A stretch of DNA of 39,507 nt. Source: a virus. Taxonomy: Duplodnaviria; Caudoviricetes. The DNA lies in IMG/VR virus record IMGVR_UViG_3300033067_000354, positions 1-39,507 of that record. One strand, given 5' to 3'. The notes below the pieces were generated by a model. That model worked only from the letters and a program-made list of their open reading frames with translations, was not told where the DNA came from and did not search any database. Shown one piece after another: positions 1 through 39,507 of the stretch (its first letter is position 1; each line of letters begins with the position of its first letter). The translations under genes and the position numbers were made by a program.

Positions 1-77
1 GCCGCCGCCGCCGCCGCCGACGTTCTGCCCGACCCAGTCCGCAGCCCACCCCGGCAGGCTGTCGCGGCTGTAGGACG
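1..77. repeat. 77-bp exact direct repeat with the window end (circular-assembly overlap)
   Basis: Bases 1-77 are identical to 39431-39507, and one ORF reads in frame across the junction. Confidence 0.97.
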
Positions 78-366
78 GCCCCCAAGCGCGCGGCGCGCCG
101 ACGTCAAAGTGCAGGCTGTTGTCGTAGAAGCCGAAGCCCTGAAAGCCCGCATTGCGCGCCGCCGTGGCCAGCGCCAGACGCTGCTCTGGCGACATGCCCG
201 CGACGCTGATGTCGAAGGCGTTGCCGTGCGTGTGCTGGCTGTTCCGTGCGCCGCCGACGCGTGCGTTGTGCGCCGGATCTCGGTAACCGCTGGTAACAGA
301 CAGCGGCTGGCCCCACGACTGCGTGAGGCGATCCAGTGCGGCCTGTGCTTCAGGGCTGATCGCCAT
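1..366 (-). CDS. 5' part of an origin-spanning ejection/internal virion protein; N-terminal peptidase M15A-type domain (missed by the ORF track)
   Basis: ATG at 366 gives MAISPEAQ...VTSGYRDPAHNARVGGARNSQHTHGNAFDI...GFYDNSLHFDV (M15 SxHx6D...H Zn motif), then a Gly linker continuing in frame at 39430 into ORF 38288..39418; 502 aa in total. Confidence 0.85.
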   Translation of the reverse strand, partial: MAISPEAQAALDRLTQSWGQPLSVTSGYRDPAHNARVGGARNSQHTHGNAFDISVAGMSPEQRLALATAARNAGFQGFGFYDNSLHFDVGAPRAWGPSYSRDSLPGWAADWVGQNVGGGGGG

Positions 367-369
367 GCG

Positions 370-1275
370 TCAGCCCTCAAACCCTGCGGCGCGCCGCGCA
401 CGGTCCATCAGCGGGCGCAGAACGCCCTTCAGGATCGGCACGCGCTTGACCACACGGGCCACAGCCTCACCGTGCGTCGCGTATGCCTTCAGCAACCACT
501 TGGGTGCATCGGTCATCAGCCAGTGCCGGAACTGGGTCCAACGCGGGTCGTCCGCGCCGTAGACCTCGCGGGCGACCCAGCAAAAGCCCAGCGCGCCCGC
601 TGCCGTCGCGCCTGCGGTCAGGTAGTCGAAGACGCCCGGCTTGGATCGCGTCGTCGTCGTGCCTTGGCCACCCGGCATCGCCCCCAGCGCGGCCAGAATA
701 GATGACAGGCCCGCATTGGGTGCACCCGTGAAGCCGCTGTACTGGCCCTTGGCCGCATCGATCAGCGCCTGCATCATCTGCTGCTGCTGGCCACCCATCG
801 TGTTCTGCGCGCCCGCAAGCTGCGTGCCGTAGCCGAAGCCGAGGTTGGACAGGTTGCCCAACTGGCCCGCCGCTTGAAGCTGCAGGTTCTGCTGGTTCTG
901 CGCCGCACCCAGCGCGGTGTTGAAGCCCGTGTTGTACAGGTTCGCCGCCGTCTGGCCCGCCGTGTCATAGAAGTTGCGGTTGCTCTCGGCCTCGGCGACG
1001 CCATGCCGAGATCCGCCATATGCGCCAGCCGCCGACGCCTGCGCGCCGATGTCGTTCATCGTCATCTGCCGCGCCCGGTTCAGCGCATCCATGGACGTGT
1101 TGACGACGCCCTGCGTGAAGGGGTTTGCAAACGCGCCGATGTTCGGCCCGCCCTGCATGACGCCCTGCGTGCCCTGCAGCGCGCCCGTGTATGCGTTGGC
1201 CGACTGGTTGAAGACGTTCTGCCCCGGCTGCGCGGTCGGGACGGTCACGTTCTGCGGATTGCCTGCGCCTGACAT
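370..1275 (-). CDS. DNA pilot/ejection-type internal virion protein with C-terminal CWVAREVYG domain
   Basis: 301 aa, Gly/Ala/Gln/Asn-rich, with an NPF...GAYGGSRHGVAEAE motif typical of podovirus ejection proteins; lies among virion genes. Confidence 0.7.
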   Translation of the reverse strand: MSGAGNPQNVTVPTAQPGQNVFNQSANAYTGALQGTQGVMQGGPNIGAFANPFTQGVVNTSMDALNRARQMTMNDIGAQASAAGAYGGSRHGVAEAESNRNFYDTAGQTAANLYNTGFNTALGAAQNQQNLQLQAAGQLGNLSNLGFGYGTQLAGAQNTMGGQQQQMMQALIDAAKGQYSGFTGAPNAGLSSILAALGAMPGGQGTTTTRSKPGVFDYLTAGATAAGALGFCWVAREVYGADDPRWTQFRHWLMTDAPKWLLKAYATHGEAVARVVKRVPILKGVLRPLMDRARRAAGFEG

Positions 1276-1285
1276 GGCTGTGCCC

Positions 1286-1933
1286 TCACTTACGGTTCGG
1301 ATTGGGTCGCGGGCGGTTAGACTGCGACGGCGTGTTGTTGGTCTGCGTCGCGCGTGCGATGGCTTGGTTTACCGCGCTGGCCGGGTTGCGCGTGTTGACG
1401 CCCCCCGGTAGGCGCGACGAAATCGCGCCGGGAACGAAGCTGCCGTAGCCCCGCGACGGTTGCAGTGCCGCGATCTCAGCCGCGCTGCGGTCTGATCTGC
1501 TCGTTTGCTGTACGATAGGCTGTCCGGTCGGTTGGGCTGCTGCCGGGGGCTGCATCCACGACGGCAGCGCGCCCGTCATCGGGTCCGCAAACTGGGACAT
1601 GATGGCGTTGTACGTGCCCGGATTGCGGGCCTTCAGTTCGGCCACCGCCGCCTCGTACATCGGGGCGGAACTGTAGCCCCGGACGCCGCCAGCGAAGGTC
1701 TGCGCCTCAGGCATGCCCGTCCCGGTCGGCGCAGCCATGCCGAAGGCCGACGCCCCGGCGTTGATGTTCGACGCTGCCGCCTCTTGCATCGGCGTCATCG
1801 CCGCGACGTCGGGGCCGAAATAGGGGGCGTAGGGGATCGCCGCGACGCTGTTGGCGCGGGCCAGTGCCTGCTGCGCCGCGCCACTCAGCCATTCTGGGAT
1901 TTTCGTTTCTGACGTCTGGCTTCCACCGCTCAT
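1286..1933 (-). CDS. Putative ejection (DNA transfer) protein
   Basis: 215 aa; MSGGSQTSETKIPEW...PYAPYFGPDVAAMTPMQ N-terminus and position after the GNAT-like gene. Confidence 0.6.
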   Translation of the reverse strand: MSGGSQTSETKIPEWLSGAAQQALARANSVAAIPYAPYFGPDVAAMTPMQEAAASNINAGASAFGMAAPTGTGMPEAQTFAGGVRGYSSAPMYEAAVAELKARNPGTYNAIMSQFADPMTGALPSWMQPPAAAQPTGQPIVQQTSRSDRSAAEIAALQPSRGYGSFVPGAISSRLPGGVNTRNPASAVNQAIARATQTNNTPSQSNRPRPNPNRK

Positions 1934-1934
1934 A

Positions 1935-2291
1935 TCAGATGTCCTTTTCCATCACGACCATCGTCGTTTTCCACCCCTCGGATCGCAGCGCCCGCTGCCA
2001 GCCCATGCGGCCTGACAGCGTCATGACGCTGCACCCTTGCCCACGGCCCCACGCCATCGCGCTCTCGGTCATGTCGAACAACTGGTCCATCTCGCCGCCC
2101 GCCAAGAAAATGTGGAGGGCCTTCTTCCTTGGGTATACCACAATCTGCGTGACTGCACAGCCCTTGGGGGCTGGCCACAACTGCATGTGGCCCGACGCGA
2201 TACCATCCGCGACATCCTGAAAGGTGTGCGTGTCGCCGCCGTAGGCCAGCGCGGCCTCAATCCACGGGCGGCACCGCTCCAGTTCCGTCAT
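1935..2291 (-). CDS. GNAT-like virion morphogenesis protein
   Basis: ATG at 2291 (ATGA overlap with upstream stop); 118 aa with LHIFLAGG...WGRGQGC...GRMGWQRAL pattern. Confidence 0.7.
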   Translation of the reverse strand: MTELERCRPWIEAALAYGGDTHTFQDVADGIASGHMQLWPAPKGCAVTQIVVYPRKKALHIFLAGGEMDQLFDMTESAMAWGRGQGCSVMTLSGRMGWQRALRSEGWKTTMVVMEKDI

Positions 2292-2944
2292 GCGGCCACC
2301 CGCGTCACCGTCAGCGTGACGGCAGGCGTGGCAGGCGCAAAGGTCGTTGCTGCCTCTGCCGACAGCGACCCGTTGGTGCTGTCCGTCGCCCAGCGTGCGA
2401 TCAGCTTGTCGCCCGCCGTGAAGCTGAACAGCGCCGACCGGGCCACGACGATGGTCGCCCCGTTGTTGTGCAGCGACGCCTTCATGGTGCTGCCGGGGAT
2501 GTCCGCGCCGTTGATGCGCGGCCAGAACCAGAAATTGACCGTGCTGGCCGAGGAGGATTTGATCTGCGCCGTGAAGGTGATGAGGTACTGGCCACCCTCG
2601 GCGAAGGTCAGTTCGCTGCCGCTGACGGACACCCCGTTGTTGGCCATGGGCGGGCTGTCCCATGTCAGCGAATAGGCCGTGTTGGCCGCTGCCGCCGTGA
2701 CGGTGGTGGAGATCTGCAGCATGGCATAGCCGTCCGACAGCACGATCTGCCGCCAGACGCCGTCCTTGGAAACGACGGGATAGCCTGCCGCCGCGTCCCA
2801 CAGCATCACGCCATCCTGATCGGCAGGCGCGCCAGCGCCCGCCTGCTTGAACGTCAGGCTATCCAGCGCGCGGGCCAGCCAGCGCCGCATGTCATTGGCC
2901 CAGACAGCGACGTCGCGGCCAACAGGTGGAATGCCCTGCCTCAT
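2288..2944 (-). CDS. Virion tail protein with C-terminal beta-sandwich
   Basis: 218 aa, coupled to the gp10-like gene; beta-rich C-terminus (GQYLITFTAQI...GDKLIARW). Confidence 0.55.
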   Translation of the reverse strand: MRQGIPPVGRDVAVWANDMRRWLARALDSLTFKQAGAGAPADQDGVMLWDAAAGYPVVSKDGVWRQIVLSDGYAMLQISTTVTAAAANTAYSLTWDSPPMANNGVSVSGSELTFAEGGQYLITFTAQIKSSSASTVNFWFWPRINGADIPGSTMKASLHNNGATIVVARSALFSFTAGDKLIARWATDSTNGSLSAEAATTFAPATPAVTLTVTRVAA

Positions 2945-4416
2945 CGCGCGCTCCCCGGTCTGGCATCGATGCGCGGGACGCCCCAGCGCCAGTCGGTGTT
3001 GTCCGCGCCCGTCACGCGCATGGCGATCTGCCGCCCGGTGAAGCGGGTGTTGGTCGGGTTGGCCATGCTGTAGGGGCCGTAGGACCGCTCGGTGTCGTTG
3101 GGGTAGAAGCGCGTCTTGAACGTGACGGTCGCCTGTCCCTGCGTGCGCTCATCGGGGATCAGTTCGACCACAGACATGGTCGTGTCCCCGGCCCCGATCT
3201 GGACCGGGCCGCTCTCGGCATAGACCGCCGCGCCGCCAGTCTGGTTGCCGATCTCATGGTTCACGGCCAAGCCCGCAGGCGTCATCCAGATCGGCGTGCT
3301 GAACACGCCCGCATCGACCCCGCTGGTCCGGGCCATCTGGCCGATAGACCAATGGTTTTCTTTGTAGTTGAAAACGACATATCTGTCGTTTTCGATGCTG
3401 CCGCTGGATGGGTAGAACCACCAGATTTCCGTGAACTTGGCGTTGGAAACAGCCGCGACTTTCGCCTGCTGCGTCGTGTTGATGTCGCCAAAGACATAGT
3501 CGGCGACCTCGCTGGGGACAGGCTGGACGGCCCCGCCCGCGTACATGAAGAAACCGCGCTGCCCCATCCAAAACACGCCAGCATCGACAGCCGCCGCGCA
3601 CATGCGCGAGATCGCCCCGCAGGCCGATCCGACGCGCTCGAAGCCGTAGACGAAGGGCGGGCCTTGATATGTCGCCGCGTGAGCGTCCTGATCGGTCAGG
3701 ATCAGGGTCTGGCCGCGCGTCCCGATGCCCAGCATGATCTGGCCCGACGTCTGCAATTCGATGTCGCCCGCCTCATTGGTGGAGGTGGGCGTCCAGACCG
3801 TGTTGGCCTCCCGGTCGCACCACTGGACCTTGCGATAGTTGCCGCCCGCGCCCAGCGCGAACAGAAACCGCTCTTCGGTGACCACAAGGGCCGAACAGTT
3901 CACGGGGGCGTTGGTGATCGGCGCGGCGTTGTTGGCTGTGTTCAGCGTCCACTCCAGCAGCCGTCCGTCATTGTCGCTGCATGCCACAAGGTTCTGGCCC
4001 CAATTGTCCATGGACCACGATGTCGGCGGCAGGGGCATGCCCGTATCGGGCCGCGCGATGCCGTAGGCTGCGGTGCCGTAGAAGCCGCCGCCGTAGCCCG
4101 TATTGACTGCTGCGTCGGCGTTCCCGACCACCAGATCGACGGGCGTGATATCGGTGACGCTGTTGCTGGCCGATCCGACGAAGAGGCCCTCAAAGGTGCC
4201 CGCAGCGAACCAGCGATCCCCGCTCAGATCGCGCCACGCCATCGCGCCCCGGATGGGTTGATCGGTCATGACGACGCGCGTCAGCCACCCGCCGACAGGC
4301 TGCATGGTGCCATCCGTCCAGCGCACCAGCGATGCATCCCGCCAGCGGTTTGCGGCCTGCATGTCGGTTCCATTGCGGTAGACGCCGGGTGGCAGTTGAA
4401 GCGGGATCAGGGGCAT
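2941..4416 (-). CDS. Tail hub / packaged-DNA stabilisation protein (P22 gp10-like)
   Basis: Likely start MPLIPLQLPPGV at 4416; 491 aa, beta-rich, with GPPFVYGF...CG and EIWWFYPS...NDRYVVFNY motifs. Confidence 0.75.
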   Translation of the reverse strand: MPLIPLQLPPGVYRNGTDMQAANRWRDASLVRWTDGTMQPVGGWLTRVVMTDQPIRGAMAWRDLSGDRWFAAGTFEGLFVGSASNSVTDITPVDLVVGNADAAVNTGYGGGFYGTAAYGIARPDTGMPLPPTSWSMDNWGQNLVACSDNDGRLLEWTLNTANNAAPITNAPVNCSALVVTEERFLFALGAGGNYRKVQWCDREANTVWTPTSTNEAGDIELQTSGQIMLGIGTRGQTLILTDQDAHAATYQGPPFVYGFERVGSACGAISRMCAAAVDAGVFWMGQRGFFMYAGGAVQPVPSEVADYVFGDINTTQQAKVAAVSNAKFTEIWWFYPSSGSIENDRYVVFNYKENHWSIGQMARTSGVDAGVFSTPIWMTPAGLAVNHEIGNQTGGAAVYAESGPVQIGAGDTTMSVVELIPDERTQGQATVTFKTRFYPNDTERSYGPYSMANPTNTRFTGRQIAMRVTGADNTDWRWGVPRIDARPGSAR

Positions 4417-4619
4417 GTCGCGGTCTTCTCGTTGTGGCTGACGACGGCGCGCAGCATCGGCTGGTCGTTTTCTGCCAGCCAATCTACCACAGCATCACTG
4501 CCAAAGTATATCGGGCGGGCCACGTCGCAAAAGTCACCGCTGGCCTTTACGCACCCACACAGCAGCGCGGCGCTTGAGAGCATCCACATCCAGTGCCTCG
4601 ACTTCATTTTCCACCTCAT
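4407..4619 (-). CDS. o-spanin (Rz1-like lipoprotein)
   Basis: Signal-like MKSRHWMWMLSSAALLCG-C lipobox; overlaps the 3' end of the i-spanin in another frame; start may be 4607. Confidence 0.7.
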   Translation of the reverse strand: MRWKMKSRHWMWMLSSAALLCGCVKASGDFCDVARPIYFGSDAVVDWLAENDQPMLRAVVSHNEKTATCP

Positions 4620-4770
4620 GCGCGGCCTCTGTGGCCTTCAGTCTGGCGGTGGCGATCTGCGCCTTGATGTCAGCCTGCGCCGCCTTCCTGCCGCCAAACC
4701 AGCTTGCCGCCAGCGCGATGACGCCAGCGGCCAGCCGGATCAGCGGTGTCAGGATCGCCCGCCAGATCAT
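4534..4770 (-). CDS. i-spanin (Rz-like)
   Basis: 78 aa; N-terminal TM segment plus helical domain; follows the holin with an ATGA overlap. Confidence 0.7.
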   Translation of the reverse strand: MIWRAILTPLIRLAAGVIALAASWFGGRKAAQADIKAQIATARLKATEAAHEVENEVEALDVDALKRRAAVWVRKGQR

Positions 4771-4931
4771 TTACGTTTGGCGTAGACCGACCACAGGGCG
4801 ACGGCCAGCGTGGTCACCGCGCCCGTGATGGCGGTGGCCGTCTCGGCGTCGATCACGCCCTGCCCGACAAGGTAGCCGCCGCCAGCAGCCGCCAGCGCGC
4901 GGACGACGCCAGCCATTTGATCGTTGGACAT
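4767..4931 (-). CDS. Small two-TM holin (not in ORF track)
   Basis: 54 aa MSNDQMAGVVRALAAAGGGYLVGQGVID...LAVALWSVYAKRK; two hydrophobic segments, basic C-tail; AGGAG RBS; directly after the endolysin. Confidence 0.75.
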   Translation of the reverse strand: MSNDQMAGVVRALAAAGGGYLVGQGVIDAETATAITGAVTTLAVALWSVYAKRK

Positions 4932-4943
4932 GTCAGTCGCTCC

Positions 4944-5357
4944 TCATTTTACCGGATAGACCCGGCGATCCAGTTCCCAATGTGGGCCGTCCTTGAAGGT
5001 GCGCCAGTCGCCGCCCCAGACGATGGGGACGCCCTCGGCCACCGCCGCCGCCTTCACCGTCGTGGCAAGGCGGTGGTATAGCGGCCACGCGTACATCTCT
5101 TCCGTCTCGACCTTGCCGTCCTTGTCGATGTCCACGAAGGGGACGATGTCCACGGCGTGGCCTGTCAGGTGTCGGCTGTCCATCGTCTTAGACGCGCCGA
5201 TGCGGACCAGTTCGCGCTGTCGTGCCTCCGTGCGGAGGCCCTCTGTGACGATGAAGGCGAAGGGCGCGTGTTGCAGGGCGCGGTCCATCACCCGGCGCAG
5301 ATCAGGGTGGATGCCTTGCAGGTTTTTAATGCTGCGCTGGCTAAACTTGCGGCTCAT
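4944..5357 (-). CDS. Endolysin, peptidase M15 family (L-Ala-D-Glu peptidase-like)
   Basis: EGLRT..RQ..L...SRHLTGHAVDI...WGGDW..FKDGPHWEL motifs. Confidence 0.9.
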   Translation of the reverse strand: MSRKFSQRSIKNLQGIHPDLRRVMDRALQHAPFAFIVTEGLRTEARQRELVRIGASKTMDSRHLTGHAVDIVPFVDIDKDGKVETEEMYAWPLYHRLATTVKAAAVAEGVPIVWGGDWRTFKDGPHWELDRRVYPVK

Positions 5358-5596
5358 TTCCCTGCCCTTTCGATCAACCGATCAATCTTGGCATCCAGCG
5401 CCTCTAGTCGCAGGATTACGCGGTTGATGTCGGCGTGAACCTCGGCCTTGGTGACATAGTCTTTGGCGATCTCTTCGCGCGTCCGGTTCAAGAGGATTTG
5501 CAGGCGCGCCTGCTCATCCGCATAGGTTTTCAGCACCCATCCAATCAGGCCAATGGCTGCGGTGAGCAACGCGCTCCAAATCATCTCAGGCGGCAT
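5354..5596 (-). CDS. Single-TM plus coiled-coil lysis-associated protein (holin/antiholin-like)
   Basis: 80 aa; N-terminal TM then heptad-rich region; coupled to the endolysin start. Confidence 0.55.
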   Translation of the reverse strand: MPPEMIWSALLTAAIGLIGWVLKTYADEQARLQILLNRTREEIAKDYVTKAEVHADINRVILRLEALDAKIDRLIERAGK

Positions 5597-5759
5597 TTAT
5601 CTTTCCCCACTTGCGGGCAGGACACTCGGCTTTGTCCCACTTGACCTTTAGCGGCATGAAGCACAGGCAGAGGCGGCATTGCTTTGTCGTTGCGAGGAAG
5701 TCTTCGCACGACTGGCAGATGGCATATCGCTGATCCGCTACTGCTGCGCCCACGATCAC
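5586..5759 (-). CDS. Small Cys-rich protein (DUF6171-like pattern)
   Basis: GTG at 5759 overlaps the tail-fibre stop; 57 aa RYAICQSC...[11 protein letters not shown]...CPARKW. Confidence 0.65.
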
Positions 5760-6469
5760 GCCTTCATGATGTACGCCAGCGCGTAGTACGGCGGACGGTT
5801 TTCGTGTGCAGAACCAGAGCCGACAGATGATGTCGTACCGCTGAACGTGTGGCTGTGGTCGCCTGCAGGCAGCGTCGTCAAACCGCTGTTCGTGGGCGTG
5901 CCGCCGCAGCAAGATGCGCCGGGACCGACACCGTCGCCAGAACCGTTCGTGGGGTAGTTTTGCTCGACGTGCGTGTGCGAACCCGTCGTGTTGGTCGTGC
6001 CGCTGAATGTGTGAGTGTGCGCCGGAAGGTTCGCTTGGCTGAGTGCGACAGTGTCTGCCCCGCCCGTCGCGCCCACCGCATATGCGCTGCCCGCGCCAAC
6101 GATAAACCTGTCGCGCAGGTTTGGGGTGCCGTTTGCGCCGTCGCAGAGAAACCAACCGGATGGAATTGACGCGATAGACCCAGACCACATGATGATGCCG
6201 CCAGACGGCATGAGGCGGGTGTTCAGATCGTTGGTCGTTGCCGTCAGCCCGTCCAGCTTATTCAACTCATCCGCGCTGGACGTCACCGCCGTCCCGTCGA
6301 TCTTCCACAGGCCACCCGACAGGTTGGGTTTGGCCTTCTGCGCGCCCGTGCCGCCCAGCAGGGCGTCCACGGCGTCCAGATCGGCGTTGATCTTGGCCCC
6401 CCAATTGTCGGCGCTGGCACCGACCTCAGGCTTGGTCAGGCCATAGTTGGTGGTTGTGGTATCAGCCAT
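5756..6469 (-). CDS. Short tail fibre with tail-collar domain
   Basis: [20 protein letters not shown]-terminus; [31 protein letters not shown] collar; HxH motifs; [13 protein letters not shown] end. Confidence 0.85.
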
Positions 6470-6524
6470 GCGCCATCTCCGTCAGGCTTGCGTTACGTCG
6501 TTATGTCACGCCGGGGCGTGTTTC

Positions 6525-7727
6525 TCAACTCCACGTCGCGGTCTGTGGCCCTTGGTCGGTCCAGATCTCGGCCTGCGCGCCCTGCGGGGACCACACCTCG
6601 CTGGCGACATTGCCGGGTTCCCACAGCAGCGTCATGGTCGCCGTCACCGACAGCGTGACGTCCGCGCTGGCCGTGATGTTGGTCAGGGCACCCATCGCGG
6701 CCACCGCCGACAGGTCTGTCGTCGCCGTCGCGTTGATCTGGCGCACCGCGACCGTGCTGGCCGATGCCGTCAGTGCGATGTCTGCCGACGCCCCGATCAG
6801 GACGATGCCCACGGTGACCATGCTGGCCGTTGCGGTCAGACTGACGCTGGCCGTGCCCGCCATCCGGGCCACCCGCTGCAGTGCCGACGACGACGTCAGG
6901 GCGATACTGGCCGATCCGGCGACCTGCACGACGTCCACGAAGGTCGCGTCGAAGCCCAGCGCGATGTTGGCCGTGCCAGCCATTTCTGCCACGCGGACCA
7001 GAGACGACGTGCTGGTCAGGTCGATGCTGTCGGTCGCGTCGATGTCGATGAAAGTGGTGGGCGCTGGCCGCAGGGCCAGCGTCGCGGCCACCCATGAGTT
7101 GGTGGCGGCTGACGTGACGCCGCCCCACTGGGCGGGCGTGAAGGTGCCGCTTGTCCACGCAAAGCTGCCGAGGCCGACGCTGCCGTTCAGAGATCCGGTC
7201 GTCTCCTGCGCGGAGAACATGTTCGACAGGTCGGTGCTGGTGAATAGTCCCGGCGTGGCGTAGGGGGTGCCGCTCCCCGCCGCGCAGATCACCACCGCGC
7301 CTGCGGTCACAGGCGTGATCGCCGGGGGCGTCGGCAGGTTGCCGTTGATGCCCGTCGCCGTCGTGACAGCGACATCCAGAGGCGTCGTCGTGTCCACGCC
7401 GCGCCAGACGTAGACCGCGCAGCCCATGCCCGTCGCGGAGGTGAAATCGACGGAGGTGTCGGGCGTCGTGCCCATGATCTTGTAGCCGACGCCCATGTTG
7501 GCGTCGTTGTCGTCGTTGGCGTAAAGGTCGGCCAGTTCGGTGTAGCCGCCGTTGGTCGGCAGCGGCAGGTTGGTGTCCAAGATGTTGGGGCGGATGATGG
7601 CGTAGATGACGATGTCATTCGCTGCCGCCGTGGACGACAGGCCACCCGTCAGCCCCGTCAGGCTGACAGAGATGGTGGTCAGCCCGCCTGCCTGCTGAAA
7701 GTTTCCACCGACGTACTGAAGGGGCAT
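6525..7727 (-). CDS. Virion structural protein: N-terminal beta domain plus ~20-aa repeat stalk
   Basis: 400 aa, Thr/Ala-rich; about eight 20-aa repeats before a Trp-spaced C-terminus. Confidence 0.65.
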   Translation of the reverse strand: MPLQYVGGNFQQAGGLTTISVSLTGLTGGLSSTAAANDIVIYAIIRPNILDTNLPLPTNGGYTELADLYANDDNDANMGVGYKIMGTTPDTSVDFTSATGMGCAVYVWRGVDTTTPLDVAVTTATGINGNLPTPPAITPVTAGAVVICAAGSGTPYATPGLFTSTDLSNMFSAQETTGSLNGSVGLGSFAWTSGTFTPAQWGGVTSAATNSWVAATLALRPAPTTFIDIDATDSIDLTSTSSLVRVAEMAGTANIALGFDATFVDVVQVAGSASIALTSSSALQRVARMAGTASVSLTATASMVTVGIVLIGASADIALTASASTVAVRQINATATTDLSAVAAMGALTNITASADVTLSVTATMTLLWEPGNVASEVWSPQGAQAEIWTDQGPQTATWS

Positions 7728-7734
7728 GTTGACC

Positions 7735-8079
7735 TCACAATGCCGTCAGCGATGCCGAGGTGATCGTCGCGTCGCCCGTCAGGGTGACGTCGATCTGGCA
7801 GGCTGCATCGACGTCCGACACAAAGGTGATCTGCAGTTCGCCAAGGTAGATCCCATCCACCCGCGCGCCCGACAGGCCGATCCCGGTGATGTTGTCGTCC
7901 ATCGTCTCGGCGGAATAGATGCGGTCTTCCTCGAAGGTGACCGTCTCGTTGATGCCCAGAGGCTGGACCGTCATCGCGCCGCCGATGTTCGCCGGGACAA
8001 TGGCCGTGCTGAACCGGACAGAGACGCGTGCGCCCTGCCCGGTCAGGAGGTCAACAGTCCCGGTCCATGTCGCGCCCAC
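7735..8079 (-). CDS. Hypothetical virion protein
   Basis: 114 aa, fills the gap in the operon; beta-rich composition. Confidence 0.55.
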   Translation of the reverse strand: MGATWTGTVDLLTGQGARVSVRFSTAIVPANIGGAMTVQPLGINETVTFEEDRIYSAETMDDNITGIGLSGARVDGIYLGELQITFVSDVDAACQIDVTLTGDATITSASLTAL

Positions 8080-8086
8080 GCTGGTA

Positions 8087-8461
8087 TCAGTTCAGCGTGA
8101 AGGTCAGGCTGGACGCGGGCAGACGCAGCACGTCGCCCGTGTTGATGGTCTTGGACGTCGTCAGCGCCGCGTATGCGATCATGACGCCGCTCTGGTCGAA
8201 CACGGCACAGGCGACGATGGTGCCCCAGTCAGCCGTCGCGGCGGGCCACTCGACCGCTGCCGTGTTGGTGGCGGTCGGGTTGGACACCGTGAAGGCGATG
8301 CTCTGGCGCGCGTAGCTGCCGCCCGTGACCTCGGTCCCGGCGGTGCTGTCGGTCGGCGCGACCGTGAAGACGCCGATGGTCCAACTGGTCGGGCGCGTCA
8401 CCGCGCTGCCGTTGAACAGCCAGTTCAGCGTCGTCGTTTCGTAGGTGTTGGAAAGGCTCAT
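8087..8461 (-). CDS. Conserved small virion/tail protein
   Basis: ATG at 8461 (ATGA overlap); 124 aa with GTEVTGGSYARQ...WGTIVACAVFD motif common in podovirus tail regions. Confidence 0.75.
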   Translation of the reverse strand: MSLSNTYETTTLNWLFNGSAVTRPTSWTIGVFTVAPTDSTAGTEVTGGSYARQSIAFTVSNPTATNTAAVEWPAATADWGTIVACAVFDQSGVMIAYAALTTSKTINTGDVLRLPASSLTFTLN

Positions 8462-9081
8462 GGCGCACCCCGTCTGGTTTTCATTCGCAGGCCCGCGCCG
8501 CCGTATTTGGCCGCGTCGGAACTGGTGTTCAGCGTGTCCAGCCCCAGCTTGAACATGCTCTCCCAAACGCCCAGTCGGGCGTCGTCTTTGAGGTAGGGGG
8601 CCGAATGCAGCAGCGCCCCGTAGAGGTAGACGTCCGGTGCCTCCGTCAGCAGCCAGTTCGTCGTGTTGCTGTCCGACAGCGCCGGGACGCGGCCATAGTA
8701 GACCAGCGAGGCGTCATAGGTGTCGTCGGGCGTCGGGAACAGTTCCAGCGCGCCGCCCGTCAGGGCGTAATACTGGGGCCGACCGACGCGGTCGTTCCGA
8801 TCCTGCCGCATCTGCAGCATCTGGGCCGTGCTGACAGGCGCGATCTCGCCCGTGAACGTGTCCAGCAATTGAAGCCGGATCGGGCGCAGGAAATCGGACG
8901 GGATGGTGCTGTATTGGGCATCCAGCGTGGCCGTGCTGCGCCGTTCCTGCCGCCAATGCGTCAGATCCCGGTCGATCCGGGCCTCGCACAGGCGAATGAA
9001 CGTCGGGATCACCGCCGTCAGGTCGTCGCGGTTCAGGAAATCCGCGACCGCGCCCTTCAATTCGTCGTAGTCAGCGATCAT
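8458..9081 (-). CDS. Head-tail adaptor protein
   Basis: 207 aa; YDELKGAVADFLNRDDL..IPTFIRLCEA and TNWLL..APDVYLYGALL..APYLKDD motifs. Confidence 0.8.
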   Translation of the reverse strand: MIADYDELKGAVADFLNRDDLTAVIPTFIRLCEARIDRDLTHWRQERRSTATLDAQYSTIPSDFLRPIRLQLLDTFTGEIAPVSTAQMLQMRQDRNDRVGRPQYYALTGGALELFPTPDDTYDASLVYYGRVPALSDSNTTNWLLTEAPDVYLYGALLHSAPYLKDDARLGVWESMFKLGLDTLNTSSDAAKYGGAGLRMKTRRGAP

Positions 9082-9461
9082 TCCTCGGCCTCGTAATCCT
9101 TGCGCTCCCACGCCTGACATGTCCGCAGGTTGTGGCAGATGAAATCGAACTTGTGGCAGTAGCCGCGCCCGCCGCCGTCCGCGTCCAGCGCGTCAAACGG
9201 GATCTTCTCCGTGGCGCGCATCATCTCCGGGGTATTCTCGAAATATTCGCAGTTGGCGCACAGTTGCCTGCGCGCCTCGCCCTCACTGATGCCCCACACC
9301 TCGGCCAGATCCTGCCAATACGGGGCGTTGGCACCCGGCTTCGGGCTGGCCTTTTGGGGGCCAAGCATCCAGTTGTCCCGCACGCGCTGAAGGTTGGCGC
9401 GGTTGGTCTTTGCGTCCACGATTTTCGGCGTCGTGATCCGTCCCATGGAAGCGTCAGCCAT
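9078..9461 (-). CDS. Cys-motif protein with HiPIP-like C-terminal pattern
   Basis: CANCEYF...GYCHKFDFICHNLRTCQAW; translationally coupled on both sides. Confidence 0.6.
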   Translation of the reverse strand: MADASMGRITTPKIVDAKTNRANLQRVRDNWMLGPQKASPKPGANAPYWQDLAEVWGISEGEARRQLCANCEYFENTPEMMRATEKIPFDALDADGGGRGYCHKFDFICHNLRTCQAWERKDYEAEE

Positions 9462-9598
9462 CACTTTTTGCCCTTTTTGGCCTTGCCCGCCTTGGACAGG
9501 GCGATGGCGATGGCCTGCTTCTGCGGCTTGCCCGCCTTCATCTCGGCGCGGATGTTACCAGAGATGACCTTCTGGGACGACCCCCTTTTCAGCGGCAT
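9461..9598 (-). CDS. Small basic phage protein (not in ORF track)
   Basis: 45 aa [45 protein letters not shown]; exactly fills the gap between its neighbours. Confidence 0.8.
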
Positions 9599-9599
9599 G

Positions 9600-10079
9600 T
9601 CAGCGTACCCCTCGCACGGCCTTTGCGGCCTTCCCCAGACCCGGCACGATGTCCAGCAGGCCGAAGCCTGCGTTCATCGCGGCGTTCCCATAGTTGCCCT
9701 GCTCCGCGTCCCGGCGCGCCTGATCTGCGCTGATGCCACCGCCGATGAACGGGACAAAGTCCAGCAGCCCCGCGACCCTTTTGGCGTCCTGATAGGCCGC
9801 GCGCTCATCCGTCGCCACGCCCGGAAACATGCCGCGAAAGCCCTGCATCGCGGGCGTCATCTTGCCCGCCAGCCACTCCACCGTCGTCGGTTCTGCGCTG
9901 GCGATGGTGGGTGCCATCTGCTGCTCGTAGTCGGCCTGCTCCTGCGTCCAGATTGGGCGCAGGAGGTCATCGATGCGATACAGTTCGTCCATCTCGGCCT
10001 GCCGGATGTCGCCGCTGTCCATCAGCGACGCCAGTCTCTGGTAGGTGTATTCGAGGTTGGCGCGTTCTGCGGGTGTCAC
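9600..10079 (-). CDS. Hypothetical protein with pre-toxin-like helical motif
   Basis: 159 aa; [10 protein letters not shown]...[17 protein letters not shown]. Confidence 0.6.
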
Positions 10080-11506
10080 CGTTGCCGCCCCCCAAGATAC
10101 TGTTCGATCTCGGACGCTGCGGCCTCATCCGGCGACATGGACAGCAGCCCGCCCGCGCCCGCCGCGCCTGCCACCGACAGCGGTGCCCGGTTGATGGCGA
10201 AGTCATCGAACATCTCCCGCCGCGTCAGGCCGCGCTCCCCGGCGCGCTTGTCCAGCGCGCGGCGGAACAGGTCCATGAAGGTGCCTTGGCTGGCGTCGGC
10301 GAGGTTGGTGATGTCGCCAGCGCCCATCCAGAGGGCCGCTTGGAACTGCGCCGGGGTCATGTTGTACCGCTGGGCGACCGTCCGGGCCATGTTTTCATAG
10401 GCCCCGTATTCATTGGCCTCAGGTGTGTCTGCCCACGCGGACGGCGTCGATTTGAACATCGACGTGTCCTTGATCAGGCCGTCGCTGGCCGCTTTGGCGA
10501 GGTTCACCTCGTTCATCTCCTTGCCGTTCACCATGCGCGTGGAGATGTAGGGGGTGATCGCGTCGCCATAGGTCGCGCGCAGTTCATCCAACTGGGCGCG
10601 GTTCAGCTTGGCCTGCTTGTTCAGGAAATCGGTGCCGCCTTCCGCCATCGCCAGCATCCGCATGAAGTGCATGTCGGCGGCGATGTTGTCCTTGTTCCCG
10701 ACGAGGCTGTTGAAGAAACCCTTCACCTTCGGGTTGGCTTGCAGCCACTTGGTCAGGGCCGCGCCCTTCATGCCCGCAGGAACCTGCGTTTCCCACTCGC
10801 CTGCCGCTTGGTTGACGATGTTGCCGCCGTGACCGCGCTGCTTGAGGTGGCCGTAGGCGTAGTTTTCCGGGGTGTTGGGCACCTTAATGCCCAGTTTTTC
10901 CGCTGCAGCAACAGGCGTCAGGCCCTCATCCTTGACCAGTTGGCCGACGCGCGCCGCATCCGGTCCGAGGGCGCGGTAGAAGCTGGCGATCCGCATGTTT
11001 TCAGGCACCTTCGACCCGGTCGAGGTGGCCCCGATTTTCATCATGTAGTCCATCCACTCGGCGTTGCCGCGCTCTTCGCCGAGGCTCTCGACAAACCAGT
11101 TCCGCAACTCTTCGGTGTTGTACCAGTCCTCGCCGCCCAGCGTTTTTCCCTTTTCGATGTAGCGGTCGAAGATGGTGCCGATGGGGCTGTTGGGGTCGGT
11201 CGCCAGCGGGCCGAGGCGCTGCATGCGCTCAGACACGCCGCGCGCCGGGACGTAGCGGGGATAGCTGCCCAGAGAACGGTCAGGCGCGGCCCCACGGTAC
11301 TCCGGGCGCGATCCGGCAGGCAGGTCGATGCTGTCGAGGAGGCCGTTCATCGACGGGCCACCGTTGTCGCCGATCATCCCGCTGACGGGCGCGGCGGTCG
11401 GGCGCGGCGGCAGCGGCTTGGGCACCTTCGGTGCGGCCTTTGCGGCCTTGCCCACAGGCTTCGCGCCCTTGATGATCTTGCCCAGTACGTCGCCGAAATC
11501 AGCCAT
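10076..11506 (-). CDS. Putative internal virion effector with HhH-glycosylase-like (DUF7178-like) domain
   Basis: 476 aa; DWY...ATST....N...PKV.GF...L.G....ADMHFMR...TPAQFQAALW. Confidence 0.55.
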   Translation of the reverse strand: MADFGDVLGKIIKGAKPVGKAAKAAPKVPKPLPPRPTAAPVSGMIGDNGGPSMNGLLDSIDLPAGSRPEYRGAAPDRSLGSYPRYVPARGVSERMQRLGPLATDPNSPIGTIFDRYIEKGKTLGGEDWYNTEELRNWFVESLGEERGNAEWMDYMMKIGATSTGSKVPENMRIASFYRALGPDAARVGQLVKDEGLTPVAAAEKLGIKVPNTPENYAYGHLKQRGHGGNIVNQAAGEWETQVPAGMKGAALTKWLQANPKVKGFFNSLVGNKDNIAADMHFMRMLAMAEGGTDFLNKQAKLNRAQLDELRATYGDAITPYISTRMVNGKEMNEVNLAKAASDGLIKDTSMFKSTPSAWADTPEANEYGAYENMARTVAQRYNMTPAQFQAALWMGAGDITNLADASQGTFMDLFRRALDKRAGERGLTRREMFDDFAINRAPLSVAGAAGAGGLLSMSPDEAAASEIEQYLGGRQR

Positions 11507-11516
11507 GTGTCTGTCC

Positions 11517-12035
11517 TCAGTCCAAAAGGCCCATCGGGCGGGGCCGGGGGCGTGTCAGTTGCAGGAGGTCGATCTGCTGCGGCAGTTCCATCCCGGTTGC
11601 GTCGCGGTACAGCTTGCGAATGTGCCCCGCGTACTCTCTGGCCTGCTGGCCCATGTCCTGCGGACCCTTACCAGCCGCCAGAACGCTGTTCATCTCAATC
11701 GGGCCTGCGTTGTAGGCCGTCAGGGCGTTGTCCACGTTCCCGCCATAGGCCCGCATCAGATCCCGCAGGTAGGGGTCGCCGAGGGCCATGTTGATCTCAG
11801 GGTCGAACAGCAGCGACTTGGCCGTTTCCGGCGTCTCTGACGTCACGTCGTAGCCCATGCGGCGCGCCACATCGAAGACCGATGGGGCGCTGTCGCCGTA
11901 GAGGTCGTGGGCATGTTCAGGCTTGACCTGCATCAGGCCGACCGCGCCGCTCTTGGACACGGCCATCGGGTCGCCCCGGCTCTCGCGCTGGATCAGCGCG
12001 TTGATCAGGTCGCTGAACTGGAATTGATCGGCCAT
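11517..12035 (-). CDS. Lytic transglycosylase (SLT domain)
   Basis: RES (catalytic Glu), GAVGLMQV and ALTAYNAGP motifs. Confidence 0.92.
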   Translation of the reverse strand: MADQFQFSDLINALIQRESRGDPMAVSKSGAVGLMQVKPEHAHDLYGDSAPSVFDVARRMGYDVTSETPETAKSLLFDPEINMALGDPYLRDLMRAYGGNVDNALTAYNAGPIEMNSVLAAGKGPQDMGQQAREYAGHIRKLYRDATGMELPQQIDLLQLTRPRPRPMGLLD

Positions 12036-12382
12036 TACCTTACCCCGTAGCCCAGCGCGCTGGGCGGTGCCTGAATGGCGTTCTGGATGAGCCGCAGAAG
12101 CTGCTCATCGCTCAGTTGGCCCAGCGTCGTCGTCGTGATCGCGCCGGGGGCGTAGGGGTCCGCAGGCGGCTGCGCCGGGGTGGCTGCGACGGGTGCCATA
12201 GATGTGGGTCCAGACATCGGTCGCGGCGCTGGCCGCGCTGCGGATAGGCGATCCTGATAGCCCATCGGCCTGATGCCGAGGCTGTTCAGGAAATCAGATA
12301 GGGGTCCACCCTCGAAGGTCTGACCAGCGCGGCCCGCGCCGCCGCCGTCCAGCATGTCGATCAGGCCCAGATAGTTCGCCAT
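12035..12382 (-). CDS. Hypothetical protein coupled to terL
   Basis: ATG at 12382 overlaps the terL stop (TGATG); 115 aa MANYLGLIDMLDGGGAGRAGQTFEGGPLS... Confidence 0.65.
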   Translation of the reverse strand: MANYLGLIDMLDGGGAGRAGQTFEGGPLSDFLNSLGIRPMGYQDRLSAARPAPRPMSGPTSMAPVAATPAQPPADPYAPGAITTTTLGQLSDEQLLRLIQNAIQAPPSALGYGVR

Positions 12383-13791
12383 CAGGCGATCCCCTTCAAG
12401 TTTCGACGGATCGGTCGTCCCCAGTTGGTGGACGGCGACCCCAGTGACGTCGCGGCATCCCCGGCAAAGGTCAGGAAGACGGCGTCGGCCTTGTCCGGGC
12501 TGCGGAGGCCCCGGCGTCGCATGTCGTCCTTGCTCTCGGCCTTCATTTTGCCCGTGCTGGCGAAAGAATACCTGATGCTGGTCATCTCGGCAATCAATTC
12601 CCCGTCGCTCGGTAGGCGGCTCCCCCGCTGCTCCAGCCAGCCCCGGAAGCGGAAGATCAGTTCCGTCCTCAGGTTGTTGTACGTCGCCCCAAACGCGGGG
12701 GCCTCGCTGACGTTCACGGCACGGACGGGCAGGCCCAGTTCGCGCAGGCGGTCGTGCACGCCGCTGCCCAGACCGATGACGTCCACAAGGATCTCGCTGG
12801 GCCGCTCGGACGGCAGCAGGCCGTCGTATTGGGCCTTCACGCGGCCCACGGTCTGCATCAGATCCAGACCCTTCCACGTCTCCACCTCGGTGATGACTGG
12901 CCCCCGGCGCTTGGCCAGCGCCGTGCGGTCGCTGCCGAACCGCGCGACGTCCAGCCCCCAGACGGGCTTCGTCGTCGGGCTGGGCTGCACGTCGCGGGCC
13001 TTCGCGGCCTCGGCCAGATGCAGCGGGATGATCGTGTCGTCGTCGCCCAGCGGGAACTCACCCAGAACGCGGATGCGGTAGGCGTTGCTGTCGATGCCGT
13101 AGCGGGTGGCCATCTCCTCCACGAACTCCGCGCTGACGCGCTTGCTGTCGATGCAGGACCAGTGCAGCGTCAGCCAGTGGCTGGACAGGCGGGTGTGCGT
13201 CTCGAAGAACGTGCCGCTCGACCGCGTCGGGTTGCCCGCCAAGATCGTCGTCGCGCTGTGGCCCGACATGCTGCCGGACGCCGCCTCGAAGACCTGTTCC
13301 GGCACGCCGCTGGCCTCATCGACCACCAGCAGGACGTTGTCGCTGTGGACCCCGGCCAATGCTTCGGGCTGCTCGGCGCGGCTGGTCCGGGCCGAGATGA
13401 ACGCCTCGCTGGGCGCGGCGATCAGTTCGATCCTGTCCGTCTTCGTCTCCAGCAGCACCTTCAGCGCGGGCGGCAGTTCATTGATCCACCGCTTCAGTTC
13501 CGCGAACAGGGCGTCATAAAGCTGGGCCGTCGTCGGCGCGGTGACGACCACCTTGCACGGAAACCGGAACAGCACGAACCACAGCATCGACCAGCTAAGG
13601 CTGGTGGACTTGCCCGTGCCGTGGCCGCTGCGGACGCTGATCTTGCGCTCACCGCGCCCGACCGCCCGCAGCAGGTCGTCTTGGTAATCCTCAGGCGTCG
13701 CGCCGAGGATCTCGCGCACGAAGAGGCCGGGGCCTTCCTCCGTCGTGCCGTACCGGGCGATCATATCGTCAAACGGGTTGTCGGTCGTCAT
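12382..13791 (-). CDS. terL: Terminase large subunit
   Basis: Walker A SGHGTGKS, Walker B LLVVDEA, GNP motif, nuclease GLDVARFGSD and SPDKADA. Confidence 0.95.
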   Translation of the reverse strand: MTTDNPFDDMIARYGTTEEGPGLFVREILGATPEDYQDDLLRAVGRGERKISVRSGHGTGKSTSLSWSMLWFVLFRFPCKVVVTAPTTAQLYDALFAELKRWINELPPALKVLLETKTDRIELIAAPSEAFISARTSRAEQPEALAGVHSDNVLLVVDEASGVPEQVFEAASGSMSGHSATTILAGNPTRSSGTFFETHTRLSSHWLTLHWSCIDSKRVSAEFVEEMATRYGIDSNAYRIRVLGEFPLGDDDTIIPLHLAEAAKARDVQPSPTTKPVWGLDVARFGSDRTALAKRRGPVITEVETWKGLDLMQTVGRVKAQYDGLLPSERPSEILVDVIGLGSGVHDRLRELGLPVRAVNVSEAPAFGATYNNLRTELIFRFRGWLEQRGSRLPSDGELIAEMTSIRYSFASTGKMKAESKDDMRRRGLRSPDKADAVFLTFAGDAATSLGSPSTNWGRPIRRNLKGIA

Positions 13792-14252
13792 TCTGCCGTC
13801 CCCTCAATCGTGATCGCCGCGTCGCCGTCGCGCCGCTTCTTCAGGGCGTCCAGATGCAACTGGTTGATGTTGATCGTGACGGTCGGGCCGTTCTTGTTCT
13901 GCTGATACCGATCCGGGTTGTTCACCGTCGCCAGCCACTTCCTGACGTCGATGCGCTCCTTGGCCACCGCGATCTGCTCCCGCGTGATCCCGTCCGCATC
14001 GGCCAAGTTGTCCGCGATCTGCAGGGCCTCTTCCGCCAGCGCGTCGGCCTGCTCCCGGCGCGCCTCATCGATCATCGGCCTGTAATCTTCGTGGGCGTTC
14101 AGGTGTCGGCTCAGGTAGGTTCTGGAACAGCCCAGTTCGTTGGCCAGATCCAAGATCGTGCCGCCGCTGGCGATGTACTCTCTGACGTACTCAGGCCCGC
14201 CACGGTCGCCGATCTCGGCCAGCAGCCGCTTCTTCAGTGCTTTCCCCGCCAT
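13788..14252 (-). CDS. terS: Terminase small subunit
   Basis: Immediately upstream of and overlapping terL; N-terminal HTH; ADALAEEALQIAD...RIDVRKW motif. Confidence 0.8.
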   Translation of the reverse strand: MAGKALKKRLLAEIGDRGGPEYVREYIASGGTILDLANELGCSRTYLSRHLNAHEDYRPMIDEARREQADALAEEALQIADNLADADGITREQIAVAKERIDVRKWLATVNNPDRYQQNKNGPTVTININQLHLDALKKRRDGDAAITIEGTAE

Positions 14253-14463
14253 GTGCTACTCCATTGGTGCCTCGGTGATTGTGGGCGAAATCTCAAAAAT
14301 TTTCAAGGTGCGGGGGTTTCGTGGGTGGGGCGGGGGGTCGGGTGTTTGGTACTTGGTATGGGGTCGATCCGTGTCAGGCTGCATCGGCAGCGGCCCCCGC
14401 CTTAACCCCTCCGGGGCGGGGGGCCTCGCGTTTCCGTGGGCGTTTGGGGCGATCCGGGCCGCG

Positions 14464-14491
14464 TTCTCCGATAACCCACATTATGTAATAT
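14464..14491 (+). other. dif-like XerC/XerD recombination site
   Basis: TTCTCCGATAA-CCCACA-TTATGTAATAT: 11-6-11 layout with ATAA-N6-TTAT core; right arm close to the XerD arm TTATGTTAAAT. Confidence 0.65.
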
Positions 14492-14505
14492 GCGGTCGTC
14501 AATGA

Positions 14506-14518
14506 TATCAATGACTTA
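14506..14518 (+). promoter_or_regulatory. IHF-binding consensus site
   Basis: TATCAATGACTTA matches WATCAANNNNTTR exactly; AT-rich island in a GC-rich genome. Confidence 0.55.
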
Positions 14519-14652
14519 GCGTTTCATGCCTATCTCCGGTTGAGCGGATGACGTACCTCGACGGTGTCATCGTGCCTCGGCGACGGTGCCTCGGCCCTCG
14601 CGCGGGCGCGGGCGCTGCGAGGCGGCGTGCGTCGCAGAGGGGTTTGAGGTGG

Positions 14653-14722
14653 ACCAGACACCACGCACCATGCACCAGACACGCCTGCCGCCTGCCGCCT
14701 GCCGCCGCACCAGACACGCCTG
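14653..14722 (+). repeat. Short direct repeats in the non-coding region
   Basis: ACCAGACAC x3 (14653, 14674, 14709); GCACCAGACACGCCTG x2; (GCCTGCC)x3 at 14683-14703. Confidence 0.7.
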
Positions 14723-14898
14723 TCGCTGCCCCAGATCCTCGGCCCCGGAACGCAAACGGCGGCGACCCTGAGGATCGCCGCCGTCGCTGGCACTGCCACG
14801 GCCAGCAGCGGGAGGAAGCGACCGCTGGCGGGCACAGCCATAGCACGACGGGCGACGGGCACGCAACGGCCTCGGTCGGCCACAGCCCCGCCGCGACC

Positions 14899-15175
14899 CA
14901 CAACAGCACAACACCGAAAACCCCCAGATTTCATTACTCCTATAGAAAATACATAGTACACCAATATAGTACCTCTACACTACTACACTACCCTCTTATA
15001 TATCTTCCTATCCTTCCGGTATAGTAGTGGGTGTTGTGACTGTAGTGAAGCACCTAAACCCTTGAACCACATGACATTTCCGGCACAACAGCCACCCCGC
15101 CACCGCCTGTTGTGCCCGCCCGACCGGGTGAAGTGGGTGTTGTGGTCGTCACAACACCCTCTCCGCGCCACAACA
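14899..15175. other. Putative replication origin (CACAACA iterons around an AT-rich core)
   Basis: CACAACA forward at 14899, 14907, 15084, 15150, 15169 and reverse at 15032, 15108, 15138; AT-rich ~14916-15030; just downstream of the primase-helicase gene. Confidence 0.6.
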
Positions 15176-15185
15176 CCCGCTCACA

Positions 15186-17681
15186 TCACCCCACAACGCC
15201 CGTGATGCGCCCGTCGCGCGTGGCCTGCTCCAGCGCCGACAGCATCCGGTTCACGTCCGACGCGGGCGCAAGCAGATCGAACCGACGCGACTGCGGCGTC
15301 TCGGCCCAGATACCTCGCACGCCCTCCGCTGCCCGGTAGTAGACCGTCAGCAGCTTCTGCCGACCGTCAGGCCCGACGACCGTCTGCCGCGTCGGCATGG
15401 CACGCCAGCCCATGCTGCTCTCCGCGCGCAGGATGTCCTGCGCCCTGCGCCACCAGTTCTTCAGGTGGTCGCCCTCGCCCGACGCCGTGACGGCGTTCTG
15501 CATGCGCCGCCGCAGATCCTCGTTGGCGATGAAGTCACCCGGCACGCGCGACAGCACGTCACGCAGGATGTCTTCCACGTCGCCCTCGTTCTGCTGCTGC
15601 ATCACCATGCGGCCCTCGCCGAGGTTCGGTGCCTCACGCACGGCGTCCCAGTCCACCATCACACCACACAGCGCGTCGCGCAGGGCCGTGCCGAACTCAG
15701 CCGTGAACACGCCATCGGGACGCCAGCGGTTGACCAGATCCGGCAGGCCCGGACAGTCGATGAATTTGACGTCCTCCTGCATCAGCACCGCGAAGCGGCG
15801 GTCATCTACCGTCAGCGGCAGCGCGTTCAGGTGGTTGGTGGCCAGCAGCATCGACGCGAAGATCTCGGCGGAATAGGCGTTGATGTTCTTCTTGCGGATC
15901 GCCACCTCGCGCCGCCGGGGATCGACATATGACTTCAGCCGCTCGTAGCTTTCCCGGCGCTTCCACGCCATCGACCCGCCGCCGTCATCGCCCGCCATGA
16001 CCTCATCGCAGGTCACCAGCACGCTGTCGGCCAGCCAGCCATTGTACTGGCCCTGCCCGCTGCCGCCCATCAGTTCCACGGACGTCACGGGCGACACATT
16101 GCGCGACCCGAAGACCGCGCCCAGCATGTCGAACAGCGTGCCACGGCCCGTGCCTTGGATGCTGGCCACCAGCAGCACGCCGCAGCCGATCACCCACGGG
16201 CGCTGCACCTTCGCCGCCACCCACATGCGGAACCAGTCACGCTCGGCCTCCACGGGCAGCAGATGGGCGATCAGGGCCTCAAAGGCATCGACGGCATCGA
16301 TGCCGTCACGACCGACCGGGACATCTTCCGGCGCGCGATAGGTGTTGACGAAGGTGCGACCGCCGATCTCCACCAGCAGGTCACGGCTGTCGGGCCGATA
16401 CCGATAGCCCGACACATCCACGCGACGCGGGTCGGCCACCCACAAGCCGACCGGGTGAACGGTCTGCTCACCGCCACGCGGCCCGACGACGGTCACGGCG
16501 TGCGGCTGCATCAGGGTGCGGAAGTTGGCGATGGTCATCGCCCCCTCGGCAGGCGACGACAGCGGCACGACGCACCGCTGCTCGGACGGCATGTAGACGT
16601 ACTCTTCCAGCATCGCATCGACCACCAGTTCCATCTGGTCGCGCATCTCAGCGCCAGCGCCCACCGTCGCAGCCTGCGGGGCCGTGGACGGCGTCGCGCC
16701 ACCGAACAGCGTGCTGCCAGCCGCCAGTTGCTGCAGGCGATCCAGCGCCCCCTGCGGGATCGGGCGCGGTGCCAGCGCGGCGGGGCGGTGCGTCTCGTAG
16801 GACGCCGTCTCAAGGATCGACAGGCGACCGTCGCGCGGGTGGATGGAGGCGATGCAGCGCGTCATGTTCACCGCCGCCGCGCCCTCCAGCCACGACGCCG
16901 ACAGGCGGATGGTGCCGTGCAACTCACACAGCGCCTCCAGATCGGCCAGCCCCATCGTGCCGTGGTCGCGCGTCTCGAAATCCTGCGCGTCCAGATCATA
17001 GATCGGCGTCGGGCTGCTGAACCCCGGCTTCGACCGCACGTCGCGCTGCCAGCCCAGTTCATCCAGCACACGCGTGGCCGTGTCGGCGATGGTGACCAAC
17101 TGGGCGCGCGTCAGGCGCGGCAGATGGTTGAAGTGGACGTCGGCGAGGCCGATGTCGCCCGACCAATAGTACTGCACGGCCACGTTGCCATGCTCATCGA
17201 TGGTGTGCGCGCCATATGCACCAAACTGACGCCCGCCGCCCTCACCCGCGAACACCTCGACGCGGTGCACCGTCTCATCGCCAGCGGCCTGCCGGAAGCC
17301 TGCAGAGGCCAGCCGATAGAACGGCTCCTCACCATCGGCCAGACGGCAGAACCACGCCTCCTTGGCCCCCTTGCCGCGCCGCACGGGCGCATCCTGCAGG
17401 ATCGACCAGATCTCGGCGGGGATCGCATCCACGATGGCGTCAAGGGCGTCGTCGTCGTTCACGTCCAGATCGATGGCGACCAGACCGCCCTCAATCCGCA
17501 CGCCCGTGCCGCGCCACTTCAGTTGCTGCGACCACGCATCGATCTGGGCCGCGTCGACGTGCAGATCGGGCCACCCTTTCAGCACACACATCTTGTCCTT
17601 GTTCGCCAGCGGAACATAGCCGTTGGCCAGCATGCGGCGGCGCAGGTCCGTCTGTGCCGCGATCTCTTCTGTCTTGTTCAT
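15186..17681 (-). CDS. Primase-helicase (N-terminal prim-pol-like domain, C-terminal SF3/DUF5906-like ATPase)
   Basis: Start MNKTEE at 17681 with GAGGGG RBS; GYVPL..K...KGW...AIDLDV; QGTGRGTL, VTCDE, ATNH, DDRRFAV. Confidence 0.85.
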   Translation of the reverse strand: MNKTEEIAAQTDLRRRMLANGYVPLANKDKMCVLKGWPDLHVDAAQIDAWSQQLKWRGTGVRIEGGLVAIDLDVNDDDALDAIVDAIPAEIWSILQDAPVRRGKGAKEAWFCRLADGEEPFYRLASAGFRQAAGDETVHRVEVFAGEGGGRQFGAYGAHTIDEHGNVAVQYYWSGDIGLADVHFNHLPRLTRAQLVTIADTATRVLDELGWQRDVRSKPGFSSPTPIYDLDAQDFETRDHGTMGLADLEALCELHGTIRLSASWLEGAAAVNMTRCIASIHPRDGRLSILETASYETHRPAALAPRPIPQGALDRLQQLAAGSTLFGGATPSTAPQAATVGAGAEMRDQMELVVDAMLEEYVYMPSEQRCVVPLSSPAEGAMTIANFRTLMQPHAVTVVGPRGGEQTVHPVGLWVADPRRVDVSGYRYRPDSRDLLVEIGGRTFVNTYRAPEDVPVGRDGIDAVDAFEALIAHLLPVEAERDWFRMWVAAKVQRPWVIGCGVLLVASIQGTGRGTLFDMLGAVFGSRNVSPVTSVELMGGSGQGQYNGWLADSVLVTCDEVMAGDDGGGSMAWKRRESYERLKSYVDPRRREVAIRKKNINAYSAEIFASMLLATNHLNALPLTVDDRRFAVLMQEDVKFIDCPGLPDLVNRWRPDGVFTAEFGTALRDALCGVMVDWDAVREAPNLGEGRMVMQQQNEGDVEDILRDVLSRVPGDFIANEDLRRRMQNAVTASGEGDHLKNWWRRAQDILRAESSMGWRAMPTRQTVVGPDGRQKLLTVYYRAAEGVRGIWAETPQSRRFDLLAPASDVNRMLSALEQATRDGRITGVVG

Positions 17682-17691
17682 GCTGATCCCC

Positions 17692-19863
17692 TCAGTCCAC
17701 GGTCTTGGTGTAATAGAAACTCTCGCTGGCCTCGCACGCGATGGGCAGGCCATCGAAACAGGCGGGGAGGTCCAACATAGCAGTTGTCAGGGCCTCACGC
17801 CCAGCCGCTGCATCTTGTGTGTCGGTCAGGGCGATGACCTCATCGTGGGTGTGACCCACAACCAGTTGTGGCCAGTCCCGGTCCAGACGGTAGATGACGT
17901 GGCGCAGCAGCGACCCGGCCACGGCCTGCACGGCATTCTCCACCAGCGTGCCGTACCACAGGGCCGCGCGCCCGTAGCCGCGCCGATAGGTCAACTGTTC
18001 CTTGATCTCGACCTTCCCGGTCAGCTTGTCGCGCCGCTCCCGGCGCTCCCACTTGATGACAGGGTACAGCAGCGGCCTGCCATCGGGCAGCAGGCAGATC
18101 AGCGTGCCGTGCATGTAGTCGGGCAGGTAGACGTAGGTCAGGCGCGTGCCCACGGCGCGTGGATGGCCCGGATTGTGCATGCACCACAGGGCGGCTTCCC
18201 ATGTGTCGTCCCAATAAGCGCGCGCCCACGGGTTCACGGCACGCCACTTGGACACGATCTCGCCTGCCTCGCCATCGGTGAAGCTGGCCCCATAGTTCCG
18301 CGCCATGTTGAACAGGGCACCCTTGCCGCCCCCGAAGCCCAGCGACAGGACGGGCACCTTGCCGTGGCTCTGCCGCTCCTGCTTGGTCACGGCCTTAGCA
18401 TCCTTGCCGAGGATCGAACCCGCTTGCAGCTTGTAGATGTCGGGCAGGCTGGGATCTGCGTCATTGGCCCGGAAGATGTCCAGCACGGCACCGCCGCCAA
18501 ACGCCTCGCCCAGCCACGGCAGGACGCGCGCTTCAATGGCCGAATAGTCGGCCCACAGCATCTTCTGCCCCACCGGGGCGGTGAACACGGGCCGGATCAG
18601 GCGCGACAGCGTGCGACCGACAGGCCCCTGCTTGGCCAAATCGTCATAGGTACAGTCGGACAGGATGTCGTTGATGATCTCCAGTTCCTTGGCCTGATCG
18701 CCGACCGTGGACCGCGTCAGGTTGTGGATCTGCAGGCCGCGCGATGAGAACCGCCCCGTCGCCGCCGCGCCGTTGAAGACGTACTGGCCGCACAGGCGGT
18801 CGTCAGCCGTCAGCATCGGCAGCAGCTTGGTGAACTTGCGCGGCGTGGCGCTGGCCCCATAGGCCCGGACCTGCAGCACCTGATAGACCTGCCACTCTTC
18901 GTCCGTCAGGCCCTGCTCCGCATCCATCCGCTCCAGATAGGCGATCAGATCCTCGACCCGCGACCGCTCCAGCGAATGCTTTTCCAGCCGCACGACGCCG
19001 TCGCCCTCTTCCTCCTGCTCTTCCACCACCTCGCGCAGGAGGATCATCTTGGCTTCGGACAGGTGGTCGATGCGGTCCAGCACCCACGCGCACAGGGCCT
19101 CATGCTGGTTGACGGTCCTGATCGCGCCCTCGGTCAGCCTCTGGATGTCGCTGTTGGCCCGGAAGGCGTTGTCCTCGGCCAGCCGCGACGCGGCCTCGGC
19201 AAAGGCCCGGTCCACGGGCATGCCGATCTCATTGACCCGCTCACTGGCCCAGTACTGCTGCCACTCCATCAGCGACAGGGGCAGCGTGGCCTGCCACACC
19301 GTCCGCATGGGCGGGATGTCGTCCAGCGCGTATTCGCAGAAGGCCAGCCACTGGTCCGGGTACTCTGCCGGGTCGGCGAAGGGCGGCACGCAGAATAGCT
19401 GGATCAGGCGCTTGCCTTCGGGCCGCTTCTGGACCTCGGCCTTGGCGATCTTGCCAGCCCCGGCCAGATCGGGCGGGAGGTGCGACCGCACCGCCTGCGC
19501 CATGGCGTCAAGGAAGTGTTCCGTCCGCAGCCAAGAGCCGTTCCGCATGCCGCGCGACAGGGAGAGGCGGTCGAAGGCGGCGTTCCATGCGACGAAATGC
19601 GCCTCGCCAGCCTCGACCCGCTCGGAGAATGCCCACAGGTCGTCGGGCGCGTCGTTCCAGTCCAGCCAGCCCCCGGCGTGGGCCTGTTCCTGCTTCCAGA
19701 TTTTTACGGGGCCGTCGCCAATGGCATAGGTCACGATCATCACCCGGAAGGCCGGGTCGGCGCTGTACGGGTAGACGCCCGTGGCCTTCAGGTCGGCCCC
19801 GGACAGCGTTTCGGTGTCGATGAAGCAATAGTTCCCGATGTCGGGCGAGAGATAGCTGGTCAT
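17692..19863 (-). CDS. DNA polymerase family A with 3'-5' exonuclease
   Basis: ExoI DTET, ExoII WNAAFD, ExoIII YALDD; TGRFSS; motif A ADYSAIEARV; motif B K...L...FG; motif C HTHDE. Confidence 0.95.
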   Translation of the reverse strand: MTSYLSPDIGNYCFIDTETLSGADLKATGVYPYSADPAFRVMIVTYAIGDGPVKIWKQEQAHAGGWLDWNDAPDDLWAFSERVEAGEAHFVAWNAAFDRLSLSRGMRNGSWLRTEHFLDAMAQAVRSHLPPDLAGAGKIAKAEVQKRPEGKRLIQLFCVPPFADPAEYPDQWLAFCEYALDDIPPMRTVWQATLPLSLMEWQQYWASERVNEIGMPVDRAFAEAASRLAEDNAFRANSDIQRLTEGAIRTVNQHEALCAWVLDRIDHLSEAKMILLREVVEEQEEEGDGVVRLEKHSLERSRVEDLIAYLERMDAEQGLTDEEWQVYQVLQVRAYGASATPRKFTKLLPMLTADDRLCGQYVFNGAAATGRFSSRGLQIHNLTRSTVGDQAKELEIINDILSDCTYDDLAKQGPVGRTLSRLIRPVFTAPVGQKMLWADYSAIEARVLPWLGEAFGGGAVLDIFRANDADPSLPDIYKLQAGSILGKDAKAVTKQERQSHGKVPVLSLGFGGGKGALFNMARNYGASFTDGEAGEIVSKWRAVNPWARAYWDDTWEAALWCMHNPGHPRAVGTRLTYVYLPDYMHGTLICLLPDGRPLLYPVIKWERRERRDKLTGKVEIKEQLTYRRGYGRAALWYGTLVENAVQAVAGSLLRHVIYRLDRDWPQLVVGHTHDEVIALTDTQDAAAGREALTTAMLDLPACFDGLPIACEASESFYYTKTVD

Positions 19864-20129
19864 CAGTGCACCGTCCCGCTGATGTCGATCATGCGCGCCA
19901 CCAGTTCATCCGCGAAGCTGTCGATGACGTGGTTGCACTCATCGCACTCGCAGGCGTTGGAGGTCGTGCCGATCACCTCGTACAGGCCAGCGAAGGTGCC
20001 CATCGTGACGTGCACGGGCAGGTCGTGCTTGTCGCTCCATTGCGTCATCTCGCCCATCAGGTTGTACAGGATCTGGTACAGATCCATCCACGCCTGCGGC
20101 TTCACTTCCACTTTGATCTTGTCGTTCAA
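19863..20129 (-). CDS. Hypothetical protein
   Basis: 88 aa; overlaps both neighbours; CECDEC motif. Confidence 0.6.
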   Translation of the reverse strand: MNDKIKVEVKPQAWMDLYQILYNLMGEMTQWSDKHDLPVHVTMGTFAGLYEVIGTTSNACECDECNHVIDSFADELVARMIDISGTVH

Positions 20130-20410
20130 GCTGCTTCCTCCAGCAATGCGGCCACCTCGGCACGCGTTTTAATAAACCTGTGTTCACACCCCAGAGCCAC
20201 AAGGCGGCGCATCCACCACCGCTGGTGCTCCGAGATCACGCCACCCTTGGGGCGCTTCAACTCCACAAACACGACGCGAGGCCCCGGCAGGACGACCAGT
20301 CTGTCTGGTACTCCGCGCAGCCCCACAGGGGATAGCTTTATACACACCCCGCCCAACCTGTCCACGCTACTTTTTAGGTGGTCCTCTATTGACGCCTCTT
20401 TTGCGACCAT
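20126..20410 (-). CDS. VRR-NUC domain nuclease (Holliday junction resolvase-like)
   Basis: EASIE...GVPDRLV...FVELKRP.G..SEHQ; GAGGAGG RBS. Confidence 0.9.
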   Translation of the reverse strand: MVAKEASIEDHLKSSVDRLGGVCIKLSPVGLRGVPDRLVVLPGPRVVFVELKRPKGGVISEHQRWWMRRLVALGCEHRFIKTRAEVAALLEEAA

Positions 20411-20417
20411 CTATGTA
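20389..20417 (+). promoter_or_regulatory. Rightward sigma70-type promoter
   Basis: TTGACG-N17-TATGTA; the same TTGA...CTAWGTAC pattern recurs at 28011 and 28991. Confidence 0.6.
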
Positions 20418-20434
20418 CCTCCTCAGTGAACACC

Positions 20435-20463
20435 GGAGTACGACATGATCGACCTGAACGCAA
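20435..20463 (-). promoter_or_regulatory. Candidate leftward promoter for the replication genes
   Basis: Minus-strand TTGCGT-N17-TACTCC upstream of VRR-NUC. Confidence 0.4.
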
Positions 20464-20636
20464 TGCGCCTGCCGGAGGCCGACGGCCCCCGCGAACAGGT
20501 GAAGACATTCCTGACGCCTGAGGCCCGCGCCCGCGTCAAAGCCGCAGCAGCGTACACGGGACGCCCGGAGTACCTGATCGTGGAGGCCGCGATCATGGCG
20601 GCTGTCCCGGTCGTCGCAAAGGACGCGACGGCCTGA
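20445..20636 (+). CDS. Ribbon-helix-helix-like DNA-binding protein
   Basis: 63 aa; strand QVKTFLT then helices PEARARVKAAAAYTGRPEYLIVEAAI; GGAG RBS. Confidence 0.55.
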   Translation: MIDLNAMRLPEADGPREQVKTFLTPEARARVKAAAAYTGRPEYLIVEAAIMAAVPVVAKDATA

Positions 20637-20691
20637 CCAATACCGTGCTGGGTCGGTTCCACCCAGTGTGACATCCTCGGAGGAAGAGACG

Positions 20692-21129
20692 ATGTTTGGA
20701 CTTTTGAAAGACAAGTTCAGTGGCGGCGCTGCCCGCATGAACGGCAAGCTGGACCTGCTGGAGGGCATCTGTGCCGCTGGCGTGCTGGTCGGCGCTGCTG
20801 ACGGCGATCTGTCGGACGACGAAGCGGCGACCGCTCTGGACCGTCTGGTGAACCATGAGGTGCTGTCCAAGGCATTCTCTGGCACCCAGATCGAAACCGC
20901 CTTCGACAAGCAGGCCAAGCGCGCCAAGAGCGGCATGTCGGGCCGTCTGGCGCTGCGCCGTGAGGTCGAAGACGTGAAGAACAAATCCTCCATGGATGAG
21001 TGCGAGATGCTGCTGGTCATCGCCATCGACGTGGCGGCGACCGATGGCGACATCGGCCCCAAAGAGATGGCCGTCCTGCGGACCATCGCGCAGGCGATGG
21101 GCCTGTCGCTTGATCGGTACATCGGCTGA
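20692..21129 (+). CDS. terB: TerB-family protein
   Basis: Duplicated AADG.L...E / ATDG.I...E motifs; start at 20692 with GGAGG RBS. Confidence 0.85.
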   Translation: MFGLLKDKFSGGAARMNGKLDLLEGICAAGVLVGAADGDLSDDEAATALDRLVNHEVLSKAFSGTQIETAFDKQAKRAKSGMSGRLALRREVEDVKNKSSMDECEMLLVIAIDVAATDGDIGPKEMAVLRTIAQAMGLSLDRYIG

Positions 21130-21290
21130 TGTTCGACAAGCTGAAGGGCAAGGGGGGCGAACTCCTGATCACCCTCACCGCCGCCGGGATGCTGCTGTCC
21201 GTGGCGCTGGGCATTGTCGGCGATGCGATGCTGATCGGCATCGTCGGCTTCTGGGGCTGGTTCATCGCCACCCCGGAGGACAAGGCATGA
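21129..21290 (+). CDS. Small two-TM membrane protein (not in ORF track)
   Basis: 53 aa MFDKLKGKGGELLITLTAAGMLLSVALGIVGDAMLIGIVGFWGWFIATPEDKA; TGATG overlap with terB. Confidence 0.7.
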   Translation: MFDKLKGKGGELLITLTAAGMLLSVALGIVGDAMLIGIVGFWGWFIATPEDKA

Positions 21291-21373
21291 CGACCTATGA
21301 GATGCTCGACATCGGCCTGTCATGCGCCATCATCGTCCTGCTGCTGATCGACTGGCTGGACGAAGACGAGTAA
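21287..21373 (+). CDS. 28-aa single-TM peptide
   Basis: MTTYEMLDIGLSCAIIVLLLIDWLDEDE; GGAGG RBS; ATGA overlap. Confidence 0.6.
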   Translation: MTTYEMLDIGLSCAIIVLLLIDWLDEDE

Positions 21374-21375
21374 TC

Positions 21376-21397
21376 GGTGGGGCGTCCGCGCCCCACC
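21376..21397 (+). terminator. GC hairpin after the TerB cassette
   Basis: GGTGGGGCG-TCCG-CGCCCCACC; no U-tract. Confidence 0.4.
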
Positions 21398-21425
21398 CCA
21401 CCAGCAACACCAACGGGGGTGCCCG

Positions 21426-21701
21426 ATGATCATCAACAAGGGTTTCACGGACAGGTCAAACGTCAGCCTGATCAGCACGCCGCGCGCCGCCGACACGGCC
21501 CGCGTTGAGACGGTGAACATCCTGCGCCGCCGTGCCTCGCTATCGAATAGCCGGGCACCCATGGACGTCGTCATGATCCGCGACAATGAGGGCATGACGC
21601 GTGACATCGTGACGGGCGTGCCGCCGTCATTCAATGCCGAGGCCCGCGCCGCGTGGGCCAAACGCCGGGAAGATGCAATGATTGAAGGACTGTTCAAATG
21701 A
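21426..21701 (+). CDS. Hypothetical protein
   Basis: 91 aa; overlaps the next start. Confidence 0.55.
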   Translation: MIINKGFTDRSNVSLISTPRAADTARVETVNILRRRASLSNSRAPMDVVMIRDNEGMTRDIVTGVPPSFNAEARAAWAKRREDAMIEGLFK

Positions 21702-21937
21702 CCAAAGGTGAATACCGCGTCGGGATCTCGTTCAACCCGTCAGGCGATGACATCGTCGGTCGGATTAAGAGCATGGCTGCGGCCATGATCGATTTCATCG
21801 ACGGCATCGAGACGCCTGACAGCGGGCTGTCTCCGCAGGGGGTGGAGGTGGCCCGGTGCAAGGCGCTGGCCCAGACCCATATCGAAGACGCGGCCATGTG
21901 GGCGGTGAAGGCGGCAACGAAGGGACCGATGGCATGA
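21698..21937 (+). CDS. Acb2/Tad1-like helical-hairpin protein (candidate immune-signal sponge)
   Basis: 79 aa; RCKALAQTHIEDAAMWAVK resembles the Tad1 C-terminal R...A.THxExAxMW helix. Confidence 0.65.
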   Translation: MTKGEYRVGISFNPSGDDIVGRIKSMAAAMIDFIDGIETPDSGLSPQGVEVARCKALAQTHIEDAAMWAVKAATKGPMA

Positions 21938-23217
21938 CTGCCCAGCACCTGACCCCGGAAGAACACAGCGACATCGTCGGCGGTTCGACCGCCGCGCGTC
22001 GCATGGGTTGCCCGCGCAGCTATCGGCTGGAGCAACTGGTCCCCAAGGATGAGCGGGGCAGCGAATACGCCCGCGAGGGCACCGCGCTGCACGAACTGAT
22101 GGCCATGGCCCTGCGCGATGGCCTAGAGCCGACCGAGATCCTGCCGTACACCTTCACGGCGTCGGACGGGTCGTGGTCGTTCACTGTGGACCGCGACCTG
22201 TGGGACGACAAGGGTGAGCCTGCGCTGGCCGCGTTTGACAAGTTCTGCGCCCAGATGGAGCAGGAGATCGGCGACGACATGCACATGCTGGTGGAGCGGC
22301 GCGTGGCCGTCCCCGGCATCCCCGGTGCCTTCGGGACGTCCGACATCATTGCCCGGTGCGGGGCCGAACTGTTCGTCATGGACTGGAAGTTTGGCTTCAA
22401 GACGGTGGACGCGACCGAGAACAAGCAACTGATGTTCTACGCCGCTGGGGCGCTGAACACGGAGCGGGCGTGGATCACGGACGAACTGGCCAGTGACCCC
22501 ACGACGCCCGTCACGCTGGCGATCATCCAGCCGCTGAACGCCCAGAGCGGCAATGACATCGTCCAGCACTGGACGACGTCGGTCGGCGATCTGGCCCTGT
22601 ACATGCAGAACCTGCAGACGGCGGTCGAAGAGGCCCAGAAGGACGACGCCCGGATCGCCAAGGGCAAGTGGTGTGACTTCGCCCGCTGCAAGACCGTCTG
22701 CCCGCTCCACCTGAACGCCGTGGGCGCGCTGGGCGAGAAGCTGGAGGCCCTCAAGGAACGCCAGAAGGCATCCAACGGGTCGCCCGAAGACCGCATTGAT
22801 TGGGGCCAGCGGTACGCTGAACTGCTGGAACTGGCCGATCTGGTGGACCCGCTGGTGGCCGAGATCCACGCGCAGGCGCACGCCTATGTCGAACAGGGCA
22901 GCACCATCCCCGGCTATGCGCTGGAGGCCAAGAAGGCAGGCGCGCGGTCGTGGGCGGTGGAAGAGCGGCTGCTGAAACTGTTCTTCAAGCGGCACCGCGT
23001 GAAGATGGACGAATGGACCGAGCGCAAGCTGAAGTCCCCCGCGCAGATCGAAAAGATCATGAAGGCGCGCGGCGTCGAGGTGCCGAAGCATTATGTCGCT
23101 GCTGGCGTCAGCAGCGGAACAAAGTTGTCGCGCGTCGAAAAGGTGAAGCGCCCGGTGCAAAGCGTGCCGGAACGCCTGCGTGCCTTGTCTGACGCGTTGC
23201 TGGGCCGTAAGGTCTGA
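21934..23217 (+). CDS. Cas4-like PD-(D/E)XK exonuclease (DUF2800 type)
   Basis: GCP..., EGTALHE, FGTSD, VMDWKFG, QLMFYA, WCDFARCKTVCP Fe-S cysteines; start at 21934. Confidence 0.88.
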   Translation: MTAQHLTPEEHSDIVGGSTAARRMGCPRSYRLEQLVPKDERGSEYAREGTALHELMAMALRDGLEPTEILPYTFTASDGSWSFTVDRDLWDDKGEPALAAFDKFCAQMEQEIGDDMHMLVERRVAVPGIPGAFGTSDIIARCGAELFVMDWKFGFKTVDATENKQLMFYAAGALNTERAWITDELASDPTTPVTLAIIQPLNAQSGNDIVQHWTTSVGDLALYMQNLQTAVEEAQKDDARIAKGKWCDFARCKTVCPLHLNAVGALGEKLEALKERQKASNGSPEDRIDWGQRYAELLELADLVDPLVAEIHAQAHAYVEQGSTIPGYALEAKKAGARSWAVEERLLKLFFKRHRVKMDEWTERKLKSPAQIEKIMKARGVEVPKHYVAAGVSSGTKLSRVEKVKRPVQSVPERLRALSDALLGRKV

Positions 23218-23288
23218 CAGGCGGCGTCACCTGCCCAGTGGTGAGGTGCGGCGCTGCCGAGACAGGAAACAGGATATAGGAGAAAACC

Positions 23289-24053
23289 ATGTCCAACGCG
23301 ATCACGAACCCCGGTGCAACTGGCCTTGCGGCCCTCGCAAGCCTCCGCAGCGGCCTCGCCCAAGTCCGGGCATCCATCCCCGCCTCTGTCGGCGGTTCGC
23401 CCCTCCTGCGCCTTCTGAAAGACGGCCAGTGGGTCGCCGGGTCGGAAGACACGGTCATCCGGGCGGGCACCGAGGTCATCGCCAACCCGCTGTCGTTCCA
23501 AGCTGGCTATTCCTGCTGGACCAACCGCGCGCCGGGGCAGGGCAAGAACGAACTGCTGGGCGAAGAGATGTGGGGCATCAACGCCGTGAAGCCCCCGGCC
23601 TCGACCCTGCCTGTGCACCACGATCCGCGCACGCAGGAACTGTGCCAGTGGAAGGACATCATGTCGGTTGACATGAAGGTCTTGGACGGCGCGATGGTCG
23701 GCCAGCAGATCATCTACAAGGCGTCGTCGGTCGGCGGCACGCGCGCCCTTTCGGCGCTGCTGGACGCCGTGATGGCCAAGATCGACACGGGCAGCGAATA
23801 CGTGTTCCCGGTCATCACCCTGTCGTCGGACAGCTACAACCACAACAGCTACGGGCGCACCTATGTCCCCGTGCTGGAGATCGTGGGCTGGGCTGACATG
23901 CAGGGCCGCGAGGAAGATGCCGACGCGCCTGCCGCCGTGGACACGGTGGTGAAGGCCGCAGCGGCCCCGGCGCGCAAGGCCGAGCCTGCGCCCGCCCCGG
24001 AACCGACCCCGGAACCGGAAGCGGCCCCGGTCGGTCGCCGCCGCCGCATCTGA
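23289..24053 (+). CDS. Putative ssDNA-binding protein
   Basis: 254 aa; follows the exonuclease as in PolA-phage replication modules; PVITL.SDSY.H..YGRTYVPV motif; AGGAG RBS. Confidence 0.7.
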   Translation: MSNAITNPGATGLAALASLRSGLAQVRASIPASVGGSPLLRLLKDGQWVAGSEDTVIRAGTEVIANPLSFQAGYSCWTNRAPGQGKNELLGEEMWGINAVKPPASTLPVHHDPRTQELCQWKDIMSVDMKVLDGAMVGQQIIYKASSVGGTRALSALLDAVMAKIDTGSEYVFPVITLSSDSYNHNSYGRTYVPVLEIVGWADMQGREEDADAPAAVDTVVKAAAAPARKAEPAPAPEPTPEPEAAPVGRRRRI

Positions 24054-24065
24054 TCAGAGCAAACA

Positions 24066-24091
24066 CGCCTCCCGCCGACAGGCGGGGGGCG
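24066..24091 (+). terminator. Hairpin after SSB
   Basis: CGCCTCCCGCC-GACA-GGCGGGGGGCG; no U-tract. Confidence 0.45.
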
Positions 24092-24123
24092 ACCTATGCA
24101 AGCACACAGCACGCAGGTTCAGC

Positions 24124-24306
24124 ATGCCAGACCCGATACCTCGCCTGAGGGGCAGGTTCAGCAAATGGCCGACGAAGACCGTGACGGTAGTCAACCGCTC
24201 CGTCACGATGGCCATCGATGGACGCCTCCCCCGTATACCGATCACCATGCCCGCGCCGCCGTGGGACAACACAAGCAAGAAAGACGCCAGCCATGCCGAT
24301 GACTGA
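24124..24306 (+). CDS. Hypothetical protein
   Basis: 60 aa, chosen over alternative frames on composition (ITMPAPPWD). Confidence 0.45.
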   Translation: MPDPIPRLRGRFSKWPTKTVTVVNRSVTMAIDGRLPRIPITMPAPPWDNTSKKDASHADD

Positions 24307-24712
24307 AATCGAGATCACCAACATCCTGACCACCAAGACGGCCTTCGCCGTCACGTCAGGCCCACGGCGCGAGAGCGTGTTCATCCCCGGACGGGTGGCC
24401 GAACTGTGCAGCCTGTACGTCGGCCAGCGCGTGGAGGCGATGCTGGTGCCCAACACCACGCAGCCTGAGAAGACCCCGTGGCTGGCGCAGTACATCTCGC
24501 AGGACACGGTGCTGATCGGCATGCTGGAGCAGGACATCCGCGACGATCTGGCGCGCGGCCCTGCGACGGCGACACAGGTCGCCCGTAGCATCGGCCAGCC
24601 TGTGGATCTGGTCGCCCGCAAGATGCGCGCGATGTGCGTCGGCCTGAACGCGCTGGTGCGGGATGAGATCTTCGCCCTGTCCATGGAAGACCTACTGGCG
24701 GAAGAGGAGTGA
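24293..24712 (+). CDS. Hypothetical protein (OB-fold-like N-terminus plus C-terminal HTH-like segment)
   Basis: TAFAV...SVFIP...TPWLA followed by GPATATQVARSIG. Confidence 0.6.
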   Translation: MPMTEIEITNILTTKTAFAVTSGPRRESVFIPGRVAELCSLYVGQRVEAMLVPNTTQPEKTPWLAQYISQDTVLIGMLEQDIRDDLARGPATATQVARSIGQPVDLVARKMRAMCVGLNALVRDEIFALSMEDLLAEEE

Positions 24713-24716
24713 GACC

Positions 24717-24932
24717 ATGGCGTACTGGACCATCATGTGGATCACCATGCTGTCTGGCCCCTACGCGGGGCAGGGATCGTTCATGGTCTACCCGTCGCTG
24801 GAGGCGTGCGAGAACGCGCTGATGCCCGTCAGCGACACGCTGCCCTACGAGCACAACCTGATCTGCGAAGAGACGCCGACGCCGTCGTCGTCGCTGCGCC
24901 CGAAGCGTCGCCCGGAGGGGCTGGGGCTGTGA
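24717..24932 (+). CDS. Hypothetical protein with hydrophobic N-terminus
   Basis: 71 aa; GAGGAG RBS; YPSLEAC...C...SLRPKRRP. Confidence 0.65.
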   Translation: MAYWTIMWITMLSGPYAGQGSFMVYPSLEACENALMPVSDTLPYEHNLICEETPTPSSSLRPKRRPEGLGL

Positions 24933-25291
24933 CGGATGAGGTCGCCTGCACACGCCAGTGCCGGGGCGGGGATTACTGCAAGCGGGTGGTGCGGGGCGGC
25001 GTGACGTATCGCTGCCCCGCCGCCCTCGCCGCCGCGCTAGGGGTGACGCGCAGCGCCGTCTACCAGTCGCTGCACCGCTACGGTGACGCCGAGCATTGCG
25101 GGGTCCGCAAGGGCATCAAACCCGGCACCCAGCTTGGCAACCACCGCAAACCCATCAAGTTCGGGCCGCACCAGTGGCCCAGCATCACCGCGATGGCGCT
25201 GGATCTCGGCGTCAGCCGCCGCCTGCTGGGTTATCAACTGAAGACCGCGCCGCAGGCCGTGCTGGCGCTGGTGATGAGGATCAAGGGATGA
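24929..25291 (+). CDS. Tandem NUMOD1/HTH-like DNA-binding protein
   Basis: GTG at 24929; two repeats, GVTYRCPAALAAALGVT and GPHQWPSITAMALDLGVS. Confidence 0.6.
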   Translation: MTDEVACTRQCRGGDYCKRVVRGGVTYRCPAALAAALGVTRSAVYQSLHRYGDAEHCGVRKGIKPGTQLGNHRKPIKFGPHQWPSITAMALDLGVSRRLLGYQLKTAPQAVLALVMRIKG

Positions 25292-25572
25292 CCGACGAAG
25301 AACTGATCGCACGGCTGCGGGACTGGCCATATCAGGGCGAAACAATGGCAGGAGAAGCCGCCGACCGGATTGAGGCGCTGGTGAATGTTCGCCATGCGGA
25401 CGCATTGGAACTGCTTGCTGCCAATATCCGCGCCGAGAGGCTGGAGGCGGCGCTGCGGGAGATCGAGAGCATCTCAGTCCACAGCGGCGGTGAGGTCCAT
25501 GGCGTCACCGCTCTTCAATGGGAGTTGGCGTTTGCACATGCCCAAGACATTGCCAGCGCCGCGCTGAAATGA
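25288..25572 (+). CDS. Hypothetical phage protein (EAADRIEAL type)
   Basis: 94 aa; ATGA overlaps at both ends. Confidence 0.65.
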   Translation: MTDEELIARLRDWPYQGETMAGEAADRIEALVNVRHADALELLAANIRAERLEAALREIESISVHSGGEVHGVTALQWELAFAHAQDIASAALK

Positions 25573-25826
25573 GCAACGGCAGCGAACTGAAATCACCGGG
25601 CGCGATGGCGCTGCGGGCGGCGGGGTACAAGCCCTGCCCCCGCTGGTGGCTGACGCAGGAACAGATGGACCTTGTCGAGTACATGGCCAAGCAGAATGAA
25701 GACGCGGTCAACCAGATCAGGGCCGAGGCGGTCAGGCCCGGAGCAATGAAACCAGAGACAGGCAAACAGGTGTGGCATGAGAACGCGCGACCAACTGCGA
25801 CCAGTGCAGCGGCGACTGATCGATGA
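25569..25826 (+). CDS. Hypothetical protein
   Basis: 85 aa; LRAAGYKPCPRWW motif; ATGA overlap. Confidence 0.6.
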   Translation: MSNGSELKSPGAMALRAAGYKPCPRWWLTQEQMDLVEYMAKQNEDAVNQIRAEAVRPGAMKPETGKQVWHENARPTATSAAATDR

Positions 25827-27186
25827 GATGATCACCAGCGAGGGCGTCGGCATCGTCCTCGGCATGGGCGGCGGCAAGACGGCCTGCGCCCTGACGGCTA
25901 TCGCGGACCTCATTGCCGGGGCCGAGATCCGCGCCGCCATCGTCATCGCCCCAAAGCGGGTGGCGCTGTCCACATGGCCGCGCGAGGTGGAGGTCTGGGA
26001 GCATCTCGCCGATCTGGACGTCGGCATCCTCGGCGGCAACCGCGACCGCCGCGACCGCGTCCTGCGGGAGCGGCACGACGTCTATGTCTGCGGCATCGAC
26101 AACCTGCCGTGGCTGCTGGACGAACTGAAGGCCCTGCCGGATCACCCCGGCCTCGACCAGTTGGTCATCGATGAACTGTCGCGCTTCAAGAACCCACGCG
26201 GCAGCAGGGCCAAGGCCCTGAACCGCGCCAGCGCCCGTTTTGGGGCCATCTGGGGCCTGACAGGCACGCCGAGGCCCGGAGGGTGGGAAGACGTCTGGAT
26301 GCCCCTGCAGATCGTCTCCAAGGGCCGCGCATGGGGCATGTCGTTTGACCCGTGGCGTGAGCAGCATTTCATGGCCTTGGATTTCCACCGCCGCAAGTGG
26401 TCGGTGCGACCCGATGCCCTGCCTGCAATCCAGCGCGTCATCGACCAGTGGATGGTGACGATCCCCCGCGAGGACACCGTGGACGTGCCCTTCGTGTCTG
26501 GCCCGGACCACGACATCATCGTCGCCCTATCGCCCGCCGCGCTGGCCGACGCGGAGAGCATGGAGCGCGACCTGCTGCTGTCGCTGGGCCGTGAGGGCAC
26601 GACGCTGGCCGACATCGACCCGACCGACGACAGCCTGCTGGTGGCCCTGTCCGAGGGCGTGGCCAGCGGCAAGCTGTCCCAGATCATGCAGGGCTATGTC
26701 TATCAGGACGGGCAAGCGGTCCAGTTCTACGACGCGGGCAAGGCCGACGCGCTGGTGGACTTCGTGGCCGATCTGGACGGCGAACCGCTGATCATCTGCT
26801 ACTGGTTCGAGGAAGACCTGAAGCTGCTGAAGGAACTGTACCCTGACATGCCGCACCTTGGCGCTGGCGTCAGCGACAAGCGCGCCGACCAGACCATCGA
26901 AGACTGGAACGCGGGACGTCTATCGCTGCTGGCCCTGCACCCGGCCAGCGCGGGCCACGGCCTGAACCTGCAATTCGGCGGCGCACGGATGCTGTTCTAT
27001 GCGATGCCGTGGTCGCCCGAACTGTATGCCCAGACGGTCAAGCGGCTGGCCCGTCCGGGGCAGACCAAACCCGTCTTCGTCCACCGCCTGCTGGCGGATC
27101 ACCCCTACGAGCAACTGCGCCTGCGCCGGGTCGAGAGCAAGATCGATGCGGAGCAGGACTTCATCGCCAACCTGAGGAGGATCTGA
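25777..27186 (+). CDS. SNF2-family (SF2) helicase
   Basis: GMGGGKT, IDELSRFKN, GLTGTP, SAGHGLNLQ, RLARPGQ. Confidence 0.92.
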   Translation: MRTRDQLRPVQRRLIDEMITSEGVGIVLGMGGGKTACALTAIADLIAGAEIRAAIVIAPKRVALSTWPREVEVWEHLADLDVGILGGNRDRRDRVLRERHDVYVCGIDNLPWLLDELKALPDHPGLDQLVIDELSRFKNPRGSRAKALNRASARFGAIWGLTGTPRPGGWEDVWMPLQIVSKGRAWGMSFDPWREQHFMALDFHRRKWSVRPDALPAIQRVIDQWMVTIPREDTVDVPFVSGPDHDIIVALSPAALADAESMERDLLLSLGREGTTLADIDPTDDSLLVALSEGVASGKLSQIMQGYVYQDGQAVQFYDAGKADALVDFVADLDGEPLIICYWFEEDLKLLKELYPDMPHLGAGVSDKRADQTIEDWNAGRLSLLALHPASAGHGLNLQFGGARMLFYAMPWSPELYAQTVKRLARPGQTKPVFVHRLLADHPYEQLRLRRVESKIDAEQDFIANLRRI

Positions 27187-27695
27187 TGATCTTGAACGGC
27201 CAACTGCTGCTTGATGCGGCACCCCTGCGCGGGATGGTGCGCGAGAAACGACGCGAACACGGCGTCAGCTACGGGCTGACCGAGGCCGGGTACGACATCC
27301 GCATCAAGCAGGAGGTCATCTTCCGCCCGCACTTGGGTGGCTTTCAGGCCCTTGTCGATGGGCTGGCCGTTGACTTCAAGGGCGACCGGATCGGGGAACG
27401 CTTCGCCTTGGCGTCGGCCATCGAAGAGTTTCAGATGCCTGAGCATCTGGTGGGCGTCGTCCACGACAAATCGACGTGGGCGCGCAAGCGCCTGTCGGTC
27501 CTGAACACCGTGGTGGAGCCGGGGTGGAAGGGGTTCTTGACCCTCGAACTGGTCTACCACGGGCACGATCACCTTGTGATCCCGGCGGGCGCTGGCATCG
27601 CCCAGATCCTGTTCCATGAGTTGCACGCGCCTGCCACGTACACGGGCAAATACCAGCACCAAGAGGATCGCCCCGTGGAGGCCCGCCATGAGTGA
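27186..27695 (+). CDS. dcd: dCTP deaminase
   Basis: GYDIRI...HDKSTWAR...EPGWKGFLTLEL...IAQILF...YTGKYQ.Q; start at 27186 (TGATG). Confidence 0.85.
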   Translation: MILNGQLLLDAAPLRGMVREKRREHGVSYGLTEAGYDIRIKQEVIFRPHLGGFQALVDGLAVDFKGDRIGERFALASAIEEFQMPEHLVGVVHDKSTWARKRLSVLNTVVEPGWKGFLTLELVYHGHDHLVIPAGAGIAQILFHELHAPATYTGKYQHQEDRPVEARHE

Positions 27696-28014
27696 GGGAC
27701 GCAAGGATGACGGCGGCAAGCCCCGCCACGATTTGATCCCGCCCGAACTGAACGACGCCGTGGCGCGCGTTCTGGCCTTCGGCGCGGACAAGTACGGGCC
27801 GAGGAACTGGGAAAGGGGGATGGCATGGGGCAGGCCCTTTGCGGCCCTGATGCGCCACATGTGGGCGTGGTGGGGCAATGAGGCCCGCGACCCGGAGACG
27901 GGCATGTCGCACCTGTGGCACGCGGCCTGCTGCATCGCCTTCCTGATCGCCTTTGAGGCGCGGAGCATCGGCGAGGACGACCGGGCCAAACAAATTCCTG
28001 ATGAAGGTACTTGA
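27688..28014 (+). CDS. dATP/dGTP diphosphohydrolase domain protein (DUF5664)
   Basis: GRKDDGGKPR.DLIP...FGADKYG..NW..G...RH...DPETG.SHL.HAACC. Confidence 0.88.
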   Translation: MSEGRKDDGGKPRHDLIPPELNDAVARVLAFGADKYGPRNWERGMAWGRPFAALMRHMWAWWGNEARDPETGMSHLWHAACCIAFLIAFEARSIGEDDRAKQIPDEGT

Positions 28015-28088
28015 ACAGGTACTTCATTGCGCCTATGTACAGGGGGCGGGCGGCACAGTGTCGCCCGCACCAGACAGGACACAGGCAC
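28011..28088 (+). promoter_or_regulatory. Early promoter plus 5' hairpin plus ACAGG leader (copy 1)
   Basis: TTGAAC-N17-TATGTA; GCGGGCGGCAC-A-GTGTCGCCCGC; AGACAGGACACAGG. Confidence 0.7.
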
Positions 28089-28310
28089 ATGGCACTGCGC
28101 GCGATCAGCACCGAATGGAAATACGTTAAATCCTACGCCAGCGAGGCGAACCTGATGAAGCGGATCGAAGAGGACCGCGACATGTACCCGGAACACGATG
28201 ACCGCTTCATGGTCGTCCGCACGCCCGAAGGCCGCTGGACCGCCATCGTGATCCTCGACAAGGCGACGGGCGGCTACGTGGGCCGCTACGACGGCTTCAT
28301 GAAGGTCTGA
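28089..28310 (+). CDS. Small early protein
   Basis: 73 aa directly after promoter copy 1; KSYASEANL...RTPEGRWTAI. Confidence 0.7.
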   Translation: MALRAISTEWKYVKSYASEANLMKRIEEDRDMYPEHDDRFMVVRTPEGRWTAIVILDKATGGYVGRYDGFMKV

Positions 28311-28314
28311 CGCC

Positions 28315-28545
28315 ATGACCCAGTTTATCGCCCGCCGCAACTACAGAGGCAACCTCACCCTGAACGTCGGAGACGTGCGCTTCGGCACGATCTTCCTTCG
28401 GGGCGACGGAACCATCAGCGGCGCTGCCTTTGTGGATGACGACGTCGCCACTTGCTTCAGGGGCCTGCGGCAGATGCCTGCCGACACGGTCCCGCAGGCG
28501 CTGGCCCGCGCCCGCCGCGCCTATGAGTTGGCCAGCCATGACTGA
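28315..28545 (+). CDS. Hypothetical early protein
   Basis: 76 aa in a tightly packed operon. Confidence 0.6.
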   Translation: MTQFIARRNYRGNLTLNVGDVRFGTIFLRGDGTISGAAFVDDDVATCFRGLRQMPADTVPQALARARRAYELASHD

Positions 28546-28675
28546 CATCGACCGCATCCTGAACGAACTGGGCGTCATCGCGCGCCCAGCCCCCACCCCG
28601 CCCACCAACCGCCCCGCAGGCCAGCCCGCCGACTGGCGCGGCGTCTGGTATCGCGACGGCAACATTCCCCACTGA
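28538..28675 (+). CDS. Hypothetical early protein
   Basis: 45 aa MTDIDRILNELGVIARP...WYRDGNIPH. Confidence 0.6.
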   Translation: MTDIDRILNELGVIARPAPTPPTNRPAGQPADWRGVWYRDGNIPH

Positions 28676-28690
28676 CCCGGAGACTGACCC

Positions 28691-28984
28691 ATGACCGCGC
28701 CCATGCCGTCGCTGCACTTCTACGCCAACGACATCGATGACCTGATCCGGGCCGTGGAGGAACGCGGCGTTCACCCGACCGAGACGGACGTCATCGTCCG
28801 GGCGATGAAAGATCTGCTGGCCGAGGCCGCGACGGCCCAGCGCGAGGCGCGCGAGGCGCAGACCTATCGCGCCAACGGCGAGGCCGAGGAACTGGCCGAT
28901 CTGCGCGTCGATCTGGCCCGCGCCAAGGACCGGATCGCCGATCTGGAAATCCGCCTGCACGACGCACGCAGAAAAGTTCGTTGA
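28691..28984 (+). CDS. Coiled-coil hypothetical protein
   Basis: 97 aa; GGAG RBS; heptad-rich C-terminus. Confidence 0.65.
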   Translation: MTAPMPSLHFYANDIDDLIRAVEERGVHPTETDVIVRAMKDLLAEAATAQREAREAQTYRANGEAEELADLRVDLARAKDRIADLEIRLHDARRKVR

Positions 28985-28990
28985 GGGTAC

Positions 28991-29074
28991 TTGACCCAAG
29001 TCTGACGAACACCTAAGTACATGAGGCGGGCGACACGGTGTCGCCCGCGCCAGACAGGAAACAGGAAACACGCC
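28991..29074 (+). promoter_or_regulatory. Early promoter plus 5' hairpin plus ACAGG leader (copy 2)
   Basis: TTGACC-N17-TAAGTA; GCGGGCGACAC-G-GTGTCGCCCGC; AGACAGGAAACAGGA. Confidence 0.7.
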
Positions 29075-29962
29075 ATGACCATGATGAACCTCGGCCCCCG
29101 CTTCGGCTTCACCCGCAACACCGCCCTGACGGAAGCCGAACTGCGCCACGCCGCGCCGTCGCTGTTCGCCACTGAGGCCCACCACAGCCGCTCGGATCGC
29201 TTCGCCCCCGTGCCGACCATCGATATCGTGCGCGGCCTCCAGCGCGAAGGTTTCGAGGTCTTTTCGGCCTCGCAGGCCAAGACCCGCGACGCCAGCAAGC
29301 GCGACTTCACCAAGCACATGGTGCGCCTGCGGAACCCGTCCTTCCGTCAGGCCGACAACGGCGACACCTTTGAGATCGTCCTGATCAACGGCAACGACGG
29401 GTCGTCCGCGTACCGCATGATGCCGGGGTTCTTCCGCATGGTCTGCTCCAACGGCCTGATCGTCGGCGAGACTGTCGGCGAGGTCCGCGTGCGCCACAGC
29501 GGCAGCGCCATGGATGACGTCATCGAAGGCGCGTACACCGTGCTGGCCGACGCCCCGAAGGTGCTGGATCGCGTGGACACCTTCCGCCGCACCTCGCTGA
29601 CCCGCGATGAGGCCATGGCCTTCGCCTCGGCGGCGCACACCCTGCGCTTCCCCAACGCCGCGCTGGACATCGAAGATGCCGACTTCTCCCCGGCCCCGGT
29701 CGATGCCAGCCGCCTGCTGTCGGCCCGCCGTCAGGCCGACGTGTCGGAACGGTCGAACCTGTGGGGCGTGTTCAACGTCGTGCAAGAGAATGTCGTGCGC
29801 GGTGGCCAGAAGGGCTGGGTGGAACGCCGCGACGGCAAGGGCCGCGTCAACGTGCGCCGCGCCTCGACCCGCGCCGTGGAGGGCATCGACGGCAACCGGG
29901 ATCTGAACCGCGCCCTGTGGACGCTGGCCGAAGAGATGGCCAAACTGAAAGGGGCCGCGTGA
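29075..29962 (+). CDS. DUF932 / UPF0380 (YafZ/YfjQ-like) protein
   Basis: H.SRS.R....PT...LQREGF...TKHM.RLR...N..DG.S.Y.M.PG.FR.VC.NGL...GIDG...LNRALW motifs. Confidence 0.88.
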   Translation: MTMMNLGPRFGFTRNTALTEAELRHAAPSLFATEAHHSRSDRFAPVPTIDIVRGLQREGFEVFSASQAKTRDASKRDFTKHMVRLRNPSFRQADNGDTFEIVLINGNDGSSAYRMMPGFFRMVCSNGLIVGETVGEVRVRHSGSAMDDVIEGAYTVLADAPKVLDRVDTFRRTSLTRDEAMAFASAAHTLRFPNAALDIEDADFSPAPVDASRLLSARRQADVSERSNLWGVFNVVQENVVRGGQKGWVERRDGKGRVNVRRASTRAVEGIDGNRDLNRALWTLAEEMAKLKGAA

Positions 29963-30045
29963 TGCGGCCCCGGATCTCGGACGCGCTGGGCGTCTTCGCT
30001 CTCTTCGGACTGTTAGTCCTGTTCCTAAACGTGACGCCGGGGTGA
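29962..30045 (+). CDS. 27-aa single-TM peptide
   Basis: MRPRISDALGVFALFGLLVLFLNVTPG; TGATG overlap. Confidence 0.5.
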   Translation: MRPRISDALGVFALFGLLVLFLNVTPG

Positions 30046-30060
30046 TCCCCCGGCGTTACG
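30030..30060. terminator. Hairpin at the convergence of early and late transcription
   Basis: CGTGACGCCGGGG-TGATC-CCCCGGCGTTACG overlaps both stop codons. Confidence 0.55.
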
Positions 30061-30295
30061 CCGTTTCGGCGGGCGGCGTCAGGCCCATCAGGGCCAGCGC
30101 ATCCAGCCCCGGCAGGCCGATCAGGATCGTGATCGCCGTGGGCGTCGCCAGCGTGTGCGGCGTCGCCTCGCAGCCATCGATGACGCCCGACGCGACGCGG
30201 TACTGGTTGCCCGCCGCGTCGGCCCAGATCGGGGCCGTCTCGGCGTTGATGGCGTCGTGCGTCAGGCTCACGGGGCAGGCGATGGTCACGGTCAT
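30056..30295 (-). CDS. Small protein after the fibre gene (possible chaperone)
   Basis: 79 aa; TGATG coupling; ends GLDALALMGLTP. Confidence 0.55.
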   Translation of the reverse strand: MTVTIACPVSLTHDAINAETAPIWADAAGNQYRVASGVIDGCEATPHTLATPTAITILIGLPGLDALALMGLTPPAETA

Positions 30296-31563
30296 CAGTA
30301 GGCTCCCGTCTTGGTGTTCAGCCAGTTTTCGGTGGCGGTGATCGTGTCCGCGCTCATGTTCGGCCCGAAGCGGACCACAAGGCCGTACAGTTGGCCGTTG
30401 AACGGCAGCGTCGCCCCGGCGCGACGCCCGATGTAGAGCGGATAGGCGAGGAAACCACCTGTCCCCAGCGTTTGGGCACCCGTCAGTTCCACGGTGTTTG
30501 TGCGGAGAGTGAGGCTGGGGGCGGCGATGTCTGCGAGGCCCGTCACGACCGCCGTGTGCGGCGCTGGGGCTGCGAGAGAGGTGCGTGTGACCAGTGTGCC
30601 CGACCCCCGTGCCGCCACCTGATACGCTTGCGTCGCGCCGCTTGCAGGCGCAAGCAGCCAGAACGTGCCCGTGTTGGACGCGGCGGTGGCGCTGCTTTCC
30701 ACCAAGACAGCGGCGGTCACCGTATCGACCAATTTTCTGATGCCCGCAAACGCCTGCACCTTGTCGGTCCCCGGCGTGATGGTGCCCGTGACAAGGAAAT
30801 CATCGACGCCGTCAAACAACAGGTACGGTCGGCCCGTGCCGTCGATCTGGTAGATCGGGCGGGACGCCGCCGTGCCCTGAAACGCGTGCACCCCGGCGAT
30901 CTCTTTGACGGAGATCGATCGGATGGTGCCCGCGAAGGCCGCGTCGTTCAGGAAGCCGATCTGGGTCGCGCCTGTCGGGGCGATCAGGTACTGGACGCTG
31001 AAACCGGAGGCGACGGCCACGCCCGCCACAATGGCCTGCGAGAGGTTGTTCATGAACCACGGCGTGATGACACCCGCCGTGAGGGTGGACTGGATCACGA
31101 TGCGGTAGAGGCGACCCTCCGTCACGCTGATCGCCTGCCGGATGTTGGTGGCGGTGCCTGCGGTCTTCACCGCCTGCCCGCCGCCGACCGTCCAGCCCGA
31201 CCCGAAGGTCCAGTTGGCGCTGCTGGCGAACTGGCCATCCGTGATCAGTTCCGTGCCCGCAGCCGCGCCGCGTGACTTGTCCAGCATCAGGCCGACAGGC
31301 TGGCCTGCCGCCGTGACAGGTGTCGTCCCCGCGCTGTCTTGGAACAGCGTGGTCAGGTCTGAAGGATCGTACCAGACACCCGGCTCTGCGAGGGCGAACA
31401 GGCCCGGAACCGGGCTTCCCCACGGCTGCGAGTTGATCCACGCGTCGATCTTCTGGATGCCGCTGTCATAGATCGTCTGCGCGCTGAAATCTGTCTTCGG
31501 CAGCGAAATATTGTTGCGCGGCTCATGCCAGCGATGCGTCGGCGTGTTCAACTCGTCGGCCAT
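30295..31563 (-). CDS. Head/tail fibre or spike with ConA/LamG-like and carbohydrate-binding-like domains
   Basis: Start at 31563; WYDPSDLTTLFQDSAGTTPVT..GQPVGLMLDKS; ELITDGQF..W..GSGW insert; LLFDGVDDFL...LYIGRR...FNGQLYG. Confidence 0.7.
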   Translation of the reverse strand: MADELNTPTHRWHEPRNNISLPKTDFSAQTIYDSGIQKIDAWINSQPWGSPVPGLFALAEPGVWYDPSDLTTLFQDSAGTTPVTAAGQPVGLMLDKSRGAAAGTELITDGQFASSANWTFGSGWTVGGGQAVKTAGTATNIRQAISVTEGRLYRIVIQSTLTAGVITPWFMNNLSQAIVAGVAVASGFSVQYLIAPTGATQIGFLNDAAFAGTIRSISVKEIAGVHAFQGTAASRPIYQIDGTGRPYLLFDGVDDFLVTGTITPGTDKVQAFAGIRKLVDTVTAAVLVESSATAASNTGTFWLLAPASGATQAYQVAARGSGTLVTRTSLAAPAPHTAVVTGLADIAAPSLTLRTNTVELTGAQTLGTGGFLAYPLYIGRRAGATLPFNGQLYGLVVRFGPNMSADTITATENWLNTKTGAY

Positions 31564-31564
31564 G

Positions 31565-31870
31565 TCAGAACCCCTTGACGCGCAGGCGGGCGAAATCGCC
31601 GTCTGCCAGTTTCTTTCTGACGTGGGCAGCAAAGCCCTGCGTCCCGACAGCTTCGCCGCACTCTGCGGCCCACTGCTCGGCCACCACCAGCGGGATGCGC
31701 CCAACAAGGCGGAACGCCGCGTCGCCGTGCATGGACGGGGCGATGTCGGCCAGCGCCTTGTTGTCGTCCAGCAGGCTCTCGACGTTCTGGCTGCGGCTGA
31801 CGATCAGCTTGCCGTCCTGTTCGATCATCCGCTCGTTGACGTCGTAATGTTTGAACGGGTCGGCGTTCAC
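31565..31870 (-). CDS. Conserved head-region hypothetical protein
   Basis: 101 aa; SQNVESLLD..K...VGRIP.VV.EQW motif. Confidence 0.7.
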   Translation of the reverse strand: MNADPFKHYDVNERMIEQDGKLIVSRSQNVESLLDDNKALADIAPSMHGDAAFRLVGRIPLVVAEQWAAECGEAVGTQGFAAHVRKKLADGDFARLRVKGF

Positions 31871-32067
31871 GACGCGGCCTCCTCATCCTCGGCGGTGCGG
31901 CGGCGGCGGGCGGCGGTCTTTGCGGTGGTGGCGCTGATGATCTCAGCGAAGCCATTGGCCACCAGAACGGCGGCGTCTTCGTCGGAAACCTCGACTTCCG
32001 CACCGAGCGGCTGCGGATGGCCCGCAGCCCACGGCTGGCGGGCGCTGGTGATCTTGATCGTTGGCAT
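31867..32067 (-). CDS. Small protein after the major capsid gene
   Basis: 66 aa; GAEVEVSDEDAAVLVANGFAE; GAGGGG RBS. Confidence 0.7.
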   Translation of the reverse strand: MPTIKITSARQPWAAGHPQPLGAEVEVSDEDAAVLVANGFAEIISATTAKTAARRRRTAEDEEAAS

Positions 32068-32091
32068 GGGTGCTTCCCCTCAGGCAGTGAA

Positions 32092-32115
32092 GAGACGGCC
32101 CCGTGGGGCCGTCTC
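32092..32115 (-). terminator. Hairpin after the major capsid gene
   Basis: GAGACGGCCC-N4-GGGCCGTCTC, 10-bp stem, short U run on the minus strand. Confidence 0.6.
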
Positions 32116-32129
32116 AGGTCAGTTTAGGC

Positions 32130-33116
32130 TCACAGCGCGCCGTTGATGTCGGCGATGACGCCGTGCGCGGCCTGCGTGTCCACTTGCAGACCGTATTCGC
32201 ACGAAATCATGCGGCGCTCGGCGTGCCCGGTGCGGGCCAGCGGGCGCTGCTTGACGTTCTGGAGGAACGCCACGCGGGCATAGTTCGGGTCCAGCACGAA
32301 CACGTCACGGGCCGCAACGGTGCGGGTTTCGAGGAAGCGCGACGGCACGATCTGCAGGGTGCCGAAGTCCGACACGTAGATGTCGATGGCCGCGACCAGC
32401 TTCTTCTTGTCGGTCATGTCCTGATACTTGGTGGCCGAACCAGTGAAGGTCGAAGAGATCTTCTGCTTCACGGCAGAGCCGCACAGGACGATGGACGGCT
32501 CCGCGCCGTTGTTCCAGCACGACGCGATGACGGTCTTCAGCATGTCTTCGGTCAGCGCGCGGGCGGTGCCATCGGTCGCAGCCGCGTTGGGGAAGCCCGA
32601 CGTGGTGCCCGACAGGGTGCCGTTTGCGCCGCCGACGCCGCGCGAGACGTTGGAGGTCAGGAAGGCGGGCAGGCCAGCGGTGACGCGGGCGGTGGTGGAG
32701 TTGCCCGCGACGGCGGCGACGTTGGAGGTCAGCATGACTTCCATGTCGCGCTTCAGTTCCTTCAGCTTGAAGGCAACCTGCTTGGCCAGCGTCTGGATGT
32801 CAGCCGCGCCGTTGACGACCTCGGCGGTGTCCGAGACTTCCACGACCTTGTCCGAGATCTGGGTGTAGTTGCCCAGACGCACGGCGTTGGTCGCGGTGTC
32901 GTTGCCGGGGCTGTCTTCGCCTTCCAACACGCGGTTGGTGGTCGGCGACGCCAGCGTCACGACGGGCCACTCGAAGTAGGTGTTGCCCACCGACTTGCGG
33001 CCAACGGCGGCTTGGAACGGGGTCTCGGTGGACGAGATGGAGATGTACGCATCCTGAAGGTCTTCGCGGATGGTGCGGACATCATAGGTGATGTTGGTGT
33101 TCGCGGTGATCGACAT
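32130..33116 (-). CDS. Major capsid protein (DUF5309-like)
   Basis: REDL.D....IS..ETPF...EG.D...GNYTQI...KELKRDME...IDIYVSDFG; follows the scaffold gene. Confidence 0.9.
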   Translation of the reverse strand: MSITANTNITYDVRTIREDLQDAYISISSTETPFQAAVGRKSVGNTYFEWPVVTLASPTTNRVLEGEDSPGNDTATNAVRLGNYTQISDKVVEVSDTAEVVNGAADIQTLAKQVAFKLKELKRDMEVMLTSNVAAVAGNSTTARVTAGLPAFLTSNVSRGVGGANGTLSGTTSGFPNAAATDGTARALTEDMLKTVIASCWNNGAEPSIVLCGSAVKQKISSTFTGSATKYQDMTDKKKLVAAIDIYVSDFGTLQIVPSRFLETRTVAARDVFVLDPNYARVAFLQNVKQRPLARTGHAERRMISCEYGLQVDTQAAHGVIADINGAL

Positions 33117-33139
33117 GGCGTCGCTCCTATTGGGTGGGT

Positions 33140-34135
33140 TCAGGTCAGGAGGAAGCGCGCGACATCGTCCACGCTCCCGGTGCGTTTCATCTGGCTCTTG
33201 GCCTGCTCAACCTTCACACGCTTGCCCTGCTGCGGCGCAACCTTGGCCCCCGGCTTCAGCGTCGGGGTCTTCGGCTGCTCGGCCCGCTTTTCGGCCACGG
33301 CCTTGCCTGACATCAGCCGCCGATACTGGGCGGCGTCGTGCAGGACGCGGAGTGCGCGATGGTCTGCCACCTGACGCAATTCCTCTTGGCTGTAGCCGTA
33401 GACCTCCATGCCTGTCGCCAGCAGATCCTGCTTGATCTTCGCCGCCGTTTCCGGGTTGGCGAAGGCGGGGATCGCCTGCGTCAGCAACTGCTTCTGTTCG
33501 GCGAGAAACGCGGCGTGCGTCTGCTGCTGCGCCTGCGTCTGCCGTTCAGTCAGTTCTTGGATGGCCGACTGGGCCTGTTGGTACGCTGCGAGGTCGTTGT
33601 CATACTGAACGCGGGCCTCAAGGTAGCCGATGGGGTCGCGTTGCAGGAGGGCTTGGTCAGGCATCTTCGGCGGCTGCATGGGGACCGACCCCGTCTGCAT
33701 GGCCTGAATGAACTGAGCCGCCTGCTGGCGCTCGGCTTGCAGCGCCGCGTAGACTTGCGAGACCTCTTGTTTGGCCTCGGCAACCTGTCGCATGCCCTGC
33801 TGGATGTAGGCTTGTCCCGAATAGCCCCGGAGTAGTTCGCTCAGGGGAACCTGCTGGTCGCGCCCGTCCACCTTCACGGTGAACAGTTGCTCGGCTGGTT
33901 CGTCCTCGGCGTCGTCCGCTTCGCCTTCGTCTGCGCCTTCGTCCTCATCCGCCGCGTCGGCCTGATCGGCGTCGTCGGCGTCGTCCTCGGTCGCGTCGGG
34001 CTGGTCTTGTGCGTCGTCCGCTTTGGACTGCACCAGCGCCTCATCGTCCTGTTCATCGTCTTGCGACGGCCCGTCGATCAGACTTGCCGCCACGGCATCG
34101 ATGTCGTTTCCGTCAAATGCAGTCGTGTCAGACAC
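33140..34135 (-). CDS. Capsid scaffolding protein
   Basis: Acidic N-terminus; FTVKVDG..QQVPLSELLRGY; ends KRTGSVDDVA. Confidence 0.85.
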   Translation of the reverse strand: MSDTTAFDGNDIDAVAASLIDGPSQDDEQDDEALVQSKADDAQDQPDATEDDADDADQADAADEDEGADEGEADDAEDEPAEQLFTVKVDGRDQQVPLSELLRGYSGQAYIQQGMRQVAEAKQEVSQVYAALQAERQQAAQFIQAMQTGSVPMQPPKMPDQALLQRDPIGYLEARVQYDNDLAAYQQAQSAIQELTERQTQAQQQTHAAFLAEQKQLLTQAIPAFANPETAAKIKQDLLATGMEVYGYSQEELRQVADHRALRVLHDAAQYRRLMSGKAVAEKRAEQPKTPTLKPGAKVAPQQGKRVKVEQAKSQMKRTGSVDDVARFLLT

Positions 34136-34376
34136 GGTGCTGCCCCTTCACATTGCGCCGCTCAAGCAGCTTGCCGTCCGTCACATACGACGCAAGCTGG
34201 TCCTTCAGCAGACGCAGCGCCCGGACCATCCGGTGCGCCTCCATGAGTTGTTCAGCATCGCACACATTCTCAGTGAAGATGCTGATCTGTGCGTTTTGTA
34301 CCACATCGAACGCCTCATTGAGAAGGGGGTCGGCCAGCAGGGTCTTGGCGTGGGCCGCGCGCTGCACCTTGTCCAT
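34128..34376 (-). CDS. Conserved small protein between portal and scaffold
   Basis: 82 aa; AKTLLADPLLNEAF motif; overlaps both neighbours. Confidence 0.75.
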   Translation of the reverse strand: MDKVQRAAHAKTLLADPLLNEAFDVVQNAQISIFTENVCDAEQLMEAHRMVRALRLLKDQLASYVTDGKLLERRNVKGQHRV

Positions 34377-36670
34377 CACATCATGCCCCCGTTACCGGGT
34401 GCCTGCGGCGGCTGCGCGGCCATCTGCATGGCCTGCCCGTTCATCTGCTGCTCGGCCTTGATCCGGGCCGTGTCCACGGCCACGCCGTATTTGGCGGCGA
34501 TCTGCGCCATGGCGATCTCCATGTCCTGCAGCATGCGGTCGCGCTCCCGGTCGTCCTGCATCTGGGCCTTGACGAACTCCAGTTGCATGCGCTGGGCGTC
34601 GCTGGTCAGCTTGGCCTGCGCCTTGATCTGCTCGGCGGCGACCATGGCCTGCGCCGGGTCGCCCTGCGGCGGCTGCTGGCCCTGCTGCGGCTGGCCCTGC
34701 GGCTGCTGCGGCTGGATCGGCAGGAAGTACCGATCCACATTCGACACGCCGTTCAGCGACAGGATGTCGGCCAGCGTGTTGCGAAGCTGCGAGATGCCCG
34801 CCAGCGGGTTGCCGGGGCCGTAGGCTTGGATCGCCTGCAACTGGATCTGCAGGGTCTGGCCCAGCACGGCGGTCTTCTGTTCCTCGCGGCCAGTGCCGAG
34901 GCCGACGTTGACGGTCGCGTCCAGTTCCGCGTCCCAGACGCGGGGGTCCATCGGCGTGTAGTTGCCGTTGATCCGCAGCATCTCGGCCTTGATGCTGTGC
35001 TTCGCCATCAGGCGCAGGATCTGGGTGAACAGGCGGCGCATGCCAGTGTACGCAAGGTTGGCCACCATGACCTCGACCTGTCCCGCAGCGGCGCTGACGG
35101 TGGCCGTGACGGCGGCGCGGGTGGTGGACTGCATGGCGTCGGGGTCCAGCCCCATGCTGGCGCGCGTGACGCCCGTCTTCACCTCGACCATCTGATCGAC
35201 GTACTGGAGGGCGGGCAGCGTCTGGCCAGCCACAAAGGGCACGGTCAGATCGCGCAGCATCCCCGGCGCGCGGACGCGGACGACGCCCCCGATCTCGTTG
35301 TTCATCAGGTCGTCCATGTTGACCTGACCCTCGACCGCCTCGGCGCGCGGCTGGTTGGTCATCTGGACGTTGTCCAAGATGCCGCGCAGGATCGCCGTCG
35401 CGGCGTCCTGATCCTGTTCGATGATCTCGACAAGGCTGCGCCCGAAGTACGTGTGCGGCTCAGGATCGACGTGCCAGCCCGCGAAGGGGTGGTCATCGAC
35501 AGGCTCATAGGCCAGCAGGCGGTTGGCCGATCCACCCAGCAGGAACTTGTGGAGGATCGGGACGCCCGTGCCGTCCACGTCGATCCGCATGTACGCCTCG
35601 CTGATGGTCACCAGCTTCATCGCCGGGTCCAGCGCGTTTTCGTCCTCATCGCGGTTGACGGGGTAGCGGCGGTATTCCTCTTCCTCCTGATCGCGCATGT
35701 CGGGGGCACCGCCCACATCCAGCGCCATCACCTTGTCCTCATCGATGCCCATGGCGATGACATCCGCCACCCGCATGTTGGTGCGGTGGCCGATGACGTA
35801 GAAGTCTTCGTCCGACCGCGCGTCGCGGTCGATGAAGAACTCTTCGGGCGGCACGGTCGTGATGCACAGCTTGCCCGCCGGGTTGCGGCGCATGACGCGG
35901 ACGTCGTGCAACTGGGGAAGCGGGTCGGGCATCTGCGGCAGTTGCGCCGGGTCGATGGGCTGGCCAGCGGCTGCGGCCTGTTGGGCCATAGCCTGCGCCT
36001 GCGCGATCTGCTGCTGCAGGGCGGCGATGGTCTGCTCATCGGGGCGTGCGCTCTCGCGCATGATCTCGACGCCGGGGGTGCTGACGACGGCCTGATACTG
36101 GGCGTCGTCCAGATCGGTGAAGTCATAGACCTTCGGGTTGTCGTATTCGGCCCAGTAGGCTTTGGTGAACCCGGCCTTCTTCACCAGCGCGTCGTGCGTG
36201 ACGTCGCGCAGGATCTGGAAGCCGTTGTGCTGGCGGAACTTGGCGGCAGCGTACAGGCTGGCCTGCTCCATGCTGGCGACGTCTTCCGGGCCGCTGGGGA
36301 CGAACTCCACAGGCCGCTCGGACGTCATGAAGACGCGCTGGATGGACGGCTTCACGGCCCGGATGGTGTCCCGGCACTTGGTGGCCACGACGCTGCTGCG
36401 CCCCTCTTCCGCGCCGATGTCCACGTCGCCGTCGAAGTACTTCTGGGCCTTGATGCGCTTGTCGGCGATCTCATCCGAGATGAAATTGATGGCGTCGTCC
36501 ACCGCTTGGCTGACGATGGCCTCAATGGCGTCTTCGTCCATCGGGCTGAACGGTTCGGACGTGTCGGCCTCATCCTCATCGGTCGATGTGTCCATGTCGG
36601 ACATCACCATGTTGATTTCATCTTCATCCGCCAGTTCGACGTCGGGGCCATAGGTGGGACGTTTTGCCAT
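34376..36670 (-). CDS. Portal protein (P22-like)
   Basis: About 764 aa; GRSSVV, DALVKKAG..K.YW, VPPEEFFID, PHTYFGRS, VNVGLGTG; Gln-rich C-terminal barrel. Confidence 0.9.
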   Translation of the reverse strand: MAKRPTYGPDVELADEDEINMVMSDMDTSTDEDEADTSEPFSPMDEDAIEAIVSQAVDDAINFISDEIADKRIKAQKYFDGDVDIGAEEGRSSVVATKCRDTIRAVKPSIQRVFMTSERPVEFVPSGPEDVASMEQASLYAAAKFRQHNGFQILRDVTHDALVKKAGFTKAYWAEYDNPKVYDFTDLDDAQYQAVVSTPGVEIMRESARPDEQTIAALQQQIAQAQAMAQQAAAAGQPIDPAQLPQMPDPLPQLHDVRVMRRNPAGKLCITTVPPEEFFIDRDARSDEDFYVIGHRTNMRVADVIAMGIDEDKVMALDVGGAPDMRDQEEEEYRRYPVNRDEDENALDPAMKLVTISEAYMRIDVDGTGVPILHKFLLGGSANRLLAYEPVDDHPFAGWHVDPEPHTYFGRSLVEIIEQDQDAATAILRGILDNVQMTNQPRAEAVEGQVNMDDLMNNEIGGVVRVRAPGMLRDLTVPFVAGQTLPALQYVDQMVEVKTGVTRASMGLDPDAMQSTTRAAVTATVSAAAGQVEVMVANLAYTGMRRLFTQILRLMAKHSIKAEMLRINGNYTPMDPRVWDAELDATVNVGLGTGREEQKTAVLGQTLQIQLQAIQAYGPGNPLAGISQLRNTLADILSLNGVSNVDRYFLPIQPQQPQGQPQQGQQPPQGDPAQAMVAAEQIKAQAKLTSDAQRMQLEFVKAQMQDDRERDRMLQDMEIAMAQIAAKYGVAVDTARIKAEQQMNGQAMQMAAQPPQAPGNGGMM

Positions 36671-36690
36671 CGTGTACTCCATTCAGCCCG

Positions 36691-38286
36691 TTATCTGCGG
36701 TCTTCGGTCGGCTGCGCGACGGCTTGCGCCCCCGCCCCAGTCAGATAGGCCGTCAGCGCCGCGCGCATGCGTTGCTTGCCCTGATCAGACAGGGGGCGTC
36801 CAGAGATGACCTTTTCGATCAGGTCTTGTACAGCCCGCTCTTGCAGCTTGCCTGCCGCAAGGTTTGCCGCCTGCCCTGTACCGCCAAACGCCCCTGCCGC
36901 CGCTGCCGCCATGTACGGGTCGCGGGTCGCGGCCATGACGCCCCCGCCGACAGTCGCCATCCCGGCGCTGGCCGACATAGGCCCTCGCGGCGCAAACCTG
37001 CCGATGAACCGCAGGGCGTTGTCCAGCGTGCCGCCAGCCGCAATCTGGTTGATCGCCGCCACCTCATCTGGTGACCAGCCGACTTCCTGCCCGCGCACGA
37101 TACGCCGTGCCAGACCACGGAACTGGCCCCTGACGGCATTCTCCATGCCGCTCTGGCTGAACTGGCCCGCGTTGACGCGCGCGATGTCCAGCAAATCTGT
37201 CAGCGTCTCGCCCTTCATGGCGCGCTGATACATGGCGTTTGCGACGCCGATCTGCGGCGCAAGCTGCGACGTTTCGTTGTCGAACTCTTTCAGGATGCGG
37301 CGCAGGATCACGCCCTCGCTGGTGCCTGCCGCGTCGCGGGCGCGCGACGAAATACCCTGCCGGGTGGCCAGTATCTGGGCCGGATCGATGACGGTCCCGC
37401 GCGCGTACAGGTCCAGCAGGTTCAGGACGCCCTGCACCTTGGTGTACTCTGGGTCGATGCGACCGTTGGGCATCAGGATGCCCTGATCTCTGGCGATGAC
37501 GCGCGCCGCCGCCCCGATGTTGCCAAACGTCGTCGCCGGGAAGGCCATGTTCGCTTGTCTGACGTCATCAAACAGGTCACCAGCCGCCGCCTTCAGGTCG
37601 GCAACAGACTGGGGGCCTTTCGGCAAGCGCGTTGCGAGACGCTCAACCGTGTTTGCGGCCAGCGACCCGCCGAGGCCACCGACAAGCTGCGCGATGGTTT
37701 CGGCTGTCGGGTTGTCAGGGAATGCCTGTTCGACCGCCCCCGCCGCCGCGCCGCCGCCTGCCGCCGCTGCGGCCTCGTTCGCCATAAACTTGCCGGGGGC
37801 GTCGCGGAACGCCGTGCCGACATCAGACCACAGTTGACGCCCCGCGTTCAGCACGCTCGGTGCTGCGTTCGCCACGGCGGTGGGTGCAGACACGGCCATC
37901 GTCGCTGCCATCGGAAGGGCCGACCCCACCTCTTGCCCGCCGCGTCGCGCGATCTTTTGCGCCGTCGTCTGCGGGGGGACATCGCTGATCGCCGTCCCGC
38001 CCGTCATCGCTTGGAACAAATCCTTGAGGCTTTGCGATCCGCCCACCGGATAATCCGATGACATGCCGACCACGCCGAGGCCCTTGTTCAGCAAGTCAAT
38101 CGGCGTGCCAAGCGCGCCCGCGATGCCCTCATTGACGCCGCTCATCGTTTGGACGGGCAGCGACGTTTGCGGGGGCGGCGCGACGCGGTTTGCCTCCGCA
38201 AGCAACTGCTGCGCGGCCACAAGGTCGCCTGCCGCGATGGCCCTGTCCACGCCAGCCAAAAGCTGCTCTCTGGTGAAGTCTGCCAT
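36691..38286 (-). CDS. Internal virion/ejection protein
   Basis: 531 aa, Ala/Gly-rich helical; directly downstream of the origin-spanning ejection protein. Confidence 0.65.
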   Translation of the reverse strand: MADFTREQLLAGVDRAIAAGDLVAAQQLLAEANRVAPPPQTSLPVQTMSGVNEGIAGALGTPIDLLNKGLGVVGMSSDYPVGGSQSLKDLFQAMTGGTAISDVPPQTTAQKIARRGGQEVGSALPMAATMAVSAPTAVANAAPSVLNAGRQLWSDVGTAFRDAPGKFMANEAAAAAGGGAAAGAVEQAFPDNPTAETIAQLVGGLGGSLAANTVERLATRLPKGPQSVADLKAAAGDLFDDVRQANMAFPATTFGNIGAAARVIARDQGILMPNGRIDPEYTKVQGVLNLLDLYARGTVIDPAQILATRQGISSRARDAAGTSEGVILRRILKEFDNETSQLAPQIGVANAMYQRAMKGETLTDLLDIARVNAGQFSQSGMENAVRGQFRGLARRIVRGQEVGWSPDEVAAINQIAAGGTLDNALRFIGRFAPRGPMSASAGMATVGGGVMAATRDPYMAAAAAGAFGGTGQAANLAAGKLQERAVQDLIEKVISGRPLSDQGKQRMRAALTAYLTGAGAQAVAQPTEDRR

Positions 38287-38287
38287 G

Positions 38288-39507
38288 TCAATTACCCCCG
38301 CCCGTCACGTAGTCCATCGGGTCCGTGCCTGCCCCGCCGAACAGCGGGTTCTGCTCGGCATAGGCGCGCATGTACTGCGGCCAGCCCGCATCCAGTCGCC
38401 CCTTTTCAGCGATGTACTGATCCGCCAGCCGCGCCAGTTCGACTTTACGCTGTGCCACTTTGCGCTGGGCATTGATGACCAGCTTGTTGCCTGCCAGACT
38501 GTTGTCGAGGTTCGCGGCCATGCTCTCGACAAAGCTGCGGTCGGCGTTGGAGAAGCCCGCGCCGAGAGAGCCGCCCATCTGACCAAGCACAGCTTGCGCC
38601 GTCGCGCCCCGGAAGGCTTCGATGCTGCCCACCTCTGCCGGGTTCCCGCCCATCGCCTCGACCAGCTTTCGCATGGAGATGATGGCCTCAGTCCCCGTCC
38701 CCGTGCGGAAATTGGGGTCGGCCATCAGGCTTTCCATGTAGGACAGGTTGCCGATCTGATCCATCGCGGCGGCGGCGCTGTCTTGCAGGGTGGTGTACGT
38801 TTTCGCGCCCCACTCGCCGAGGGTTTTGTCATAGGCCGTTTCACCCGCAGGCATCGTCGTCGTGGGCGCGCCTGCCTTCTTGACCGTCGTCAGGTAGTCC
38901 ATAAACGTGCCCGTGAAACCCTGCGCCCGCGCAGCGTCGTATTCGCGCATATCGTCGGTGCCAGTCGTCTGGGGGACGTCCCCGCCGACGCGTGTGATGG
39001 TGCCATCGGGCTGCATGCTGTAGAGGCCCTCCGCGATCTGCGCGTTGGGGAACTGTTGCCGCAGCGTGGCGGCATCCACGACAGAGCCTTGCGGTTTTTC
39101 CGGTGTCAGCGCCGCCGCGACAGCCGACTTGGCGTCCAGCGCGCCCGTCGTCAGCGCCTCGGCCAGATCGGTGCGCCCCTTGGACGCCAGCCACTGGGCC
39201 GTGCGGTTGGCGATCTGCTGATCCTGCCGCTGCTGCTGACGCGCGCCGATCATCTGGGCGATGCCCTGATCCGGGTTCATCCGCAGGCTGTTCGCGGCCA
39301 GCGCGATGGCGTCCAGCACGCGCCCGTCCTTCCAGCCCGCCTTGAGGCGCTGGCCGAATGTCTGCGGTTCGTCTTGCATATCGAGAAGGCCCATCGCCCC
39401 ACCCCCGCTTGTACTCATCGTGATGTTGCCGCCGCCGCCGCCGCCGCCGACGTTCTGCCCGACCCAGTCCGCAGCCCACCCCGGCAGGCTGTCGCGGCTG
39501 TAGGACG
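38288..39507 (-). CDS. 3' part of the origin-spanning ejection protein (joins 1..366)
   Basis: Frame is open from 39430 through GNITMSTSGGGAMGLLD... to the stop at 38288; G.GFSNADR motif. Confidence 0.8.
   Translation of the reverse strand, partial: SYSRDSLPGWAADWVGQNVGGGGGGGNITMSTSGGGAMGLLDMQDEPQTFGQRLKAGWKDGRVLDAIALAANSLRMNPDQGIAQMIGARQQQRQDQQIANRTAQWLASKGRTDLAEALTTGALDAKSAVAAALTPEKPQGSVVDAATLRQQFPNAQIAEGLYSMQPDGTITRVGGDVPQTTGTDDMREYDAARAQGFTGTFMDYLTTVKKAGAPTTTMPAGETAYDKTLGEWGAKTYTTLQDSAAAAMDQIGNLSYMESLMADPNFRTGTGTEAIISMRKLVEAMGGNPAEVGSIEAFRGATAQAVLGQMGGSLGAGFSNADRSFVESMAANLDNSLAGNKLVINAQRKVAQRKVELARLADQYIAEKGRLDAGWPQYMRAYAEQNPLFGGAGTDPMDYVTGGGN
39431..39507. repeat. Second copy of the 77-bp terminal overlap
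   Basis: Identical to 1-77. Confidence 0.97.

Follow-up and report, generated by a model that had tools for sequence, protein, structure and literature searches.

A dif-like site with an adjacent IHF box near the predicted packaging end of a podovirus in which no recombinase gene was found

Introduction

What does a dif-like site do in a tailed phage in which no recombinase gene can be found? The question is raised by positions 14464–14518 of the window, by which we mean the whole 39,507-nucleotide stretch of DNA analyzed here, a complete 39.4-kb podovirus genome (the record is 100% complete, with a 77-bp end or assembly overlap). A preliminary description of this DNA proposed that the phage uses host XerCD either to integrate at chromosomal dif or to resolve circular multimers, for example in plasmid-like carriage, perhaps with IHF as architectural factor. 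The handling and circularization of the ends of short-terminal-repeat phages without a recombinase have so far been poorly defined.

The dif-like site and its surroundings

The structural module of the window phage is of the phiM5/LUZ24 type (its TerL and capsid proteins are 54% and 43% identical, respectively, to those of phiM5), and the features of the region between terL and the primase gene are as follows:

12382..13791, minus strand: terL, 54% identical to phiM5 TerL
13788..14252, minus strand: terS, Sf6-like small terminase (phrog_1482, PF20901)
14278..14306, minus strand: candidate sigma-70 promoter for terS, separate from the dif-like site (9/12 match)
14379..14427, minus strand: C-run/G-run motif, predicted inner edge of a direct terminal repeat; similar to a phiM5 motif and kept in close relatives
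14380..14800 (outer edge unsure, about 14740–14860), no strand: predicted direct terminal repeat, which would hold the dif-like site and IHF box (from phiM5 geometry)
14464..14474, plus strand: XerC-type arm of the dif-like site; inner ATAA near-invariant across 52 distinct phage sites
14475..14480, plus strand: central 6-bp spacer CCCACA, different from host spacers and variable among relatives
14481..14491, plus strand: XerD-type arm TTATGTAATAT, near alphaproteobacterial variants (Table 1 of PMC2731167)
14506..14518, plus strand: IHF consensus box, 14 bp past the XerD arm
14528..14541, plus strand: candidate third box GCCTATCTCCGGTT beyond IHF, weak, the motif being derived post hoc from the same sequences
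14896..15180, no strand: AT-rich island with GTGGGTGTTGTG repeats, putative origin; a neighbor outside the Xer module
15186..17753, minus strand: primase-helicase, neighboring gene (phrog_1156)

The 28-mer TTCTCCGATAA-CCCACA-TTATGTAATAT (14464–14491) has the 11-6-11 layout of a dif-type core, two 11-bp arms with inner ATAA and TTAT around a 6-bp center, and the IHF consensus TATCAATGACTTA (14506–14518) follows after a gap of 14 bp; both stand where the preliminary description had placed them, and each has one match in the window. An arms-only matrix, which was built from 26 host-like dif sites picked by pattern and so is circular on the core, gave the site 26.5 bits and the next best window position 4.4 bits (its own reverse strand aside). 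The 55 bp of 14464–14518 form one of five low-GC islands (36% GC versus 66% in the genome), which bears out the AT-rich island noted earlier. Shuffled sequences contained a dif-core match at up to one mismatch in 9 of 100 cases (the real site has 0 mismatches) and an IHF match in 8 of 100, and we take each motif alone to be only modestly beyond chance and the window by itself to be suggestive only. The arms appear to resemble the alphaproteobacterial dif variants listed in Table 1 of PMC2731167. The spacer CCCACA is absent from the 26 host dif sites, a set that may not include the real host of the phage, and is not among the matches listed from 301 Alphaproteobacteria (185 with a match, a further 106 matches lying beyond the listing; the tally includes the unpublished genome G074). 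The KOPS-like motif GGGNAGGG occurs seven times in the genome, and a single octamer (16058, minus strand) points at the XerD side; chance can give one such octamer, and the motif may not be the host's KOPS.

Profile searches of the window found no tyrosine recombinase (PF00589; controls 14/14), serine resolvase (PF00239), ParA or FtsK-gamma, and no repressor-type HTH outside terS. No integrase was found among the 62 ORFs scanned against PHROGs, a scan that gave one weak transposase match (E = 6.5e-4) located on terS. The earlier statement that the complete genome has no recombinase gene thus agrees with the PF00589, PF00239 and PHROGs searches, and the suggestion of plasmid-like carriage becomes weak, no ParA or repressor having been found in the window.

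Beside the AT-rich island, GTGGGTGTTGTG repeats in direct and inverted orientation at 15026–15182, at the end of the primase gene, form a putative origin that is incidental to the dif-like site. The closest structural relatives (G007–G009, capsid 82–83% identical) have no match to the window's primase, polymerase or helicase, and since these relatives with other replication genes keep the site, it tracks the packaging end and not the origin. In the gene order of the window, terL is well apart from the portal-capsid block.

Conservation of the site among relatives

TerL was used to collect relatives from IMG/VR (80 loci, the best of 587) and TerS to collect them from metagenomes (65 loci). Scoring required a C-run with 200 bp or more past it; of the window plus these 145 relatives 117 loci qualified, and the others were dropped. 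The site was present near the C-run motif in 72 of the 117 loci and absent from 45, so the positional conservation upstream of terS that the preliminary description had suggested checking was found, with the site optional. Many of the 117 loci are near-copies, and for this reason counts are given below on 52 distinct 28-mers. Among the TerL relatives from IMG/VR (again the best 80 of 587), 46 had 2.3 kb or more of upstream sequence, and 21 of these reached 14 bits or more; none of the 57 downstream controls that were 1.5 kb or longer did so, and a single shorter one reached 14.6 bits. Presence of dif differs between phages with identical TerL (L017/L018, L039/L034 and L051/L040; the TerL tree is a quick version only), the arms have decayed at the same position in the close relatives L002–L004, a decayed dif-like site lies between terS and terL in L085, and the orientation of the site is flipped in L061, L076 and L077. 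In one marine clade dif travels together with an upstream module.

The arms are more conserved than the center, and spacer positions 1–5 carry 0.1–0.6 bits (52 distinct sites; the inner arms are part of the search rule). These 52 sites have 37 different spacers, two of which are common to the host set (TGTATA and TATGTA, in one marine clade, where the canonical TGTATA is kept). The closest relatives all differ in spacer (e.g., TGCCTA, TCACCA, GGTCCA, GCCCCA and TCTCCA), both spacer halves vary among close relatives, and mean spacer GC is 0.41 in 15 phage sites versus 0.15 in 26 host sites. A contig of run X20 departs from the window at 14479, within the spacer; ATAA is retained in it at unchanged spacing, next to a different spacer. 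Such a free spacer is expected if the recombination partner would be a second copy of the same site.

Several other observations were made on these relatives. In the dif-less marine relatives L034, L040, L066 and L018, AATGCTTAACATGTTAAAC lies ~690 bp upstream of terL, where dif-bearing relatives have dif; it could be a decayed, flipped dif or another binding site. An anticorrelation of dif with a RuvC-like resolvase (0/18 dif-plus versus 20/24 dif-minus upstream regions) was set aside as linkage, the dif-plus G017 having a PD-(D/E)XK nuclease in the matching place. The idea that dif replaces an integrase is unsupported, with an integrase in 0 of 6 complete relatives with or without dif.

The IHF box is spaced to the dif-like site

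Allowing up to one mismatch, an IHF-like box was found near 52 of 72 dif loci versus 7 of 45 dif-less loci (2 of the 7 being decayed sites). Of the 52 distinct sites, 30 have it on the same strand at exactly 14 bp past the XerD arm, and 4 at 24 bp, one helical turn further; when the gaps at these loci are binned, 14 is the commonest value (34 distinct), followed by 30 (9), and no other gap exceeds 3. IHF is tied to dif and not to the C-run, since this spacing is fixed and the C-run lies at anything from 44 to 196 bp. A reading of IHF as a pure packaging element is disfavored on this ground, and IHF is probably the architectural partner of the dif-like site, as the preliminary description had supposed. 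Near terL, IHF boxes were seen in dif-less loci too (L086, L091, L092, L094 and phage Venkman), and IHF may have a packaging role.

None of 33 host loci had a gap of 14, and among 120 general viral dif loci a single one did. The paired dif-14-IHF pattern occurred in 1 of 401 Pseudomonadota genomes, where the sole match (L438, G540:C26:13427-13474) is followed by G-runs and is probably phage DNA, and in about 240 IMG/VR stretches, of which 54 of the 63 with an XerD-like tail and enough flank have a G-run on the XerC side. A control with 19-bp spacing was not clean, catching 94 stretches (an XerD-like tail in 53, many from one family), and because it also caught many dif-like sites, the 14-bp spacing is best described as lineage-specific and not universal. 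One viral family (L558–L651) has a dif-like core with spacer CTAATA or CTAATG and an IHF box at 19 bp.

A further box stands past IHF at offset 12 in the window clade and at offset 9 or 19 in marine relatives, with a copy 44 bp later (22/37; the motif was derived from the same sequences). The TAAGTCCAG-type box of L389, L394, L395, L411 and others is at offset 9 or 19 from IHF and is repeated exactly 44 bp later; this array looks like an accessory array or an XerC half-site mimic.

Position relative to the predicted packaging terminus

In phiM5 a motif similar to the C-run/G-run of the window lies at nt ~310–350 of the annotated 357-bp direct terminal repeat, at its inner edge, and LUZ24 has C6/G6 runs at both repeat edges. 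On the phiM5 geometry dif and IHF would fall inside the terminal repeat of the window phage; on a LUZ24 geometry, with the C-run at the outer edge, dif would be just outside the repeat and in single copy. The earlier reading missed this terminus position, which is probably inside the terminal repeat; a site at a predicted packaging terminus suggests that the phage's own DNA ends are joined.

The distance from dif to the C-run is 44 to 200 bp in nearly all dif-bearing loci; sites are 49–156 bp outside the next C6 run in 28 of 30 cases, with two outliers at about 760–780 bp. C6/G6 runs were found near 34 of 71 dif sites versus 4 of 129 control windows, a comparison that is used loosely since the controls are mostly coding. 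In two of seven distinct runs, X19 and X3, contigs over about 14405–14864 have 1.5–2 times the depth of their neighbors, a weak hint of a repeat (the other five runs are uninformative); these are contig depths and not copy numbers, and similar depth values are reached by other bins. Contig ends beyond the C-run are not clearly clustered in the relatives and metagenome loci.

An apparent closeness of contig ends to dif (19/120 within 350 bp, 7.0 expected; control 2/59, with 59 of the 60 control rows counted) was discarded, since five of these contigs share one flank and look like ~5-kb elements at host dif. These are gut viral contigs of ~5 kb (L114, L126, L127, L191 and L201) with a common flank at canonical dif, probably small elements integrated at host dif. 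In L002, L003, L017 and L020, HNH endonuclease genes are inserted at the predicted terminus, between the C-run and terS.

dif-like sites in other tailed phages

A strict dif pattern was found in about 780 IMG/VR stretches versus 60 for the reversed pattern, a 13-fold excess. An integrase survey covered the 33 of 38 long dif contigs that were listed, and 15 controls; tyrosine integrases were not depleted among the dif contigs (8/33 versus 3/15). Nineteen of the 33 were then examined by scanning selected ORFs near the site, namely all 8 with an integrase and 11 near-complete or end-repeat records, and TerL of several families lies at most 1.4 kb from dif in 13 of the 19. In 5 of the 8 integrase-bearing contigs, from three lineages, dif is beside terL and the integrase is 15–37 kb distant, and in these five phages dif is not the attachment site.

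Cultured phages have dif-like sites as well. A blastn search with a relative's site matched 97 Escherichia phage records, those among the matches listed being rV5-like. The annotated 459-bp repeat of phage Gotham contains GGTGCGCATAA-TGGGTA-TTATGTTAAAT in each of its two copies, with arms equal to those of E. coli dif (Table 1 of PMC2731167) and a different spacer; Hena1 has the same arms with spacer GGTGTA within a 519-bp annotated repeat, and dif is the sole blastn match between the two repeats. Other non-host spacers are found in 4MG, KpS8, POP18, UPEC06 and 18-1-2, and dif-like sites lie near terL in Ralstonia phage phiITL-1, Hafnia phage yong1 and Staphylococcus phage MVC_VPHSA1. No adjacent IHF box was found in this cultured set (Gotham, Hena1, the other rV5-like phages, phiITL-1, yong1 and MVC_VPHSA1). 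The lytic Enterococcus Saphexavirus phages Pumpjack and Toy (L358 and L359) have a dif-like 28-mer in a long non-coding region. The dif-in-repeat design that the rV5-like coliphages share makes tests in E. coli K-12 feasible.

A possible route for end-joining by host XerCD

The dif-like site is likely to be a working host XerC/XerD recombination site, and we give roughly even credence to a scheme in which host XerCD joins two end copies, circularizing the DNA after injection, and in which IHF serves this lineage as an architectural cofactor. With dif inside the predicted direct terminal repeat, the linear DNA of every virion would have the site twice, as identical and directly oriented copies close to its two ends, and recombination between them by host XerCD after injection would produce a circle. 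Because both partners would be copies of one sequence, no match to the 6-bp spacer of the host would be required; the phage spacer would be able to drift freely, and its mismatch would also exclude the phage from chromosomal dif. IHF bound 14 bp past the XerD arm might bend the DNA so that the synapse is built or activated, perhaps together with the third box, an accessory role that we liken to that of PepA and ArgR at cer. We infer from sequence the termini of this phage as well as Xer binding, recombination, its timing and its activator.

Several findings count against end-joining. As 45 of the 117 loci lack the site, it is optional, and its arms have decayed in L002–L004; chromosomal dif needs FtsK for XerD activation (PMC5357621), yet no FtsK-gamma was found in the window and the genome has the one KOPS-like octamer; one marine clade keeps TGTATA; and the rV5-like sites have no adjacent IHF box. 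A wider proposal can be put forward only tentatively, that many unrelated tailed phages, lytic ones included, carry a spacer-insulated host dif in their terminal redundancy at which host XerCD closes the injected genome, and that this lineage uses an IHF-assisted, FtsK-independent Xer mode with its own accessory boxes.

Alternative readings of the site

Self-recombination could instead come later in the cycle, with XerCD resolving (or making) multimers of replicating circles or concatemers as at cer and psi, and with the terminus position secondary. The arm, spacer and IHF data fit this equally; dif is also found beside TerL families other than phrog_2 and in integrase-bearing phages, and in the marine clade it moves along with the upstream module. 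A site that resolves multimers could stand anywhere, however, yet the site is tied to the C-run and is inside the annotated repeats of Gotham and Hena1, and neither ParA nor a repressor was found in the window to suggest plasmid-like carriage. We think this reading doubtful.

It is unlikely that XerCD and IHF bind without completing recombination, serving as scaffold, as protection of the ends or as a place for FtsK to dock in duplication of the terminal repeat or initiation of packaging. Binding of this kind would explain a free spacer and decayed arms, and it has parallels in the known role of IHF at lambda cosB (PMC4856287) and in the IHF boxes near terL without dif; against it, both arms and the exact 6-bp spacing are kept, enterobacterial phages have outer arms matched to the host, and IHF is spaced to dif and not to the C-run.

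Integration at chromosomal dif, the other use proposed by the preliminary description, would make the site an attP and the phage a tailed IMEX, and we consider it quite unlikely. No recombinase was found in the window, the site comes after the primase gene, a place occupied in phiM5 by the integrase, VGJ-type IMEXs accept partial spacer mismatch (PMC5357621), and one marine clade has a canonical spacer, all of which would suit an attP. In the attP sites of known IMEXs, the XerC side or the whole center remains homologous to host dif (PMC5357621), unlike in the phage sites, where both spacer halves vary among close relatives and spacers differ between near-identical phages as well as from the host. 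No hybrid phage-host dif site and no prophage flanked by dif halves was found in 13 GTDB loci, 65 metagenome loci and 7 runs, a search of limited power; there was no prophage edge at dif in the 13 GTDB loci (2 of them isolate contigs with long flanks) and no long loose end at the site among the matches listed for the 7 runs, and the close metagenome relatives listed have phage-type flanks to either side of the site. The integrase-bearing phages with dif beside terL share the arrangement, their integrases lying 15–37 kb away, integrases are undepleted among dif contigs, and no repressor was found in the window.

A chance AT-rich match, or a site that is simply the terS promoter, is very improbable and largely refuted: each motif alone does arise in 8–9% of shuffles, but the arms are conserved with a free spacer, the orientation is flipped in some relatives, the strict pattern exceeds its reversal 13-fold, and a sigma-70 promoter scan gave no promoter-like match over 14464–14518, the candidate promoter lying apart at 14278–14306.

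The preliminary description thus stands in its reading of an XerC/XerD-type site, which proved conserved and beyond chance, and it is weakened in both integration and plasmid-like carriage.

Relation to known systems

End-joining at the phage site can be set beside several known systems. Cre/loxP of phage P1 closes linear DNA into a circle. P1 also circularizes through its terminal repeats by RecBCD (bioRxiv 2021.07.08.451572). The phage arrangement is like Cre/loxP in having a recombination site in the terminal redundancy (predicted for the window, annotated in Gotham and Hena1) that could close injected DNA; it differs in that the recombinase would be the host's and in having a short exact repeat rather than headful redundancy. 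Plasmid cer and psi (PMC5357621) have host XerCD acting between two copies on one replicon with accessory DNA and host architectural proteins, as would the scheme proposed here, although the accessory factor would be IHF and not PepA, ArgR or ArcA, the center is 6 bp versus the 8 bp of cer, and no plasmid functions were found. The phage site would work like a plasmid Xer site or the P1 lox site yet is neither.

The chromosomal dif/XerCD/FtsK system of Proteobacteria (PMC2731167) shares with the phage site a 28-bp 11-6-11 layout, inner ATAA/TTATG, a better-conserved XerD arm, and an intergenic, single-copy position per unit genome. In contrast to chromosomal dif, the phage site stands at a predicted packaging end, has a GC-rich and variable spacer, is accompanied, 14 bp past its XerD arm, by an IHF box (seen in 0 of 33 host loci), and shows no clear KOPS skew. 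The IMEXs CTX, VGJ, TLC and GGI (PMC5357621 and PMC9226527) likewise have no recombinase of their own and use a dif-like site for host XerCD; their attP, as described there, has homology to host dif on the XerC side or center and usually a degenerate XerD arm, with XafT or FtsK-gamma as activator, whereas the phage site has an intact XerD arm and a free spacer, belongs to a tailed dsDNA phage, and had no integrated copy, the mark of an IMEX, in the loci and runs searched. IHF is not mentioned in either of these two papers.

Lambda cosB has its I1 IHF site near a packaging end (PMC4856287), as the phage has its box, which is spaced to the XerD arm and not to the terminus motif. The phiM5/LUZ24-type podoviruses share the TerL and capsid similarity given above and the C/G-run terminus motif, but phiM5 has its own integrase and no dif. 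No report of dif at tailed-phage termini was found among the papers listed in literature searches (including PMC10386132, PMC3556154 and bioRxiv 633727), most subscription papers lying outside their coverage.

If the host-Xer route is true, mobile DNA would be exploiting XerCD in a third way, next to integration and plasmid resolution, with IHF as a new accessory factor, and an IHF-assisted, FtsK-independent Xer mode, if true, would be undescribed for chromosomes, plasmids and IMEXs. A dif site in a phage should not be read as attP by default.

Other genes of the window phage

Two further genes of the window were noted in passing. An Acb2/Tad1 hairpin-domain protein (21698–21937, plus strand; PF24729, E = 6e-13) is a predicted sponge against CBASS or Thoeris signals, and a TerB-family protein is encoded at 20668–21129 (plus strand; PF05099), phiM5 likewise having an annotated tellurite-resistance protein.
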